DNA from: Acidimicrobiaceae bacterium
Lineage (GTDB): Bacteria > Actinomycetota > Acidimicrobiia > Acidimicrobiales > Aldehydirespiratoraceae
Reading direction: 5' to 3'
DNA length: 64,000 nt
Assembly (NCBI GenBank): GCA_009835735.1
Contig: VXWX01000112.1
Span: 1,994-65,993 of the forward strand
Part shown: piece after piece, positions 1 to 64,000 of the stretch
How positions within the stretch are numbered: the stretch's first letter is position 1
Layout: each line of letters opens with the position of its first letter
Translations under genes and position numbers: made by a program
The notes under the pieces: model-generated
What the model saw: only the letters and a program-made list of their open reading frames with translations
Told to the model about the DNA's origin: nothing
Database searches by the model: none

Positions 1-23
1 CGGCCGGCGGGCCGGTGCCAGTT

Positions 24-70
24 GAATTGGCAGCGGTCGGCCCCCTATAGGGCGCTTTCTGCTGCCAGTT
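24..70. repeat. 47-nt nested-palindrome intergenic repeat, copy A
   Basis: GAATTGGCAGC-N6-CCCCCTATAGGG-N8-GCTGCCAGTT. Near-identical to the copies at 11447-11493 and 11519-11565. The outer 10-nt arms are reverse complements (one G:U position) and the core CCCTATAGGG is a perfect palindrome. Confidence 0.9.
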
Positions 71-129
71 CGCGGTCAGGCCGGGTCTCCCCGGTTGTGC
101 GGCCCGTTGGCTGAGGGCAGGCTGAGGCG

Positions 130-918
130 GTGAGCGAACTCGACTTGGGCCAGGACTTCGCCGGTCGGGCCGGTGCGGCGCTGGTGGTAGGGGGCAGCGG
201 CGGCCTTGGCTCGGTGATCGCGAGGGAATTGTCCGCCCGCGGCAGCGACGTCGCCCTCACGTACCGCAGCAACGCCGATGCGGCCGCAGACGTCGTGGCT
301 GAGGCCGAGCAACTCGGGTGTCGGGGCTGGGCCGCGGCCGTCGATCTCACCGATGACGAGGGGGTAGCCGCGGCCATTGTGGAGTTGGCCGGCGCGGCGG
401 GCGGTCTGCACACCATGGTGTACGCGGCCGGACCGCACGTCCCGCAGATGCACATGAGCCGAACGGCGTCCACGGCGATGAGGGCTCAACTGGACGCCGA
501 TGCGGCCGGGTTCTTCGCCGCGGCGTCGGCCGCGCTGCCTCACCTGCGCGAGTCCAGCGGCAGCATCGTTGCCGTCACGACTGCGGGCACTGGCCGGTTC
601 CCCGTGCGCGATGGTTTGAGCACCGTTCCGAAGGCCGCGGTCGAGGCCGCGGTTCGAGGTCTGGCCGCGGAGGAGGGACGCTTCGGCGTGCGGGCCAACA
701 GCGTCGGCCCTGGGATGCTGAGCGACGGCATGGCCCAGCGCTTGGTGGCCTCAGGTGACCTTGACGAGCGAGCCCTCGGCGCGGCCCGGGCCAACATTCC
801 CATGCGCACCTTCGGCACCGCGGCCGACATCGCCGAGGCGGTGTGTTTCCTGGCCTCGGACCGGGCTCGCTACATCACCGGCCAGCATCTGGCCGTCGAC
901 GGCGGCTACACAGCCTGA
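130..918 (+). CDS. SDR-family oxidoreductase
   Basis: 262-aa ORF. N-terminal glycine-rich Rossmann motif (VVGGSGGLG) and SDR-type C-terminus (ITGQHLAVDGGYT). High GC3. Confidence 0.8.
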   Translation: MSELDLGQDFAGRAGAALVVGGSGGLGSVIARELSARGSDVALTYRSNADAAADVVAEAEQLGCRGWAAAVDLTDDEGVAAAIVELAGAAGGLHTMVYAAGPHVPQMHMSRTASTAMRAQLDADAAGFFAAASAALPHLRESSGSIVAVTTAGTGRFPVRDGLSTVPKAAVEAAVRGLAAEEGRFGVRANSVGPGMLSDGMAQRLVASGDLDERALGAARANIPMRTFGTAADIAEAVCFLASDRARYITGQHLAVDGGYTA

Positions 919-941
919 GCCGTCGCGGTAGCGTCGGGTCG

Positions 942-2495
942 ATGTACCCCGGAGCACACGCCGCCGCAAGTCCCGACAAGCCGGCTGTCATCATGGCCGG
1001 GTCGGGAGAGACGATCACGTACGCCCAACTCGACGCTGAGGCCAACCAGGTGTCACGCCTGTTCCGGGAGGCCGGACTGGCTCCCGGCGACCATGTGGCC
1101 TGGTGCCTGGAGAACCACCGCAACTTCCTGCCGTTGATGTGGGGGGCGCACTACGCGGGGCTGATCTACACGCCCATCAGCAGTCGCCTCACCACCGACG
1201 AGATCGCCTACATCGTCGACAACAGCGGCGCTCGGGTCTTCATCACGTCGAGGTACAAGGCCGCCCAGGCTGCCGAACTGGTCGACCGGATGGACGGGGT
1301 CGAGCTGAGGCTCATGATGGACGATGTCATCGACGGGTACGGCAGCTACGAGCAGGCTCTGGCCGGGGCGTCACCGGAGCCCCTGGAGGGTCGGGTGGCC
1401 GGCACCGACATGCTCTACAGCTCGGGCACCACCGGGCGTCCCAAGGGTGTGCTCAGTGCCTACGAGGCGGTGCCCATCGAGGAGGCGGAGTCGGCGGTGG
1501 CCATGATGTGCGTGCTGCTGCTCGGCATGTCCGACGAGTCTGTCTACCTGTCGCCCGCGCCGATGTACCACGGCGCGCCGCTGCGTTTCACGATGGTCGC
1601 CAACATCATCGGCTGCACCGCGGTGGTCATGGAGCGTTTCGACGCGGAGCAGTTCCTGGCCGCGATCGAGCGCTACTCGGTGACCCACACCCAGGTGGTG
1701 CCGACCATGTTCGTACGGATGCTGAAGCTGCCAGACGAGCAGCGGCTGCGCTACGACCTGTCGTCGCTGACCAGCGTGCTGCACGCCGCCGCGCCCTGCC
1801 CGGTGGAGGCCAAGCACCGGATGATCGAGTGGCTGGGGCCGATCATCAGCGAGTACTACGCGGGCACCGAGGGCAACGGGGCCACCTTCTGCGACAGCGA
1901 GCAGTGGCTGGCCCACGAGGGCACTGTGGGAGTGCCCATCACCGGCGAGGTCCACATCGTGGACGAGGCCACCGGCGAGGAGGTGCCCGCCGGCACCGAG
2001 GGCGTCGTCTACTTCGGTGAGGGGAACACCTTCGAGTACCACCTCGACGATGAGAAGACCCGCAACTCACGGCTAGCCAACGGCTGGTCCACCATCGGCG
2101 ACGTGGGAAAGGTGGACGAAGACGGCTTCCTGTACCTGACCGACCGCAAGGCGTACATGATCATCTCGGGAGGGGTGAACGTGTACCCCCAGGAGGCCGA
2201 GAACCTGCTGACCATGCACCCGGCCGTGCTCGATGTGGCCGTGATCGGCGTGCCCGACGACGACCTGGGCGAGGTGCCCAAGGCCGTGGTCCAGTCCATG
2301 GAGATGCCCGTCGGCGACGAGGCTGCGGCCGCCCTGGAACGTGAGTTGATCGAGTACTGCCGGGCCAGCCTGGCCTCGGTCAAGTGCCCTCGCACGGTCG
2401 ACTTCCGCTCCGAGCTGCCCCGGGACGAGACGGGCAAGCTCTACAAGCGCCTGCTGCGCGACGAGTACTGGCAAGGTCAGGACCGCCGCATCTAG
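942..2495 (+). CDS. Acyl-CoA synthetase / AMP-dependent ligase
   Basis: AMP-binding motif YSSGTTGRPKG and the later GWSTIGDVG...DRKAYMIISGGVNVYP motif. Start moved to the ATG at 942 (MYPGAHAA...) because the upstream part of the track ORF overlaps the SDR gene. Confidence 0.85.
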   Translation: MYPGAHAAASPDKPAVIMAGSGETITYAQLDAEANQVSRLFREAGLAPGDHVAWCLENHRNFLPLMWGAHYAGLIYTPISSRLTTDEIAYIVDNSGARVFITSRYKAAQAAELVDRMDGVELRLMMDDVIDGYGSYEQALAGASPEPLEGRVAGTDMLYSSGTTGRPKGVLSAYEAVPIEEAESAVAMMCVLLLGMSDESVYLSPAPMYHGAPLRFTMVANIIGCTAVVMERFDAEQFLAAIERYSVTHTQVVPTMFVRMLKLPDEQRLRYDLSSLTSVLHAAAPCPVEAKHRMIEWLGPIISEYYAGTEGNGATFCDSEQWLAHEGTVGVPITGEVHIVDEATGEEVPAGTEGVVYFGEGNTFEYHLDDEKTRNSRLANGWSTIGDVGKVDEDGFLYLTDRKAYMIISGGVNVYPQEAENLLTMHPAVLDVAVIGVPDDDLGEVPKAVVQSMEMPVGDEAAAALERELIEYCRASLASVKCPRTVDFRSELPRDETGKLYKRLLRDEYWQGQDRRI

Positions 2496-2531
2496 CGGCT
2501 GCCGGTCCGCTGGCTCAACGGCGGGGAGCCG

Positions 2532-2900
2532 TCAGGCGCTGTCGAGCTGTCGGACGAGGGTGGGCGGGGCGACGCGCCGGTAGCTGTCCTCCAGCCAGTC
2601 GGCGACATCGTCGACATTGGCGTCGGCGAGCCGCACCAGCACCGCGCCGTAGCCGTCGTAGTGGGGCACGGTGAACAGCACGTCGGGATGGTTCTCGAGC
2701 AGGACCGGCTTCATCTCCAGCTCGCAGAACACGACCAGCACGTCGGTGTCGTGCACCCCGTCGCGTCGATGCTCGCGCTCGCCCCACAACCGGCAGAAGC
2801 CCTTCTTGCGGACCTTCAGCCCCGGCGTGCCGTACCACGCCGACTCGGTCACCTCGGGCAGCTGCAGCCCGATCCGACGCACATCGTCGAACGTCACCAC
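2532..2900 (-). CDS. MmcQ/YjbR-family protein (putative DNA-binding)
   Basis: The C-terminal about 120 aa of track ORF 2532..3575 (VVTFDDVRRIGLQLPEV...WYGTPGLKVRKKGF...) resembles the YjbR family. The rest of that ORF overlaps the amidohydrolase gene in another frame. The GTG start at 2900 is inferred. Confidence 0.55.
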   Translation of the reverse strand: MVTFDDVRRIGLQLPEVTESAWYGTPGLKVRKKGFCRLWGEREHRRDGVHDTDVLVVFCELEMKPVLLENHPDVLFTVPHYDGYGAVLVRLADANVDDVADWLEDSYRRVAPPTLVRQLDSA

Positions 2901-2935
2901 GGCCAGAGCCTCACACTGCCGACCCGGCTCGGTCC

Positions 2936-3796
2936 CTAAGTGATCTTCAGGACCCGGGCCGCGTTGTCCCGCAGGAACTTGGGCCAGACCGTGTCGCGAA
3001 AGCCGACGTTGGGCATCTCCGTCATGATCCGCTGCAGCGACAGGCCCATGGGGAAGTAGCCGGCGTACATGACCTTGTCGGCGCCCCGCGTGTTGGCGTA
3101 GTCGATGATGGCCCTTGGGTAGTGCTTGGGGGCGAACGCAGAGGTCGAATAGTGCAGGCCCGGCCACTTCAGCATCAGCTTCACGGCCAGGGCCTCCCAG
3201 GGCTCGCAGCCGTGGCGGGTGACCAGGGTCAAATCCGGGAAGTCGTACATCACGCGGTCGAGGCGCTCCACGTGCTGGCAGTCCATGGGCAGCCGGGGAC
3301 CGGGCACCCCCGCGCACACGAAGATCGGTATGTCGAGCTCGCAGCACGTGGCGTACACCGGGTACCACTTGGCGTCGTCGATGGGGATCTGCGGGAAGCA
3401 CCCGGCCGGGAACGTGCCCACCGCCCGGATGTCGTACTCGTCGTGGTAGCGGCGGATGCGCCGCACCGCGCCCATCACGTCGTTGGCGTCGGCCTGGCAG
3501 GTGGCCACGAACCGGTCGGGGTGGTCGGCCAGAGCCTTGCGGTTCACCTCGCCCTCGCAGCCGATCAGGCCCCATTCGACGCCGTAGGCGTCCATCTCGC
3601 CCAGGGTGAGCGCGATGGGATCGTCCGCGCCGTACTTCTCCTTGGGCACGCCCTTGAACATGTACTCCACCGGGAAGTCGAACTCGGCCGACTCGGTGTC
3701 CTTGAGCTGCTTGCGGATGAACTCGTAGTGCTCGAAGTCCTTGGCGGGAAAACCGATCATCGTGTCGACGATCCCCACATCGGTCGGCATTGTCAT
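2936..3796 (-). CDS. Amidohydrolase-2 (PF04909-like) family protein
   Basis: 286-aa ORF with the TIM-barrel metal-dependent hydrolase pattern typical of ACMSD-like amidohydrolases. Coding-type GC3. Confidence 0.7.
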   Translation of the reverse strand: MTMPTDVGIVDTMIGFPAKDFEHYEFIRKQLKDTESAEFDFPVEYMFKGVPKEKYGADDPIALTLGEMDAYGVEWGLIGCEGEVNRKALADHPDRFVATCQADANDVMGAVRRIRRYHDEYDIRAVGTFPAGCFPQIPIDDAKWYPVYATCCELDIPIFVCAGVPGPRLPMDCQHVERLDRVMYDFPDLTLVTRHGCEPWEALAVKLMLKWPGLHYSTSAFAPKHYPRAIIDYANTRGADKVMYAGYFPMGLSLQRIMTEMPNVGFRDTVWPKFLRDNAARVLKIT

Positions 3797-3829
3797 GGTG
3801 TCGGCTCCGTTCGTTGCGGGGATGCGGCG

Positions 3830-5056
3830 CTAGTTGCGGGGTACGTCGCGCCAGGGGATCTCCTTGTCCACCCTGGGCTCACCGGGCAGGCCCAGCACCT
3901 GCTCGCCGAGGATGTTGCGCATTATCTCGCTCGTGCCACCCTCGATGGAGTTGGCCCGAGCCCGCAGGAAGCCGTGGTGAGCGTCCCCGAACTTGCCGTC
4001 GAGAGAGACTGCGGTGGGCCGGCGGAACCCGTAGTCGTAGTCCACCATGCCGCCGGCGCCCTCCAGGTCGATCACCTTGGATGTGAGGGCCTGGTTGAAC
4101 TCGGCCAGCATCAGCTTGCTCACGGACCCCTCCGGCCCCGGATTGCCGGCCCGAGCGTTCTGGAAGGCCCGGACGTTGGTGAGCCGCAGAGCCTCGCCCT
4201 GCACCCACAGCTGCATCACCTCGTCGCGGTGGGCCTTGGTCCGCACTGCGGGATCCATGCTGCGGTAGGCCTCCAGCAGGTTGCCCAGCGGCCCCTCGCG
4301 TCCGGTGGTGGCGCCGCCCACCGCGCCGCCGATGGCGGTGCGCTCGTTCATCAGCGTGGTGAGCGACACGCGCCAGCCCTCACCGACCGCACCGATCCGG
4401 GCCGAGTCGGGCACCCGCACGTCGGTCATGTACACCTCGTTGAACTCGGCCTCGCCGGTGATCTGGCGCAATGGCCGCACCTCAACGCCGGGGGCCCGCA
4501 TGTCGAGCGCGAAATAGGTCAGACCCTTGTGCTTGGGCAACTCCGGGTTGGAGCGGGCCACCAGCATTCCCAGGTCGGCTACGTGGGCCAGCGTGTTCCA
4601 CACCTTCTGGCCGTTCACCACCCATTCATCGCCGTCGCGTTCGGCCCGGGTGCCCAGCCCCGCGAAGTCCGAGCCCGAGCCGGGCTCGCTGAACAGTTGG
4701 CACCACCGCTCCTCCCCGGTGAACAGAGGCCGCAGGTAGCGCCGCTTCTGCTCGTCGGTGCCGTGGGTGAGGATGGTCGGGCCGATCAGCATCATGAAGA
4801 ACGTGGAGGGATCGGCCGGCTGGGCGCCGGCGGCCCGCAGCCGCCGATCGACCGCTCGCTGGAGCTTGCGTGACAGGCCGAGTCCGCCGAAACCCACGGG
4901 ATGGTGCACCCAGGCCAAGCCCGCGTCGTACTGGTGGCCCCGGAATTCGATGTGACTCTGTTCGGCGGGTTCGTGCTCGGCCAGCAAGGCATCGACGGCC
5001 TCGTCGGCGACGCGGGCCTGGTCAGCGGTATCAGCGGGTGAGTCAGTGACTGTCAT
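3830..5056 (-). CDS. Acyl-CoA dehydrogenase family protein
   Basis: 408-aa ORF with an ACAD-like middle and C-terminus (WVVNGQKVWNT..., ...GGTSEIMRNILGE). Confidence 0.85.
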   Translation of the reverse strand: MTVTDSPADTADQARVADEAVDALLAEHEPAEQSHIEFRGHQYDAGLAWVHHPVGFGGLGLSRKLQRAVDRRLRAAGAQPADPSTFFMMLIGPTILTHGTDEQKRRYLRPLFTGEERWCQLFSEPGSGSDFAGLGTRAERDGDEWVVNGQKVWNTLAHVADLGMLVARSNPELPKHKGLTYFALDMRAPGVEVRPLRQITGEAEFNEVYMTDVRVPDSARIGAVGEGWRVSLTTLMNERTAIGGAVGGATTGREGPLGNLLEAYRSMDPAVRTKAHRDEVMQLWVQGEALRLTNVRAFQNARAGNPGPEGSVSKLMLAEFNQALTSKVIDLEGAGGMVDYDYGFRRPTAVSLDGKFGDAHHGFLRARANSIEGGTSEIMRNILGEQVLGLPGEPRVDKEIPWRDVPRN

Positions 5057-5112
5057 GTGTGATTCTCCGGTGGACGTTGCGGTCGCGGTCCGATCGGCGT
5101 CATGCTTGGACC

Positions 5113-5910
5113 ATGCATTCTTACTCCCGGCAGTCCCTTATCGACACCACTGAGGCCTGTTTCACCGAGATTTCGAACTTGTGCGCCGACCTCTCCGACG
5201 AGGAGTGGACCGTGCAGTCGCTGTGTCCTGACTGGACGGCGCGCCAGGCCATCGGCCATGCCGTGGGCGTGGAGGACGTGATCTCCGGATGGGAGATCAG
5301 CACCGACAACATGCCGCCGTTCGAGAAGATGGTTGCCCTCACCGGCGCCTCCGCAGGCATGTCCTCGACCGAGTTCGGCGCCAGGGTGGGCGAGATCTTC
5401 AACGCTCGCCGTTCGGACCTGGCCGCGCTGAGCGATGACGACATCGGGCGCCAGTCGTGGACACCGGTGGGGGTGCAGAGTTACGGGGGCTTCCTGGCCA
5501 TCCGCATCTTCGATATGTGGGTCCACGTGCGCGACTGCACGATCCCGCTGGGGCGGGCCACCGACGACGGCGGCCCCGCGGCGGAGATCGCCTTCGATCA
5601 GGTGGAGCGCTCGATCGGCTACATCATGGGTAAGCGGGTCGGCCTGCCCGACGGCATGAGCCTGCGGGCCGACATCACCGGGCCCGTGCAGCGCCAGATC
5701 GCGGTGGCGGTGGACGGCCGGGCCAAGGCCGTGGATCCCGGCTCGCTGGAGTCGCCCGACGTAGTGCTCACCGCCGACTCGCTGACCTTCATCATGCTCG
5801 CCTGCGGGCGCATCGACCCCCAGTCCAGGATCGACGACGGCTCGATCTCCTGGAGCGGCGACGCCCAATGGGGCGAGCACGCAGCCCGCAGCCTCCGCTT
5901 CACAATGTGA
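5113..5910 (+). CDS. Mycothiol-dependent maleylpyruvate-isomerase-family (DinB-like, TIGR03083-type) protein
   Basis: N-terminal DinB-like pattern (LSDEEWTVQSLCPDWTARQAIGH). ATG at 5113. The stop overlaps the next gene's start (GTGATGA). Confidence 0.6.
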   Translation: MHSYSRQSLIDTTEACFTEISNLCADLSDEEWTVQSLCPDWTARQAIGHAVGVEDVISGWEISTDNMPPFEKMVALTGASAGMSSTEFGARVGEIFNARRSDLAALSDDDIGRQSWTPVGVQSYGGFLAIRIFDMWVHVRDCTIPLGRATDDGGPAAEIAFDQVERSIGYIMGKRVGLPDGMSLRADITGPVQRQIAVAVDGRAKAVDPGSLESPDVVLTADSLTFIMLACGRIDPQSRIDDGSISWSGDAQWGEHAARSLRFTM

Positions 5911-7751
5911 TGACGCCCGGCGGCGGCCCGCCCGCCGGCGCCGACGACTGGATGGCCCTGGTCGAGCAGACGCTGCGAGGTCGCGACCTAGCCGAGCTCG
6001 CCAGCACCACCCGCGACGGGGTCACGATCCAGCCCCTGTACACCGACGGCCCGGAGCGGCCCGCGGCGGCCGCGGTGACTGCCGACCCGAGGCGGTTGGA
6101 GGCGGGCTGGGACGTTCGCCAGTACCACGGCACGGCCGCGGCGACGGCCGACGCCATCGACAGGCTCCGGGCTGAGATGGAGCAGGACTTGGCGGCAGGG
6201 GTCACGTCGTTGGAGCTCGAAGTCCCCGCAGGCTTCGACGTCGACGGACTCGACGCGCTGCTCGACGGTGTCGACGTTGCAGCGACGCCCGTGGCTCTAG
6301 CGCCTCACGCGGAGCTGGATGTGGCTGAGGCCCTCATGGCGCTGGCGGCCCGTCGGGGCGAGGGTCTCGCGCCCGGCAGCTCGCTCGGCATCGATCCGCT
6401 GGGGGAGTGGGCCCGCTCGGGCCGTCGCCCGGACCGCGCACCGGCCGAGGCCTGGACAGCTTCCCTAGTCGCAGGCCCGGGCGCTTCCCGGCTCGGTCCC
6501 GGGATCAGAGTCTTCGTGGTGGACGCGGTCCGCTACTCCGACGCGGGCGCGACCGAGGCCCAGGCGCTGGGGTGGGCGACGTCGACAGGTGTCGCCTATC
6601 TGCGGGGGCTGGTCGAGGCCGGTGTCCCGGTGGACGCGGCCGCCGGATTGATCGGGTTCCGTCTGGCAGCCACGGCCGACCAGTTCGTGACTATCGCCGC
6701 GCTGCGGGCGGCCAGGGTGATGTGGGCACGGGTGGTGACGGCCAGCGGCGGCTCGCAGCAGACGGCACGCCAGTACCAGCACGCGGTCACGGCGTCGCAC
6801 ATGTACAGCCGGCGCGATCCGTGGGTCAACCTGTTGAGGGGCGCCACGACTGCGCTGGCCGCCGGTGTTGCCGGCGCAGACGCCGTGACCGTGCTGCCCT
6901 TCGATCACGCCTCCGGGGCTGCCGACCCGGACAGGGCCCTGGGCCGCAGACTGGCTCGCAACACTCAGCTGCTGCTGCTGGAGGAGTCGTACCTGGCGCG
7001 GGCAACCGACCCCGCGGGCGGGTCCTTCTACGTGGAGTCAGTAACCGAACAGCTGGCGTCGGCGGGTTGGCGGGTATTTCAGGACATCGAGGCATCCGGC
7101 GGGATTGAAACCATCATCGGCGAAGGCGGCCTGGCCGCTGCGATGGCGGAGAGCTGGCGGTCCCGCCTGGGAGCGCTGAGGACCCGGAGCGAGCGACTGA
7201 CCGGTGTGAGCGAGTTCCCGCTGCTCGACGAGCCGGCCCCGGAAGCACTCGCCGAATCGGAGGCCCCGGACGCCGGAGGCCTTCCGGTCAGGCGCTTGGC
7301 CGAGCCCTTCGAGGACCTGCGCGACGCTGCCGACCGGTACCGGATGGCCAGCGGCGAGCGTCCCGCCGTCTGGGTGGCCGCCCTGGGATCGGTCTCGGAT
7401 CATTCAGCCCGCACTACCTGGGCGCAGAACCTGCTGGCCGCGGGCGGGGTCGAGTCGCGGGGCGCAGCCGGGCTCGACTCGCCCATCGCGGCTGCGGCCG
7501 ACTTCGCTGCGTCGGGCCTGACGGCAGCGGTGATAACGGGCAGCGACGACATTTACCGCCTGCGCGGCTCGGGCACCGCCAACGCTCTGGCCGAGTCGGG
7601 CGCGATCTTCGTGGCACTGGCCTGCGATCCCGGCACTCCCGCCGAACTCCTTGAAGAGTTTCGATCAGCGGGCGTTGACGAGGTCTGGCGCGACGGCATG
7701 GACGCGGTGGCTGCCCTCGAGCGCCTCCACCGCGCCCTCGGCCTCGCGTGA
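5910..7751 (+). CDS. Methylmalonyl-CoA mutase small-subunit-like (MutA-like) protein
   Basis: GVTIQPLYTD and FVTIAALRAARVMWARVV are typical mutase-barrel motifs. The C-terminal Rossmann-like domain lacks a clear DxHxxG. Start at ATG 5910 (alternative GTG 5907), overlapping the upstream stop. Confidence 0.7.
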   Translation: MTPGGGPPAGADDWMALVEQTLRGRDLAELASTTRDGVTIQPLYTDGPERPAAAAVTADPRRLEAGWDVRQYHGTAAATADAIDRLRAEMEQDLAAGVTSLELEVPAGFDVDGLDALLDGVDVAATPVALAPHAELDVAEALMALAARRGEGLAPGSSLGIDPLGEWARSGRRPDRAPAEAWTASLVAGPGASRLGPGIRVFVVDAVRYSDAGATEAQALGWATSTGVAYLRGLVEAGVPVDAAAGLIGFRLAATADQFVTIAALRAARVMWARVVTASGGSQQTARQYQHAVTASHMYSRRDPWVNLLRGATTALAAGVAGADAVTVLPFDHASGAADPDRALGRRLARNTQLLLLEESYLARATDPAGGSFYVESVTEQLASAGWRVFQDIEASGGIETIIGEGGLAAAMAESWRSRLGALRTRSERLTGVSEFPLLDEPAPEALAESEAPDAGGLPVRRLAEPFEDLRDAADRYRMASGERPAVWVAALGSVSDHSARTTWAQNLLAAGGVESRGAAGLDSPIAAAADFAASGLTAAVITGSDDIYRLRGSGTANALAESGAIFVALACDPGTPAELLEEFRSAGVDEVWRDGMDAVAALERLHRALGLA

Positions 7752-7772
7752 GCGGGCCCCGTCGAGGCTCGC

Positions 7773-8588
7773 TCAGTCTTCGAAGACTGGGGGGCGCTTC
7801 TCGGAGCGGGCGAGGACGGCCTCCTCGAAGTTGCGGGTGGTCATGCGGACCAGCAACTGGGCGTTCATCTCCGAGCGCATGTGGGCCGCGTAGCTCGACG
7901 CCTCCAACCCCGCCCACAGCATCCTCTTGGTGAGTTCCGTGCCGGGCCGGCTGAAAGCGGCGATGCGGGCACCGATCTCATAGCAGCGGCTCAGCAGATC
8001 GTCGGGTTCCACCGTCTCGCTGACCAGGCCAATGCGGGCCGCCTCGTCGGCGTCGACGTCCCGGCCGGTCAGCATGATGTCGAACGCCCTCGACGAGCCG
8101 ATCGCCCGGGGCAGCGTGAAGCTCAGGCCCAGCTCAGACGCAGTTAGGCCGTTGTTGATGCCGGCCGCCCGGAAGTAGGCCTCGGTGGACGCTATGCGTA
8201 TGTCGCAGGCCAGGGCCAGACACAGACCCCCGCCGATGGCTGCGCCGTTGATGGCCGCGATCACCGGCTGGTGCAGGTCTCCGACCAGTTCGATCACCTC
8301 GTGGAGCCGGTCGGCGGCCCTGTGGGCGATGGTTGAACGGGTGAGACCCTCGACGTAGGGAACCCGGCCCGCGCTCACCATGTCCGCACCGGAGCAGAAT
8401 CCGTGGCCGGCGCCGGTGATCACCACGGCCCGCACGTCGTTGTCGTTGTTGATCCCGCGCAGTGCATCGGCCAACGGCACCATCACGTCGAAGGCCATGG
8501 CGTTCATGCGCTCGGGCCGATTCAGAGTGACCAGCGCTATCTCCGGTCGGGGATGATCGATCAGTACGAAGTCATCGGATGAGGGCAT
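7773..8588 (-). CDS. Enoyl-CoA hydratase/isomerase (crotonase) family
   Basis: VTLNRPERMNAM, VVITGAGHGFCSGADM and AAINGAAIGGG crotonase signatures. Confidence 0.85.
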   Translation of the reverse strand: MPSSDDFVLIDHPRPEIALVTLNRPERMNAMAFDVMVPLADALRGINNDNDVRAVVITGAGHGFCSGADMVSAGRVPYVEGLTRSTIAHRAADRLHEVIELVGDLHQPVIAAINGAAIGGGLCLALACDIRIASTEAYFRAAGINNGLTASELGLSFTLPRAIGSSRAFDIMLTGRDVDADEAARIGLVSETVEPDDLLSRCYEIGARIAAFSRPGTELTKRMLWAGLEASSYAAHMRSEMNAQLLVRMTTRNFEEAVLARSEKRPPVFED

Positions 8589-8643
8589 GGGGCGACGGTA
8601 TCAGCCCCCGTCCCGATGGCCGGTGCCCGTCCCGGCCGCGGGT

Positions 8644-9423
8644 TCAGTCACCGAGGTCGGGCTTCCACGCCGCACCGTTGATGTGGCCGCCACCGTCCAC
8701 GAACAGTGTGTTGCCGGTCATATACCGGCTGGCGTCCGAGGCCAGGAAGACCGCCACCGGGGCAATGTCGAGGTCTGGGTCGCCGATACGGCCCATCGGG
8801 TTGGAGGCATCGGCCGCGGCCAGCAGTTCAGGATGCTCACCCAGCACCCGGTTGAAGCTGGCCGACTTGGCCGCCGGGCACACGATGTTGGCGGTGATGC
8901 CCCAGCCCGCCCATTCCCGGGCCGCGGTGCGGGTGGCGGCCCGCAGCGCCTCCTTGGCCGAGTTGTACTCGACCGTGCCCATGTGGGCGTTGACCCCGTT
9001 TAGGGAGCACATGTTGATGACCCGGCCCCAGCTGTTGGCCTTCATGATCGGCAGCGCCGCGGCCATGGCCCAGAACGGGCCGTAGAACCCCACCGCCAGG
9101 GCCCGGGTCATCCCGGTGGCGGACTTGTGCTCCAGCCGGCTCACCTCGCCGCCGCCCCAGGCGTTGTTGACCAGGATGTCCACCGACCCCCAGCGCCGGG
9201 ACGCATGAGCGACCATGGCCTCGACCGCGGCCCGGTCGCCCACGTCGGTGGAAAGGAACTCGCTGGCGTCGCCGAACTCGGCGGCGGCGTCCTCGCCTAG
9301 ATCCTCGTCGATCTCGGCTACGAGCACATTGGCTCCCTCGGCCACGAAGGCTCGGGCCACCGACCGCCCGATGCCCTCGCCCGCGCCGGTGACTATCGCA
9401 GTCCTGCCGTCCAACTGCCCCAT
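8644..9423 (-). CDS. SDR-family oxidoreductase
   Basis: Start trimmed to the ATG at 9423 (MGQLDGRTAIVTGAGEGIGR, TGxxxGxG motif). YNSAKEA catalytic motif and C-terminal LFVDGGGH. Confidence 0.85.
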   Translation of the reverse strand: MGQLDGRTAIVTGAGEGIGRSVARAFVAEGANVLVAEIDEDLGEDAAAEFGDASEFLSTDVGDRAAVEAMVAHASRRWGSVDILVNNAWGGGEVSRLEHKSATGMTRALAVGFYGPFWAMAAALPIMKANSWGRVINMCSLNGVNAHMGTVEYNSAKEALRAATRTAAREWAGWGITANIVCPAAKSASFNRVLGEHPELLAAADASNPMGRIGDPDLDIAPVAVFLASDASRYMTGNTLFVDGGGHINGAAWKPDLGD

Positions 9424-9484
9424 CGCCTGCCTCCCGCTGTGAGCCGTTGCATCATTCTTCCCCAGCGGCTGCGCCGGCGCGGGA

Positions 9485-10201
9485 GTGGTAGACAACTGGC
9501 ACGACATCCCCCAGCCGAAGAGGAGTCCGGTGGAGGACCTGCAACAGAGGGCCCAGCGCATCGCGGCCAAACGCAGCTCCATGTGGGTGTACCGCGCGGT
9601 GCGCCGCACCATCATGACGGTGCTGTACCCCTACTTCCGGGTGCAGCGCCGCGGCAGGGAGCACCTCGACATCTCCGGACCGGTGATCGTGGCCCCGGTG
9701 CACCGGTCCAACCTCGACACACCCCTGCTGTCCGGGATGAGTCGCCGCCGCCTGCGGGCGCTGTCCAAGGAGTCCCTGTTCGTCAACCGTTACTTCGGCG
9801 CGTTCCTGGCGGCACTGGGAGCGTTCCCCGTGCGGCGGGGCGTGGCCGACCGGGAGGCCATGCGGGAGGCGATCAAGATGCTGGAGGCGGGCGAGCAGAT
9901 GGTGGTGTTCCCCGAGGGAACCCGCCAAACGGGGACTCGGGTGGGAGAGGTGTTCGACGGCATGAGCTACCTCGCGTCGCGAACCGGCGCGGCCATCGTG
10001 CCGGTCGGGATCTCGGGAACCGAGGCCGCGATGAGCACGGGCACCCGGCTGCCCCGGCCGGTGAGGGTGGCCATGGTGGCCGGACCGCCCATCCGCCCGC
10101 CGGAGAATCGCATGACCCGCCCGCAGATGAGCCGCTTCTCCGAGATGGTGCGCGAGCGCCTCCAAGAGGTCTTCGACGAGGCTCAGGCGCTAGTGGGGTG
10201 A
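9485..10201 (+). CDS. 1-acyl-sn-glycerol-3-phosphate acyltransferase family (PlsC-like)
   Basis: HRSNLD (HX4D) and FPEGTR acyltransferase motifs. Start uncertain: GTG 9485 or ATG 9581. Confidence 0.8.
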   Translation: MVDNWHDIPQPKRSPVEDLQQRAQRIAAKRSSMWVYRAVRRTIMTVLYPYFRVQRRGREHLDISGPVIVAPVHRSNLDTPLLSGMSRRRLRALSKESLFVNRYFGAFLAALGAFPVRRGVADREAMREAIKMLEAGEQMVVFPEGTRQTGTRVGEVFDGMSYLASRTGAAIVPVGISGTEAAMSTGTRLPRPVRVAMVAGPPIRPPENRMTRPQMSRFSEMVRERLQEVFDEAQALVG

Positions 10202-10237
10202 ACGGGCCCAGACGGGCCGCCGGTAGCCTCGGTATAC

Positions 10238-11434
<1,197 letters not shown>

Positions 11435-11446
11435 CGCACTTGTCGG

Positions 11447-11493
11447 GAATTGGCAGCGTCTTGCCCCCTATAGGGCGCGTTCTGCTGCCAGTT
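11447..11493. repeat. 47-nt nested-palindrome intergenic repeat, copy B
   Basis: GAATTGGCAGCGTCTTGCCCCCTATAGGGCGCGTTCTGCTGCCAGTT, located 13 nt after the icd stop. Confidence 0.9.
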
Positions 11494-11518
11494 GGGCCGC
11501 CGGTCGGGCGCCACACGG

Positions 11519-11565
11519 GAATTGGCAGCGTTTTGCCCCCTATAGGGCGCGTTCTGCTGCCAATT
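11519..11565. repeat. 47-nt nested-palindrome intergenic repeat, copy C
   Basis: GAATTGGCAGCGTTTTGCCCCCTATAGGGCGCGTTCTGCTGCCAATT. The outer arms are perfectly complementary here. The copy ends 2 nt before the ATG at 11568. Confidence 0.9.
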
Positions 11566-11567
11566 GA

Positions 11568-13340
11568 ATGACAGATGGGTTCGCAGTGAGCGCTTCCCGC
11601 GACAGCCTGGCCCGCCGGGGCTACCGGCTGATCATGCGGTCGGTGCGGGCCCATCCCGTCCCGCATCTCGTGGCCCTGCTCGGCGCGCTCGGGTTCGTCG
11701 CCGCCACCGTGGGGACCGCCTGGCTGCTGGGCTGGATCACCGACAATGTGATCATCGCGCCGGAGTCCGAGCGGACCGGCCCGGCGGTGGCTGCGGCGAT
11801 GGTGATCGGAGTGTCGGTGGCCAGCGGGATCTCGGTGCTGATGCGCCGGTGGTTCCTGGCGATGGCCGAGTTGCGAACCCAGCGTGACTGGCGGCGAGCC
11901 CTCCTTCACCGCTACATCGACCTGCCCATGGACTTCCACCGCGAGCGCGACCCGGGCGAGTTGCTCGCCCACGCCGACTCCGACGTCAACACGGCCACCA
12001 TGGTGCTCAAGCCCCTGGCGTTCGCGGTCAGCGTGGTGGTCCTCGTGGTGGTCACGATGGCCGCGCTCTTCGCCGCCCATCCGCTGCTGGCGCTGATCGC
12101 GGTGGTCGTGTTCCCGGCGCTGGCGTTGATCAGCCGGATCTACACCCGCATGGTCGAGACGCCCTCGGCCGAAGTCCAGCGGCGGGTCGGCGAGGTGTCG
12201 GAGGTCGCCCACGAGAGCTTTGACGGAGCGGTGGTGGTCAAGACCCTCGGCCGGGAGCCCATCGAAGTGGAGCGGATGAGAGCAGCATCGGAGCGGCTGC
12301 GCGACGAGCGCATCCGGGTGGGTCGGATGCGGGCCAGCTTCGAGCCCTCTATAGACGCCCTGCCCACGATGGGCGCCATCGTCCTGCTGCTGGTCGGAGC
12401 CTGGCTGGTGGGGCGGGGCTCGGCTACGCCCGGTGACCTGGTGCTGGCCGCGACCCTGTTCTCGCTGCTCGCCCTGCCGCTGTTCATCGTCGGGTTCTTC
12501 TTGGAGGAGATGCCCCGTTCGGTAGTGTCGCTGGAGCGAGTGGACCGAGTGCTGGACCGGCCTCTCGAGCCTTCGGCCGAACCCGAAGGCAACGGCCCGG
12601 TACTGCCTCCGGGTCCGCTCGGTCTACAGATTGACGGCCTCGCCGTCCGCTATGGATCGCGGCTCGTCCTCGACGAGTTGTCGCTCGCCGTCAGCCCGGG
12701 CGAGACCGTGGCGCTAGTGGGCGCAACCGGCTCGGGCAAGTCCACGCTGCTCGAGACCGTGGCCGGGCTCAACTTGGTGGCCGGCGGCTCGATACACCTC
12801 TCGGGCGCGGCTCTCCACGACGTTCCGTCCAACGAGTTCCACAGCGCAGTAGCGCTGGTGTTCCAGGAGGCGTTCCTGTTCGCCGATTCGGTCGTCGAGA
12901 ACGTCGGCCTGCAGTGGGGCCGCTCACCGTCCGACGTAACCGCCGCGCTGGACTCGGCGGCTGCGGGCGCCTTCGTGGACGCACTGCCCTACGGCGGCGC
13001 CACCGTGGTGGGGGAACGGGGTGTGACCCTCTCCGGGGGCCAGCGGCAGCGGGTGGCGCTGGCCCGTGCCCTCGTCCGCTCGCCCCGGCTGCTCATGCTC
13101 GACGACGCCACCAGCGCGGTCGACCCCGTCGTGGAAGGTGAGATCCTCGCCAACCTCCGCCGCGATCTCGACACCACGATGCTGGTGGTAGCGCACAGGA
13201 TCTCCACGATCGAGCTAGCCGACCGGGTTGCGTACCTGGCCGGTGGCAGGATCGTTGCCACCGGTACCCACGATGAGTTGCTGGACATCGACGACTACCG
13301 GTCCCTGGTATCGGCCTACGAGCAGGCCGAAGTCCCGTGA
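11568..13340 (+). CDS. ABC exporter, fused permease/ATPase (type I, MdlA-like)
   Basis: N-terminal six-TM-type domain, Walker A GATGSGKST, signature LSGGQRQR, Walker B LLMLDDATSAVD. Start uncertain: ATG 11568 or GTG 11586. Confidence 0.9.
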   Translation: MTDGFAVSASRDSLARRGYRLIMRSVRAHPVPHLVALLGALGFVAATVGTAWLLGWITDNVIIAPESERTGPAVAAAMVIGVSVASGISVLMRRWFLAMAELRTQRDWRRALLHRYIDLPMDFHRERDPGELLAHADSDVNTATMVLKPLAFAVSVVVLVVVTMAALFAAHPLLALIAVVVFPALALISRIYTRMVETPSAEVQRRVGEVSEVAHESFDGAVVVKTLGREPIEVERMRAASERLRDERIRVGRMRASFEPSIDALPTMGAIVLLLVGAWLVGRGSATPGDLVLAATLFSLLALPLFIVGFFLEEMPRSVVSLERVDRVLDRPLEPSAEPEGNGPVLPPGPLGLQIDGLAVRYGSRLVLDELSLAVSPGETVALVGATGSGKSTLLETVAGLNLVAGGSIHLSGAALHDVPSNEFHSAVALVFQEAFLFADSVVENVGLQWGRSPSDVTAALDSAAAGAFVDALPYGGATVVGERGVTLSGGQRQRVALARALVRSPRLLMLDDATSAVDPVVEGEILANLRRDLDTTMLVVAHRISTIELADRVAYLAGGRIVATGTHDELLDIDDYRSLVSAYEQAEVP

Positions 13341-15130
13341 GCGACACCCCGGAACCCGAGGTCCAAGCACTCCGAGTGCTACGTCGCGGCTTCGCCATGA
13401 GCCCTGAGTTGCGTCGAGGACTCCCGGTGATAGCCGCGGTGGGGCTGTTCGCCGCCGTGGGCAGGCTGATCGTGCCGGTCATGGTGCAGCTCGTCCTCGA
13501 CCACGGCGTCATCGGCCCGGACGGCTACCGGCCCGGGGTGGTGTGGGCCCTTTCGGGGGCCGCGCTGGGAGCAGTGGTGGTTGTCGCCGCGGCCAGCCGC
13601 TTCGCCCTGATCCGGCTGGTGCGCATGGCCGAGTCGGTGCTGCTCGGCCTGCGGGTCAGGGCGTTCGAGCACATCCACCGGCTGAGCCTGGCCACCCACA
13701 CCGAGACGCGGCGGGGGGTTCTGGTGGCCCGGGTGACCAGCGACATCGAGGCCATGGCCATCTTCATGCAGTGGGGCGCCATGTCCTGGACCATCAACCC
13801 GGTGCTGATCGTGGCGACGCTGGCAGTGATGCTGTTCTACAGCTGGCCGCTGACCCTGCTGGTGCTGGTTCTGCACCTGCTGCTCATGCCGTTCATGCGC
13901 TGGGTGCAGCGCCGCCAGATCGCGGCCCACTCGCTGGTGCGAGACCGGGTGGCCGACACCATGGGCCACGCCAGCGAGACGGTGTCGGCCGCGGCGGTGA
14001 TACGGGCATACGGGTACCGCGGCGCCGTCCGGACCCGCCTCGACCGCGCCGTGGACCGCCAGTACGAGGCCCAGATGTCCGCCTTCAAGTGGTGGGCGTT
14101 CCTGATGCCGACAGTCGACCTGGCGTCGTCGGTGGCGCTGGCCGCCGCCCTCGTCGTCGGGGTGACGTGGAGCGGAGAGTTGGGCATCGGCGCCGGAGGG
14201 CTGGTGGCGTTCGTGTTCCTTGTGCGGCTCCTGATGAGGCCGATCTCGGAGATCGGCGAGGTGTTCGACACCACCCAGTCGGCGCTGGCGGCCTGGTGGA
14301 AGGTGATGGGGGTCCTCGACACACCGGTCGAAGTGGTCGAGCCGGAGCCCGCTGAGGCAAGGCCGCTGCCCGGAGGCCCGCTTGCCGTCGAGGTGTGGTC
14401 CGTGGACTTCGCCTACCGGACCGGCGGACTGGTGCTGCGGGGTGTCGACGTGTCGATCCCGGCCGATGCGGACGTGGCGGTAGTGGGCGAGACCGGCTCG
14501 GGCAAGACCACCTTCGCCCGCTTGTTGGCCCGGCTGGCGGACCCCACCGCCGGAGAGATCCTGGTCGGCGGGACGGACCTGCGCGAGGTGGCGCCCGACG
14601 CCCGGCGTCGGGGAATTCGCATGGTTCCCCAGGACGGCTTCCTATTCGCGGCCTCCATCGAGGACAACATCCGCTACGGACGGCCCGGTGCTACCGCAGC
14701 CGACGCGGAGGCGGCCATCGACGAACTCGGTCTGCGGGACTGGCTCGACGGCCTGCCGTCGGGCATGCAGACCCCGGTAGGCCAGCGGGGCGGCCGCCTG
14801 TCAGTCGGTGAGCGCCAGCTGGTGGCACTGGCCCGGGCCCAGGTCGCTGATCCGGGCCTGCTGATCCTCGACGAGGCCACATCGGCCGTCGACCCTGAGA
14901 CGGAGGAAGCGCTGGCGATGGCCATGGCGCACCTGGCCCAAGGGCGCACGACGGTGTCGGTGGCTCACCGCCTCAGCACCGCGGAGCGAGCCGATCTGGT
15001 TCTGGTGTTCGACGAAGGCCGCGTCGTGGAGCAGGGTCGGCACATCGAACTGGTCGAGGCAGCAGGTGTGTACGCCCGGCTCCACCAGTCCTGGGTGGGC
15101 AACACCCGCCGACCAGCTCGGCACCACTGA
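13337..15130 (+). CDS. ABC exporter, fused permease/ATPase (MdlB-like partner)
   Basis: Walker [10 protein letters not shown], signature LSVGERQ, Walker [13 protein letters not shown]. The GTG start overlaps the upstream stop (GTGA). Confidence 0.9.
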
Positions 15131-15171
15131 GGGGCACTGCCGCGCCAGCCGGCAGCCGGTACGGTGGCGTC

Positions 15172-16158
15172 ATGAACGATCCTGTACGAGTGGCCGTCAC
15201 CGGAGCGGCCGGGCAGATCGGTTACAGCCTGCTGTTCCGCATCGCCTCGGGCTCGATGCTCGGCCCCGACCAGCCGGTGATCCTCCAGATGCTGGAGATA
15301 CCGCCGGCCATGGACGCCCTGCGGGGCGTGGCCATGGAGCTCGACGACTGCGCCTTCGGGCTGCTGGCCGGCATGGTGCTCAGCGACGACCCCGAAGAGG
15401 CCTTCGACAACGTCCAGATCGCCCTGCTGGTGGGCTCCCGGCCCCGCACCAAGGGCATGGAGCGCAAGGACCTGCTGGAGGCCAACGGCGCGATCTTCAC
15501 CGTTCAGGGCCGTGCTCTGGCCGCCCGTGCCGCTGATGATCTCCGGGTGCTGGTGGTGGGCAACCCGGCCAACACCAACTGCCTGATCGCCATGAACAAC
15601 GCCGCGGGGGTGCCGCGCGAGCGGTTCACAGCCATGACCCGTCTCGACCACAACCGGGCCAAGGCCCAGCTTGCCGCCCGGGTGGGCGCCACCGTGGGCG
15701 ATGTCCGCAGAATGACGATCTGGGGCAACCACTCCGCCACCCAGTACCCCGACCTGTTCCACTGCGAGGTGGACGGCTGCAACGCGGCGGGCCTCGTAGA
15801 CGACCAGGAGTGGCTCGAAGGGACGTTCATACCCACCGTGCAGCAGCGGGGCGCGGCCATTATCGAGGCCCGGGGAGCGTCATCGGCGGCCTCCGCGGCC
15901 AACGCGGCCGTCGACCACGTACGCGACTGGATGCTGGGCACGCCGCCGGGCGACTGGGTCTCGATGGCGGTCCCCTCCGACGGCAGCTACGGCGTGCCCG
16001 AAGGGCTGATCTCGTCGTTCCCATCCACGTGCGCCGGTGGCGAATACCAGATCGTCGGCGGCCTCGAGATCGACGACTTCTCACGGGTCCGCATCGACGC
16101 CTCCGTGGCCGAGCTGGCCGCCGAGCGGGACACGGTGGCCTCACTCGGCCTCATCTAA
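15172..16158 (+). CDS. mdh: Malate dehydrogenase
   Basis: [23 protein letters not shown]-terminus and IWGNHS motif, typical of the LDH-unlike MDH family. Confidence 0.9.
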
Positions 16159-16184
16159 GAGGCCGGCGGGACAGGCAGCGACTC

Positions 16185-17048
16185 GTGCCGGAGCTGCCGG
16201 AGGTCGCAGCCCACGCCGAGCGGCTGTCGGCCGGGTTCTCGGGAACACCGCTGGCCCGGTTCGAGCCGATGCATCCGGCTGTGCTCAAGACCTTCGACCC
16301 CAGGCCCGCCGCGGCCGCGAGCAAGCCGCTCAAGGAGGTCGGCCACCGGGGCAAGTACCTGCTGCTGCACTTCGGTGAGAGTGACGGCGGGCACGAAGCC
16401 TCGGATCTCACGTTCGTGGTCCATCTCATGCAGGCAGGCCGGCTGCGCATCGACACCAAGCAGGACCGCAAGCCCCGCGGCGGCATTGCCCGTTGGACCT
16501 TCGCCGACGCCCCGGCGCTCCTGCTCACCGAGGCCGGCACGGAGCGCCGAGCGGGCGTCTGGCTGCTGGCCGGCGACCCGGCAGCGGTCGAGCCGTTGGC
16601 GCGTCTCGGACCCGATGCCCACACCATCGGCCGCGACGAGCTCGCCCGGCGCCTGACCGCGGCCAGCGAGCGTGTGCACGGCTTCCTGCGAGATCAGTCG
16701 CATCTGGCCGGGATCGGACGCCTGCTCGCCAACGAGATACTCCACTCGGCCCGGATCTCACCCTTCGCCAACACGTCGCGCCTCGACGGCGGCGCCGTCG
16801 ACCGGCTGCATGCCGCTATGGTCGCATCCATCGCCAGAGGTCTGGCCGCGGAGCGGGAGCGCGAAGACATGGGCCGCTCCCAGGATCGGCCCAGCGACGT
16901 CCACCATCGAGTGGGCGAGCCGTGCCCGGCATGCGGCGACACGGTGCGCTCGGTCGAATACCGCCGCTACCGGGTGGCCTATTGCCCGACGTGCCAGACG
17001 GGCGGCAAGGTGCTGGCCGACAACACAACAAGCCGGTTCCTCAAGTAA
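16185..17048 (+). CDS. Fpg/Nei-family DNA glycosylase/AP lyase
   Basis: GTG start followed by PELPEV (catalytic N-terminal Pro after Met removal). C-terminal zinc finger CPACG...CPTCQ. The upstream part of track ORF 15810.. overlaps mdh. Confidence 0.8.
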   Translation: MPELPEVAAHAERLSAGFSGTPLARFEPMHPAVLKTFDPRPAAAASKPLKEVGHRGKYLLLHFGESDGGHEASDLTFVVHLMQAGRLRIDTKQDRKPRGGIARWTFADAPALLLTEAGTERRAGVWLLAGDPAAVEPLARLGPDAHTIGRDELARRLTAASERVHGFLRDQSHLAGIGRLLANEILHSARISPFANTSRLDGGAVDRLHAAMVASIARGLAAEREREDMGRSQDRPSDVHHRVGEPCPACGDTVRSVEYRRYRVAYCPTCQTGGKVLADNTTSRFLK

Positions 17049-17069
17049 GAGGCCGAGCGACGTGCGTCG

Positions 17070-17471
17070 TCAGTCCGCCCCGGCCAGGACGGCGCCGATG
17101 GCCTCCATGGCCGGGCGGGCCGCGAGCAGCAGCCGAGGATCGCCGCTGAAGCGCAGCCGCCCCTCGGCGAAGGCGCGTTGGGCGGATTCGCCCTCGATCG
17201 CGATCGCTTGAGCCGTGTCGCGGTCCGAAGCCAGCGTCAAGACGGGTTGACCGTGCGCCTCGCCGGCGCGCCCGACTGCGGCCGACACCCGACCGGAGGC
17301 GATACGGACGTGCCAGCAGAAGACGGAGCCGTCATCGTCGGAAGCGTGGTACTCCAGCACTAAACCGACCGAGTCGTCGACGCGGCACTCCGACAGGGCG
17401 GCGTCGAGCCAGTCCACCCACTCGTCAGAAGGGAACACGGGCATGTCGGCGGGAGGCCGCGCGGCGGTCAT
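17070..17471 (-). CDS. SCP2-like sterol/lipid-binding domain protein (putative)
   Basis: 133-aa ORF. The C-terminal AFAEGRLRFSGDPRLLLAARP resembles an SCP2 domain. Weak call. Confidence 0.45.
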   Translation of the reverse strand: MTAARPPADMPVFPSDEWVDWLDAALSECRVDDSVGLVLEYHASDDDGSVFCWHVRIASGRVSAAVGRAGEAHGQPVLTLASDRDTAQAIAIEGESAQRAFAEGRLRFSGDPRLLLAARPAMEAIGAVLAGAD

Positions 17472-17508
17472 CGACAGCGCAGACTACCCGTGCTCGTAAC
17501 CTGACTCC

Positions 17509-19005
17509 ATGTCCCGTCCGAGCACCGGTGACCTGATCGCCGGGGTGTCGGTGGCCCTAGTCGCCATCCCGCAGTCGCTGGCCTACGCCGAGTTGGCCGG
17601 GCTCCCGGCGCATTACGGCCTCTACGCGACGGCGCTGCCGTCGCTGCTGGCCGCGTTCTTCGTGTCGTCGAGATACCTGCAGACCGGACCGGTGGCCCTG
17701 ACCGCTCTGCTCACCCTCGGGGCGCTGTCCGGGGTGGCCGAGCCCGGCGGTGCCGGCTACATCCAGAGCGCGGCGCTGCTGGCCCTGCTGGTGGGCATCA
17801 TCCGGGTGCTGCTGGGCGTGGCCCGCATGGGCCGGGTCGCCTACGTGCTGTCGGAGCCGGTCGTCACCGGATTCACCGCCGGAGCCGCGGTCGTGATCAT
17901 CGCCTCGCAGTTGCCCAAGATCTTCGACGTCTACCCCGACGGGCAGGTTCTGGCCGTCGCGGTGCGCGCTCTGGGCCGGCCCGACGAATGGCGCTGGTCG
18001 GCCATCGCCTTCGCCGTGATAACGGTGGTCCTGATGATCGGGGGTCGCCACGTCCACCGCCTGTTCCCCGGTGTGCTGGTGGCGGTCATCGCCGGTGTGG
18101 TAGTGGCCGGCGCCAGCGGTTATGAGGGTTCGAAGGTGGGCGACCTCGACGGCGGGTTCATACCGCTGAGCCTGGACTTCCCGTGGTCGGAGGCGCCGGG
18201 CCTGCTGCTGCCGGCGGCGGTGATCGCCCTGGTCGGGTTCGCCGAGCCGGCATCGATCGCCCGCACCTACGCGGCGGCCGACCGCCTGCCGTGGAACGCC
18301 AACCGCGAGATGGTGAGCCAGGGGGTCGCCAACCTCGCCTCCGCGGTGTCGGGAGCCTTCCCGGTGGGCGGCTCCTTCTCCCGCAGCTCTCTCAACCGGA
18401 TGGCCGGCGCTACCAGCCCATGGTCCGGCGCGATCACCGGAGCCTTCGTGCTGGCCGTGCTGCCGCTCGCCTTCCTGCTGGAGGACCTGCCCACTTCGGT
18501 ACTCGGTGTGATCGTGATCGTCGTCGTGGTGCGGCTGGTCGACATCAAGGAGATAATGCGCTTGCCGTGGGGCTCCTTCCCCCAAGCGCTGGTGGGCGCG
18601 GGAACCACGTTCGCCACCATCGGCTTCGCGCCCCGGGTGGAGCGGGGCGTGCTGGTGGGGATCGGATTGGCCATCGCGGTGCACCTCTACCGCGAGATGC
18701 AGGTCATCACCCCCGCCGAGCGGAACCATGAGACCCTCACCGTGCGGCCCAAGGGCGTGATGTGGTTCGCCACCGTGCCCCAGGTGGAGCGCTCGGTCCG
18801 TGAGGAACTGGCCACCGAGCGCGACCTGACGTCGGTGGTGATCGACCTGTCCGGCGTGGGTCGGCTCGACTACTCCGGAGCGGTGGCGCTGCGACGCATC
18901 ATCGAGCGGATGTCCGTCGGCGGGGTGAGCGTCGTCGTGGCCGGCATCCCGCCCAGCGCATCAGGGGCGGTGCGCGCCGAGCTGGAGGGCTACGAGTCGG
19001 CGTAA
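17509..19005 (+). CDS. SulP-family anion transporter with C-terminal STAS domain
   Basis: Multi-TM N-terminus (IPQSLAYAELAGLP motif) and a STAS-like C-terminus (VVIDLSGVGRLDYSGAVAL). Confidence 0.85.
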   Translation: MSRPSTGDLIAGVSVALVAIPQSLAYAELAGLPAHYGLYATALPSLLAAFFVSSRYLQTGPVALTALLTLGALSGVAEPGGAGYIQSAALLALLVGIIRVLLGVARMGRVAYVLSEPVVTGFTAGAAVVIIASQLPKIFDVYPDGQVLAVAVRALGRPDEWRWSAIAFAVITVVLMIGGRHVHRLFPGVLVAVIAGVVVAGASGYEGSKVGDLDGGFIPLSLDFPWSEAPGLLLPAAVIALVGFAEPASIARTYAAADRLPWNANREMVSQGVANLASAVSGAFPVGGSFSRSSLNRMAGATSPWSGAITGAFVLAVLPLAFLLEDLPTSVLGVIVIVVVVRLVDIKEIMRLPWGSFPQALVGAGTTFATIGFAPRVERGVLVGIGLAIAVHLYREMQVITPAERNHETLTVRPKGVMWFATVPQVERSVREELATERDLTSVVIDLSGVGRLDYSGAVALRRIIERMSVGGVSVVVAGIPPSASGAVRAELEGYESA

Positions 19006-19016
19006 CAGGCCCTAGT

Positions 19017-20033
19017 GTGGGGGCGATGACCGAGGCGCCCGGCTCTCTGTCCCACGACGAGCTGGTGGCCACCATGACCGGGGGTATGGCCCGCTCCGAC
19101 CTGCCCGCCTTCGCGGGCTCGGAGCGGCTGCGGTCCGACGGTCGGCCCCGACCGGAGTTCCGGGCCGAACTGCGCCGGATCCCCAACATCATCAACGCCG
19201 TCACCGTCGTGGCCACACTGGCCGCGGCAGTGACCTTGGTCTGGACGGTGATCGCCGTCGATCACTGGCTGGCCACCGCACTCGCAGTGCCGGTGATGGG
19301 GATCGTGATGCTGCGGATGTTCATCCTGCACCATGAGGCCGCCCACCGGCTGCTGTTCTCCAACCGCCTGGTCAACGACGTCGTGGGCGTGAACCTCCTG
19401 GGGTGGCTGACCTTCGGCACCGGCACTCACCACTACCGGCGGGGCCACGCCAACCATCACCGCGACGAGTTCGGCCCCAAGGAGCCCGACTTCCTGCTGT
19501 ACTCCCTGTACCCGGTGTCGCGAGCGTCGATGCGCCGCAAGCTGCTGCGCGACCTGTTCGGCGTGTCGGCCTACCGCATCGTCAAGCCCCGCTTCACCGG
19601 GCTGGTCCGGCCGCCGTTCCTACTGCTGAGTCTGCGGTTCTTCGCCGGTCAGGCATTCGTGCTCGCCCTGTTCTGGGCTGCCGGGCATCCCTGGCTGTAT
19701 GTGGTGCTGTGGGCCGTGCCGTACTTCACCTACTACCAGGTAGCCAACCGGCTGAGGGTCATCGCCGAGCACGGTGGCATGACTCGCACCCCCGACCGTC
19801 GCAACACCACCCACCATGTGCGCCAGAGCTGGTCCGCCCGGTTGTTCCTCGTTCCTTACAACGTGGGCTATCACCTAGCCCATCATGTCGACTCCGGAAT
19901 CCCGGCGCGCAACCTTCCCCGGCTGCACCGCGCCCTCAAGGAGGACGGATACCTGCCGGCCGACGCGGTATGGCCCGGCTACCGCTCGCTTTGGCGGGCT
20001 CTGGTCCGCTCGCCCGCGAGTGCCGCTCCCTAG
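19017..20033 (+). CDS. Membrane fatty-acid desaturase family protein
   Basis: Histidine boxes HEAAH, HHYRRGHANHH and HLAHH. Start at GTG 19017 or ATG 19026. Confidence 0.8.
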   Translation: MGAMTEAPGSLSHDELVATMTGGMARSDLPAFAGSERLRSDGRPRPEFRAELRRIPNIINAVTVVATLAAAVTLVWTVIAVDHWLATALAVPVMGIVMLRMFILHHEAAHRLLFSNRLVNDVVGVNLLGWLTFGTGTHHYRRGHANHHRDEFGPKEPDFLLYSLYPVSRASMRRKLLRDLFGVSAYRIVKPRFTGLVRPPFLLLSLRFFAGQAFVLALFWAAGHPWLYVVLWAVPYFTYYQVANRLRVIAEHGGMTRTPDRRNTTHHVRQSWSARLFLVPYNVGYHLAHHVDSGIPARNLPRLHRALKEDGYLPADAVWPGYRSLWRALVRSPASAAP

Positions 20034-20035
20034 AA

Positions 20036-20431
20036 CTAGAAGGAGAAGCCGTCCAGGACCTTCTTGAGGTCCTCGGTGTCCTGCGAGCCGAGCACCACCC
20101 TGGAGTTCGTGGCTACGTAGACGATGTCGAGGTTGATGCCGGCGTCAGAAACCATCCGGGCTAGCTCGGCCAGCTCGCCCGGCCGGTCCTTGGCCTGGAC
20201 CACCACCACCTCGCGCTCGCGGGTGACGGTCGGTCCATGCGTGTTGGCCAGTGCCCGGTACACCGGCTCACTGTGGGGCACGAGGATGTGAAGCTCCGCT
20301 GTGTTGCCGTTCCCCATGCACGTCGCGGCCGCGATGTTCACGCCCGCGTCGCTGATCGCAGTTGCCACTTTGGCCAGCGCCCCCGGTTTGTTCTCCAACT
20401 CGATAACCAGGTCGCTGGCCAGAGTAGACAT
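20036..20431 (-). CDS. ACT-domain protein
   Basis: Two ACT-like repeats (ELENKPGALAKVATAISDAGVNI and VQAKDRPGELAELARMVSDAGINL). The ATG at 20431 is preceded by AAGGAGGA. Confidence 0.6.
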   Translation of the reverse strand: MSTLASDLVIELENKPGALAKVATAISDAGVNIAAATCMGNGNTAELHILVPHSEPVYRALANTHGPTVTREREVVVVQAKDRPGELAELARMVSDAGINLDIVYVATNSRVVLGSQDTEDLKKVLDGFSF

Positions 20432-20554
20432 GAGAGCGCGTCCTCCTTGGGTTGTGGGGCCCGGTGCGCGCGCCCGGGCGGATCGGCCGACTGTAGAACA
20501 CAACCGTGCTGCTGTGAAGCCCGAGTCTGCGGCCTTCGGAGCGGTTTGACAAAC

Positions 20555-21382
20555 ATGTACCGTTCGCGGGTGCTAGTCGACGCCCACACCCATGTCGTGG
20601 CGATCGATCAGGACGCGTTTCCCTTGTCTCCGGCCGCGCTGCCGGGCAACTGGTACACCGAGGCGCCGTGCACGGCCGAGCGCCTGCTGGCCGAGATGGA
20701 CGGCGCGGGCGTCGATCTGGCCGTGCTGGTCCAGCCGGTCGGTGCGTACTCCTTCGACAACCGCTACGCGGTGGCCGCGGCTACCGAGCACTCCGACCGG
20801 TTCACGGCCGCCTGCTGCGTCGATCCCTACGGCGGATCGCCCGAGGAGGAACTCCGGCGCTGGCTCGACCACGCAGGCGTCGGCGGCGTGCGGTTCTTTG
20901 CGCTGTCGCGGCAGCGGTCCTGGTTGAGCGACCCGAACACATTCGGACTGTGGGAGCAAGCCGCGGCGTCCGGTGCCCATGTGATAGTGACCGTCTTCGA
21001 GAGCCAGTTCGATGAACTCGCCGGAGTGCTCGGGCGTTTTCGGGATGTGGCGGTGTCGATGGACCACTGCGGGTTCTGCGACGTCGCCCGGCCCGAGCCG
21101 CTGGAGGAGCTGGCCCGGTTCGAGAACCTCCACCTCAAGGTGACCACCAACGTGATCGACGCCGCAGCCGCGGCTGAGGGCACGGCCCGACCCTTCGTGT
21201 TGCGGTTGGCCGGAGCTTTCGGTGCGGAGCGGCTGATGTGGGGCTCCGACTTCTGCCAGACCCACGACCGCCCATATCCGGAGCTGGTGCGGGACGGGAT
21301 CGAGGCCTTCGCGGCCCTTCCGGGCCGGCACCAGGACGCCTGTCTAGGGGGAACCGCGCTACGCCTGTGGCGTCCCGGCTAG
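20555..21382 (+). CDS. Amidohydrolase-2 (PF04909-like) family protein
   Basis: The MYRSRVLVDAHTHVV N-terminal metal-binding motif and the C-terminal WGSDF motif. The upstream part of the track ORF is antisense to the ACT gene. Confidence 0.7.
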   Translation: MYRSRVLVDAHTHVVAIDQDAFPLSPAALPGNWYTEAPCTAERLLAEMDGAGVDLAVLVQPVGAYSFDNRYAVAAATEHSDRFTAACCVDPYGGSPEEELRRWLDHAGVGGVRFFALSRQRSWLSDPNTFGLWEQAAASGAHVIVTVFESQFDELAGVLGRFRDVAVSMDHCGFCDVARPEPLEELARFENLHLKVTTNVIDAAAAAEGTARPFVLRLAGAFGAERLMWGSDFCQTHDRPYPELVRDGIEAFAALPGRHQDACLGGTALRLWRPG

Positions 21383-22408
21383 CGGGTCGATCTCGTTGAG
21401 GAGGGGCTCGCCGGCGACGTAGCGGGCGAGGTTGTCAGCGAAGACTCGGTGGGCCGACTCGAAGAAGCGGGTGGGCTCGGTGGAGCAGTGGGCCGAGATG
21501 TAGATGTTGGGGACGTCCCAGAGGGGCGAGTCCTCCGGCAGGGGCTCGACCGCGGTCACGTCGAGAGCGGCGGCCCGGAGCTTGCCTGAGCGGAGGGCGG
21601 CCACCAGAGCGGGCTCGTCGACCAGCGATCCCCGGCCCACGTTCACGAACATCGAGCCGTCCTGCATCGCCGCGAAGGCCGACGCGTCGAACAGCTCGTG
21701 GGTCTCGGGCGACTCCGGGACGGCCGCGACCACGATGTCACAGCGCCCCAGCATGTCGTGGAGCCCGTCGGGTCCTAGTACCTCGTCGGCAAGATCGCTT
21801 CCGGCTGCGCTGTGACGCACGACGATCACGTCCAGTTCGAAGGAGCGGGCGCGGCGGGCCACCGCCTGATTGATGGGTCCGAAGCCCACCAGCCCGATCG
21901 TGGAGCCCGCGAGGTTGTGGCCGAACACCGGGTGCCATCGCCTCTGTTGCTGGATTGTGTCCAGCCGGCGGGTCCGCTTGAACTCGCCCAGTATGCGGGC
22001 GAACACGAACTCGGCGATCGAGGTGGCGTTGGCCCCGGAGGCGTTGGTCAGGCGAATGCCCGCCTCGCGGAGCCCGGCCGAGGTGAGATGGGCGACACCG
22101 GCGGCCAGGGCCTGCACCCAGCGCAGTCGTGGCGCGACCGCGGCCACGTCGAAGGGCAGGTCGAGCGTGATGCAGCACTCGATGCGAGCGAAGGCGCGCC
22201 GCTGGGCCGCGGTGAGCGAAGGGGCCAGATGGCGCACGGCGTCGTAGGGCGGGACTCCCCGGCTGGAGCGGAGTTCCCTGGACTCCTCGTAGGGCTCCAC
22301 GACAATCTCGATGGGGGGATCGATGGCTGTCAGCTCGGCCAGGTGCCGGTCGAAGTCGAGGTTCCATTCGCTCGGATACAGGACTCCGACGACGAGCGGG
22401 TCGGTCAT
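21359..22408 (-). CDS. D-isomer-specific 2-hydroxyacid dehydrogenase family (NAD-binding)
   Basis: GSTIGLVGFGPINQAVARR (GxGxxG) and the later NVGRG motif. Its ATG shares a base with the stop of the upstream selenoprotein gene (TGATG). Confidence 0.8.
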   Translation of the reverse strand: MTDPLVVGVLYPSEWNLDFDRHLAELTAIDPPIEIVVEPYEESRELRSSRGVPPYDAVRHLAPSLTAAQRRAFARIECCITLDLPFDVAAVAPRLRWVQALAAGVAHLTSAGLREAGIRLTNASGANATSIAEFVFARILGEFKRTRRLDTIQQQRRWHPVFGHNLAGSTIGLVGFGPINQAVARRARSFELDVIVVRHSAAGSDLADEVLGPDGLHDMLGRCDIVVAAVPESPETHELFDASAFAAMQDGSMFVNVGRGSLVDEPALVAALRSGKLRAAALDVTAVEPLPEDSPLWDVPNIYISAHCSTEPTRFFESAHRVFADNLARYVAGEPLLNEIDPLAGTPQA

Positions 22409-22923
22409 CAGGATCCGGTCAGGAGACGCAGTGTCGGCTCCACCGCTTCCTCCGCCCGTTCGATGACTGCAGCCTCGTCGATGCCGCCCAGGGGATGCTC
22501 GACGGCGACGATCCGCAGGTCGGGCAGGTCCAGCGTCTCGGCTACGCCAGCGGCCAGAGACTCGAAACTGGTGGTCGCCACGAGGACCGTCGGAGTGCCC
22601 GCTGACTCAAGGTTGACGGAGTCGTGGACACTCCACGACGTGCAACTTCCTCAATCGGCTGAGCCGGTGAGAACCACCTCGGCCTCGGCCAGCCGGGCCA
22701 GCAGATCGTCGGGCGCGGGCAGGGCTGCGTTCTTGCGCTCGACGAGGCCCACCGTTGCGCCGGTACGGGCCGCGAGGCCCTCGGCCAGTCGTTGCAGCAG
22801 CAGGCCGGCGTTCGGTTTGGAGTTGTCGAGTATCCCGATGCGCTTGCCAGCCAGCGTCGGCCCGGTAACGGCGCGAGAAATGGCGGCCGGTCCTACCGCT
22901 CCCACCGGGGCATAGATCCTCAT
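22408..22923 (-). CDS. UGSC-motif selenoprotein (171 aa with in-frame UGA = Sec at 22653..22651)
   Basis: Track ORF 22651..22923 ends at a TGA, but the same frame stays open for 80 more codons to the TGA at 22410..22408. Sequence context is ...VVLTGSAD-U-GSCTSWSVHD... (UxxC redox motif). A hairpin starts 11 nt after the UGA. The terminal stop is coupled to the next gene's ATG. Confidence 0.8.
22621..22639 (-). promoter_or_regulatory. Candidate bacterial SECIS hairpin
   Basis: The minus-strand RNA GUCGUGGA-GUG-UCCACGAC forms a perfect 8-bp stem, or 7 bp with loop AGUGU containing GU. It begins exactly 11 nt 3' of the in-frame UGA. Confidence 0.65.
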
Positions 22924-22965
22924 CGGTTCCCTCCTTCGGAGATCCCTGTGGGTTCCGTCATGGGC

Positions 22966-24069
22966 TCAGACCTCCACCGGCACGGTGGCGCTCCTGGTCA
23001 TACCCCAACTCGGGATGACCGAGCTGTGCTTTCCCGGTCCTCCCACCACGATGATCTTGATGTTGCCCCGATGTTCGGTGACGGACATCGTCGCGTCGTC
23101 ATCCAGGGCCTCCTGCCACGGCGCCCACGCCCTGAGCGCGAACGCGGCCCGCAGGTCGCCGACCCGCATCTGAGCCCGCTCGTGGAGATAAGAGGCCACC
23201 CGGTCGCGCGTCCACCCGGCGCCGTCACATGCCGCGGCGTGCTCCGGGCACAGCATCACGAAGAACTCACCGGAGCTGACCGGCGCATTGTTGGACCCCA
23301 GTGAGGTCATGGCTGAAGCGGCCTTGTCGAGGATGGCGGCGGGATCCTTCGACTCCATGTCGTGAAAGTTGTGGGGCGCTTCGCCGCAGTGGACGGTGAC
23401 CGCGGAGGCCGCAGCGACTCCGACGCTGGCTGCGTATCCGCCCCACGGCGACTCGGCCAGGTTCTCGGCCACGCAGTAGGTGTACTTGGCCGGTCCGCCC
23501 TGGGTGGAGGCGTCGCCCGCACCGGGGATCGCCCCGGCGACGTGGAGCAGAATGAGCCTCAGCGCCCGTCCTGTGGCCGCGTTGGCCACGTTGCCGGGGC
23601 CGAAGGCGCCCAGCCCCGCGTTGTAGCCCGCGGTCTGGGCGATCTCGCCGTGCACGACGAGCAGCGGCGCCACCGGATGGGTGGTGGCGTTCACGCCTCG
23701 CAGGTTGATCTCGGGATGGGCCAGCGCCCGCACCGCCGCGACAAGCACAGGCAGGTGCTCGGGGCGGCAGCCGGCCAGCACCGCGTTGACAGCGATCACC
23801 CGGCGGGTAGCCACACCGGACCGGGGCGGCAGGACGGTGACGGGCTCGTCGGGATCCGCGTTGCAGTTGGCGAGCATCGCGTCTACCCGCTCGGGCGTGG
23901 GGGCCACCAGCGGCAGCCCGTCGCCCCAGCCCCGCTCGGCGTAGCACTCCCGGACCGCTTCGGGGTCGTCCGAGGCGATGTCGAGCATCTCCAGCGGGTC
24001 TGCCACGCCCCCCAGTCTGCTGCCTGCTGGACGCTCCTGCTCCAAGACGAGCGTGAACTGATATTTCAC
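22966..24069 (-). CDS. Conserved hypothetical protein (367 aa), first gene of the selenoprotein operon
   Basis: Long ORF with coding-type GC3. It contains ERGWGDGLPLVAPT and several Cys. I do not recognise the family. The GTG start at 24069 is uncertain. Confidence 0.6.
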   Translation of the reverse strand: MKYQFTLVLEQERPAGSRLGGVADPLEMLDIASDDPEAVRECYAERGWGDGLPLVAPTPERVDAMLANCNADPDEPVTVLPPRSGVATRRVIAVNAVLAGCRPEHLPVLVAAVRALAHPEINLRGVNATTHPVAPLLVVHGEIAQTAGYNAGLGAFGPGNVANAATGRALRLILLHVAGAIPGAGDASTQGGPAKYTYCVAENLAESPWGGYAASVGVAAASAVTVHCGEAPHNFHDMESKDPAAILDKAASAMTSLGSNNAPVSSGEFFVMLCPEHAAACDGAGWTRDRVASYLHERAQMRVGDLRAAFALRAWAPWQEALDDDATMSVTEHRGNIKIIVVGGPGKHSSVIPSWGMTRSATVPVEV

Positions 24070-24145
24070 TACATGAAAGGCAATGATAGAGATACAGGTG
24101 GCGCATCAGCGCGAAGGGTGATCGACGTTGCACTAGCCTGCGGAG

Positions 24146-25681
24146 ATGAGCGCTGAGCGTCGAAGGCGGCGGCCGCGCCAGGCCGCGGTCCCCGAGCCGA
24201 GCGGGCCTGTCCAGCCGCCGTGGCGGCTGCATGAACGTCGGTTCGAGCCGACGTCGATCGTGAGCGAGGACGAGCTCGAGGCCATCCACGCCGCCTCGCT
24301 TACGGTGCTGCGCGACACCGGCATGGAATTCCTGCATCCGACGGCCCGGACAATGTGGGCCGAGGCCGGCGCCAAGGTCGACGGTGATCGGGTGCGCTTC
24401 GACCCTGAGATGATCACCGAACTGGTGGCCACCGCCCCTGGTGAGTTCGTACTGCACGCTCCCGACCCGACGCGCCATTTGCCGATGGGTGGGCGCAATG
24501 TGGCCTTTGCCTCGGTGGCCAGCCCTCCGAACGCGGCCGACCGGGCCGGCGGCCGGCGCACCGGCAACCGGGAGGACTTCCGGCGGCTGGTCATGCTCGG
24601 GGAGGTGCTCAACTCCGTCGCCTTCCAGGGCGGCTATCCGGTCGAGCCGGTGGACGTGCACGCATCGGTGCGTCACCTAGTGGCCACCCGCGACCTGCTC
24701 ACTCTGACAGGCAAGGCCCTCCACGCCTACTCGCTGGGAGCGCAACGCAACCGCGACTGCTTGGAGATGGTGCGCATCGTGCGCGGCGTCACCGACGACG
24801 ACCTTGAGACGCAGCCGTCGATCTTCACCGTGGTCAACTGCAACTCGCCGCTGCGACTCGATACACCCATGCTGGAGGGGATCCTCCAGTACTCGTCTCG
24901 CAACCAGGTGGTGGCGGTTACCCCGTTCACGCTGGCCGGGGCGATGGCGCCGGTCACGGTGGCTGGCGCGGTGGTGCAGCAGAACGCTGAGGCCCTGGCC
25001 GGCATGGCCTTCTGCCAGTTGGTGAGGCCGGGTTCGCCGGTGATCTATGGAGGATTCACCTCCAATGTCGACATGCAGTCGGGCGCCCCCGCCTTCGGCA
25101 CCCCCGAGTACATGCAGGCGGTTCTGCTCGGGGGACAGCTCGCTCGCCGGTACGGCGTCCCCTACCGGTCCTCCAACGTCTGCGCGGCCAACGCGGTCGA
25201 CGCTCAAGCCGCCTACGAGAGCGTGTTCTCGCTGTGGGCCGTGGTGACGGGTGGTGCCCACATGGTGATGCACGGGGCGGGGTGGATGGAGGGCGGGCTG
25301 CAGGCCTGCTACGAGAAGATGGTCATCGACGCCGACATGATCGGCATGGTGGGGGAGTTCCTGCAGCCCCTCGCGACCGACGCCGACTCGCTCGCGGTCG
25401 AAGCCATCGACGAGGTCGGCCCGGGCGGGCACTTCTTCGGCACGGCCCACACGCTGGCCCGCTTCCGCGACGCGTTCTTCAAGCCGATGGTGTCGGACTG
25501 GCGCAACTACGAGTCCTGGGTCGAGGCCGGCTCGCCCACCGCTCTAGACCACGCCGAGCGCCTCGTGGGTGAGCTCCTGGGCGCCTACGAGCCGCCTCCG
25601 CTGGCCGACGACGTCCGAGCCGAACTGGACGACTTCACCGACCGGCGCATAGCCGAGGGCGGAGTCGACACCGACTTCTAG
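24146..25681 (+). CDS. MttB-superfamily (trimethylamine methyltransferase family) protein, non-pyrrolysine
   Basis: 511 aa with an Arg-rich N-terminus and a TIM-barrel MttB-like sequence (paralogue at 40401..41933). There is no in-frame TAG. Confidence 0.8.
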   Translation: MSAERRRRRPRQAAVPEPSGPVQPPWRLHERRFEPTSIVSEDELEAIHAASLTVLRDTGMEFLHPTARTMWAEAGAKVDGDRVRFDPEMITELVATAPGEFVLHAPDPTRHLPMGGRNVAFASVASPPNAADRAGGRRTGNREDFRRLVMLGEVLNSVAFQGGYPVEPVDVHASVRHLVATRDLLTLTGKALHAYSLGAQRNRDCLEMVRIVRGVTDDDLETQPSIFTVVNCNSPLRLDTPMLEGILQYSSRNQVVAVTPFTLAGAMAPVTVAGAVVQQNAEALAGMAFCQLVRPGSPVIYGGFTSNVDMQSGAPAFGTPEYMQAVLLGGQLARRYGVPYRSSNVCAANAVDAQAAYESVFSLWAVVTGGAHMVMHGAGWMEGGLQACYEKMVIDADMIGMVGEFLQPLATDADSLAVEAIDEVGPGGHFFGTAHTLARFRDAFFKPMVSDWRNYESWVEAGSPTALDHAERLVGELLGAYEPPPLADDVRAELDDFTDRRIAEGGVDTDF

Positions 25682-25713
25682 TAGAGCTGAGGGACCGTGA
25701 GCGTTGCGCACTG

Positions 25714-27015
25714 ATGCGTGGTCGTGGTGTACTTCGCGCGGTGACAACGCTCCAGGGCAGCGCCCGCTACGTAGACGAGGGGTTCTGGGCGGCGACCCGC
25801 CGACCGCTGGATCAGGCGACAGGTCTGCCGCCGGTCGCCTACACGGGTGACGACTTCTTCGAGGTCGAGCAGCGCAGGCTGTTCGCCCGGGCCTGGGTTG
25901 CGGTGGCGTCCGCGTCGGAAGTGGCCGAGCCGGGCCGTCTGCTGGTGCGTTCTGTCGGCGGTACGTCGGTGCTCATCACCCGGGACCGCGACGGTGTGCT
26001 TAGGGCTTTCATCAACTCGTGCCGTCACCGGGGCACCGAGCTGGCCTCCGAGGACTGCACCGTGTCGCGGATGATCCGGTGCCCGTATCACCGCTGGGGA
26101 TACGCCCTAGATGGTTCCCTGGTGGCGTCCCCGCTGTTCGACGAGGTGCCCAGGGCGGACTTCGACCCGGCTGAGCTGTCGCTGTTGCCGGTGCGGGTGG
26201 AGGCCTGGGGCTTGGATGTGTTCGTCTGCCTGGACGAGGCCACACCGCCGCTGGCCGAGTGGCTGGGCGACCTGCCCGAGCGGATGGCCGGCTACGGCTT
26301 CGACGGCTGGGTCGTCCACGAGAAGTGCACCTTCGACGTGGCCGCCAACTGGAAGCTGATCACCGAGAACTTCCAGGAGTACTACCACCTGGCGTGGGTC
26401 CATCCCGAGCTGGCCAAGGTGTCCCGGGTGCGTGACCACTACCGCTACCAGGGGCCGGGGCTGTACTGCGGCCAGACCACCACCCCGGTGTCGAGCGACG
26501 AGCGCGACGACTGGCTGGTGCTTCCGAACGCTCCCGGTCTGGACTCCTCCGACAGCGTCAGCGGGCGGTTCGTGGCCGTGTTCCCCAACCTGACGCTGGC
26601 AGTGCTGCCCGGCCACGCCTTCGTGATCCGCCTCGAACCGCTGTCGTCGGGCGCCACCCGGGAGCACTGCACTCTGCTGCTGCCGTCGTCCACACCGGCC
26701 GAGCAGTACGGCGACGCCGCGGCCGAGACGCTCAAGTTCTGGATCGAGGTCAACAACGAGGACATCGACATCTGCCAGCGGTCCCACCGGGGGCTGGCGC
26801 TCGGCGGGGCGCCGCCCGGGCCGCTGTCACCCCGCTTCGAGGAGCCCCTGCACCGCTTCCAGAACATGGTGGCCGACTGTCTCACTGCCGACTCGCTCGC
26901 CGACGGGCTGAGGATCCCGCCCGGCGACGGCCCGGACGACGGGCCCCGTTACGGCTGCGGGCCGAACCCCGCGCTGCCCGCCATCGACGCCCACCGTTGG
27001 TCGACTACGGGCTGA
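25714..27015 (+). CDS. Rieske [2Fe-2S] non-heme-iron oxygenase alpha subunit (GbcA/Stc2-like N-demethylase candidate)
   Basis: Rieske motif CRHRG...CPYHRWGY and mononuclear-iron motif EYYHLAWVHPE. Confidence 0.8.
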   Translation: MRGRGVLRAVTTLQGSARYVDEGFWAATRRPLDQATGLPPVAYTGDDFFEVEQRRLFARAWVAVASASEVAEPGRLLVRSVGGTSVLITRDRDGVLRAFINSCRHRGTELASEDCTVSRMIRCPYHRWGYALDGSLVASPLFDEVPRADFDPAELSLLPVRVEAWGLDVFVCLDEATPPLAEWLGDLPERMAGYGFDGWVVHEKCTFDVAANWKLITENFQEYYHLAWVHPELAKVSRVRDHYRYQGPGLYCGQTTTPVSSDERDDWLVLPNAPGLDSSDSVSGRFVAVFPNLTLAVLPGHAFVIRLEPLSSGATREHCTLLLPSSTPAEQYGDAAAETLKFWIEVNNEDIDICQRSHRGLALGGAPPGPLSPRFEEPLHRFQNMVADCLTADSLADGLRIPPGDGPDDGPRYGCGPNPALPAIDAHRWSTTG

Positions 27016-27046
27016 TCAGCGCGAGCTGGCTGGTGGGAGGGTCGAG

Positions 27047-29599
27047 TTGAAGTCCGGCGCGCAGGTTGTGGTGGTCGGCGGGGGAGTGGTGGGCGCGAGC
27101 GTGCTCTACCACCTCACCAAGGCGGGCTGGACCGATGTGGTGCTGGTCGAGCGCACCGAGCTCACCGCCGGCTCCACCTGGCATGCCGCCGGTGGCATGC
27201 ACACCATCAACGGTGATCCCAACGTGGCCAAGCTGCAGCGCTACACCACCGAGCTGTACGCCGAGATCGAGCGCATCTCGGGTCAGGACTGCGGCATTCA
27301 CACGCCCGGCGGTGTGCTGCTGGCCGACACGCCCGAGCGGCTCGACTGGCTGAGGATGACGCACGCCCGGGGCCGCTACCTGGGCCTGGACACCGAGATG
27401 ATCTCGGTGTCCGAGGCCGCCGAGCTGGTCCCGCTGTTCGACCCCGAGCATTTCGTGGGGGCGATGCTGGAAGCCCACGAGGGCCACGTCGACCCGGCGG
27501 GCGTGACCCATGCCTTCGCCAAGGCCGCCCGGATGGCGGGGGCGGAGGTGTACCGGGGCACCTGGGCCCGCGCGATGTCCAGGCGCGCCGACGGGTGCTG
27601 GCGTGTGGAGCTGTACGACACTGCCAGCGGCGACGACCGGGGCGAGATCGTCTGCGAGCATGTGGTCAACTGCGGGGGCCTGTGGGCCCGCGAGGTGGGG
27701 CGCATGGTGGGGCTCGAGCTGCCGGTGCTGGCCATGGAGCACACCTACATCGTCACCGAGGCGCTGGATGTGGTGATGGAGCACAACCAGCGGACCGATG
27801 CCCGGATGATGAACGTCATCGACTTCGGCGGCGAGATCTACATGCGCCAGGAGGGCAACGGCATGCTGCTGGGCACCTACGAGCAGGCCTGTCTGCCGTG
27901 GTCGCCCCGGCAGACGCCGTGGGACTTCGCTATGAGGCTGCTGCCGGAGGACCTCGACCGCATCTCCGACGCGCTGGAGGTCGCCTTCGCTCACTTCCCG
28001 GTGCTGGGCACCGCTGGGATCCAGCGGGTGGTGAATGGACCGTTTACCTTCGCCCCCGACGGGAACCCCCTGATCGGCCCGATCAGAGGCCTGCCGGGGT
28101 ACTGGACGGCCTGTGCGGTGATGGCCGGGTTCTCGCAGGGCGGAGGTGTGGGTCTGGCCGTGGCCAACTGGATCACCGCGGGTGACCCCGGCTTCGACGT
28201 GTGGGCTATGGACGTGGCCCGCTTCGGCGACTACGCCACGGTCGCCTACACCGACGCCAAGGTGCGCGAGAACTACTCGCGCCGGTTCCGGATCACGTTC
28301 CCCAACGAGTTCCTGCCCGAGGGACGGGGCGTTCAGACATCGCCGATCTATGACCGGCTGGCCGACGCCAACGCGGTGTGGGGCGACGCTTTCGGTCTGG
28401 AGTCGGCGCTGTGGTTCCAGGAGGAGGGTCTGGAGCCGGTCGAGGAGGTGACCTTCGGACGTTCCAACGCCTGGGACCGGGTGCGGGCCGAAACGCTGGC
28501 CGTGCGGGCCGCCGTCGGCATGATGGAGATCACCGGCTTCGCCAAGTTCCTGGTGTCGGGTCCGGGGGCTCGAGCGTGGCTCGACCGGCTGCTGGCGGGT
28601 CGGATACCGATCCCGGGCCGGATGGCGCTCACGCCGATGACCAACCCGGCCGGCAACCTGGTCGGGGATCTGACGGTGGCCTGCCTGCCGGCCGCGCCCG
28701 GCCGGGCCGAGGGACCGGCCGGAACGATGGTGGGCGGGGTGACCGGCAACGTGCGGGATGGCGAGCGGTTCGCGGTGTTCGGCTCCGGCATCGCCGAGCG
28801 CTACTACGAGCGGTGGTTCGACGAGCGGCTGCCGGCCGACGGCTCGGTGAGCTACCAGACGCTCGGAGCTGAGATGTGCGGCTTGGCCATCGCCGGGCCG
28901 GCGGCGCGGACGCTGCTGGCCGAGGTCACCGACGCCGATGTGTCGGCTCACGGCATGCGGTTCATGGCCTTCGGCGAGATGGAGGTGGGGTTGGCACCGG
29001 TCTGGTGTGGGCGGATCAGCTTCACCGGCGATCTGGGCTATGAGTTGTGGATGCCGGCCCGCTACCAGCGGTACGTGTTCGACCTGCTGCGGTCGGCGGG
29101 GGAGGCGCATGGCCTGGAGCTGTTCGGACTGCACGCCCTGAACTCTCTCCGCCTTGAGAAGGGGTTCGGATCGTGGCTGCGGGAGTACCGGCCCGACTAC
29201 GACCCCTTCGAGGCCGGCTTGGGCCGCTTCGTGCGCATGGAGAAGGAGTTCATAGGCCGGGACGCGTTGATCGCCAAGTACGGCGAGAGCGGCCCGCCCG
29301 GCAGGGTGGCTCCGACAGGTCTGCGCCTGTGCACCTGGACGGTTGATGTCGGCGCGGGCCCGGATGCCTGCGACGTGATCGGCGACGAGCCGGTGTGGCA
29401 CGACGGCGAGGTCGTGGGCTGGGTCACCTCCGGCGGCTACGCCCACCACAGCGAGGCGTCGGTGGCCATGGGCTACGTCCCTGCCGAACTGGCTGGCTCG
29501 TCGGGCCAGTTCGAGATAGAGATAGTCGGCATCCGCCGCCCCGCCAAGCCGGTCGAGAGCTGCTTATGGGACCCCGAAGGCTCGCGCATGAGAGCCTGA
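27047..29599 (+). CDS. Dimethylglycine/sarcosine dehydrogenase family (FAD domain fused to GcvT-type folate-binding domain)
   Basis: VVVVGGGVVGASVLYHL dinucleotide fold and STWHAAGG (covalent-FAD His context). C-terminal aminomethyltransferase-like domain. TTG start preceded by GGGAGGG. Confidence 0.85.
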   Translation: MKSGAQVVVVGGGVVGASVLYHLTKAGWTDVVLVERTELTAGSTWHAAGGMHTINGDPNVAKLQRYTTELYAEIERISGQDCGIHTPGGVLLADTPERLDWLRMTHARGRYLGLDTEMISVSEAAELVPLFDPEHFVGAMLEAHEGHVDPAGVTHAFAKAARMAGAEVYRGTWARAMSRRADGCWRVELYDTASGDDRGEIVCEHVVNCGGLWAREVGRMVGLELPVLAMEHTYIVTEALDVVMEHNQRTDARMMNVIDFGGEIYMRQEGNGMLLGTYEQACLPWSPRQTPWDFAMRLLPEDLDRISDALEVAFAHFPVLGTAGIQRVVNGPFTFAPDGNPLIGPIRGLPGYWTACAVMAGFSQGGGVGLAVANWITAGDPGFDVWAMDVARFGDYATVAYTDAKVRENYSRRFRITFPNEFLPEGRGVQTSPIYDRLADANAVWGDAFGLESALWFQEEGLEPVEEVTFGRSNAWDRVRAETLAVRAAVGMMEITGFAKFLVSGPGARAWLDRLLAGRIPIPGRMALTPMTNPAGNLVGDLTVACLPAAPGRAEGPAGTMVGGVTGNVRDGERFAVFGSGIAERYYERWFDERLPADGSVSYQTLGAEMCGLAIAGPAARTLLAEVTDADVSAHGMRFMAFGEMEVGLAPVWCGRISFTGDLGYELWMPARYQRYVFDLLRSAGEAHGLELFGLHALNSLRLEKGFGSWLREYRPDYDPFEAGLGRFVRMEKEFIGRDALIAKYGESGPPGRVAPTGLRLCTWTVDVGAGPDACDVIGDEPVWHDGEVVGWVTSGGYAHHSEASVAMGYVPAELAGSSGQFEIEIVGIRRPAKPVESCLWDPEGSRMRA

Positions 29600-29604
29600 G
29601 TCCA

Positions 29605-29610
29605 TATAAT
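29605..29610 (+). promoter_or_regulatory. Candidate -10 hexamer (TATAAT) in an AT-rich spacer
   Basis: Perfect TATAAT about 50 nt upstream of the GTG at 29660, inside the only visibly AT-rich stretch of this region. No convincing -35. Confidence 0.25.
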
Positions 29611-29659
29611 TTCATGTAATTGCGTTGCTATCTAGAACTGCACGAGCTACGGTCGTGTC

Positions 29660-29890
29660 GTGGACATCAACACGGTCTCGCAGATTGTGACAGTCGTGCT
29701 GGCCGTCCTCGCCATCATCTGGCACCAGCAGCGCACCACCGACAAGCTGCGTGAACGTCTCGACCACATGGAACAACGGCTAGCCCGCATCGAGGGCTTC
29801 CTTGGTATCGGCATGCCTGCCGCCGCAGCCGCGAAGGCTCCCGGAGCGGACCTGGCCCGCCAGCCTCCAGAAGACTCCGAAGAGGACTGA
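29660..29890 (+). CDS. Small hypothetical membrane protein (one TM plus coiled-coil-like and acidic tail)
   Basis: 76-aa ORF with a hydrophobic N-terminus (IVTVVLAVLAIIW) and coding-like third-position bias. Confidence 0.45.
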   Translation: MDINTVSQIVTVVLAVLAIIWHQQRTTDKLRERLDHMEQRLARIEGFLGIGMPAAAAAKAPGADLARQPPEDSEED

Positions 29891-29909
29891 CTGCCGGCAG
29901 CTTCCGCTG

Positions 29910-30365
29910 CTACTCCCAGTCCCAGGCCCAAACCCGGTCGCAGGCCTCCACGCCTGGGTCGAGCGTGTGGTAGTCGGCGGCGTCGGTGGTGAACAGGGCC
30001 CCCTCGGTGGTCAAGCCGGTGGGGAGGTCTAGGGTGCCGGCGCAGATGGCGATGTGGTTGGTCTGGTCGGGACGACCCTCCGCGACCTTCCAGAACAGCG
30101 ATCCACCGCACTCCCGGCAGAAGCCGTAGGCCACGTTGGGATCGTCAGCCGGGTGGTGCCAGGCCAGAGTGGCGTCGGACACGAACCTTAGGTCGGAGCG
30201 CTTGCAAGCCGATCCAGCCATGAAGTGGCCGGTCCAGCGGCGGCAGCGCCAGCAGTGACAGTTCCAAACTGAGCGGATCGGCCCGTGCACCTCGTAGCTG
30301 ACCGCGCCGCACAGGCAATGGCCCGAGGGCGGCGACTCCGGCTGGGGCTGAGCGTTCTCATTCAT
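29910..30365 (-). CDS. GFA-family (glutathione-dependent formaldehyde-activating / CENP-V-like) protein
   Basis: Zn-binding Cys pattern CLCGAVSY...[11 protein letters not shown]...CRECGG. ATG at 30365. Confidence 0.8.
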
Positions 30366-30463
30366 GGCAGTCCCTTCGTAGTTGGAGGCGGGCAGCGGTA
30401 GGGTCGCGATTGTTGCACGGCACGGGGCCAACCGGCGTCCCGGTGCGAGCTCATGAGGTGACT

Positions 30464-32158
30464 ATGGCAGACCGAGACCGCCGCTACGACTACGTGATCG
30501 TGGGCGGGGGCTCGGCTGGCTGCGCGCTGGCCAACCGGCTCAGCACTGATCCGGGCACCTCGGTGCTGGTGCTGGAGGCGGGCCGGCGGGACTGGCGCTT
30601 CGACGTTTACATACACATGCCCGCAGCCCTGTCGTTCCCCATCGGCAACCGCTTCTACGACTGGCAGTACACTTCCGAGCCCGAGCCCCACATGGGCGGC
30701 CGGCGCGTCTACCACGCCCGGGGCAAGGTGCTGGGCGGGTCCTCCAGCATCAACGGCATGATCTTCCAGCGGGGCAACCCCCTCGACTACGAGCGCTGGG
30801 CCGCCGACCCGGGCATGGGCAGCTGGGACTACGCCCACTGCCTGCCCTACTTCAAGCGCATGGAGCGCTGCCTGGCCGGCGACGACCACAGCGGTCCCGA
30901 CGGGACCCGGGGCAGGGGCGCCTACCGGGGCGACCGGGGCCCGCTGGTGCTGGAGCGGGGCCCGGCCACCAACCCCCTGTTCGAGGCGTTCCTGGAAGCC
31001 ACCGAGCAGGCCGGCCACCCCCGGACCGCCGACGTCAACGGCTACCGCCAGGAGGGTTTTGCCGCCTTCGACCGCAACGTCCACCGGGGCCGGCGCCTCA
31101 GCGCCTCCCGGGCCTACCTGCACCCGGTGCTCAGCCGGCCCAACCTCCATCTCGTCACCCGGGCCCTCACCACCAAGGTCCTCTTCGACGGCGACCGGGC
31201 CACCGGCGTCACCTACACCAAGGGCGGCCGCAGCCGAACCGTGAACACCGGCGAGGTGATCTGCTGCGGCGGGGCCATCAACTCGCCGCAGCTCCTGCAA
31301 CTCTCCGGCGTTGGTCCGGCCGATCTGCTGCAGAGCCACGGCATCGACGTGGTGGCCGACGTTCCCGCGGTGGGCGCCAACATGCAGGACCACTTGGAGG
31401 TGTACGTGCAGTACGCCTGCAAGCAGCCGGTGTCGATGCAGCCGCACCTGGCCAAGTGGCGCCGCCCCCTGATCGGACTGCAGTGGCTGGCTCGCCGTGG
31501 CCCGGCCGCGACCAACCACTTCGAGGCGGGCGGGTTCATCCGCAGCAACGACGACGTTGCCTATCCCAACCTCATGTTCCATTTCCTGCCCATCGCCATC
31601 CGCTACGACGGCTCGGTGCCCGAGGGCGGACACGGCTACCAGGTGCACGTGGGGCCGATGTACAGCAACTCCCGGGGGACCGTGGCCATCGTCTCGACCG
31701 ACCCCCGGATCAAGCCGGCGCTGCGCTTCAACTACCTGTCCACCGACGAGGACCGCCGCGAGTGGGCGGAGGCCGTGCGCCACGCCCGGCACATCCTCAA
31801 CCAGCCGGCCATGGACCCGTTCAACGGCGGGGAGGTGTCGCCCGGCCCGGATGTGAGCACCGACGAGGAGATCCTCGACTGGGTGCGCAGCGACGCCGAG
31901 ACCGCCCTGCACCCCTCTTGCACCGCCCGCATGGGCCTGGGCGACGACTCGGCGCTGCACCCGGACTCGCTCGAGGTTCACGGCACGAGGGGCCTGCGGG
32001 TGGTGGACGCCTCGTCGATGCCGTACGTGACCAACGGCAACATCTACGCCCCGGTGATGATGTTGGCCGAGAAGGCCGCCGACCTGATCCTGGGCAACAC
32101 CCCGCTGGCTGCCGAACCGGTGGACTTCTACCGGGCGGACTCAACGGGTGTGACCTAA
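30464..32158 (+). CDS. betA: Choline dehydrogenase-like GMC oxidoreductase
   Basis: [21 protein letters not shown]-terminus, [13 protein letters not shown] and a GMC C-terminal active-site region (HPSCTARMG). ATG at 30464. Confidence 0.8.
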
Positions 32159-32262
32159 ATCACACCCCCTCTGACCTCCAATTCGTTGCAATTCGGCGCA
32201 TACCGCGAAACACTCTGAAGACAGCCGACGATGTGGCGTACACAGGCAAAGGAGGAGCGAGG

Positions 32263-32412
32263 ATGAGCCCCATTCCGTTCAGCAACAGCAAGGTCAACGC
32301 CAACACTGTGTGGCGAGACGCCTTAGGGCCCGGCTATGCCGTAGGCGTGGTCGAGAGCCTGCTGCAGGTGACCGGCGAGGCCGCCGGCCGCCCCTACCGG
32401 GTCCGCCGCTAG
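32263..32412 (+). CDS. Candidate small protein (49 aa), unknown function
   Basis: ATG preceded by AAAGGAGGAG at optimal spacing. Mostly G/C third positions. It sits in a 420-nt intergenic gap. Confidence 0.35.
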   Translation: MSPIPFSNSKVNANTVWRDALGPGYAVGVVESLLQVTGEAAGRPYRVRR

Positions 32413-32580
32413 TGGACCACTGATCAGCACGACGATTCCCTCCCGAGGGGCGTAAGCCCCTCATCCCAACTCGAGGCCCCCGCCGAGATCGGTCACCCCC
32501 CAGCCGATACGGCGAGGGCCTCGACGCGTTCGGCCTAGGCCCGTTCGGTCTCGGCGTGTTCGGCCTCTAGGCTCGCCGGT

Positions 32581-33873
32581 GTGGTAGAGCCAGACTTCCT
32601 GCGTTTCGACACTCTCAGCCTTCACGCCGGCCAGCACAGTGATCCGACGACAGGCGCCAGGGCCGTCCCCATCTACTTCACCACCTCGTACTCCTTCGAG
32701 GACACCGACCACGCGGCCGGGTTGTTCAACCTCGAGATCCCGGGCCACATCTACTCCCGGATCTCCAACCCGACCGTGGCCGTGTTCGAGGAACGGGTGG
32801 CTGCACTGGAAGGCGGCGTGGGCGCGGTGGCCACCGCCAGCGGCCAGGCCGCCTTCTTCCTGGCCGTGGCCACCCTGATGGACACCGGCGGCCACATCGT
32901 GGCCAGCCGCAACATCTACGGCGGCACCCACAACATGCTCAACCTGACCCTGCCGCGCTTCGGCATCACCACGACGTTCGTGGACCCCCGCCGACCCGAC
33001 GAGTTCGCGGCGGCCATCGGCTCCGACACCCGGCTCGTCTTCGCGGAAACGCTCGGCAATCCGGGCATAGAGGTGCTCGACATCGGCGCAGTGGCCGAAG
33101 TGGCTCACGCCCGCGGGCTGCCACTCATGGTGGACGCCACGTTCTCGACCCCTTACCTCATCCGCCCCATCGAGCACGGCGCCGACATCGTGATGCACTC
33201 GGCCACCAAGTTCCTGGGCGGCCACGGCATCGCCCTCGGAGGCGTGCTCGTCGACGGCGGCCACTTCGACTGGGACGCCTCGGGCCTGTTTCCCACCATC
33301 ACCGAGCCCTACGCCGGCTACCACGGCATCAGCTTCAGCGACGAGTTCGGTCCCAGTGCCTTCATCAGCCGGGCCCGGGCGGAGGGGCTGCGGGACTTCG
33401 GAGCCTGCATGAGCCCGGCCAACGCCTTCCAGATCCTGTCGGGCGTCGAGACGCTGCCGCTGCGGATGCAGCGCCATGTGGCCAACACCGAGGCCGTGGC
33501 CGAGGCGCTGGCCGCCAACGACGCGGTCACCTGGGTCAAGTACCCGTCCCTGTCCAGCCATCCCGACCACGACCTGGCCCGCCGGCTCTACCCGAGAGGC
33601 ACCGGGGCCATCCTGAGCTTCGGCATCGCCGGAGGGCGCGACGCCGGGGCCAAGTTCATCGCCGCGGTCCGCCTGGCCTCCCATCTGGCCAATGTGGGCG
33701 ACGCCAAGACGCTGGTGATCCACCCGGCCAGCACCACCCACCAGCAGATGTCGGCCGAAGACCTGGCCGCGTCGGGTGTGGGGGAGGACCTCGTACGGAT
33801 CTCGGTCGGCCTGGAAGACCCCCGCGACATCATCGAGGACCTGGAGCGGGCCCTCAAGGCCTCACAACGCTGA
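32581..33873 (+). CDS. metY: O-acetylhomoserine aminocarboxypropyltransferase (sulfhydrylase), PLP-dependent
   Basis: [18 protein letters not shown] and [10 protein letters not shown] (PLP Lys) motifs. GTG start. Confidence 0.85.
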
Positions 33874-33886
33874 GAGCCGAGCCGAC

Positions 33887-34684
33887 GTGGAAGCGCTGAT
33901 CGACGGGCGGGTGGTGCGCTGCGCCACCGGGGGACGCAGTATCGACGGCGACGAGCCTGCGGTAGTGCTGGTGCACGGAGCGGGCGGCGACCGCACCGTG
34001 TGGCAGCTCCAGACCCGCTGGATCGCGCACCACGGCTACCGGGCCGCGGCGGTGGACCTGCCCGGACACGGCGGCAGCCGGGGCCCCGCTCTAGCCAGCA
34101 TCGAGGAGATGGGGGCGTGGCTGGCGAGCACCACCGAGGCCCTGGGCTTGGCGCCTGCCCACCTAGTAGGGCATTCGATGGGCACGTTCGTGGCGCTGGA
34201 GGCGGCCGCCCAGCGGCCTGAGGTGGCCCGATCGCTGGTACTGCTGGGCACCGCGGGGGCGATGCCGGTGCATCCCGCACTGCAATCGGCAGCCGATGCC
34301 GACGACCCCGTGGCCGGGCGGCTCATCACCTCCTGGGGCATAGGCAGTCGAGCGCACACAGGCGGGCACGCCTCACCGGGCATGTGGCTCATCGGGGGCA
34401 ACACCTCCCTGCTGGACCGGGCGCGCCCCGGAGTGCTGGCCAATGATCTGGCCGCCTGCGACGCCTACGACGGCGCCGAGCAAGCTGCGGCCCGGGTGCA
34501 GTGCCCCGTGACGCTGGTGCTGGGCCGTGAGGACAAGATGACCCCGAACAAGCGGGCGGCACCGATGATCGACGCCTTCGGGGACGTGCGCAGCGTCTAC
34601 CTCGATCGGGTCGGCCACTTCCTGCAGATCGAGAGCCCCATCCCGGTGCGCAAGGCCATCGCCGAGGCTCTGGCCCGAGCCTGA
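33887..34684 (+). CDS. Alpha/beta-hydrolase fold protein
   Basis: VLVHGAGGD oxyanion region and GHSMG nucleophile elbow. The GTG at 33887 lies 13 nt after the metY stop. Confidence 0.7.
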   Translation: MEALIDGRVVRCATGGRSIDGDEPAVVLVHGAGGDRTVWQLQTRWIAHHGYRAAAVDLPGHGGSRGPALASIEEMGAWLASTTEALGLAPAHLVGHSMGTFVALEAAAQRPEVARSLVLLGTAGAMPVHPALQSAADADDPVAGRLITSWGIGSRAHTGGHASPGMWLIGGNTSLLDRARPGVLANDLAACDAYDGAEQAAARVQCPVTLVLGREDKMTPNKRAAPMIDAFGDVRSVYLDRVGHFLQIESPIPVRKAIAEALARA

Positions 34685-34734
34685 CGCAACCCGCCCCGAG
34701 CCGGCCGCGGCGGTCAGGCTGGTCGGTCCCCCTT

Positions 34735-36096
34735 GTGACGAAAGTCACGAGCCAGCTGCGGCTTGCCGCAGGGCCGCGTCACTACGATCCGGTCGTGGCC
34801 TCAGGCGCTGTGGTGCGGCCCGAGCCTGGCGACGAAGGGCTGTCGGGTGGACCGCTGATCGCGCCGCGCGGCGACAGTTTCGGCGCGGTCAGGTCGTTGC
34901 TCGCGGGCGTGGCGCTGGTCATGAGCTGCAATGGGCTGCTGCGCGTCGCCCTGGGAGTGCGGGCCGAGCTGGAGGACTTCGGGCTGGCCGTGACCGGCGT
35001 TGTGATGGCCGGCTACTTCCTGGGCTTCCTGTTCGGGACCAAGGCAGCCGAGCACTTCATCGCCTCCGTCGGCCACATCCGGGTGTTCGCCGCCCTGTCC
35101 TCGGTTGGCTCGGCCGCCGCCATCCTGCATGTGGTCTGGATCCATCCGGCGTCCTGGACGCTGCTGAGGTTCGCCTACGGGCTGTGCTTGGCCGGGATCC
35201 TGGTGACGGTGGAATCGTGGCTCAACGACATGGCCACCAACGCCACCCGGGGCCGGATGCTGTCGCGCTACATGATCGTGACCATGGGCGGGATGGGTGT
35301 GGGCCAGTTGATGCTCAACCTCGCCGATCCCGGCGGGTTCAAGCTGTTCGTGGTGTCCTCAGCGCTGATCTCGTTCGCGCTGGTGCCGGTGGCGCTGTCG
35401 GCGTCCACCGCGCCGCCGCTGGTGGTGCCCGAGCCGGTCTCGCTGCGGGAACTGGTCAAGGTTGTGCCGCTGGGGCTGCTAACCGCGTTCTGGGTCGGGG
35501 TCTCGCAGGGCTGCCTGATGGGACTCGGTGCGTTCTACGCCGCCTCCGAGGGCCTGTCCAACACCCGGATCTCGCTGTTCGTGGTCTCGTCGATGGTGGG
35601 GTCGGTGGCGTTCCAGTGGCTCGTCGGCAGCTCCTCCGATCGAGTGCCGCGCCGCTACGTGATCCTGGTCGTGGCCATCATCGCTGCCGGATCCGCGGGG
35701 CTGCACCTGCTGGTGCCGGTGGGATCGGCTCTGTCGCTGCTGCTGATGTTCGTCCACGGCGGCTCGACGTTCCCGCTGTACTCGCTGGCCGTGGCCACCA
35801 CCGCCGACAGCGTCACTCCGGCGCAACTGACCGGAGCCAGCGCTTCGCTGGTGCGGGTCAGCGGGGTCGGCGCGGTGATCGGGCCGACGCTGGGCGGGTT
35901 CCTGATGGCGGCCATCGCGCCGTGGGCCTATTTCGGGGTCCTGATCGTGTGCCACGCCGTCATCGCCCTGTACGTCGTGTACCGCATGTTCACACAACCT
36001 GCCCCGCCTGTCGCCGAGCAGGGCACGTTCGATCCGTGGCCGCTGCGGGCCTCGGCCGTGGCTGCCAACCTCCTGCGCCGGCCCCGCTTCCGCTGA
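34735..36096 (+). CDS. MFS transporter
   Basis: About 12 predicted hydrophobic segments across 453 aa. Start uncertain. Confidence 0.7.
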   Translation: MTKVTSQLRLAAGPRHYDPVVASGAVVRPEPGDEGLSGGPLIAPRGDSFGAVRSLLAGVALVMSCNGLLRVALGVRAELEDFGLAVTGVVMAGYFLGFLFGTKAAEHFIASVGHIRVFAALSSVGSAAAILHVVWIHPASWTLLRFAYGLCLAGILVTVESWLNDMATNATRGRMLSRYMIVTMGGMGVGQLMLNLADPGGFKLFVVSSALISFALVPVALSASTAPPLVVPEPVSLRELVKVVPLGLLTAFWVGVSQGCLMGLGAFYAASEGLSNTRISLFVVSSMVGSVAFQWLVGSSSDRVPRRYVILVVAIIAAGSAGLHLLVPVGSALSLLLMFVHGGSTFPLYSLAVATTADSVTPAQLTGASASLVRVSGVGAVIGPTLGGFLMAAIAPWAYFGVLIVCHAVIALYVVYRMFTQPAPPVAEQGTFDPWPLRASAVAANLLRRPRFR

Positions 36097-36156
36097 GCGG
36101 CCTAACTCTTGGAGCCGCCCGGTTCGTAGCCGCGGTGACGGCTAGTCTGAAACTCC

Positions 36157-37947
36157 GTGAGAACGCGTCTGGCGAAGCCATGGCGTTGTGCCGGGTACTT
36201 GCGGGGTCTGCTGGTGGTGGCGGCGCTGATCGCGGCGGCCGCATGCGGCGGGTCGACCGACGGCGAGACGGCGGGCAGCGAAGGCGCAACCGATCCCGCC
36301 GCCACGACCACCGGCTCCGCCGACACGGCTCCGGAGACGGGTGATCCCGCCGCGGACCGTCCCGGCGGCGAGATCGTGTTGGCCGTGGAGCAGTGGCCCG
36401 AGTGCCTCAACCCGATTACCTCCTGCAACAACGCGACGTGGCTCAGTTGGTCGGTGCTAGTGCATATCGTGCCCCGCCTCATGGAGTTCGATGTCAACCA
36501 CAACATCGGTGCCTCGCCGGTTCTGATGGAGGCGCCGACGGTGGACAACGGCGGGGCAGTGCTCAACGACGACGGCACGCTCACGATCACATACCGGCTC
36601 AATCCTGAGGCGCGCTGGAGTGACGGCACGCCCATCACCAGCACCGACGTGTGGTTCACCTGGAGGGCCATCATCGACACCGAGGGCACTCTCAACACCA
36701 TCGGGTATGACCTCATCACCGACGTGGGCCACGACGATCCTCAGACGGCGATCGTCACGCTTTCGGAGCGCTACGCGCCCTGGCGTGAACTCTTCGGCGG
36801 GCTCGACGGCATCCTGCCGGCCCACGCCTTCAACGGCGAGACCGACATCTCCGGGCATTGGAACGACGCGATCCCGGTCTCGGGCGGCCCCTGGCTCCAG
36901 GAGTCGTGGAGCCAGCAACAGCACATCCTCGTCCCCAACGAGAACTACTGGGTCCCCGAGCGCATACCTCTGGTCGACCGGGTGGTGATGGTCCCCCGCG
37001 AGGACACCGACACCGAGGTCGTGGCCCTGCAGACCGGTGAGGCCATGGCCGCCTTCCCCCAGCCGTTCCCCGGCGCCAAGGAGCGCCTGGCCCCGCCGCT
37101 GACGTTCGTCTCGGGGGCGGGAACGTTCATCGAGGGCCTGTGGATCAACCAGATCGCGCCGGACCGGTACTTCGAGATCACCAGGAACGTGCGCCAGGCC
37201 CTGGCCTACGCCCTCGACCGGGAAGAGATCGCCGATGTGGCCCTCGGCCCCATCATCGACGATCCGGTGGTGCTCCAGTGCGCGGGCTGGAACCCGGCCT
37301 TCGGGGACTGGTGCGCCGACGACTTCGCCCACTACCGCCAGGACATGGCGACCGTCGACCGGCTGCTCACCGAAGACGGCTGGACCCGCCCCGACCCCGA
37401 GGGCCTGTGGGTCAACGAAGAGGGCGTCGAGCTGGTGCTCCAGTGGAACACCGTGGCCGGCAACAAGCGCCGCGAGGACGTCCAGGCCCTGGTGACCGAG
37501 ATGACCAGACCCTTCGGGATCGGCTGGGAGATCATCAACTACGACCCGGGCGAGCTGTTCCAGAACCGGCTCCCGGCCATGAACTTCGGTCCGGTGGCCC
37601 TGTACGCCAACAGCACCACCCCCGATCCGACCGTGACCTCCTACTACGACATCGACGGCATCCCCAGCGAGGCCAACGGTTTCAGCGGCCAGAACTTCAC
37701 CGCCTACGCCAGCCGGCAGGCCAGCGACTTGGCCTTCGCCATCGACGCCGAGGTCGACGAGGCCGCCCGCCTCGAGCTCGTGCGCGAGCTCGGCACACTG
37801 CTGGCTTCCGACGTTCCCTGGATCCCGCTGTACGTGCTTCCCAACCTGCTGGCCTGGAACCCCGAGGTCCTGGAGGGGCCCGGAGGCTGGGTGTCGAGCG
37901 TCTACGGGGGCTTCTACGACCTCTACGACTGGACCGTGATCGGGTGA
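36157..37947 (+). CDS. ABC transporter substrate-binding lipoprotein (family 5, peptide/nickel type)
   Basis: Signal peptide with lipobox (LIAAAACGGS). Size and sequence resemble DppA/OppA-type SBPs. Confidence 0.8.
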   Translation: MRTRLAKPWRCAGYLRGLLVVAALIAAAACGGSTDGETAGSEGATDPAATTTGSADTAPETGDPAADRPGGEIVLAVEQWPECLNPITSCNNATWLSWSVLVHIVPRLMEFDVNHNIGASPVLMEAPTVDNGGAVLNDDGTLTITYRLNPEARWSDGTPITSTDVWFTWRAIIDTEGTLNTIGYDLITDVGHDDPQTAIVTLSERYAPWRELFGGLDGILPAHAFNGETDISGHWNDAIPVSGGPWLQESWSQQQHILVPNENYWVPERIPLVDRVVMVPREDTDTEVVALQTGEAMAAFPQPFPGAKERLAPPLTFVSGAGTFIEGLWINQIAPDRYFEITRNVRQALAYALDREEIADVALGPIIDDPVVLQCAGWNPAFGDWCADDFAHYRQDMATVDRLLTEDGWTRPDPEGLWVNEEGVELVLQWNTVAGNKRREDVQALVTEMTRPFGIGWEIINYDPGELFQNRLPAMNFGPVALYANSTTPDPTVTSYYDIDGIPSEANGFSGQNFTAYASRQASDLAFAIDAEVDEAARLELVRELGTLLASDVPWIPLYVLPNLLAWNPEVLEGPGGWVSSVYGGFYDLYDWTVIG

Positions 37948-37993
37948 GCGACAGCGTGATCCGTCGGGCGGGGCCGGCGGGCACACTTCGGAG

Positions 37994-38974
37994 GTGATCC
38001 GCTACGCGGCGGGACGTCTCGCGGTCACGGTTCCCATACTCCTGACGATCTCGTTCGCAACGTTCTGGGCGGCGGGCGAGATCTCCAGTCCGGCCGCCCA
38101 ACTCACTCTCAACCCCCGCATAAGCCCCGAGGCCAGGAGGGCCTACATCGAGTCCCTCGGCCTCGACGAGCCCTTCTTCGGTCGCTATCTCACCTGGCTC
38201 GGAAACTTCGTCACCGGCGACCTGGGAACGTCGCTGGTTCGCAACGGTCAGGACGTCTGGCCGCTGGTTAGAAGCGCCATGGCCAACACGCTGCTGCTGA
38301 TCGCGGTGGCGATGGCTTTCTCGCTGGCGATCGGGTTGGCCGTGGGCACCCTGTCGGCGCTACGGCCGGGTTCCGTCATCGACCGGGCCTCGACCACCGT
38401 GTCGTTCCTGGGCATCTCGATTCCCGTGTTCTGGCTGGGCCTGATGTTGCAGTTGATGTTCGGCCTGTACCTGGCCGAGTGGCTCCGGCTCGGCGCGCCG
38501 CTGCTGCCCACGGCCGGTATCTATTCGCCCGGCCAGCAGGGCTTCGACCTGCTGGACAGGGCGAGGCATCTCGCGCTGCCGGTGATGGCGCTCTCGCTGC
38601 AGCTGATCGCGGCCTACAGCCGCTACATGAGGTCCTCCATGCTCGACGTGATGGGCATGGACTTCATCTCCACCGCCCGGGCCAAGGGCCTGCCCGAGCG
38701 CCGGGTGGTCGTGCGCCACGGCGTGCGTAACGCGCTGATCCCGGTGACGACGCTGGCCGCGGTGGATCTCGGTCTGCTGGTGGGCGGCTTGATCGTGACG
38801 GAGCGGGTCTTCCAGTACCCGGGCATGGGCCTCCTGTTCCTTGATGCGCTCCACGGCGGCGACTATCCCGTGCTGCTGGCCACGGTGATGATCGTGTCGG
38901 CCGCGGTGTTCTTGATGAACCTGCTGGCCGACCTGCTCTACGCGGTGCTCGACCCGAGGATCCGCTATGGCTGA
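37994..38974 (+). CDS. ABC transporter permease (DppB-like)
   Basis: MIRYAAGRL N-terminus and an EAA-loop-type region (FISTARAKGLPERRV). Confidence 0.85.
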   Translation: MIRYAAGRLAVTVPILLTISFATFWAAGEISSPAAQLTLNPRISPEARRAYIESLGLDEPFFGRYLTWLGNFVTGDLGTSLVRNGQDVWPLVRSAMANTLLLIAVAMAFSLAIGLAVGTLSALRPGSVIDRASTTVSFLGISIPVFWLGLMLQLMFGLYLAEWLRLGAPLLPTAGIYSPGQQGFDLLDRARHLALPVMALSLQLIAAYSRYMRSSMLDVMGMDFISTARAKGLPERRVVVRHGVRNALIPVTTLAAVDLGLLVGGLIVTERVFQYPGMGLLFLDALHGGDYPVLLATVMIVSAAVFLMNLLADLLYAVLDPRIRYG

Positions 38975-39917
38975 GCAATTGCCGTCGCGGCCGGGCTACC
39001 AGCACCGGGGTGCACGCAGGCTCGCCGACAGGCGGTCGATGGCGGGACAGCCGCTCGAGACACCCGGCGACGAGATCGCGCCGCACTGGCGGACCGTGTG
39101 GCGACGGTTCCGCAGGCACCGTCTGGCCGTCGGCTCGCTGGCCGTGTTCACCTTGATCGCGCTGTGCGCCGTACTTGCCGACTGGGTCGCTCCCTACGGC
39201 GCCACCGAGCAGAATCTGGACAGGATCCTGGCCCCGCCAGGCCGCGACTTCCTGCTGGGGACGGACACCCTCGGGCGCGACACTCTGAGCCGGATCCTCT
39301 ACGGAGGCCGGATCTCCCTGCTGGTCGGGGTGTCGGTGGCGTTGATCAGCGGCGTCGTGGGAACGGCGGTGGGGCTGGTGGCTGGCTACTGCCGGGGTTG
39401 GGTGGACTCGGTGCTGATGCGCTTCACCGACACCATGCTGGCGCTCCCGAGCCTGATGGTGGTGATCATGGCGGCTCGAATGCTGGGCGACAGCGTGCTC
39501 GACGTGGTGATCGTCCTGGCCGCAGTCAGCTGGATGGTCCCGGCCCGGATAGTGCGGGCCAAGGTGCTGTCATTGTGCGAGAACCAGTTCGTCGAGGCAG
39601 CCGTCTCGCTCGGTGTGCCCGGCCGTCGCATCATGGTGCGCGATCTGCTGCCCAACCTGGTCGGCGAGATCGTCGTGGCGGTGTCGTTGACCGTGGCCGG
39701 TGCCATCCTCGCGGAGTCGACGCTGAGCTTCCTCGGCCTGGGTGTCAGCGCGGCCCATACCGCGACCTGGGGAAACATGCTCGGGGGCAACGAGGGCTTC
39801 ATGATCACCGCGCCCTGGCTGGTGTGGGCTCCGGGCCTGGCCATCGTGGCCACGGTGCTGTGCATCAACTTCATCGGCGACGGCCTGCGCGACGCCCTCG
39901 ATCCTCCCCGCCGGTAG
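38967..39917 (+). CDS. ABC transporter permease (DppC-like)
   Basis: Overlaps the previous gene by 8 nt. EAA-type region (FVEAAVSLGVPGRRIM). Confidence 0.85.
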   Translation: MAEQLPSRPGYQHRGARRLADRRSMAGQPLETPGDEIAPHWRTVWRRFRRHRLAVGSLAVFTLIALCAVLADWVAPYGATEQNLDRILAPPGRDFLLGTDTLGRDTLSRILYGGRISLLVGVSVALISGVVGTAVGLVAGYCRGWVDSVLMRFTDTMLALPSLMVVIMAARMLGDSVLDVVIVLAAVSWMVPARIVRAKVLSLCENQFVEAAVSLGVPGRRIMVRDLLPNLVGEIVVAVSLTVAGAILAESTLSFLGLGVSAAHTATWGNMLGGNEGFMITAPWLVWAPGLAIVATVLCINFIGDGLRDALDPPRR

Positions 39918-40021
39918 CTGTCTGTTGTCCCGAGTGACCCGCCCCGCCGCGACGAAGCATGCCGGCGGCCCACTAGCCTCCGATGCGAGACTTCGAAGGG
40001 CCTGCCGAAAGGAGCACACCG

Positions 40022-40387
40022 ATGGCGGCTAGAGGTTCAACAGCTTGGCACTCCTGGGTCGAGGCGGTCTTCGACGACTCGGTGAACCGGTCCCGGCCCC
40101 GAGCGCTGAGGGCGCTCGCTGAGTGGGCGGCAGCCTCGGTGGGAGTGAACGGCGATGTCTACGCGGGCATCTCCGCGGGTTATGCGGCCGTGTCGCGCGC
40201 CGCCGAGTCTCCGGAGGCGACGATCCGGGCTGCTCGCTACGCCATCTGGCACGCAGTGACGTCGCTGCGTGAGAGCAGCCCCGACGACGTCGACGTATGG
40301 CACTTCGAGCTGCACGCTGCGGGCGAGCTCATAGGTCTGCGCCTTCCTGACCGTCCCCACCTGGAGAACGTCTCGATCGCCAGCTGA
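40022..40387 (+). CDS. Hypothetical protein
   Basis: The ATG at 40022 is preceded by GAAAGGAG at 7-nt spacing. No recognisable motif. Confidence 0.4.
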   Translation: MAARGSTAWHSWVEAVFDDSVNRSRPRALRALAEWAAASVGVNGDVYAGISAGYAAVSRAAESPEATIRAARYAIWHAVTSLRESSPDDVDVWHFELHAAGELIGLRLPDRPHLENVSIAS

Positions 40388-40400
40388 GAGGCCGAGCCTG

Positions 40401-41933
40401 TCAGCCGATCTCGTCGGGCATCCCGGCCTTGCGTCGGGCCACGTAGTCGCGCAGCTCGGCGTCCACCGCGTCGTCGATGGGGGGCGGCTCGTAGTCGGCC
40501 AGGAGCTGCTTCCAGCGGGCGTTGGCCCGCTGTCCGGCTGAGAGCGAGCCCTCCTCGGACCACTGCTCGTAGCTGGCCGCGTCGGAGATGTCCGACCGCC
40601 AGAAGGCGGTCTCGAAGTTGACCAGAGTGTGCTGGTTGCCCAGGAAGTGGTCGCCGTGGGCGTTGGTGCGGAACGCCTCCATGGCCTGGCCGTTGTCGCT
40701 GATGTCGACTCCCCGGGCCCAGACCTCCATGGCGCCCAACTGGTCGGCGTCGAGGATCAGCTTCTCGTAGCCCAGCGCCAGCCCTCCTTCCTGCCAGCCC
40801 GCGGCGTGCAGCACGAAGTTCACCCCCGCCTGCATCGTGGGCAGCAGGGTGTGGGCCGACTCGTAGGCGGCCTGCGCGTCGGGCAGCTTTGAGGACGTGA
40901 ATTGGCCGCCTGAACGGAACGGCACACCGACCCGGCGGGCCAGCGACGCCATCACGTGGATGGCTTGGCCGGCCTCGGGCGTGCCGAAGGTGGGCGCTCC
41001 GGTGGCCATCGACATCGAGGAGGCGAACGTGCCGAACACGACGGGCGCGCCGGGCCGCACCAGTTGCAGGTAGGCCATGCCCGAGAGGGCTTCGGCCAGA
41101 GCCTGGGCGGCCAGGCCGGCCACCGTCACCGGCGACATGGCCCCGGCCAGGATGAACGGGCTGACGATGCAGGCCTGGTTGGCCCGGGCGTAGGCGGTGG
41201 CCGCGCCCAGCATGGTGGCGTCCCAGCGCATCGGCGACGAGGCGTTGATCAGCGAGGTCATCACCGTGCGGTCGGCGAGGTCTCCGCCGAAGGCGATGCG
41301 GGCCATCTCGACGGAGTCGGCGGCCCGTTCGGCCGCGGTCACCGAGCCCATGAAGGGCTTGTCGCTGTAGCGCAGGTGGGCGTAAACCATGTCGAGGTGG
41401 CGCTTGTTGACCGGCACGTCCACCGGCTCGCACACCGTGCCCCCGCTGTGGTGCAGCTGGGGCAGGGCATAGGCGAGCTTCACCACGTTGCAGAAGTCCT
41501 CCAGCGTGGCGTAGCGGCGACCCCGGTCGAGATCCATGACGAACGGCGAGCCGTAGTTGGGGGCGAAGACGGTGGCGTCGCCCCCGACCATGACGCTGCG
41601 GGCCGGGTTGCGGGCGTGCTGGGTGTAGACGGCAGGGGCGTTGTCCTGCACGATCTGGCGGCACAGGCCGGGAGGGAACTTCACGAGCTCGCCGTCGATG
41701 GCGGCCCCGGCGGCCCGCCACAGCTCCAGCGCCTCCGGGAATTCCTGGAAGGCGATGCCGACCTCGGACAGGATCGTCTCGGCGTTGCGTTCGATCTGCT
41801 CCAGACCCTCGTCATCGACTATGTCCACCGGCGGCAGCCGACGGACCAGGTACGGGGCCGCTTCGGCCGTTGAGGCCCTCGCTGCCCGCCGACCGGCCCG
41901 GCCTCCGCCTCTGCGCCCTCGTGCCTCGCTCAT
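40401..41933 (-). CDS. MttB-superfamily methyltransferase, non-pyrrolysine (last gene of the corrinoid operon)
   Basis: 510 aa, paralogous to 24146..25681 (shared blocks such as AYESxxxL and GWxEGGL). No in-frame TAG. Confidence 0.8.
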   Translation of the reverse strand: MSEARGRRGGGRAGRRAARASTAEAAPYLVRRLPPVDIVDDEGLEQIERNAETILSEVGIAFQEFPEALELWRAAGAAIDGELVKFPPGLCRQIVQDNAPAVYTQHARNPARSVMVGGDATVFAPNYGSPFVMDLDRGRRYATLEDFCNVVKLAYALPQLHHSGGTVCEPVDVPVNKRHLDMVYAHLRYSDKPFMGSVTAAERAADSVEMARIAFGGDLADRTVMTSLINASSPMRWDATMLGAATAYARANQACIVSPFILAGAMSPVTVAGLAAQALAEALSGMAYLQLVRPGAPVVFGTFASSMSMATGAPTFGTPEAGQAIHVMASLARRVGVPFRSGGQFTSSKLPDAQAAYESAHTLLPTMQAGVNFVLHAAGWQEGGLALGYEKLILDADQLGAMEVWARGVDISDNGQAMEAFRTNAHGDHFLGNQHTLVNFETAFWRSDISDAASYEQWSEEGSLSAGQRANARWKQLLADYEPPPIDDAVDAELRDYVARRKAGMPDEIG

Positions 41934-41994
41934 GTTGGCTCGTTCATGGTCTAGTTGTCTCCGGATCGTGAATTCGGCGATTGTCGAGCGATGT

Positions 41995-43971
41995 TCAGGC
42001 CGCGGGGCGGGGTCTGCGGCGCCGGCGGGAACCCTGTTCGTGACCAGCAGCGGCCGCCTCGGGAAGATCGATCACCGCGGCAAGATGCGGGGTGGGATCG
42101 GTGTCGTGGGGGAAGGCCATCGCCGCGACGAATAGCTCCTGGAAGCGGGACTCGGTGGCCGTCTCGATCTTGATCACCGACCGCACCACCCCCTCGATCT
42201 CCAGGCGCTGCTCACCCGAGAGCAGCATGCGGACGGCGCCCACTCCCGAAGCGTTGCCGGCGGCCCGCACACCGCCTGCGGGTGTGTCGGGGACGAGGCC
42301 CAGCACCATCGCCCGAACCGGGTCTATGTGGGCTCCGAAGGCTCCGGCCAGCCGGATGTCGGGCACCTCGACGATCCCCGCGTGCTCGCGCAGCAAGTCG
42401 ATGCCGGCCCGCAGAGCGGCTTTGGCCAGCTGGACGGCACGGACGTCGTTCTGGGTGATCGACAGCAGGATCGGCTCGGTCTGAAGCACATAACTGAAGG
42501 TGCGGCCGTCGGCCACGATGCGGGGCGACCGGTGCACCTCCGACGAGATCACGCCGTGGCGATCGGTGATTCCGGACAGGAACATCTCCGCGATCACCTC
42601 GATGATGCCCGAGCCGCACAAGCCCGAGACCTGGAGCCCGGCGCGGTCCAACTCCTCGGCAAACCCGGGCTCGTCGGACCAGAGCTCGCAGCCGATGACC
42701 TTCAATCGGGGCTCCCAGGTCTCCCCGTCGATCCGGATCCGCTCCACCGCGCCGGGAGTGGCCCTCTGCCCGCAGCTGATCTGTGCTCCCTCGAACGCCG
42801 GACCGGTCGGGCTGGATGCGGCCAGGACCCGGTGCCCGTCGCCCAGCACGATCTCGGCGTTGGTGCCCACGTCCACCACCAGCATCGGTTCCGTCGTCCG
42901 GTGAGGTCCCTCGGCCAGGGTGGCCGCGGCCGCGTCGGCCCCGACATGCCCGGCGATGCACGGACCGATGTACAGAGCGGCGTTCGGTAGCCCGATCCCG
43001 ATGTCGGTGGCGCGACCCCGCACGGCCGCGGCGGTGGTGAGCGTGAACGGCGCCGCGCCCAGCGGTGTGGGGTCCAGGCCCAGCACCAGGTGGTGCATGA
43101 TCGGGTTCCCCACCACCACAAGGTCGTGCACCCTGCTGTGGTCGGCGCCGGCCAGCCCGCACAACTCGCCCACCAGTTCGTCGATGGCGGTTCGCACCGC
43201 GGCGGTGAGCTCGGTCTCGCCGCCGGGGTTCATCATCACGTAGGAGACCCGGCTCATGAGGTCCTCGCCGAAGCGGATCTGCGGGTTCATCCGGCCCGAG
43301 GCCGCGACCACCTCGCCCGACGACAGCTCGAGCAGGTACCCGGCGATGGTCGTCGATCCCACATCGACGGCCACCCCCCAGGCCTCGTCGGAGTAGCCGG
43401 GCCGCACGTCGAGAACGGTGTGGCGGTTGTGCACCACCACCGTGACCGACCGGTCTCCGGCCGCTATGGCCGGGGAGAGCCCGGCCAGGACCGGCACCGG
43501 GAACTCCACCTCGGTCAGGCCCCAGTCGGTGGCCAGGGCCTCGGCGACCAGGTCGACCTCCGCGGCCTCGAAACCGAGGACAACCTCGGGAAGCTCCACG
43601 TAGTGGAGGGTGACCACCGGGTGGATGACCACCTCGGCGAGGTCGATCGACTTGCGCACCACCGGCCGGTGGACCTGGCTCTCCGGCGGGACGTCGACGA
43701 CGGCGTTGGCCAGCACCACGGCCTGGCAGCCCAGACGGAAGCCCTCGGCGATCGGGCGACGCCCCCGGTAGCGCAACTCGGTGGGGCCGGGATCCGAAAG
43801 GACGCCGACATCAGTGGCCGAGACCTGGCAGCGGCCGCACAAGCCCCGGCCGCCGCACACCGAGTCGAGGTCCACACCGCCGGCCCGGGCCGCGTCGAGG
43901 ACGGTGGCCCCGGCAGCCACCGAGGCGCGTATGCCCGAGGGGTTGAACACGACGCTGTGCGTGTCGTGCAT
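41995..43971 (-). CDS. Corrinoid reductive-activation protein (RACo/RamA-like): N-terminal 2Fe-2S ferredoxin plus ASKHA (DUF4445) ATPase domain
   Basis: CGGRGLCGRCQV ferredoxin motif followed by a long ASKHA-like domain (AVDVGSTT, VDVGTNAEIV). Confidence 0.75.
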   Translation of the reverse strand: MHDTHSVVFNPSGIRASVAAGATVLDAARAGGVDLDSVCGGRGLCGRCQVSATDVGVLSDPGPTELRYRGRRPIAEGFRLGCQAVVLANAVVDVPPESQVHRPVVRKSIDLAEVVIHPVVTLHYVELPEVVLGFEAAEVDLVAEALATDWGLTEVEFPVPVLAGLSPAIAAGDRSVTVVVHNRHTVLDVRPGYSDEAWGVAVDVGSTTIAGYLLELSSGEVVAASGRMNPQIRFGEDLMSRVSYVMMNPGGETELTAAVRTAIDELVGELCGLAGADHSRVHDLVVVGNPIMHHLVLGLDPTPLGAAPFTLTTAAAVRGRATDIGIGLPNAALYIGPCIAGHVGADAAAATLAEGPHRTTEPMLVVDVGTNAEIVLGDGHRVLAASSPTGPAFEGAQISCGQRATPGAVERIRIDGETWEPRLKVIGCELWSDEPGFAEELDRAGLQVSGLCGSGIIEVIAEMFLSGITDRHGVISSEVHRSPRIVADGRTFSYVLQTEPILLSITQNDVRAVQLAKAALRAGIDLLREHAGIVEVPDIRLAGAFGAHIDPVRAMVLGLVPDTPAGGVRAAGNASGVGAVRMLLSGEQRLEIEGVVRSVIKIETATESRFQELFVAAMAFPHDTDPTPHLAAVIDLPEAAAAGHEQGSRRRRRPRPAA

Positions 43972-43972
43972 G

Positions 43973-44863
43973 TCAGGCGCTTCGGCGACGCCCGCCCCGC
44001 CGTCTCAGGCCGACCGTGTCGGGGTCCCGGTGCTCGGCGATCCACGCAGCGCAGTCCCGGTCGTTCCCGGCCAGGACATCGGCGGCCATCACCGCGTTCT
44101 TCACCTCGGGGTGCATGGGGTTCATGATCGCGGAGGTGAGCCCGGTGCCTATGGCCATCGACAGGAACGTCCCGGTGATCATGTGGCGGGCCGGGAGGCC
44201 GAAGCTGACATTGCTGGCACCGCAGGTGGTGTTAACCCCCAACTCGGTGCGCAGCCGCCGGACCAGCTGGAACACCTGCCGTCCAGCGGTGCCCATGGCG
44301 CCGATCGGCATCACCAGCGGGTCAACCACCACATCGGAGGCCGGGATGCCGTGGTCGGCGGCCCGGTTGACGATCTTGCGAGCGACCTCGAAGCGCACGT
44401 CGGGATCCTCGCTGATGCCCGTCTCGTCGTTGGAGATGGCCACCACCGCGGCGCTGTGGCGGGCCACCAGAGGCAGCACCCGCTCCAGGACCTCCTCCTC
44501 CCCGGTGACGGAGTTGATGAGGGGCTTGCCCTCGTACACCGCAATTCCGGCCTCCAGGGCTTCGATGATCGAGGAATCGATGGAGAGGGGCACGTCGGTG
44601 ACGCTCTGAACGAGCTTGATGGCTTGGGCCAGAAGGGCGGGCTCGTCGGCGAGGGGGATCCCCGCATTGACGTCGAGCATGTGGGCTCCAGCCGCGGTCT
44701 GCGCCAGTGCATCGGCCTCGACCCGGCTGAAGTCCCCCTTGCGCATCTCCTCGGCCAGCAGCCGCCGGCCGGTGGGGTTGATGCGCTCGCCGATCATCAC
44801 GAACGGACGGTCGAACCCGATGACCACCTCTTTGGTGGCCGAGCTGACGACGGTGTCGGTCAC
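43973..44863 (-). CDS. Methyltetrahydrofolate:corrinoid methyltransferase (pterin-binding domain, MtgA/AcsE/MetH-like)
   Basis: FVMIGERINPTG, LDVNAG, INSVTGE and CGASNVSFGLP pterin-binding barrel motifs. The GTG at 44863 overlaps the upstream stop. The upstream part of the track ORF is not used. Confidence 0.8.
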   Translation of the reverse strand: MTDTVVSSATKEVVIGFDRPFVMIGERINPTGRRLLAEEMRKGDFSRVEADALAQTAAGAHMLDVNAGIPLADEPALLAQAIKLVQSVTDVPLSIDSSIIEALEAGIAVYEGKPLINSVTGEEEVLERVLPLVARHSAAVVAISNDETGISEDPDVRFEVARKIVNRAADHGIPASDVVVDPLVMPIGAMGTAGRQVFQLVRRLRTELGVNTTCGASNVSFGLPARHMITGTFLSMAIGTGLTSAIMNPMHPEVKNAVMAADVLAGNDRDCAAWIAEHRDPDTVGLRRRGGRRRSA

Positions 44864-45237
44864 TGGGGGTCTCCTTCGGAGTCGATGCTGCGATCGGGAT
44901 CCCAGCCGCCGGTCTTGACGAACTCGTCGAGCCGCTCCCGGGGGAACGCCTCCTCCAGGGAGGCTGCGGCCGCCATGGCGGCCTCCTCGGGGTCGGCGGC
45001 GCCCGAGGGGATCACGGACCGGCGCCACTCGCCGACGTACTGCGAGGCCTGGGTCTTGCCCGCCACCATGGCGGCCCGGTCGATGGCTCTCTGGAACCGG
45101 CGGGGGAGGATGCGCTGGACCCGGTCGGCGCCGGAGCCGCCGTTGACCTGGGCGGGTATGTCGCGCCAACTGATCAGCACCAGGCTCCCGTCGTCGTTGC
45201 GGCGCCTGCGCCCGCCTCGCCCCGCTGGAGGACTCAT
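44860..45237 (-). CDS. Small 'virulence factor'-family (PF13769-like) protein of unknown function
   Basis: The 125-aa ORF contains ISWRDIPAQV...RFQRAIDRAAM...EWRR, recalled as the signature of this family. ATGA overlap with the upstream gene and GTGA overlap with the downstream gene. Confidence 0.6.
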   Translation of the reverse strand: MSPPAGRGGRRRRNDDGSLVLISWRDIPAQVNGGSGADRVQRILPRRFQRAIDRAAMVAGKTQASQYVGEWRRSVIPSGAADPEEAAMAAAASLEEAFPRERLDEFVKTGGWDPDRSIDSEGDPQ

Positions 45238-45866
45238 GCCGCCTCTGAGGTGTCCGCGCCGGCCAGCTCCACGATCCGGCCCTCGAGTCCGCCGATGCCG
45301 GTGACGATCCTCTCGCAGCGAAGGCCGAGACGGGCGGCGGCCTGCTCCGCGGCGCGGGCCAGGCGGTCGTCGTCGGCCTGCGCGAGGTGGACGACACGGG
45401 TGTAGTTGCCGAAGTACGCCTCGAGGAGTTCCGGATGCTGGGAGATGCCCAGCCCCTCCATGATCAAGCGATTGAAATGCCGCACCAGGTAGTCGGTGAG
45501 GTAGAAGGTGCCCGGCTCGGCCTCCTGCAGGCCGGCGAAGGCGTCGGTGCCGGCGTAGAGCTCGTAGCAGTGGGCGCCGGGCAGCCGCTCGACCCCCTCC
45601 TCGGAGCACACCCGGTCGAGCAGCCCGCCCGTGCCGCAGTCCATGTAGCCCACGATGATCGTGGAGTAGGCGCCGCGCTCCTTGGCGACCCGGACCCGCC
45701 GGCGGACGGCGTCGGGGATCCGCTCGGGGCGGTTGTGCATGATCGCGGGCAGGCACTCCACCTCAAGGTGCTTGCTGCCGTTGAGGGCTGCTACCTCGCG
45801 CAGCTCGCGAACCAGCGCGCCACAGCCGATGACTAGAACCTTCGAAGGGTGCGGCGGGGCCGTCAT
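45234..45866 (-). CDS. DUF1638-domain protein
   Basis: 210 aa: VLVIGCGALVRE..., YMDCGTGG..., FYLTDYL. This pattern is recalled from DUF1638 proteins found next to corrinoid proteins. Confidence 0.6.
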   Translation of the reverse strand: MTAPPHPSKVLVIGCGALVRELREVAALNGSKHLEVECLPAIMHNRPERIPDAVRRRVRVAKERGAYSTIIVGYMDCGTGGLLDRVCSEEGVERLPGAHCYELYAGTDAFAGLQEAEPGTFYLTDYLVRHFNRLIMEGLGISQHPELLEAYFGNYTRVVHLAQADDDRLARAAEQAAARLGLRCERIVTGIGGLEGRIVELAGADTSEAA

Positions 45867-46579
45867 CCGGCCCGGCGGGCCGTCACGAGGGTCTTGGCCG
45901 TCTCAGAGGCGATGGCAGCGTCGCGGCAGTACGCGTCGGCGCCGATGGCCGATCCGAACTCCTCGTTGAGGGGAGCCCCGCCGACGAGGATGATGAAGTC
46001 GTCGCGTATGCCCTTCTCGATGAGGGTGTCGATCACCACCTTCATGTAGGGCATGGTGGTGGTGAGCAGGGCCGACATGCCCAGGATGTCGGGCTTGTGC
46101 TCGTCGAGGGCGGCCAGGAACTCCTCGGCGTCGGTGTTGATGCCGAGGTCGAACACCTCGAAGCCGGCTCCCTCCAGCATCATCGCCACCAGGTTCTTGC
46201 CGATGTCGTGGATGTCGCCCTTGACTGTTCCGATAACGACGCTGCCGATGGGCTCGGCGCCCGTCTCGGCCAGCAGCGGCCGCAGGATGGACATGCCGGC
46301 CTTCATCGCGTTGGCGGCCAGCAGGACCTCGGGCACGAACAGGATCCCGTCGCGGAAGTCGATGCCCACGATGCGCATGCCCTCGACCAGGGCGTCGTTC
46401 AGGACCTTGTCGGCCGACCATCCGCGGCCCAGCAGGATGTTGGTGCCCTCGGCGATCTCGTCGGCCAGACCGTCATAGAGATCGTCGTGCATCTGGGTCG
46501 TGAGCTCCTCGTCGTCGAGGCTCGCGAGATCAATGTCGTCGTCGACCATGTCGGGTCCGGGAGCAGGGGTGTCGGTCAT
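45863..46579 (-). CDS. Corrinoid (cobalamin-binding) protein
   Basis: B12-binding motifs GDIHDIGKN (DxHxxG), SALLTTT and VGGAP, preceded by a helical cap domain. ATG at 46579. Confidence 0.85.
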   Translation of the reverse strand: MTDTPAPGPDMVDDDIDLASLDDEELTTQMHDDLYDGLADEIAEGTNILLGRGWSADKVLNDALVEGMRIVGIDFRDGILFVPEVLLAANAMKAGMSILRPLLAETGAEPIGSVVIGTVKGDIHDIGKNLVAMMLEGAGFEVFDLGINTDAEEFLAALDEHKPDILGMSALLTTTMPYMKVVIDTLIEKGIRDDFIILVGGAPLNEEFGSAIGADAYCRDAAIASETAKTLVTARRAG

Positions 46580-46639
46580 CCGGCTAAGCCCTCCGCATGT
46601 CGGTTTGGGCCCACTTCCACGGATTACAGCCACTCGCTG

Positions 46640-46674
46640 GTTCCGTACTGTGGACCAGTCCCACGATACGGAAC
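46640..46674. promoter_or_regulatory. Interrupted inverted repeat / hairpin in a divergent intergenic region
   Basis: GTTCCGTA (46640-46647) pairs with TACGGAAC (46667-46674). The inner pair is GTGG (46650-53) with CCAC (46661-64). It lies between the corrinoid operon and leuS. Confidence 0.3.
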
Positions 46675-46761
46675 GGATCGTAGCACGGTCCGGTACCGAC
46701 ACAAGCAACCCGCGCGCCAGATTTCCATCAGCGACGCGGCGGCCCCGTAGCCTTGGCCGTC

Positions 46762-49620
46762 ATGCCCGCGCCGGACGCCGACACACCCCCGCACCGTTAC
46801 GACGCGACCCTCGCGGCCGACATCGAGAGTCGCTGGCAGGACCATTGGGAAGCGAGCGGCGCCTATGAGACACCCAACCCGGCCGGGGCGCTCTCGACGG
46901 GCCGTGGCTCGTCCGGCCCAAAGCTGTTCGTCATGGACATGTTCCCGTACCCGTCGGGATCGGGACTGCACGTCGGCCATCCGCTGGGCTACATCGCCAC
47001 CGACGTGTACGTCCGCTTCAAGCGGATGGCCGGATTCAACGTGCTGTACACGATGGGCTTCGACGCCTTCGGGCTGCCGGCGGAGGAGCATGCCCGCCAG
47101 ACCGGCCAGCACCCCCGCATCAACACCGAGGCCAACATCGACAACATGCGGCGCCAACTCGACCGGCTCGGTCTGGGCCACGACAAGCGACGCGGCGTCG
47201 CCACCACCGACATCGACTACTACCGCTGGACCCAGTGGATCTTCCTGCAGATCTTCAACTCATGGTTCGATCCCGGCGAGAGTCGGGCCCGGCCCATCGC
47301 CGAGCTGGTCGACGAGTTCTCCTCCGGCCGGAAGCCGGTGCCCGACGGCCGAGCCTGGGACGAGCTCAGCGAGGCCGAACAGCGAGAGGCGGTGGACTCC
47401 CATCGCCTGGCCTACGTGGCCGACGCCCCGGTCAACTGGTGCCCGGCGCTGGGCACGGTGCTGGCCAACGAGGAAGTCACCAACGAGGGCCGCTCCGAGC
47501 GGGGCAACCATGAGGTGTTCAAGCGCCCGCTGAAGCAGTGGATGATGCGCATAACCGCCTACGCCGACCGCCTGCTGGAGGACCTCGACCGGCTGGACTG
47601 GCCTGAGTCGGTCAAGACCATGCAGCGCAACTGGATCGGCCGCTCCGAGGGCGCCCTGATCTCGTTCCCGGCCGCCTATCGGGGTCCCTTCCCGTTAGCA
47701 GAGAAGTTTCGCCTCGAGGGTTCGGACATCCCGGCGATCGAGGTGTTCACTACCCGGCCCGACACGCTCTTCGGTACCACCTACATGGTGCTGGCCCCGG
47801 AGCATCCGCTCGTTGACGACCTGACTGCCTGGCAGTGGCCTGATGGCACTCCCGAGTTGTGGACCGGCGGTGCGGACACACCTGGCCAGGCCGTTGACGA
47901 GTACCGAGCCCGCGGCGCTGAGTTGAGCGACGCCGACCGCAGCGACTCCAAGACCGGGGTCTACCTGGGCTACGACGCCGTCGTGCCGTTCACCGACACC
48001 CGGGTGCCGGTGTTCATCGCCGACTACGTGCTTATGGGATACGGCACGGGCGCGGTGATGGGGGTGCCCGGCGAGGACCAGCGCGACCGCGAGTTCGCCG
48101 AGGCCTACGGCCTGCCCGTCATCCGCACCGTGCAGCCCCCGCCGGAGCATCCCGATGAGCTGGCGTACACGGGTGACGGCCCGTCGATCAACTCCCACTT
48201 CCTCGACGGCCTTGACGTGGCGGCGTCGAAGGCCCTGATTGTCGAGCGCCTCGTCGAGTCGGGATTCGGCCGTCCCACCGTCAACTACCGGATGCGGGAC
48301 TGGCTGTTCAGCCGGCAGCGCTACTGGGGGGAGCCGATACCGATCGTGTTCGACGATCTTGGACCGGTGGCCCTGCCCGAGGACATGCTGCCTCTGGAGC
48401 TGCCCGAGCTGACCGACTGGGCGCCCCGGGCCCTGGCCCGGGACTCCGAGCCGGAGCCGCCGCTGGGCCGGGTGACGGATTGGACCAGCATCGAGCTGGA
48501 TCTTGGCGACGGATCGTGCCACTACCGGCGGGAGTTGAACACGATGCCCCAGTGGGCCGGATCGTGCTGGTACTACCTGCGTTACCTCGATCCGCGCAAC
48601 GACGAGACCCTCGTCGATCCCGAGGTCGAGCGGTACTGGATGGCCGACCCGGAGACCGGCGGCGTGGGCGGCGTGGACCTCTATGTCGGCGGGGTCGAGC
48701 ATGCCGTGCTGCACCTGCTGTACGCCCGCTTTTGGCACAAAGTGCTCTACGACCTAGGCCATGTGAGCGGACCTGAGCCGTTCAAGCGCCTCATCAACCA
48801 GGGTTACATCCAGGCATACGCCTTCAAGGACTCCCGAGGGGTGTACGTGCCCGCCGAAGAGGTGGAGGGCTCCTTGGAGAAGGGCTTTTCCCATTCCGGC
48901 GAGCTCGTCAGCCGGGAACTCGGCAAGATGGGCAAGTCCCTCAAGAACTCGGTCACCCCCGACGACATGTACGCCTCCTACGGGGCCGACACCCTGCGCC
49001 TCTACGAGATGTTCATGGGGCCCATCGACCAGGACCGGCCCTGGGAGACACGATCCGTTGTGGGCTCCCAGCGGGTGCTGCAACGGGTGTGGCGCAACGT
49101 GGTCGACGAGGAGACCGGAGAGTTGCGGGTCAGCGACGAACTGCCGGACGACGATCTGCTCCGGCTGCTGCACCGCACCATCGACGGCGTCCGTTCCGAC
49201 ATGGAGGGCATGCGGTTCAATACCGCCATCGCCAAGCTGACCGAGCTCAACAACGAGCTCACCCGCCGGGGCACGGGCGCACCCCGCGAGGTGGCCGCGG
49301 TGATGGTGCGGATGCTGGCGCCGCTGGTTCCGCACTTTGCGGAGGAGCTGTGGCACCGCCTGCACGGCGAGGGCGCCGACTCCGTGATGCGAGCCGAGTT
49401 CCCCGCAGCCGACCCGGCCCTCTTGGTGGAGGACATCATCGAAGTGCCTGTGCAGGTCAACGGAAAGGTGCGGGGCCGGGTCCGGATCGGGGCCGATGCC
49501 GATGAGGAGACCGCGGTGGCCGCGGCCCTAGCCGAGCCGAACGTGGCTGCCCATGTAGGCGGCCGCGAGCTGCGCAAGCAGCTCTATGTACCCGGCCGCA
49601 TGATCACGCTGGTCGTGTGA
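46762..49620 (+). CDS. leuS: Leucyl-tRNA synthetase
   Basis: HVGHPLGY (HIGH) and KMGKSLKN (KMSKS) motifs, a CP1 editing-domain-sized insert and about 950 aa. ATG 46762 (alternative TTG 46753). Confidence 0.95.
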
Positions 49621-50810
49621 ACCGGCGCGAGCTATCGATCTCGCAGGCCCGACGGATAGCGCTCGCGGCTCAGGGCTTCACCGACCCGGTGCCGGCGGGG
49701 CGGGTGGACCGCCGCCATATGCGCCGGGTGATGGGCCGGGTCAAGCTGCTGCAGCTCGACTCGGTGCCGGTGGTCATCCGGACGCAGTACCTCCCGCCGT
49801 TCTCCCGGATGGGCTGCTACGAGCCGTCCCTGCTCGACCGGGTCGCCTACCGCGACGACGAGTGGTTCGAGGCATGGGCCCACGAGGCGTCGCTGCTGCC
49901 GGTGGAGGACGAGCCGCTGCTGCGCTGGCAAAAGCGACGGGCCGAGCAGGGCGAGACCTGGAGCAATCTGGTGGAGCTGGCCCGGAGCGAGTCCGGCTAC
50001 GTGGCCGAGGTGCTGGCTCAGGTGGAGGAGCGCCCCCTGACCGCGGGCGAGTTGGCCGATCCGCGCCGCCGCGACGGCGAATGGTGGGGGAGCCGGTCGC
50101 TCGGGTCCATAGCACTGGACTGGCTGTTCCGGATCGGCGCGGTCGGGATCCGGCGCCGGGGCAACTTCACCAAGGAGTTCGACCTGCTGGAGCGGATCGT
50201 GCCCGCCGAGGTGCTGGCCCAGCCGACGCCCACCGCCGAGGAGGCCCAGCGTGAGCTGCTGGTCCGCTCCGGCGCAGCCCTAGGCGTAGGTACGGCCACC
50301 GATCTCATCGACTACTACCGGCTCGCCGTGCGCGAGGGAAGGGCTCGGCTCCGAGAGGTAGTCGAGTCGGGACTTCTCGCCGAAGTCGCGGTCGAGGCCT
50401 GGTCCGAACCCGCCTACGTGCACCCGTCGGCGAGGCTTCCACGGTCGGTGGACGTGTTGACGGTGCTGTCGCCGTTCGACCCGATCGTATGGAACCGCGA
50501 TCGAGCGACCCGGCTGTGGAACTTCGACTACCGGATCGAGATCTACGTCCCGGCGTCCAAGCGGGTCTACGGCTACTACGTGCTACCAGTGCTGGACGGC
50601 GAGCGGCTGGTGGCTCGCCTCGACCTCAAGACCGACCGCACCGAAGGCGGGCTGCGAGTGCTGGGCGCATTCGCAGAGCCGGGCGTGGACCATGGCGAGC
50701 TGGCCGAGCGGCTCCGGCCGCACCTGATCGAGTTGGCGCGCTTCGTCGGCGTCGACGAGGTCCGCTACGGCGACCGCGGCGACCTCATGGCCGCACTGGA
50801 TCCCGGCTAG
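49617..50810 (+). CDS. YcaQ/AlkZ-like winged-helix protein (putative interstrand-crosslink DNA glycosylase family)
   Basis: N-terminal [14 protein letters not shown] pattern and about 400 aa, typical of DUF1006/YcaQ. The GTG overlaps the leuS stop. Confidence 0.6.
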
Positions 50811-50821
50811 CGTTTCTAGCG

Positions 50822-51157
50822 GTGAGCTTTGCCGTTGAGCCTCCGGATCTGGCTTCGGTTGCGGCCGAGCACGGGCCGACGGCCTTCGTGCTGACCGTGG
50901 GTGACGACGGGCGGACCCGGATCATCCATGTGAAGGTCGAAGTCGACGAGCAGGGCGTGATCAAAGCGGTGGTCGGCCACGGTGCGGCGGCCAACGCAGT
51001 CGCCAGACCCGATGTGGTCGTGCTCTGGTCGCCGGCCGCCGACGGGTTCAGCCTCATCGCCGACGGGGTTGCCTCGGTGGACGGCGAGCCGAGGCCCGAC
51101 ACGCCGATCACGATCGAGGTCTTCTCCGCGGTCAGGCACCGTCCCGCCCCCGTCTGA
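50822..51157 (+). CDS. Small hypothetical protein (possibly PNPOx-like split-barrel)
   Basis: 111-aa ORF from a GTG, with coding-type GC3. The family assignment is weak. Confidence 0.4.
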   Translation: MSFAVEPPDLASVAAEHGPTAFVLTVGDDGRTRIIHVKVEVDEQGVIKAVVGHGAAANAVARPDVVVLWSPAADGFSLIADGVASVDGEPRPDTPITIEVFSAVRHRPAPV

Positions 51158-51168
51158 GAGCGGAGTTC

Positions 51169-51669
51169 GTGTCGTTCCTGATCCGGCGTCCGGCGGCCCG
51201 CTGCGTACTGCTCGACGGTGCCGGGCGGGTGTTCCTGATCCGATCGGAAGATCCGATCGACCCTCACAAGCCGGAGTGGCTCGAGATACCCGGCGGAGGT
51301 GTCGGCTACGGCGAGGACTCGGCTGCGGCCTGCCGGCGCGAGCTGCACGAGGAGACCGGCATCACCGACGTGGAGATGGGGCCGTGCGTATGGACCCAGT
51401 ACGTGGAGTACACGTTCTGCGGGATGCGTTTCGAGTCGCACGAGCGTATCCACGTGGCTTGGTGTGACGGAGGTGAATTCCGCCCCCGCGGTCTCGAAGC
51501 GCTCGAAGCGGCGGCCTTCATCGAAGCGGGCTGGTGGACGCTCGATGAGCTGCTGACCAACAACGAGCCCACGGTTCCCGCTCGCCTGAGGGAGTTCCTC
51601 CCTGCGGTAGTGGCCGGCGACCTGCTCGATCCGCCGATCGACATCTCGCCCGATCCGCCGGCGAGCTAG
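51169..51669 (+). CDS. NUDIX hydrolase
   Basis: Nudix box GGGVGYGEDSAAACRRELHEETGI. Confidence 0.85.
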   Translation: MSFLIRRPAARCVLLDGAGRVFLIRSEDPIDPHKPEWLEIPGGGVGYGEDSAAACRRELHEETGITDVEMGPCVWTQYVEYTFCGMRFESHERIHVAWCDGGEFRPRGLEALEAAAFIEAGWWTLDELLTNNEPTVPARLREFLPAVVAGDLLDPPIDISPDPPAS

Positions 51670-51684
51670 GCGCCGCGCCGGCGG

Positions 51685-51945
51685 CTACCAGTCGTCGTCG
51701 CGGTCGGCCCGATCGGCTGCGTTGACGCCGTAGCCGATGATTATCGACGGCAACAGCAGCAGGGACCCGGCCACCAAAGTGACTGCGGCGATCGTGGCCG
51801 GCGTGGTGGTGAAGCCGGTTACGAAGCCGGCCACGAACGCGGCCAGAGACATGCCGTACAACGAGTAGCCCAATCGCCGTCCCGTCCGGGCCAGGCGGGC
51901 CAGGCGCAGTCTCCGCTCGAGGACCGGGTCGTCGGATCCCGTCAT
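51685..51945 (-). CDS. Small membrane protein (two TM segments)
   Basis: 86-aa ORF. The ATG at 51945 overlaps the stop of the upstream lipoprotein gene. Two hydrophobic segments. Confidence 0.5.
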   Translation of the reverse strand: MTGSDDPVLERRLRLARLARTGRRLGYSLYGMSLAAFVAGFVTGFTTTPATIAAVTLVAGSLLLLPSIIIGYGVNAADRADRDDDW

Positions 51946-52610
51946 CGGGCCGTACCCCTGGCCGTTCCCGACACCGATTCGTCGTTGGGGTCGTACAGCC
52001 AGCAATGGACGCCGCGGTAGCGGGCTACTTCGTGCTCGAAGTTCGTGCGATTGGGCGTGAACACCCCGATGTCGTACACGGACAACTCGTAGATCTCCCC
52101 GACGAAGGCTTCGAACTGCTCGTAGCACACCCTCAGGGCGAAGCCACGCACCGCATCGTCGCCCGGGTAGATGGCAGGATCGGGAGCGTCCAGATCGAAG
52201 GTGTGGTACACCTCGCCCCAGTGGGGCTCGTCGCAGCCGATCCGGGCTGTGATCGCCAGCCGCCGACCCGCCTGCAGGCCCTCGAACCGGTTGAAGCAGT
52301 CACCCTCGACGAGGCTGTACTCGTTGATGATCTCTCCGGGGATGTCCAGAGGATCGAGCGGTCCCAGTTCGCCGGGACCGCCAGAGCCGCCGCCGGCGTC
52401 AGCAGCGGTGTCCGGCCTGGCCCCGCTTCCCCCCTCGAGAGCCGCCACGACATCGGCGGTGTTCGTGGGACCCGATGCAGCCACCGCCGCGGCCGGGTCG
52501 GTCACGCCCTCGTTCCCGTCCTGGGGCCCCCCGCTGCACCCTGCCAACAGCACCGCCACCACCACGGCGCCCAGAGGGGAACCGATAGACAGACGCGAAG
52601 CCAATCCCAT
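51942..52610 (-). CDS. Septum-formation-domain-like secreted lipoprotein
   Basis: Lipobox VLLAGCSG and a Cys-containing C-terminal domain (GDCF...IGCDEPHWGEVY...VCY...HCW). Start uncertain: 52610 or 52664. Confidence 0.55.
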   Translation of the reverse strand: MGLASRLSIGSPLGAVVVAVLLAGCSGGPQDGNEGVTDPAAAVAASGPTNTADVVAALEGGSGARPDTAADAGGGSGGPGELGPLDPLDIPGEIINEYSLVEGDCFNRFEGLQAGRRLAITARIGCDEPHWGEVYHTFDLDAPDPAIYPGDDAVRGFALRVCYEQFEAFVGEIYELSVYDIGVFTPNRTNFEHEVARYRGVHCWLYDPNDESVSGTARGTAR

Positions 52611-52692
52611 CGAGCCGAAGACTAGGAGCTTCCCTAGAGTGTGCGCCCGCTCGTAGAGTGACATCTCGAACCGCAGACCGTGGAGGCGTCCG

Positions 52693-53874
52693 ATGACAGA
52701 TCTGGGCTTCACCGCATTCGACGCCGACAACCACTACTACGAGGCCACCGACGCCTTCATTCGCCACGTCGACCCCAAGATGCACAAGCGCTGTATGCAG
52801 TGGGCCACGGTGGACGGGCGCGAGCGGCTGCTGGTGGCCGGTCGGATCAACCGCTTCATCCCCAACCCCACCTTCGATCCCGTGGCGAGGCCGGGCTGCC
52901 TCGACGACTACTTCAGGGGAAAGATCCCGGCCTCCGACATGCGGGCGGCCTTCGGCGAACTCAAGCCCATCTCGGCGGCCTACCGCGACCGCGACGCCCG
53001 CATCGATCTGCTGGATTCGCAAGGCCTGCAGGCGTGCTTCCTGTTCCCAACTCTGGGCGTGGGCATGGAGGCCGCCCTCGAGCACGACCCCGCCGCATTG
53101 ACGGCGGCGTTCGGAGGGTTCAACCGGTGGCTGGCCGACGACTGGGGGTTCGCCTACCGCGACCGCCTGTTCGCGGCCGGGTACCTGACGCTGGCCGACC
53201 CCGACTGGGCATTCGACGAGCTCGCCTGGCTGATCGCCAACGACGTGCGGGTGGTGAACATGCGACCCTCGTCGGTGCCCGACGGCGCCGGCGGCCGGCG
53301 CTCGCTGGGCCACCCCGCCCACGACAAGGTGTGGCAGCGGCTGGACGATCACGGCATCACGGTGGCCATGCACTCGGGCGACTCCGGCTACGGGTTCCTG
53401 CTGGAGCACTGGGGGGTGGACAGCGAGTTCGAGTCGTTCCGCTACAACGCCCTCAAGAGCATGCTCACCTACTCGCCGATTTCCGACGCGCTGGCCTCGC
53501 TGCTGGCCGAGGGCGTGCTGAGCCGGCACCGGAACCTGCGTGTCGCCACCATCGAGACCGGCTCGGAATGGGTATGGCCTTTCGTGAAGAAGCTCACCAA
53601 GACCTACCGCCAGCAACAGCACGCCTTCGAGGAGGATCCGCTGGAGGTGTTCCGGCGCCAGGTATGGATCTCTCCCTACTACGAGGACGACCTGCTCGCT
53701 CTGCGGGACCTCATCGGCGCCGACCACATGCTGTTCGGGTCGGACTTCCCCCACGCCGAGGGACTGGCCGATCCCGTGTCGTTCGTGCACGACCTCGCCG
53801 GGTTCTCCGACGACGAGATCGAGCAGGTGATGCGCACCAACGGGCTGTCGCTCACCCGAAGGGTCGCAGCCTGA
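52693..53874 (+). CDS. Amidohydrolase-2 (PF04909-like) family protein
   Basis: FDADNHYYE N-terminus and C-terminal FGSDFPHAEG motif. Confidence 0.7.
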   Translation: MTDLGFTAFDADNHYYEATDAFIRHVDPKMHKRCMQWATVDGRERLLVAGRINRFIPNPTFDPVARPGCLDDYFRGKIPASDMRAAFGELKPISAAYRDRDARIDLLDSQGLQACFLFPTLGVGMEAALEHDPAALTAAFGGFNRWLADDWGFAYRDRLFAAGYLTLADPDWAFDELAWLIANDVRVVNMRPSSVPDGAGGRRSLGHPAHDKVWQRLDDHGITVAMHSGDSGYGFLLEHWGVDSEFESFRYNALKSMLTYSPISDALASLLAEGVLSRHRNLRVATIETGSEWVWPFVKKLTKTYRQQQHAFEEDPLEVFRRQVWISPYYEDDLLALRDLIGADHMLFGSDFPHAEGLADPVSFVHDLAGFSDDEIEQVMRTNGLSLTRRVAA

Positions 53875-53899
53875 TCACCGACCGCGTCCCGGCCAACCG

Positions 53900-54520
53900 G
53901 TGAGCGCAGCTGCCCGGGTCGGCGGTGACGGACGGGTTCGGTGCTGGTGGCCGGGTGACGACGAGGGCTACATCGCCTATCACGACCGCGAATGGGGCCG
54001 CCCGGTAACCGACGACGACCGGCTGTTCGAGAAGCTCTGCCTCGAAGGCTTCCAGGCCGGACTGTCCTGGCTGACAATCCTGCGCAAGCGCAGCAACTTC
54101 CGGGCCGCATTCAGGGGCTTCGACATATCGGCCGTGGCCGCCTTCGAGCCAGGAGACGTCGAACGGCTGCTGGGTGATGCCGGCATCGTGCGCCACCGGG
54201 GCAAGATCGCCTCAGCCGTCAACAACGCCGGCAGAGCTCTGGAGGTGATCGAGGACTTCGGCTCGCTGGCGGCCTACATCTGGGGCTGGGAGCCGGCCCC
54301 GGGCGCCGCACCGCCGACCAGCAAGGAAGCGCTGCCGGCGTCCACCCCGGAGTCCGAAGCCCTGGCCAAGGACCTGAAGCGACGGGGATGGACCTTCGTC
54401 GGTCCCACCACCGTCTACGCCTTCATGCAGTCGATGGGCCTGGTCAACGATCACATCGAGGGCTGCTTCGCCCGCGGTGACTGCGAAGCAGAGCGGGCCG
54501 CCCTGGCTCGCCCCCAGTAG
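53900..54520 (+). CDS. tag: DNA-3-methyladenine glycosylase I
   Basis: RCWW...YHDREWGRP...LFEKLCLEGFQAGLSW, characteristic of Tag. Confidence 0.85.
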   Translation: MSAAARVGGDGRVRCWWPGDDEGYIAYHDREWGRPVTDDDRLFEKLCLEGFQAGLSWLTILRKRSNFRAAFRGFDISAVAAFEPGDVERLLGDAGIVRHRGKIASAVNNAGRALEVIEDFGSLAAYIWGWEPAPGAAPPTSKEALPASTPESEALAKDLKRRGWTFVGPTTVYAFMQSMGLVNDHIEGCFARGDCEAERAALARPQ

Positions 54521-54533
54521 CGGAGGGCCCTAA

Positions 54534-55916
54534 CTAGCCGGCCACCATTGGGATGGCGGGCATGCCCTCCCGGCGTCTCAGCAGGTCCACGGTCCGCTCG
54601 TGGATCTCGGTCAGCGCCTCCGACTCGTCCACACCGCAGATCTCGCCGCCGGAGACGCAGGCCCGACCCTGAACCCAGACGTCCCGCACGTCGCTGGAAC
54701 GGCCGGCGAACACGAGGTTCCACAGGATCGGGTCATGTCCCTCCGAGAGGGCCACGGGCAGCAGGTGAGGCTGCCACAGATCGACGGTGATCACATCGGC
54801 CTGCTTGCCGACCTCTATCGAGCCGACGGCCTCGCCAATACCGAGCAGCCGAGCGCCGTCGATGGTGGCCATCCGCAGCGCTTCGTCGGCACTCACCGCG
54901 GTGGCGTCCAGGCGGGCCACCTTCTGAAGCAGCGACCCGATCTTCATGCACTCCCACATGCTCACCGAGTTGTTGGAGATCCCGCCGTCGGTGCCGAGCC
55001 CGACCACAATCCCCTGGTCCCAGAATCTCTCCAGCGGTGCGGTTCCGCCAGCCAGCTTCATGTTGCTCACCGGGCAGTGGGCCACGCCCGTGCCGGTCTC
55101 GGCCAGCACCGCGATCTCGGCGTCGTCGACGTACACGCAATGGGCCAGCACCGAGCCCGGCCGCAGGATCCCGCGCTCGCTGAAGACGTGAACGGGCCGG
55201 TCGCCAAAAAGTTCGACCACCACGTCCACCTCCTCGCTCTGCTCGCTGGTGTGGGTGTGGATGCTCACCCCGTAGGTGTCGGCCAGCTCGCCCACCCGCC
55301 GGAACATCTGCTCCGAGCAGTAGGTGATGTGCTCCAGGCCCAGCCACACCCTGATCCGCCCGTCTTGGGAGTCGTGGCAGTCGCGGATCAGCTGCTCGCT
55401 CGTCTCAAGCGTCTCGAAGAAGTGCTTGGTCGGATGGTCGGCCGCGTAGGGCACCAGGTTCGCCCGCATGCCAAGCGCGGCCGCGGCCTCAGCGCCCTTG
55501 TGTGGGTACCGGTACATGTCCATGACGGTGGTGGTGCCGCCCTTGAGCGCCTCCATGTAGCTGACCAGGTACCCGTAGTAGGCATCATCGGGCGTGAGCA
55601 CCTGGTGCTCCCGCTGGTACTCGGGCAGCCAGTCCATCAACTGGGCGTTCTCGGAGTAGCCCTTGAGCAGGCTGGAGTGGCTGTGGGCGTCGATCAGCCC
55701 GGGCAGCACCGCCAGCCGGCCACCGGCGTCGATCACAGTTGCCGAGTCGGGTATCTCGACGCTGCCGGTCGGCCCTACGGCGGTTATCACGCCGTCGGAG
55801 AAGGCCACCGAGCCGGGGTTGAAGCTCCTGGAACCGTCGTCACAGCAGTAAACGACGGCGTTGACGATGACCGTCGCGGCCTGGGTGTCCGTCTGGGCGT
55901 CCATGGATCCTTCCAC
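54534..55916 (-). CDS. Amidohydrolase-superfamily deaminase-like protein (MtaD/SsnA/guanine-deaminase-like)
   Basis: LPGLIDAHSH metal-binding motif, later HTSE and HCV motifs, and GTDG near the C-terminal third. Confidence 0.7.
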   Translation of the reverse strand: MEGSMDAQTDTQAATVIVNAVVYCCDDGSRSFNPGSVAFSDGVITAVGPTGSVEIPDSATVIDAGGRLAVLPGLIDAHSHSSLLKGYSENAQLMDWLPEYQREHQVLTPDDAYYGYLVSYMEALKGGTTTVMDMYRYPHKGAEAAAALGMRANLVPYAADHPTKHFFETLETSEQLIRDCHDSQDGRIRVWLGLEHITYCSEQMFRRVGELADTYGVSIHTHTSEQSEEVDVVVELFGDRPVHVFSERGILRPGSVLAHCVYVDDAEIAVLAETGTGVAHCPVSNMKLAGGTAPLERFWDQGIVVGLGTDGGISNNSVSMWECMKIGSLLQKVARLDATAVSADEALRMATIDGARLLGIGEAVGSIEVGKQADVITVDLWQPHLLPVALSEGHDPILWNLVFAGRSSDVRDVWVQGRACVSGGEICGVDESEALTEIHERTVDLLRRREGMPAIPMVAG

Positions 55917-55987
55917 GGCCGAAGGTAGCCGGTTGCAGGTCCGGTGTCCGCGTGCGCGAGACTGCGGCGGAATTGAGGAGGCAGCCG

Positions 55988-58579
55988 ATGGAGACAGTTC
56001 TCGGAGCTCGGTCGGGCACCGCCTACGGCGACGGATGGGTCCGCAGCGCCTGCACCATCTGCATGAACAGATGCGGGATCCTGGCCCACGTCAATGATGA
56101 CGGTGTGGTCGACAAGATCCTCGGAGACCCCGACAATCCCCACAACGGCGGCCGCACCTGCGCCAAGGGCGATGCCGGTTTCGAGGGTCTCACCGACAGC
56201 GACCGCATCACCACGCCGCTGCGGCGCACCAACCCGACCAAGGGCGTAGGCGTCGATCCGGGATGGGTGCCCATTAGCTGGGACGAAGCGCTCGACGAGA
56301 TCGCCGGCCATCTGCGCGACACCATCGCCGATGACCCCGAGAAGATCCTCTACACCAGCTTCGACATCTTCCATCTGAGGGGCGCGCTGGCGGCGTCGTG
56401 GGTGACCGGTCTAGGAATGCCGGGCTACTCCACGTGGTCGGCCGCCATCTTCTGCGGCAACAACGTGCACGGCATCGCCTACATGAATCAGAACGCATTC
56501 GAGGGCACGCCCGACCCCACCTACAGCCGCTACATCCTCAACTTCGGGGCCCAGTTCGGCTCGGTCGTGCACTACGACACCATGCATGCCACCCACGAGC
56601 TGTCGGTGCGCCGCTCCGACGTGAAGCTGGTGTCGATCGACCCGGTCTGCTCGTCGGCAGCCGCCGTCGCCGATGAGTGGGTGCCGATCCGTCCCGGAAC
56701 CGATGCGGCGCTGATCCTCGGGATGGTCGATCAGCTCCTGAACGAACTGGGCATCTACGACCGCGAGTTCCTGAAGAACTTCACGAACGCCGCCTACCTA
56801 GTCGGCCCCGACGGCCGCTATGTCCGCGACCGTCACAGTGGCAAGCCCGTGGTGTGGGACGAGCACAATGGCGCCCAGCCCTTCGACGCGGGAACGGGCA
56901 ACGCCGCACTAAGGGGCACCTACGCCGTGGACGGCGTCGAGGCCCGACCCGGACTCCAGGTGCTGGCGGACCATGTGCGCGCCTACACGCCCGAATACGT
57001 CGAGTCGGTCACCACCGTGCCGGCCTCCACGGTGCGCCGCCTGGCCCGGGAGTTCGGCGAGGCGGCCTGCATTGGACACACGATCGAGATCGACGGCGTG
57101 GAACTGCCTTACCGGCCCGCCACCGCTATCTGGTACCGGGGTCTGTCGGCCCACAAGCACTCGATGCTCAACGGCCTGTCCATCATCCTGCTGCCCACGC
57201 TGGTGGGCGCCATCGACGTGCCCGGAGGCCTGCTGGGCGAGCCCTGGGGGCTGCTGGGCAAGGTCAAGGACCGCACCTACACCTCGACGGCCAGCGATGA
57301 CGGGCTGATCTCGCAGGGATTTATCGGCGGTGGTCGGGTGGGGGGCCTGTACCCGCCGCGGCCGACCAGTGCGCCCCGCACTACCGAGATGTGGGAACTG
57401 CTGCCGTGTGCCCCTTACGGGACCGTCTTCTCGCTGCTCAACTCGGAGCAGCCAGAGCTGTTCGGATCGCCGCCGTTCCCGTCGATGCTGCTCACCTACC
57501 AGTCCAACATGATGAAGACCTCGGGTCCGCCCGACATCGTCGAGCGGTTCATCCAGCGGATCCCCTTCGTGGCGTCGATCGCCAGGCGCTTCGAGGAGAC
57601 CACGATGATGGCCGACATCGTGCTGCCCGACCTCCACTACCTGGAGCGGCTCACACCGTTCGCCTACCAGCACCTCTCCTCGGGCGACGGCCTCCACTCG
57701 GTGTACGGGGCCAAGCCGGTGGTGGCTTCGACGATCCAGGGCCCGATCCCGGGTGAGCCCTATGTGGACGCCATGCAGATCTACCTGGAACTGCTGCGTC
57801 GTGCCGGCCGGCTGTCGCACTTCAACGAGGCCTTCAACAACATCGCCAAGATGCGAGAGCCCTACCGGCTCGACCCCGATACCAGCTATTCCTACTTCGA
57901 GATCTGCGACCGCTGGCTGCGCAACACCCTGGGAGACGGCAAGGGGCTCGACTGGCACCTCAGCGACGGTCTCTGGACCGACGACAAGACCGTGCAGGAG
58001 AAGTATCCGCGGCCGTTCTTCGAGGCGAGGGCCCAGGTGTACTTCGAGTTCATGCTGAAGGCCAAGGATGACTTGGAGCGCACGGTGCAGGAGCTCGGCA
58101 TCCCGTGGGAGACCGACGACTACCAGCCGCTGCCGGACTGGAAGCCGGGCCCGGCCTACGAGCGCAGCGCCCCCTACGACCTGTTCGTCACCAACATGAA
58201 GGTCCCTAACCACGCGCTGTCCCACACCCACAAGAACTCGATCCTGAACACGCTGTCGAACCGGCACAACGACCTGAAGTCGGTGTGGATCAACCCCAGG
58301 ACGGCAGCCGCCCGGGGCATTACCCACGGCGACCTGGTCGAAATCGAGACGACCCAGGGGCGGCGCCAGACGGCCACCGCCCGGGTCACCCAGCTCGTAC
58401 ATCCCGAGGTGCTGGCCACGCAGGGCTGCGGGGGCGGCTGGACCAAGGGCAGCGGCGGCGCTGAAGTGAACTTCAACGCTCTGCTCAACATCGATGTCGA
58501 GCACATCGACTTCGTGTCGGGCGCGCTCGACTCGGCCATCGCGGCCGACGTGCGCCCGGTGTCAGGTGGCCGACGGTGA
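55988..58579 (+). CDS. Molybdopterin (Mo/W-bisPGD) oxidoreductase catalytic subunit, no Tat signal (SoeA-like candidate)
   Basis: N-terminal FeS motif C-TIC-MNRC...C. Size and domain order are those of the DMSO-reductase family. The ATG at 55988 is preceded by GAGGAGG at 8-nt spacing (the track start at 55952 is less likely). Confidence 0.8.
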   Translation: METVLGARSGTAYGDGWVRSACTICMNRCGILAHVNDDGVVDKILGDPDNPHNGGRTCAKGDAGFEGLTDSDRITTPLRRTNPTKGVGVDPGWVPISWDEALDEIAGHLRDTIADDPEKILYTSFDIFHLRGALAASWVTGLGMPGYSTWSAAIFCGNNVHGIAYMNQNAFEGTPDPTYSRYILNFGAQFGSVVHYDTMHATHELSVRRSDVKLVSIDPVCSSAAAVADEWVPIRPGTDAALILGMVDQLLNELGIYDREFLKNFTNAAYLVGPDGRYVRDRHSGKPVVWDEHNGAQPFDAGTGNAALRGTYAVDGVEARPGLQVLADHVRAYTPEYVESVTTVPASTVRRLAREFGEAACIGHTIEIDGVELPYRPATAIWYRGLSAHKHSMLNGLSIILLPTLVGAIDVPGGLLGEPWGLLGKVKDRTYTSTASDDGLISQGFIGGGRVGGLYPPRPTSAPRTTEMWELLPCAPYGTVFSLLNSEQPELFGSPPFPSMLLTYQSNMMKTSGPPDIVERFIQRIPFVASIARRFEETTMMADIVLPDLHYLERLTPFAYQHLSSGDGLHSVYGAKPVVASTIQGPIPGEPYVDAMQIYLELLRRAGRLSHFNEAFNNIAKMREPYRLDPDTSYSYFEICDRWLRNTLGDGKGLDWHLSDGLWTDDKTVQEKYPRPFFEARAQVYFEFMLKAKDDLERTVQELGIPWETDDYQPLPDWKPGPAYERSAPYDLFVTNMKVPNHALSHTHKNSILNTLSNRHNDLKSVWINPRTAAARGITHGDLVEIETTQGRRQTATARVTQLVHPEVLATQGCGGGWTKGSGGAEVNFNALLNIDVEHIDFVSGALDSAIAADVRPVSGGRR

Positions 58580-59241
58580 CCCGCTGGGGGATGGTCATCG
58601 ACGCAGCCCGCTGCGTCGGCTGCCAAGCCTGCACCGTGGCCTGCAAGACCGAGAACCAGTCACCTCTCGACGCCTGGTACGCACCCGTCATCGAGTGGGA
58701 GTCCGGCGAGTTCCCCGACGCCACCCTCAATTACCTGCCGGTGCTGTGCAACCACTGCGAGGACGCCCCGTGCGTGACCGCCTGCCCGTCGGGAGCGCTC
58801 ACGCGCCGCGACGACGGCATCGTGATGGCCGACGAGGACGTGTGCATCGGCTCTCGGGCTTGCATGACAGCCTGCCCCTACGGTGCACTGCACTTCTTCG
58901 AGGACCGCGGCACGGTGGCCGTGGAGGGCGCCCCCGCCGAGGCCGTGCCCAGCGTGCCGGAACGCTACGCGCACCAACGCCACGTGCGGGGCGCGGTGTC
59001 GAAGTGCACCTACTGCGCCCACAAGATCGACTTCGGCCTCGAGAACGGCCTCGAGGTCGGGGTGCATCCCCTGGCCACGCCCGCCTGCGTGGTCACCTGC
59101 CCGGCCGAGTGCCGGATCTTCGGCGACCTCGACGACCCCGACAGCAACGTGAGCCAGTACCTGGCCGAGCACAGCGGCGGCGAAGTGCTCAGACCGGACG
59201 CGAAGACGCTGCCGAGCACCCAGTATGTGGGGCTCCCATGA
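58576..59241 (+). CDS. 4Fe-4S ferredoxin-type subunit (DmsB/PsrB/SoeB-like)
   Basis: Multiple CxxCxxCxxxCP clusters (CVGCQACTVAC, CNHCEDAPCVTACP, CIGSRACMTACP, CTYC...CVVTCP). GTGA overlap with the upstream gene. Confidence 0.85.
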   Translation: MTRWGMVIDAARCVGCQACTVACKTENQSPLDAWYAPVIEWESGEFPDATLNYLPVLCNHCEDAPCVTACPSGALTRRDDGIVMADEDVCIGSRACMTACPYGALHFFEDRGTVAVEGAPAEAVPSVPERYAHQRHVRGAVSKCTYCAHKIDFGLENGLEVGVHPLATPACVVTCPAECRIFGDLDDPDSNVSQYLAEHSGGEVLRPDAKTLPSTQYVGLP

Positions 59242-60251
59242 CTGCGGTCAGTCCGACGGCTGGGGGAGGTGCCGGCCCCCAGAACGTGTTCATGGACCAG
59301 TTCAACCTGGAGGCCCGCACCCAGAGGGTGTGGGACATCAACCACGCCATCTGGTTCACGCTGATGGGAGTCGGCGGGGGAGTGTTCCTGGTCGGGCGGA
59401 TCCTGAACCTCACCGAGGGTCTCGGCTACCTGCTCGGGATCCCCACCGTCGATGTGGTCAGCTTCCTGGCGATCGCGGTCGGCGGGGCGATCCTGGTCGC
59501 CGATCTGGGCCGGCCCCTCCAGGCCTGGAGGGCCTTCGTCAATGTGCGCACGAGTTGGATTTCCTGGGGGGCGTGGTCCGATCTGATCTTCCTAGTCGTG
59601 GCCGGTTTGCTGGTACTCCCCGCGTTGAGCCTGGGCGGATCAGAGCCGTTCTCCGGGTTGGGATGGGATCCCCACGGCGGCGACGGTGGCGGCCTCGCGC
59701 TGGAGATCATCGCCGGCGTGGCCGCAGTGGTGGTGATGACCTACGCGGGGGCGGTCCTGGCCCGGCCCCGTGCCATCCCGTACTGGAACTCGCCGGCGGT
59801 GCCGCTTCAGTTCCTGCTGTCGTCGGCCGCGATGTCGGTGGCGGTGGTGATGCTGATCGAGGTGATCGCGGGCGAGCCGGTGAGCTCGGGTCAGATGGTG
59901 TTGCTGGGCTTGCTCGCGGCGGGCCTGACGGTGACGGTGGTCGGGCACTTGCTGGCCCGGACCGATGCTCCCGGCAAGAAGGAGAGTCTGGATCGGCTGT
60001 TGCGGGGCCGGTACCGCTCGATGTTCGTGTGGGGGGTCTTCGCGGGCGGGACGGTCGCTCCGGCGATTCTCGCCTTCGTGGGCGCCGGCGCGTCCGGCGC
60101 CCGTGGCGCGCTAGCCCTCATCTGCTGTGTGCTTCTCGTGCCGGGCGGCTTCTGGCTACGGCTGCTCACCCTCCGGGTGGGGATCTTCCCACCGGTGCAC
60201 ATTCCTGGCGTCGGCGGGCCGCGGTCTGTCGCCACGCCTGCTGGAGGCTGA
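59238..60251 (+). CDS. NrfD/PsrC-family membrane anchor subunit (SoeC-like)
   Basis: About 8 hydrophobic helices. ATGA overlap with the FeS-subunit stop. Confidence 0.75.
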   Translation: MTAVSPTAGGGAGPQNVFMDQFNLEARTQRVWDINHAIWFTLMGVGGGVFLVGRILNLTEGLGYLLGIPTVDVVSFLAIAVGGAILVADLGRPLQAWRAFVNVRTSWISWGAWSDLIFLVVAGLLVLPALSLGGSEPFSGLGWDPHGGDGGGLALEIIAGVAAVVVMTYAGAVLARPRAIPYWNSPAVPLQFLLSSAAMSVAVVMLIEVIAGEPVSSGQMVLLGLLAAGLTVTVVGHLLARTDAPGKKESLDRLLRGRYRSMFVWGVFAGGTVAPAILAFVGAGASGARGALALICCVLLVPGGFWLRLLTLRVGIFPPVHIPGVGGPRSVATPAGG

Positions 60252-60261
60252 CACTGTGGCC

Positions 60262-60768
60262 ATGACCGCGGCCGCGCTCGACGCGGCCCACGACGGCCTG
60301 CGGGCCGCGGGAATCGACTTCGTGTCGGGCCTGCCCGACGGCTGGCAGCGGCCCCTGCATGAGCGGGTCGAGATAGACCCCGAGATCCGCTATGTGCCGG
60401 TGTGCAACGAGGGCGTCGGGTTCTCGATCTGCGCCGGGGCCTGGCTGGGGGGTAAGAAGCCCGCGCTGATAATGGAGAACAGCGGGATCAGGGTGGCCTC
60501 GGAGTACATCGCCCGTATCTCGCTCGGGACCGGCGTGCCGGTCACGCTGCTGTGCTCGTACCGGGGCGACGTGGGCGAGACGGAGCACTGGGGGATCCCT
60601 CACGGCATCGTGGCCGAGCCGCTGCTGCAGGCCCTGAGGGTCAAGTACTTGGTCGTGCGCCACGTCGAGGATCTGGCTAAGTCGATCGTGCGGGCCAAGC
60701 GCATAGCTGAGGCCCAGCTCCATCCCGCGGCCGTGCTGGTGTCGGGCGACTGCGTGTGGGAGGACTGA
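60262..60768 (+). CDS. TPP-dependent decarboxylase alpha subunit (sulfopyruvate/phosphonopyruvate decarboxylase ComD-like)
   Basis: 168 aa corresponding to a TPP-enzyme N-terminal pyrimidine-binding domain (VPVCNEGVGFSICAGAWLGG). It starts 10 nt after the NrfD-like stop. Confidence 0.65.
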   Translation: MTAAALDAAHDGLRAAGIDFVSGLPDGWQRPLHERVEIDPEIRYVPVCNEGVGFSICAGAWLGGKKPALIMENSGIRVASEYIARISLGTGVPVTLLCSYRGDVGETEHWGIPHGIVAEPLLQALRVKYLVVRHVEDLAKSIVRAKRIAEAQLHPAAVLVSGDCVWED

Positions 60769-60771
60769 GGG

Positions 60772-61425
60772 GTGGCCCTGGACCGCTACGAGTGGCTGGG
60801 CCGGCTGGCCAACCGGCTGCCGGAGGACTGCCTGGTGATGTCCACCTACATCGGGGCGGTGTCGTTCGAGTGGGGCCACCACACCGAGGAGCACCATCGC
60901 ACCGCCCACCTGGGCCAGATGGGCGACGTGATCGGCCTGGCCCTGGGCCTGGCGCTGGCTCTGCCGCACCGCAAGGTCGTGTGCCTCGACGGTGACGGGT
61001 CGGTGCTCATGGAGCTGGGCCAGCTGGTGGCTATGGGTGAGCAGCAGCCCGGCAACCTGGTGGTATTCGTGGTGGACAACGGTGTTTACGAGTCGATCGG
61101 CTGGAGCGGCCAGGGCCGGCGGCCCACGGCGACGGCCGGCCATGTGGATCTCGCCGCCATCGCGGCGGGATGTGGGGTGCCCTACACCGTGGACGTCACC
61201 GCCGAGGACGAACTCGACGCCGAGATCGAGTTGGCCTTCTCCCGCAGCGTGTGCAGCTTCATCAACGTGCGCACCCGGCCCGGCCACTCCCACGTGCGAC
61301 CCCGCCGCACCGACGGCATAGAGGACAAGTACCGCTTCGTGCGCTACGTCGAGCGCCTAGAAGGCATATGGATCACCGGAGTCCCACCCCAGGACATAGC
61401 CCTCATGAAGGGCAAGGAGCACTAG
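60772..61425 (+). CDS. TPP-dependent decarboxylase beta subunit (ComE-like)
   Basis: TPP-binding motif LDGDGSVLMELGQLV...VVDNGVYES. It starts 3 nt after the alpha-subunit stop. Confidence 0.65.
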   Translation: MALDRYEWLGRLANRLPEDCLVMSTYIGAVSFEWGHHTEEHHRTAHLGQMGDVIGLALGLALALPHRKVVCLDGDGSVLMELGQLVAMGEQQPGNLVVFVVDNGVYESIGWSGQGRRPTATAGHVDLAAIAAGCGVPYTVDVTAEDELDAEIELAFSRSVCSFINVRTRPGHSHVRPRRTDGIEDKYRFVRYVERLEGIWITGVPPQDIALMKGKEH

Positions 61426-61483
61426 CTCCTAGCCGCGAAGCGAGGCGCTGCACCAGGACTGACGGGGCAGTGGTCAGAGGCGC

Positions 61484-61837
61484 TCACGCCGTGGCTACGG
61501 AAGGAACGAGCTTTCTCCTATAGGGGTCGACTGCGAGGCGCAGGCCCTCCAGTGTGTAGGCGCCGAGCAGGGGAGGGCCGTCGTCCTCACCGAAGAAGAC
61601 CCACGTCGGAGTGGTGCGACCATCGATGGTGGCGTGAGCCTGCCCGAGGTCGTACGTGACCTGCCTGCCGTCGGCGAGGGTCACGTGGTGCCGGTCGGTC
61701 GGCTCCACCCCCAATTGCCGCAGGATGGCAGACGGCACGATGCTGTAGCTCGCGCCAGTGTCGACGAGCGTTTCGATCTCGACGCTGCGCTCGCCGTCCA
61801 AACTGTCAAATCGAACCATGCAGTTGAATGTTCCCAT
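61484..61837 (-). CDS. Retropepsin-like (clan AA) aspartyl protease domain protein
   Basis: LVDTGAS active-site motif and about 117 aa. ATG at 61837. Confidence 0.6.
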   Translation of the reverse strand: MGTFNCMVRFDSLDGERSVEIETLVDTGASYSIVPSAILRQLGVEPTDRHHVTLADGRQVTYDLGQAHATIDGRTTPTWVFFGEDDGPPLLGAYTLEGLRLAVDPYRRKLVPSVATA

Positions 61838-61872
61838 TCGTGCCCCCGCCGTGCGTCCCACCGGTGTAACCT

Positions 61873-61901
61873 AATTTACATGCTGTTTACTGTTATTCCA
61901 A
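61873..61901 (-). promoter_or_regulatory. Candidate promoter for the aspartyl-protease gene
   Basis: The minus strand reads TTGGAA, a 17-nt spacer, then TAAATT. It lies within a visibly AT-richer intergenic segment. Confidence 0.3.
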
Positions 61902-61979
61902 CCAGGATGGCTTGATGGTCGCACCGTGACAACCCCTGATCGCTCAACCCGGGACCCCCAGGCCGACCGCCCGGTTCTC

Positions 61980-63113
61980 CTAGCTGGCCTCCGGGTCGGA
62001 CAGGCGGAGGTCGGCGAACTCGTGGGGGTTGCGGTCACCGACCAGCACGTGCTGGCTGCCGGCGTGCATGTCGCGGAAGCAGCGCTGCAGCGGGCCGTCC
62101 CGCAGCGCCTCGGTGCCGCACCACTCGTAGAGGCTGCGGATCAGGGCCAAGCCCTCCTGGGTGAGCAGCGTGGCCGACTGCTTGACGTTGGTGGCCAGCA
62201 CCGGGTCGCGGCCCGAGCCGGCCTCGGCCGCCTGCTCGGCCGTGCGGAACGCCTGCCGGCACCAGGTCTCGGCCGCTTCGAAGCGCGACACCGCCATGGC
62301 GAACTCGTAACGGAAGCGGGGATCCTCGGCGATGACCGACGGCGCGGCCATACGGGCCCGGACCTTGGCGATGGCCACTGCCTCGTCGATGGCTCGCCGG
62401 ATCACCCCGATCGTCCAGCCCATGTGGCCGATCTCGGTGAGGATGATCACGCCGAGGTCATACATGGGGCCGCCCCTGTACCGGGTGGGGGAGAAGAACT
62501 CGAAGGTGGCGTGGGCGGGTACGTCGGTGTCGATGCTGTAGTCGTAGGACGACGTGGCCCGCAGCCCCAGCACGTCCCAGTTGCCGAGCAACTCCACTTC
62601 GGAGCGGGGCATCATCATCAGGCGGAACTCGGCTTGCTCGCCCTCGGGCGGGGCGGTGAAGGCGCCCCCGCCAACCCAGTCGGCATGGGCAACACCCGAC
62701 CCGAAGCTGTACTTGCCGGTGAGCCGGTACGTGTCGCCGTTGGGCACAGCGGTGCCGTTGGGCGCGAACTGGCCTGCCACGACCGGAACGACACCTCCGG
62801 CGAACATCTCGTCGGTGAAGCTGTCACCGCAGTAGGCGCCGAAGAAGCAGGCGGCGGTGGCTCCGGCCATGAGGGACCACCCCACGGAGCCGTCGCCGTA
62901 GGCCACCTCGGCGAAGACGTCCAGGCAGTCGTCGATGGGCAGTTCGGCACCGCCCACCGCACGCGGCGACAAGGTGCCGTACAGGCCTGCCTCGAAGCAG
63001 GCGCTCACCAACTCCTGCGGCAGAGCGGTCGCACCGCTCTCCGCGGCCGCCGCGCCGGCGGCATCGACCGTCGAGCGCAACTCGCGGGCCCGCTCCAGCA
63101 GTTCGGATCCCAT
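61980..63113 (-). CDS. Acyl-CoA-dehydrogenase-fold flavoprotein (possibly SfnB/DszC-like monooxygenase type)
   Basis: 377 aa with an ACAD-like N-terminal and middle domain (DGSVGWSL..., GKYSFGSG). It lacks the typical ACAD C-terminal signature I would expect. Confidence 0.6.
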   Translation of the reverse strand: MGSELLERARELRSTVDAAGAAAAESGATALPQELVSACFEAGLYGTLSPRAVGGAELPIDDCLDVFAEVAYGDGSVGWSLMAGATAACFFGAYCGDSFTDEMFAGGVVPVVAGQFAPNGTAVPNGDTYRLTGKYSFGSGVAHADWVGGGAFTAPPEGEQAEFRLMMMPRSEVELLGNWDVLGLRATSSYDYSIDTDVPAHATFEFFSPTRYRGGPMYDLGVIILTEIGHMGWTIGVIRRAIDEAVAIAKVRARMAAPSVIAEDPRFRYEFAMAVSRFEAAETWCRQAFRTAEQAAEAGSGRDPVLATNVKQSATLLTQEGLALIRSLYEWCGTEALRDGPLQRCFRDMHAGSQHVLVGDRNPHEFADLRLSDPEAS

Positions 63114-63123
63114 CCGCTCGGCC

Positions 63124-64000
63124 CTAGGCGACGGTCCGAAGCGACTCGGCCATGGTGTCGATGATCCGGCCGATCTCGTCGTCGGTGATCACCAGCGGCG
63201 GGCACAGCGCCAGCACGTCGTTTATGGGCCGCACGATCACACCGCGCCGCAGCATGTCGTTGCGGACGTCCATCGACTGGCGGTTCAGCACCGCGGCCTG
63301 GACCGCGCCCTCGCCGCGGTGCGACGCGATAAGCCCGTCGGCGGCCAGCGCCGCGAGCCCCTCGGTGAGCTTGGCCCCCACATGGTTGGCCCGGTCCACG
63401 AGACCCTCGTCGGTGATGATCTCCAGGTTCTTGACCGCGGCGGCGGCCACGGTGGGGTGGCCCGAGTAGGTGTAGCCGGTGCGCAGCAGGAAGCCGGGCT
63501 CCTCGAGGTTCTCGCACACCCGGCGGCTCACGATCACGCCGCTGAGGGGCAGGTAGCCGGAGGTCACGCCCTTGGCGAAGGTCATCATGTCGGGGGTCAC
63601 GCCGAACGTCTGGGCTCCGAACCACTCGCCGGTGCGGCCGAATCCGCAGATCACCTCGTCGAGGATCAGCAGGGCGCCGTGCTGGTCGCACAGCCGCCGG
63701 ACCCCGGCGAGGTAGCCCTCCGGCGGTGGGAACACCCCGCCCGCGCCCTGCACCGGCTCGGTGATGACCGCAGCCACCCGCTCGCCGTGCTCGGCGAACG
63801 CGGTGGCCATCACCTCGATGTCGTCGTTGGGGACCTCGATGAAGTGGGGGACCAGATCGCCCCATCCCTCGCGGTTGGGTTCGATGCCCTGGGCCGAGGT
63901 GCCCCCGAAGTTGGTGCCGTGGTAGCCGTTGGTGCGCCGTATCACCACCTGGCGCTCGGCTTCGCTGGTCCGCTGGGCGTAGAGGCGGGCGAGCTTGAGT
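63124..64000 (-). CDS. Class-III (omega) aminotransferase, 5' end outside the window
   Basis: ITEPVQGAGGV, LILDEVICGFGRTG and TFAKGVTSGY (PLP Lys) motifs. The reading frame continues to the window edge. Confidence 0.85.
   Translation of the reverse strand, partial: LKLARLYAQRTSEAERQVVIRRTNGYHGTNFGGTSAQGIEPNREGWGDLVPHFIEVPNDDIEVMATAFAEHGERVAAVITEPVQGAGGVFPPPEGYLAGVRRLCDQHGALLILDEVICGFGRTGEWFGAQTFGVTPDMMTFAKGVTSGYLPLSGVIVSRRVCENLEEPGFLLRTGYTYSGHPTVAAAAVKNLEIITDEGLVDRANHVGAKLTEGLAALAADGLIASHRGEGAVQAAVLNRQSMDVRNDMLRRGVIVRPINDVLALCPPLVITDDEIGRIIDTMAESLRTVA

What the first reader, a model, noticed from the sequence alone, without database searches (positions are those of the whole stretch)
55988..61425. 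Cytoplasm-facing Mo-bisPGD/FeS/NrfD enzyme (SoeABC-like) co-operonic with a split TPP decarboxylase (ComDE-like)
Five same-strand genes have junctions of GTGA, ATGA, 10 nt and 3 nt. With the SD-supported start (ATG 55988), the catalytic subunit has only about 20 residues before its FeS Cys cluster and no twin-arginine signal, yet it is paired with an NrfD-type membrane anchor. That topology is the one known for the cytoplasmic sulfite:quinone oxidoreductase SoeABC. The two downstream genes are the N- and C-terminal halves of a TPP enzyme, as in sulfopyruvate (ComDE) or phosphonopyruvate decarboxylases. Together this suggests an organosulfonate route: sulfolactate or cysteate to sulfopyruvate to sulfoacetaldehyde, with the released sulfite oxidised at the membrane. 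No xsc, sulfolactate dehydrogenase or regulator is present in the window, and I do not know this fusion of modules into one operon from characterised systems.
Basis: partly seen in the sequence, partly recalled or inferred. Interest (0 to 1): 0.6.

Follow-up and report, generated by a model that had tools for sequence, protein, structure and literature searches.

The report
Inward-facing molybdoenzyme with split ThDP decarboxylase
A sponge-associated actinobacterium carries a real five-gene operon for a membrane-bound molybdenum enzyme that faces the cell interior plus a two-piece thiamine-dependent decarboxylase; it is not the sulfite-oxidising SoeABC system it resembles, and most likely oxidises an organic acid and removes one carbon from it.

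Summary
Five co-directional genes have junctions GTGA, ATGA, 10 nt and 3 nt. The Mo-bisPGD subunit has about 20 residues before its FeS motif and cannot carry a Tat signal. The NrfD anchor is inverted relative to E. coli NrfD and DmsC by the positive-inside rule. The last two genes are the two halves of a ComDE/Ppd-superfamily ThDP enzyme.

The sulfonate/SoeABC interpretation is not supported:
- In my tree the Mo subunit lies in a large uncharacterised, mostly Tat-less clade. Its sister is the PadBCD-like group (named phenylacetyl-CoA:acceptor oxidoreductase by JGI). Genuine SoeA, taken from an xsc-linked Azospirillum locus, branches further out.
- Among 81 genomes of the family, the Mo genes track the ThDP genes (15 of 15; 2 more carry ThDP genes only). 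They do not track xsc, which is in 64 genomes.
- Five more distant carriers lack xsc.
- Both ThDP subunits score below the curated cut-offs for ComD, ComE and Ppd. No PEP mutase was found.

In other Acidimicrobiia the ThDP pair sits beside an SSADH-like aldehyde dehydrogenase inside purine-type catabolic islands, often with the Mo genes.

Best reading: a PadBCD-type, quinone-reducing cytoplasmic oxidation makes a 2-oxo acid, which is then decarboxylated to an aldehyde. The substrate is unknown. I rate it a new variant of a known kind, of moderate interest.

The parts
54534..55916 (-). Divergent TRZ/ATZ-family amidohydrolase (460 aa; 5'-deoxyadenosine-deaminase / N-ethylammeline-chlorohydrolase-like, below the curated cut-offs). 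It is the conserved neighbour of the operon.
   Evidence: Pfam Amidohydro_1, 229 bits. NCBIfam best hits about 310 bits against cut-offs of 522-609. Present next to MoA in most same-family loci, and a 43-45% paralogue is present in distant loci.
55975..55981 (+). Shine-Dalgarno GAGGAGG, 6 nt upstream of ATG 55988.
   Evidence: Read directly from the sequence. The start is consistent with orthologue L045, whose frame is open for only 22 codons before the FeS motif.
55988..58579 (+). MoA: Tat-less Mo-bisPGD catalytic subunit, 863 aa. The FS0 motif is C22-x2-C25-x3-C29...C58. The invariant FC156GNNVH is the likely Cys ligand of Mo. An insertion at about residues 267-321, relative to PsrA and ArrA, is shared with SoeA.
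   Evidence: Pfam PF04879, PF00384 and PF01568. NCBIfam best hit PhsA, 193 bits against cut-off 694. C156, G157 and H161 are invariant in 24 sequences. AF2 model pLDDT 86; Foldseek best match ArrA, TM 0.70-0.74. Trees.
58576..59241 (+). FeS-B: four-cluster ferredoxin subunit, 221 aa. The group III motif is C90-x2-S93-x2-C96-x3-C100-P, so Ser replaces the second Cys. I predict a [3Fe-4S] cluster at the anchor-proximal position.
   Evidence: Pfam Fer4_11. In the alignment the three 60-68% clade orthologues have Ser here, the more distant Nitrososphaerales L042 has His, and SoeB, DmsB and NrfC have Cys. The [3Fe-4S] inference rests on the known NarH and DmsB-C102 precedent, recalled from my own knowledge.
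59238..60251 (+). NrfD-C: eight-helix NrfD/PsrC-type quinone-binding anchor, 337 aa, predicted N-in/C-in. The conserved GRPxxxWR...SW loop lies on the cytoplasmic side.
   Evidence: Pfam NrfD 62.8 bits. Hydropathy gives 8 TM helices. K+R count is 16 versus 1 (orthologues 19 vs 3 and 21 vs 4). E. coli DmsC and NrfD show the opposite bias.
60262..60768 (+). TPPa: PYR (N-terminal) half of the split ThDP enzyme, 168 aa.
   Evidence: NCBIfam ComD 91 bits against cut-off 148; Ppd 58 bits. PDB 9u8q_A 78 bits and 9iz3_A 40 bits.
60772..61425 (+). TPPb: PP (C-terminal) half of the split ThDP enzyme, 217 aa, with the cofactor motif GDGS-x24-DNG.
   Evidence: Pfam TPP_enzyme_C 76.5 bits. NCBIfam Ppd 119 bits against cut-off 312 and ComE 101 bits against cut-off 221. 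PDB 9iz3_B 50 bits. Motif seen in the alignment.

Best explanation
The operon encodes a cytoplasm-facing, membrane-anchored molybdoenzyme (MoABC) of an uncharacterised family, together with a split ThDP-dependent 2-oxo-acid decarboxylase (TPPab).

Shown:
- The catalytic and FeS subunits stay in the cytoplasm. They dock on an inverted NrfD anchor that holds the quinone site.
- The two modules are inherited together.
- The nearest families with a known reaction are PadBCD-like enzymes, then SoeABC. Both are Tat-less quinone reducers.

Inferred:
- MoA uses water to oxidise an activated carbon of a cytoplasmic organic acid, or its thioester or heterocyclic derivative, to the 2-oxo level. This is what PadBCD does with phenylacetyl-CoA.
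- Electrons pass through three [4Fe-4S] clusters and a predicted [3Fe-4S] cluster to menaquinone.
- TPPab then decarboxylates the 2-oxo acid to an aldehyde.
- In other Acidimicrobiia an adjacent SSADH-like aldehyde dehydrogenase oxidises that aldehyde to the acid, which is now one carbon shorter.
- In those relatives the module sits in purine-type catabolic islands, so the substrate is probably a side product of N-heterocycle or amine breakdown.

The substrate is not identified. The enzyme is not a sulfite dehydrogenase.
For: Topology:
- Junctions, Shine-Dalgarno site and short N-terminus.
- Inverted anchor by the positive-inside rule, with E. coli controls.

Phylogeny:
- (SoeA,(PadB-like,(61-row clade including this protein))), with SH-aLRT 97 for PadB-like plus the large clade.
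- phmmer bits against MoA: PadB-like 210-232, SoeA 153-196, ArrA 108, PsrA 101.

Identity of the PadB-like group:
- JGI names its members phenylacetyl-CoA:acceptor oxidoreductase.
- 55 of 57 loci have the Mo-FeS-288aa trio.
- 36 of 57 have a PaaK-like aryl-acetate CoA ligase within 10 kb.

Coupling to the decarboxylase:
- MoA and TPPb co-occur 15 of 15 among 81 family genomes, with 2 TPPb-only genomes.
- They are adjacent in both co-directional and divergent arrangements in more distant genomes.

Third step:
- An SSADH-like Aldedh (566 bits against cut-off 646) lies next to TPPab in most loci outside this bacterial family.

Direction of electron flow:
- FeS-B carries Ser at the DmsB-C102-equivalent position. 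This predicts a high-potential [3Fe-4S] next to the quinone site, as in quinone-reducing or high-potential enzymes.

Analogous pairing:
- A Nitrososphaerales relative lies within a few kb of TPP-dependent E1 alpha/beta genes (one SBP gene and the divergent NarI-like gene between).

Expression:
- Metatranscriptome contigs at 90-95% identity cover the genes.
Against: - No CoA ligase or transferase lies next to the operon here or in the orthologous loci, unlike the PadB-like loci.
- The protein is the sister of the PadB-like group, not a member. It has about 30% identity, a complete FS0 motif where PadB-like proteins have a degenerate one, and an NrfD anchor rather than the 288-aa third subunit.
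- I could not include Thauera aromatica PadB itself. The PadB label therefore rests on JGI names and gene context.
- MoABC is optional in the islands. At least 11 TPPab-Aldedh loci lack it within 8 kb.
- Five species of this genus deleted MoABC while three of them kept TPPab intact. TPPab therefore does not strictly need MoABC.
- In this bacterial family the partner Aldedh orthologue is absent.
- The order of the steps is inferred, not shown.
Confidence: 0.42

Rival explanations
1. MoABC is a SoeABC-type cytoplasmic sulfite:quinone oxidoreductase and TPPab is a sulfopyruvate decarboxylase. Together with Xsc they would degrade C3 sulfonates: sulfolactate or cysteate to sulfopyruvate, then sulfoacetaldehyde, then sulfite, then sulfate.
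For: - Same subunit architecture and cytoplasmic orientation as SoeABC.
- MoABC is the best match in this genome to a genuine xsc-linked SoeA and SoeB.
- The genome has a bona fide xsc, 990 bits against cut-off 676.
- All 15 MoABC genomes of the family have xsc (Fisher p = 0.02).
- TPPa's best NCBIfam hit is ComD.
Against: - MoA lies outside the SoeA clade (100% support for the SoeA clade).
- Identity to SoeA is 32%, confined to the N-terminal half, and SoeC has no match.
- xsc is in 64 of 81 family genomes, and 49 of those lack MoABC.
- Five of five distant MoABC-TPPab carriers lack xsc.
- The ComD and ComE cut-offs are not reached.
- The conserved neighbours are purine-type genes, not sulfonate genes.
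- xsc is on another contig. In a complete genome of the genus it lies about 1.6 Mb from the operon.
Confidence: 0.1
2. MoABC acts after the decarboxylase. TPPab makes an aldehyde and MoABC oxidises it to the acid, passing electrons to quinone (an aldehyde:quinone oxidoreductase). In this bacterial family it would replace the NAD(P)-dependent aldehyde dehydrogenase.
For: - In Aldehydirespiratoraceae the island-type Aldedh orthologue is absent. The best matches are 44-52% identical, against 64-71% elsewhere.
- In the same family MoABC has become co-operonic with TPPab.
- Other clades of the Mo family lie next to UbiD decarboxylases and E1 alpha/beta genes.
Against: - In most other genomes MoABC and the Aldedh coexist beside TPPab.
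- To my knowledge, no Mo-bisPGD enzyme is known to oxidise aldehydes other than formate or formyl groups.
- The FDH-type Cys/Sec-His motif is absent: Cys156 is followed by Gly.
- Three species keep TPPab with neither MoABC nor the Aldedh.
Confidence: 0.15
3. MoABC is a ring hydroxylase or dehydrogenase for a purine-type N-heterocycle, feeding the quinone pool. It would be functionally parallel to xanthine-dehydrogenase-family enzymes in the same islands. TPPab-Aldedh would be a separate downstream branch linked only by pathway membership.
For: - Orthologues lie among pucD-type XDH (831 bits against cut-off 784), 8-oxoguanine deaminase (598 against 532), SsnA-like, F420-LLM, adenosine-deaminase-like, Rieske and Bmp genes.
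- Islands without MoABC often carry a second, divergent XDH-family enzyme.
- Other clades of the Mo family neighbour XDH and UbiD genes.
Against: - In this bacterial family the operon lies 330 kb from the SsnA/LLM/XDH island.
- The near-perfect co-inheritance and translational coupling with TPPab point to a direct biochemical link.
- SsnA-like genes are in 64 of 81 genomes and so do not track MoABC.
Confidence: 0.2
4. Phosphonate metabolism: TPPab is a phosphonopyruvate decarboxylase.
For: TPPb's best NCBIfam and PDB hits are phosphonopyruvate decarboxylases: 119 bits, and 9iz3_B at 50 bits.
Against: - The score is far below the cut-off of 312, even when the two halves are summed (177 bits).
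- No PEP mutase was found in the genome, which is 84% complete.
- No phosphonate genes appear in any related locus.
Confidence: 0.03

Closest known systems
PadBCD, phenylacetyl-CoA:acceptor (quinone) oxidoreductase, EC 1.17.5.1 (Thauera/Aromatoleum pad cluster). Represented here by the JGI-named group in Rhodocyclaceae and Magnetospirillum (L228-L230).
   Same: - Tat-less Mo-bisPGD subunit with an FeS subunit and a membrane subunit.
- Substrate in the cytoplasm and quinone as acceptor.
- The product of PadBCD is a 2-oxo acid that a second enzyme decarboxylates, which matches the pairing with TPPab.
- Sister group in my tree (SH-aLRT 97) and highest phmmer scores of any named family (210-232 bits).
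- The FeS subunits are 40-48% identical.
   Different: - About 30% identity: a sister group, not a member.
- PadB-like proteins are about 906 aa with a degenerate FS0 motif (CxxC...C). This protein is 863 aa with a full CxxCxxxC...C motif.
- The third subunit is a 288-aa protein, not NrfD.
- PadB-like loci carry a PaaK-like CoA ligase (36 of 57). These loci do not.
- The follow-up enzyme in the pad pathway is the oxidative PadEFGHI, not a split ThDP decarboxylase.
- Thauera PadB itself was not available for comparison.
SoeABC sulfite:quinone oxidoreductase. Proxy: the Azospirillum brasilense plasmid locus next to xsc and sulfoacetate genes (L055), plus 14 proteobacterial loci.
   Same: - Cytoplasm-facing, Tat-less A subunit with FS0.
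- Four-cluster B subunit and a membrane anchor.
- A Cys at the ligand position.
- A shared insertion after residue 267.
- Second-closest named family (153-196 bits).
   Different: - A separate clade with 100% support.
- SoeA is 950-1000 aa and aligns only over the N-terminal half at 32% identity.
- SoeC is DmsC-type and gives no tblastn hit in this genome.
- SoeB has Cys where FeS-B has Ser93.
- There is no phyletic or positional link to xsc here.
ComDE sulfopyruvate decarboxylase, Ppd phosphonopyruvate decarboxylase, and the split ThDP enzymes of PDB entries 9iz3 and 9u8q.
   Same: - Split PYR and PP halves of about 170 and 190-220 aa.
- The same superfamily.
- The GDGS...DNG cofactor motif.
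   Different: - Scores are below every curated cut-off.
- The ESTGGQ-type segment seen in 9iz3_B is replaced by YESIGWSGQG.
- The conserved partner is an SSADH-like aldehyde dehydrogenase in purine-type islands. It is not Xsc, coenzyme M genes or PEP mutase.
PsrABC / PhsABC / ArrAB (periplasmic Mo-bisPGD reductases).
   Same: - Best NCBIfam family (PhsA) and best structural matches: ArrA at TM 0.70-0.74 and PsrA at TMt 0.77.
- Cys ligand.
- NrfD-type anchor in Psr.
   Different: - Those enzymes are Tat-exported and face the periplasm.
- Sequence similarity is confined to the first 260 residues or so (101-108 bits).
- The anchor orientation is opposite.

Membership tests
Mo-bisPGD (MopB / DMSO reductase) superfamily | Fe4S4, molybdopterin and MGD-binding domains, and the four-domain fold. 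| tested here: met
   All three Pfam domains are above their cut-offs. AF2 model pLDDT 86, and Foldseek TM 0.6-0.77 to ArrA, PsrA, PcrA and NapA.
SoeABC | Tat-less catalytic subunit with FeS and membrane subunits, facing the cytoplasm. | tested here: met
SoeABC | Catalytic subunit falls within the SoeA clade. | tested here: not met
   The SoeA clade (xsc-linked proxy plus proteobacterial loci) has 100% support and excludes MoA. The PadB-like clade lies between them.
SoeABC | Genomic or phyletic association with sulfite-producing enzymes such as Xsc. | tested here: not met
   49 of 64 xsc-positive family genomes lack MoABC. Five of five distant carriers lack xsc. There is no adjacency.
SoeABC | Sulfite:quinone oxidoreductase activity. 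| not testable with these tools
   Requires an enzyme assay.
PadBCD (phenylacetyl-CoA:acceptor oxidoreductase) | Catalytic subunit falls within the PadB clade. | tested here: not met
   It is the sister of the JGI-named PadB-like clade, not inside it. Thauera PadB itself could not be obtained.
PadBCD (phenylacetyl-CoA:acceptor oxidoreductase) | Three-subunit, Tat-less, membrane-bound enzyme with a cytoplasmic substrate. | tested here: met
   Here the third subunit is NrfD-type.
PadBCD (phenylacetyl-CoA:acceptor oxidoreductase) | Linked aryl-acetate CoA ligase (PadJ/PaaK-like). | tested here: not met
   36 of 57 PadB-like loci have one. None was seen in the window or in orthologous loci.
PadBCD (phenylacetyl-CoA:acceptor oxidoreductase) | Product 2-oxo acid is handed to a linked decarboxylating enzyme. 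| tested here: inconclusive
   A ThDP decarboxylase is co-operonic and co-inherited. That it takes the MoABC product is an inference.
ComDE sulfopyruvate decarboxylase | Scores above the curated equivalog cut-offs (TIGR03845, TIGR03846). | tested here: not met
   91 bits against 148, and 101 bits against 221.5.
Ppd phosphonopyruvate decarboxylase | Score above the TIGR03297 cut-off, and PEP mutase present in the genome. | tested here: not met
   58 + 119 bits against a cut-off of 312.5. No PEP mutase match in the genome.
NrfD/PsrC anchor family | PF03916 match and eight transmembrane helices. | tested here: met
   62.8 bits against cut-off 25.8. Eight hydrophobic segments.

The most novel reading that the evidence does not exclude
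MoABC-TPPab(-Aldedh) is a previously undescribed, oxygen-independent alpha-oxidation module. A cytoplasm-facing Mo-bisPGD hydroxylase, coupled to the respiratory quinone pool, would convert a carboxymethyl-type or heterocyclic intermediate to a 2-oxo acid. That acid would then be shortened by one carbon. The module would form a new branch of an F420-dependent actinobacterial purine (reductive urate-type) catabolic pathway. It would also give a first function to a large Tat-less clade of molybdoenzymes found in Actinomycetota, Chloroflexota, Nitrososphaerota, Binatota and others.
Probability: 0.3. Interest if true: 0.75.

Novelty: new variant of a known kind. Interest (0 to 1): 0.55.

Why it matters
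- Cytoplasm-facing, quinone-linked Mo-bisPGD enzymes are few. SoeABC, PadBCD and NarGHI are the examples I know of.
- The 61 sequences sampled here come from at least ten phyla and form an uncharacterised, mostly Tat-less clade beside SoeABC and the PadB-like group.
- The operon in this window is the most compact form found: catalytic complex and decarboxylase in one transcription unit. That makes it a tractable entry point for assigning a reaction to the whole clade.
- If the PadBCD-like reading holds, it shows how aerobic or microaerobic Actinobacteria feed electrons from a carbon-hydroxylation step directly into respiration.
- It also warns against annotating such loci as SoeABC or ComDE in sponge-symbiont sulfur budgets. 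These symbionts do carry xsc, so the mis-call is tempting.

Tried and rejected
- **SoeABC orthology.** Rejected by the trees and by co-occurrence.
- **Catechol dehydroxylase affinity of the Tat-bearing Eggerthellaceae relatives.** Their best PDB hit is PsrA (127 bits), not acetylene hydratase (69 bits). Published dehydroxylases cluster with acetylene hydratase (PMC7028382). I dropped this lead.
- **Formate-dehydrogenase-like chemistry**, suggested by FdhD next to some relatives. Cys156 is followed by Gly, not His, and FdhD is absent here.
- **Physical link to the purine island in this genus.** No XDH, SsnA-like, LLM or 8-oxoguanine deaminase gene lies within 100 kb either side of the operon in a complete genome. 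The SsnA-like gene is 330 kb away.
- **SsnA-like co-occurrence as a discriminator.** Uninformative, because it is in 64 of 81 genomes.
- **Literature on 'Aldehydirespirator', PDB entry 9U8Q, and SoeABC together with sulfopyruvate decarboxylase.** Nothing useful was found.
- **Obtaining Thauera or Aromatoleum PadB through genome contigs.** The 80 best loci returned were other taxa.
- **Promoter and terminator scans.** Nothing above chance.
- **Metatranscriptome contigs.** They show only presence at 90-95% identity, not operon boundaries.

Full report
**Observation**

ORF listing and direct reading of the sequence confirm five co-directional genes:
- MoA, 55988-58579
- FeS-B, 58576-59241
- NrfD-C, 59238-60251
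- TPPa, 60262-60768
- TPPb, 60772-61425

The junctions are GTGA, ATGA, 10 nt and 3 nt. GAGGAGG lies 6 nt before ATG 55988.

Domain assignments:
- Pfam places the three Mo-bisPGD domains on MoA, a four-cluster ferredoxin domain on FeS-B, NrfD on the third protein, and TPP_enzyme_C on TPPb.
- NCBIfam ranks PhsA first for MoA at 193 bits, against a cut-off of 694.
- TPPa and TPPb hit ComD, ComE and Ppd, all far below their cut-offs.

The window is G+C-rich, about 69%. It belongs to a sponge-associated Acidimicrobiales MAG of the genus now called Candidatus Aldehydirespirator, formerly UBA11606.

**Topology**

Upstream of the CxxCxxxC motif there are about 20 residues and no twin-arginine signal.
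- In the 68%-identical orthologue L045 the frame is open for only 22 codons before the motif, so no signal peptide can exist.
- The same holds for nearly all members of the wider clade. Only an Eggerthellaceae/Coriobacteriales subclade and two archaeal sequences carry SRRxF-type signals.

The positive-inside rule gives an independent test.
- The eight-helix anchor has 16 K+R on the side of its termini and 1 on the other. Orthologues have 19/3 and 21/4.
- The periplasm-facing E. coli DmsC (4/8) and NrfD (5/12) show the opposite bias.
- The conserved GRPxxxWR...SW loop, which in Psr-type enzymes meets the FeS subunit, is therefore cytoplasmic here.

**Other anatomy**

- Cys156, in FCGNNVH, is invariant across 24 sequences from 41-86% identity. 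It aligns within one position of the Mo-ligand Cys of ArrA and PsrA.
- FeS-B has Ser93 where SoeB, DmsB and NrfC have the second Cys of motif III. The three 60-68% orthologues aligned share the Ser; the more distant Nitrososphaerales L042 has His.
- From the known DmsB-C102 substitutions and NarH (my own knowledge), this predicts a [3Fe-4S] cluster next to the quinone site.
- An AlphaFold model is confident (pLDDT 86, pTM 0.89). It finds only generic Mo-bisPGD folds: ArrA at TM 0.70-0.74 and PsrA at TMt 0.77, with 18-20% identity.

**Is it SoeABC?**

I obtained a genuine SoeABC proxy from an Azospirillum brasilense plasmid. There a 1000-aa Tat-less Mo protein, an FeS protein and a DmsC-type anchor sit between sulfoacetate genes and xsc.
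- MoA shares 32% identity with it over residues 20-414. This stretch includes an insertion absent from PsrA and ArrA. The C-terminal half hardly aligns.
- The window's own NrfD gene was not picked up as a relative of SoeC: SoeC finds nothing in this genome.

In a tree of 82 sequences, SoeA forms a clade with 100% support outside a 61-sequence clade that contains MoA.

A note from an earlier run of this scan on another genome (e1-2308234) proposed PadBCD as the nearest relative. I tested that.
- Rhodocyclaceae and Magnetospirillum genomes hold Tat-less proteins of about 906 aa that match MoA over its full length.
- JGI names their close homologues phenylacetyl-CoA:acceptor oxidoreductase.
- 55 of 57 loci have a Mo-FeS-288aa trio, and 36 of 57 have a PaaK-like CoA ligase nearby.
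- phmmer scores against MoA are 210-232 bits for this group, 153-196 for SoeA, 108 for ArrA and 101 for PsrA.
- The tree becomes (SoeA,(PadB-like,(large clade with MoA))), with SH-aLRT 97.

MoA therefore belongs to neither family. PadBCD-like enzymes are its closest named relatives. I could not add Thauera PadB itself.

**Is it sulfonate metabolism?**

The genome has a bona fide xsc on another contig, 990 bits against a cut-off of 676, and no PEP mutase.

Across 81 genomes of the bacterial family:
- MoA orthologues occur in 15.
- TPPb occurs in 17, comprising those same 15 plus one intact and one fragmentary copy.
- xsc occurs in 64.

MoABC therefore tracks TPPab (Fisher p = 1.7e-14) and not xsc (p = 0.02, explained by the 79% base rate). 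Both tests are confounded by shared ancestry.

Five more distant genomes that carry MoABC-TPPab at 64-68% identity have no xsc above the cut-off. If TPPab made sulfoacetaldehyde there, no sulfite would be released for a Soe-type enzyme to oxidise.

**What travels with the genes?**

In Aldehydirespiratoraceae the constant neighbours are a TRZ/ATZ amidohydrolase upstream and a convergent aminotransferase/flavin-monooxygenase operon downstream.

Outside this family the picture is richer. TPPab is almost always next to an SSADH-like aldehyde dehydrogenase that is 64-71% identical between loci and scores 566 bits against a cut-off of 646. The pair lies among:
- 8-oxoguanine deaminase (598 against 532)
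- pucD-type xanthine dehydrogenase (831 against 784)
- SsnA-like amidohydrolase
- an F420-dependent LLM oxidoreductase
- adenosine-deaminase-like and Rieske proteins
- a Bmp-type ABC transporter

MoABC, often with a small ThiS-like gene, is present in many of these islands in several different gene orders. It is absent from at least eleven of them.

The SsnA/XDH content recalls the reductive 2,8-dioxopurine urate pathway (bioRxiv 10.1101/2025.05.19.654654). The own genome has the same island genes on contigs C73 and C85. In a complete genome of the genus they lie 330 kb from the operon.

Deeper clades of the Mo family neighbour UbiD decarboxylases, XDH-family enzymes, TPP-dependent E1 alpha/beta genes and FdhD.

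**Mechanism**

The three conserved partners make chemical sense as a chain.
1. A PadBCD-type Mo enzyme oxidises an activated carbon with water to give a 2-oxo acid and reduces quinone.
2. TPPab decarboxylates that acid to an aldehyde.
3. The SSADH-like enzyme makes the acid, now one carbon shorter.

The shown parts are topology, family placement, co-inheritance and the identity of the partners. The order of the steps, the direction of electron flow and the substrate are inferred.

Points against:
- No CoA ligase lies nearby.
- MoABC is optional in the islands.
- The partner Aldedh orthologue is absent from this whole bacterial family.
- Five species of the genus have deleted MoABC at different breakpoints. 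Three of them keep TPPab intact.

Rival readings cannot be excluded:
- MoABC as an aldehyde:quinone oxidoreductase acting after TPPab.
- MoABC as a purine-ring hydroxylase parallel to XDH.

**Expression**

Coral and sponge metatranscriptome contigs at 90-95% identity cover MoA, NrfD and the TPPa-TPPb junction. This is weak evidence that relatives transcribe the genes.

**Verdict**

The SoeABC-like architecture is right, but the sulfite/sulfonate function is not supported.

The locus is a compact form of an uncharacterised, cytoplasm-facing molybdoenzyme family coupled to a new subfamily of split ThDP decarboxylases. It most likely acts as a respiratory-linked oxidation-decarboxylation module. 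I rate it a new variant of a known kind, with interest 0.55.

Noticed in passing
L045 (whole locus), L203, L205; own genome contigs C73:2-5293 and C85:40766-47933: Actinobacterial islands combine an SsnA-like amidohydrolase, an F420-dependent LLM oxidoreductase, 8-oxoguanine deaminase, pucD-type xanthine dehydrogenase, a PALP enzyme and a Bmp ABC transporter. This looks like an F420-using variant of the recently described reductive 2,8-dioxopurine urate pathway.
   Followed up: partly
window 58852-58854 (FeS-B Ser93): The second Cys of ferredoxin motif III is Ser in the three 60-68% orthologues aligned and His in the more distant L042. SoeB, DmsB and NrfC have Cys. This is the DmsB-C102 position, so it predicts a natural [3Fe-4S] cluster next to the quinone site.
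   Followed up: partly
L157, L161, L165, L166, L209 (same genus): Five species have lost MoABC through different deletions. Two are clean, one leaves a 34-codon MoA stub, and one leaves a 192-codon stub plus FeS and NrfD fragments. TPPab is intact in three and decaying in two. The operon is accessory and is being lost repeatedly.
   Followed up: yes
window 61424-61993: Contigs from runs of unrecorded library type (X5, X26) hold a strain variant that joins 61424 to 61993. It lacks the retropepsin-like gene 61484-61861, which many related genomes also lack.
   Followed up: partly
own genome C54:12700-17958: A bona fide xsc (990 bits) follows a P-type ATPase and a MocR-like gene (aminotransferase fold, 505 aa). 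xsc is in 64 of 81 genomes of the family. In several other genera an SSADH-like aldehyde dehydrogenase lies 4-5 kb from it.
   Followed up: partly
window 61980-64000 and contig C49 up to 70683 (L048): A convergent minus-strand operon encodes a Band7 protein, a class I/II aminotransferase, an arginase-family hydrolase, an unknown 352-aa protein, a class III aminotransferase and an HsaA-like flavin monooxygenase. The content is reminiscent of guanidino-acid or arginine transaminase-type catabolism.
   Followed up: partly
L088, L097, L099, L109, L104: An Eggerthellaceae/Coriobacteriales subclade of the same Mo family, and a Bathyarchaeia sequence, carry clear Tat signals. Export was therefore gained, or retained, within an otherwise cytoplasmic clade. 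Their best PDB match is PsrA, not acetylene hydratase.
   Followed up: partly
L045:14243-14587, and L047, L057, L062, L187, L203-L207, L210: A small ThiS/MoaD-like gene (82-114 aa) follows the NrfD gene in many orthologous loci. It is missing from this window, where TPPa follows after 10 nt.
   Followed up: no
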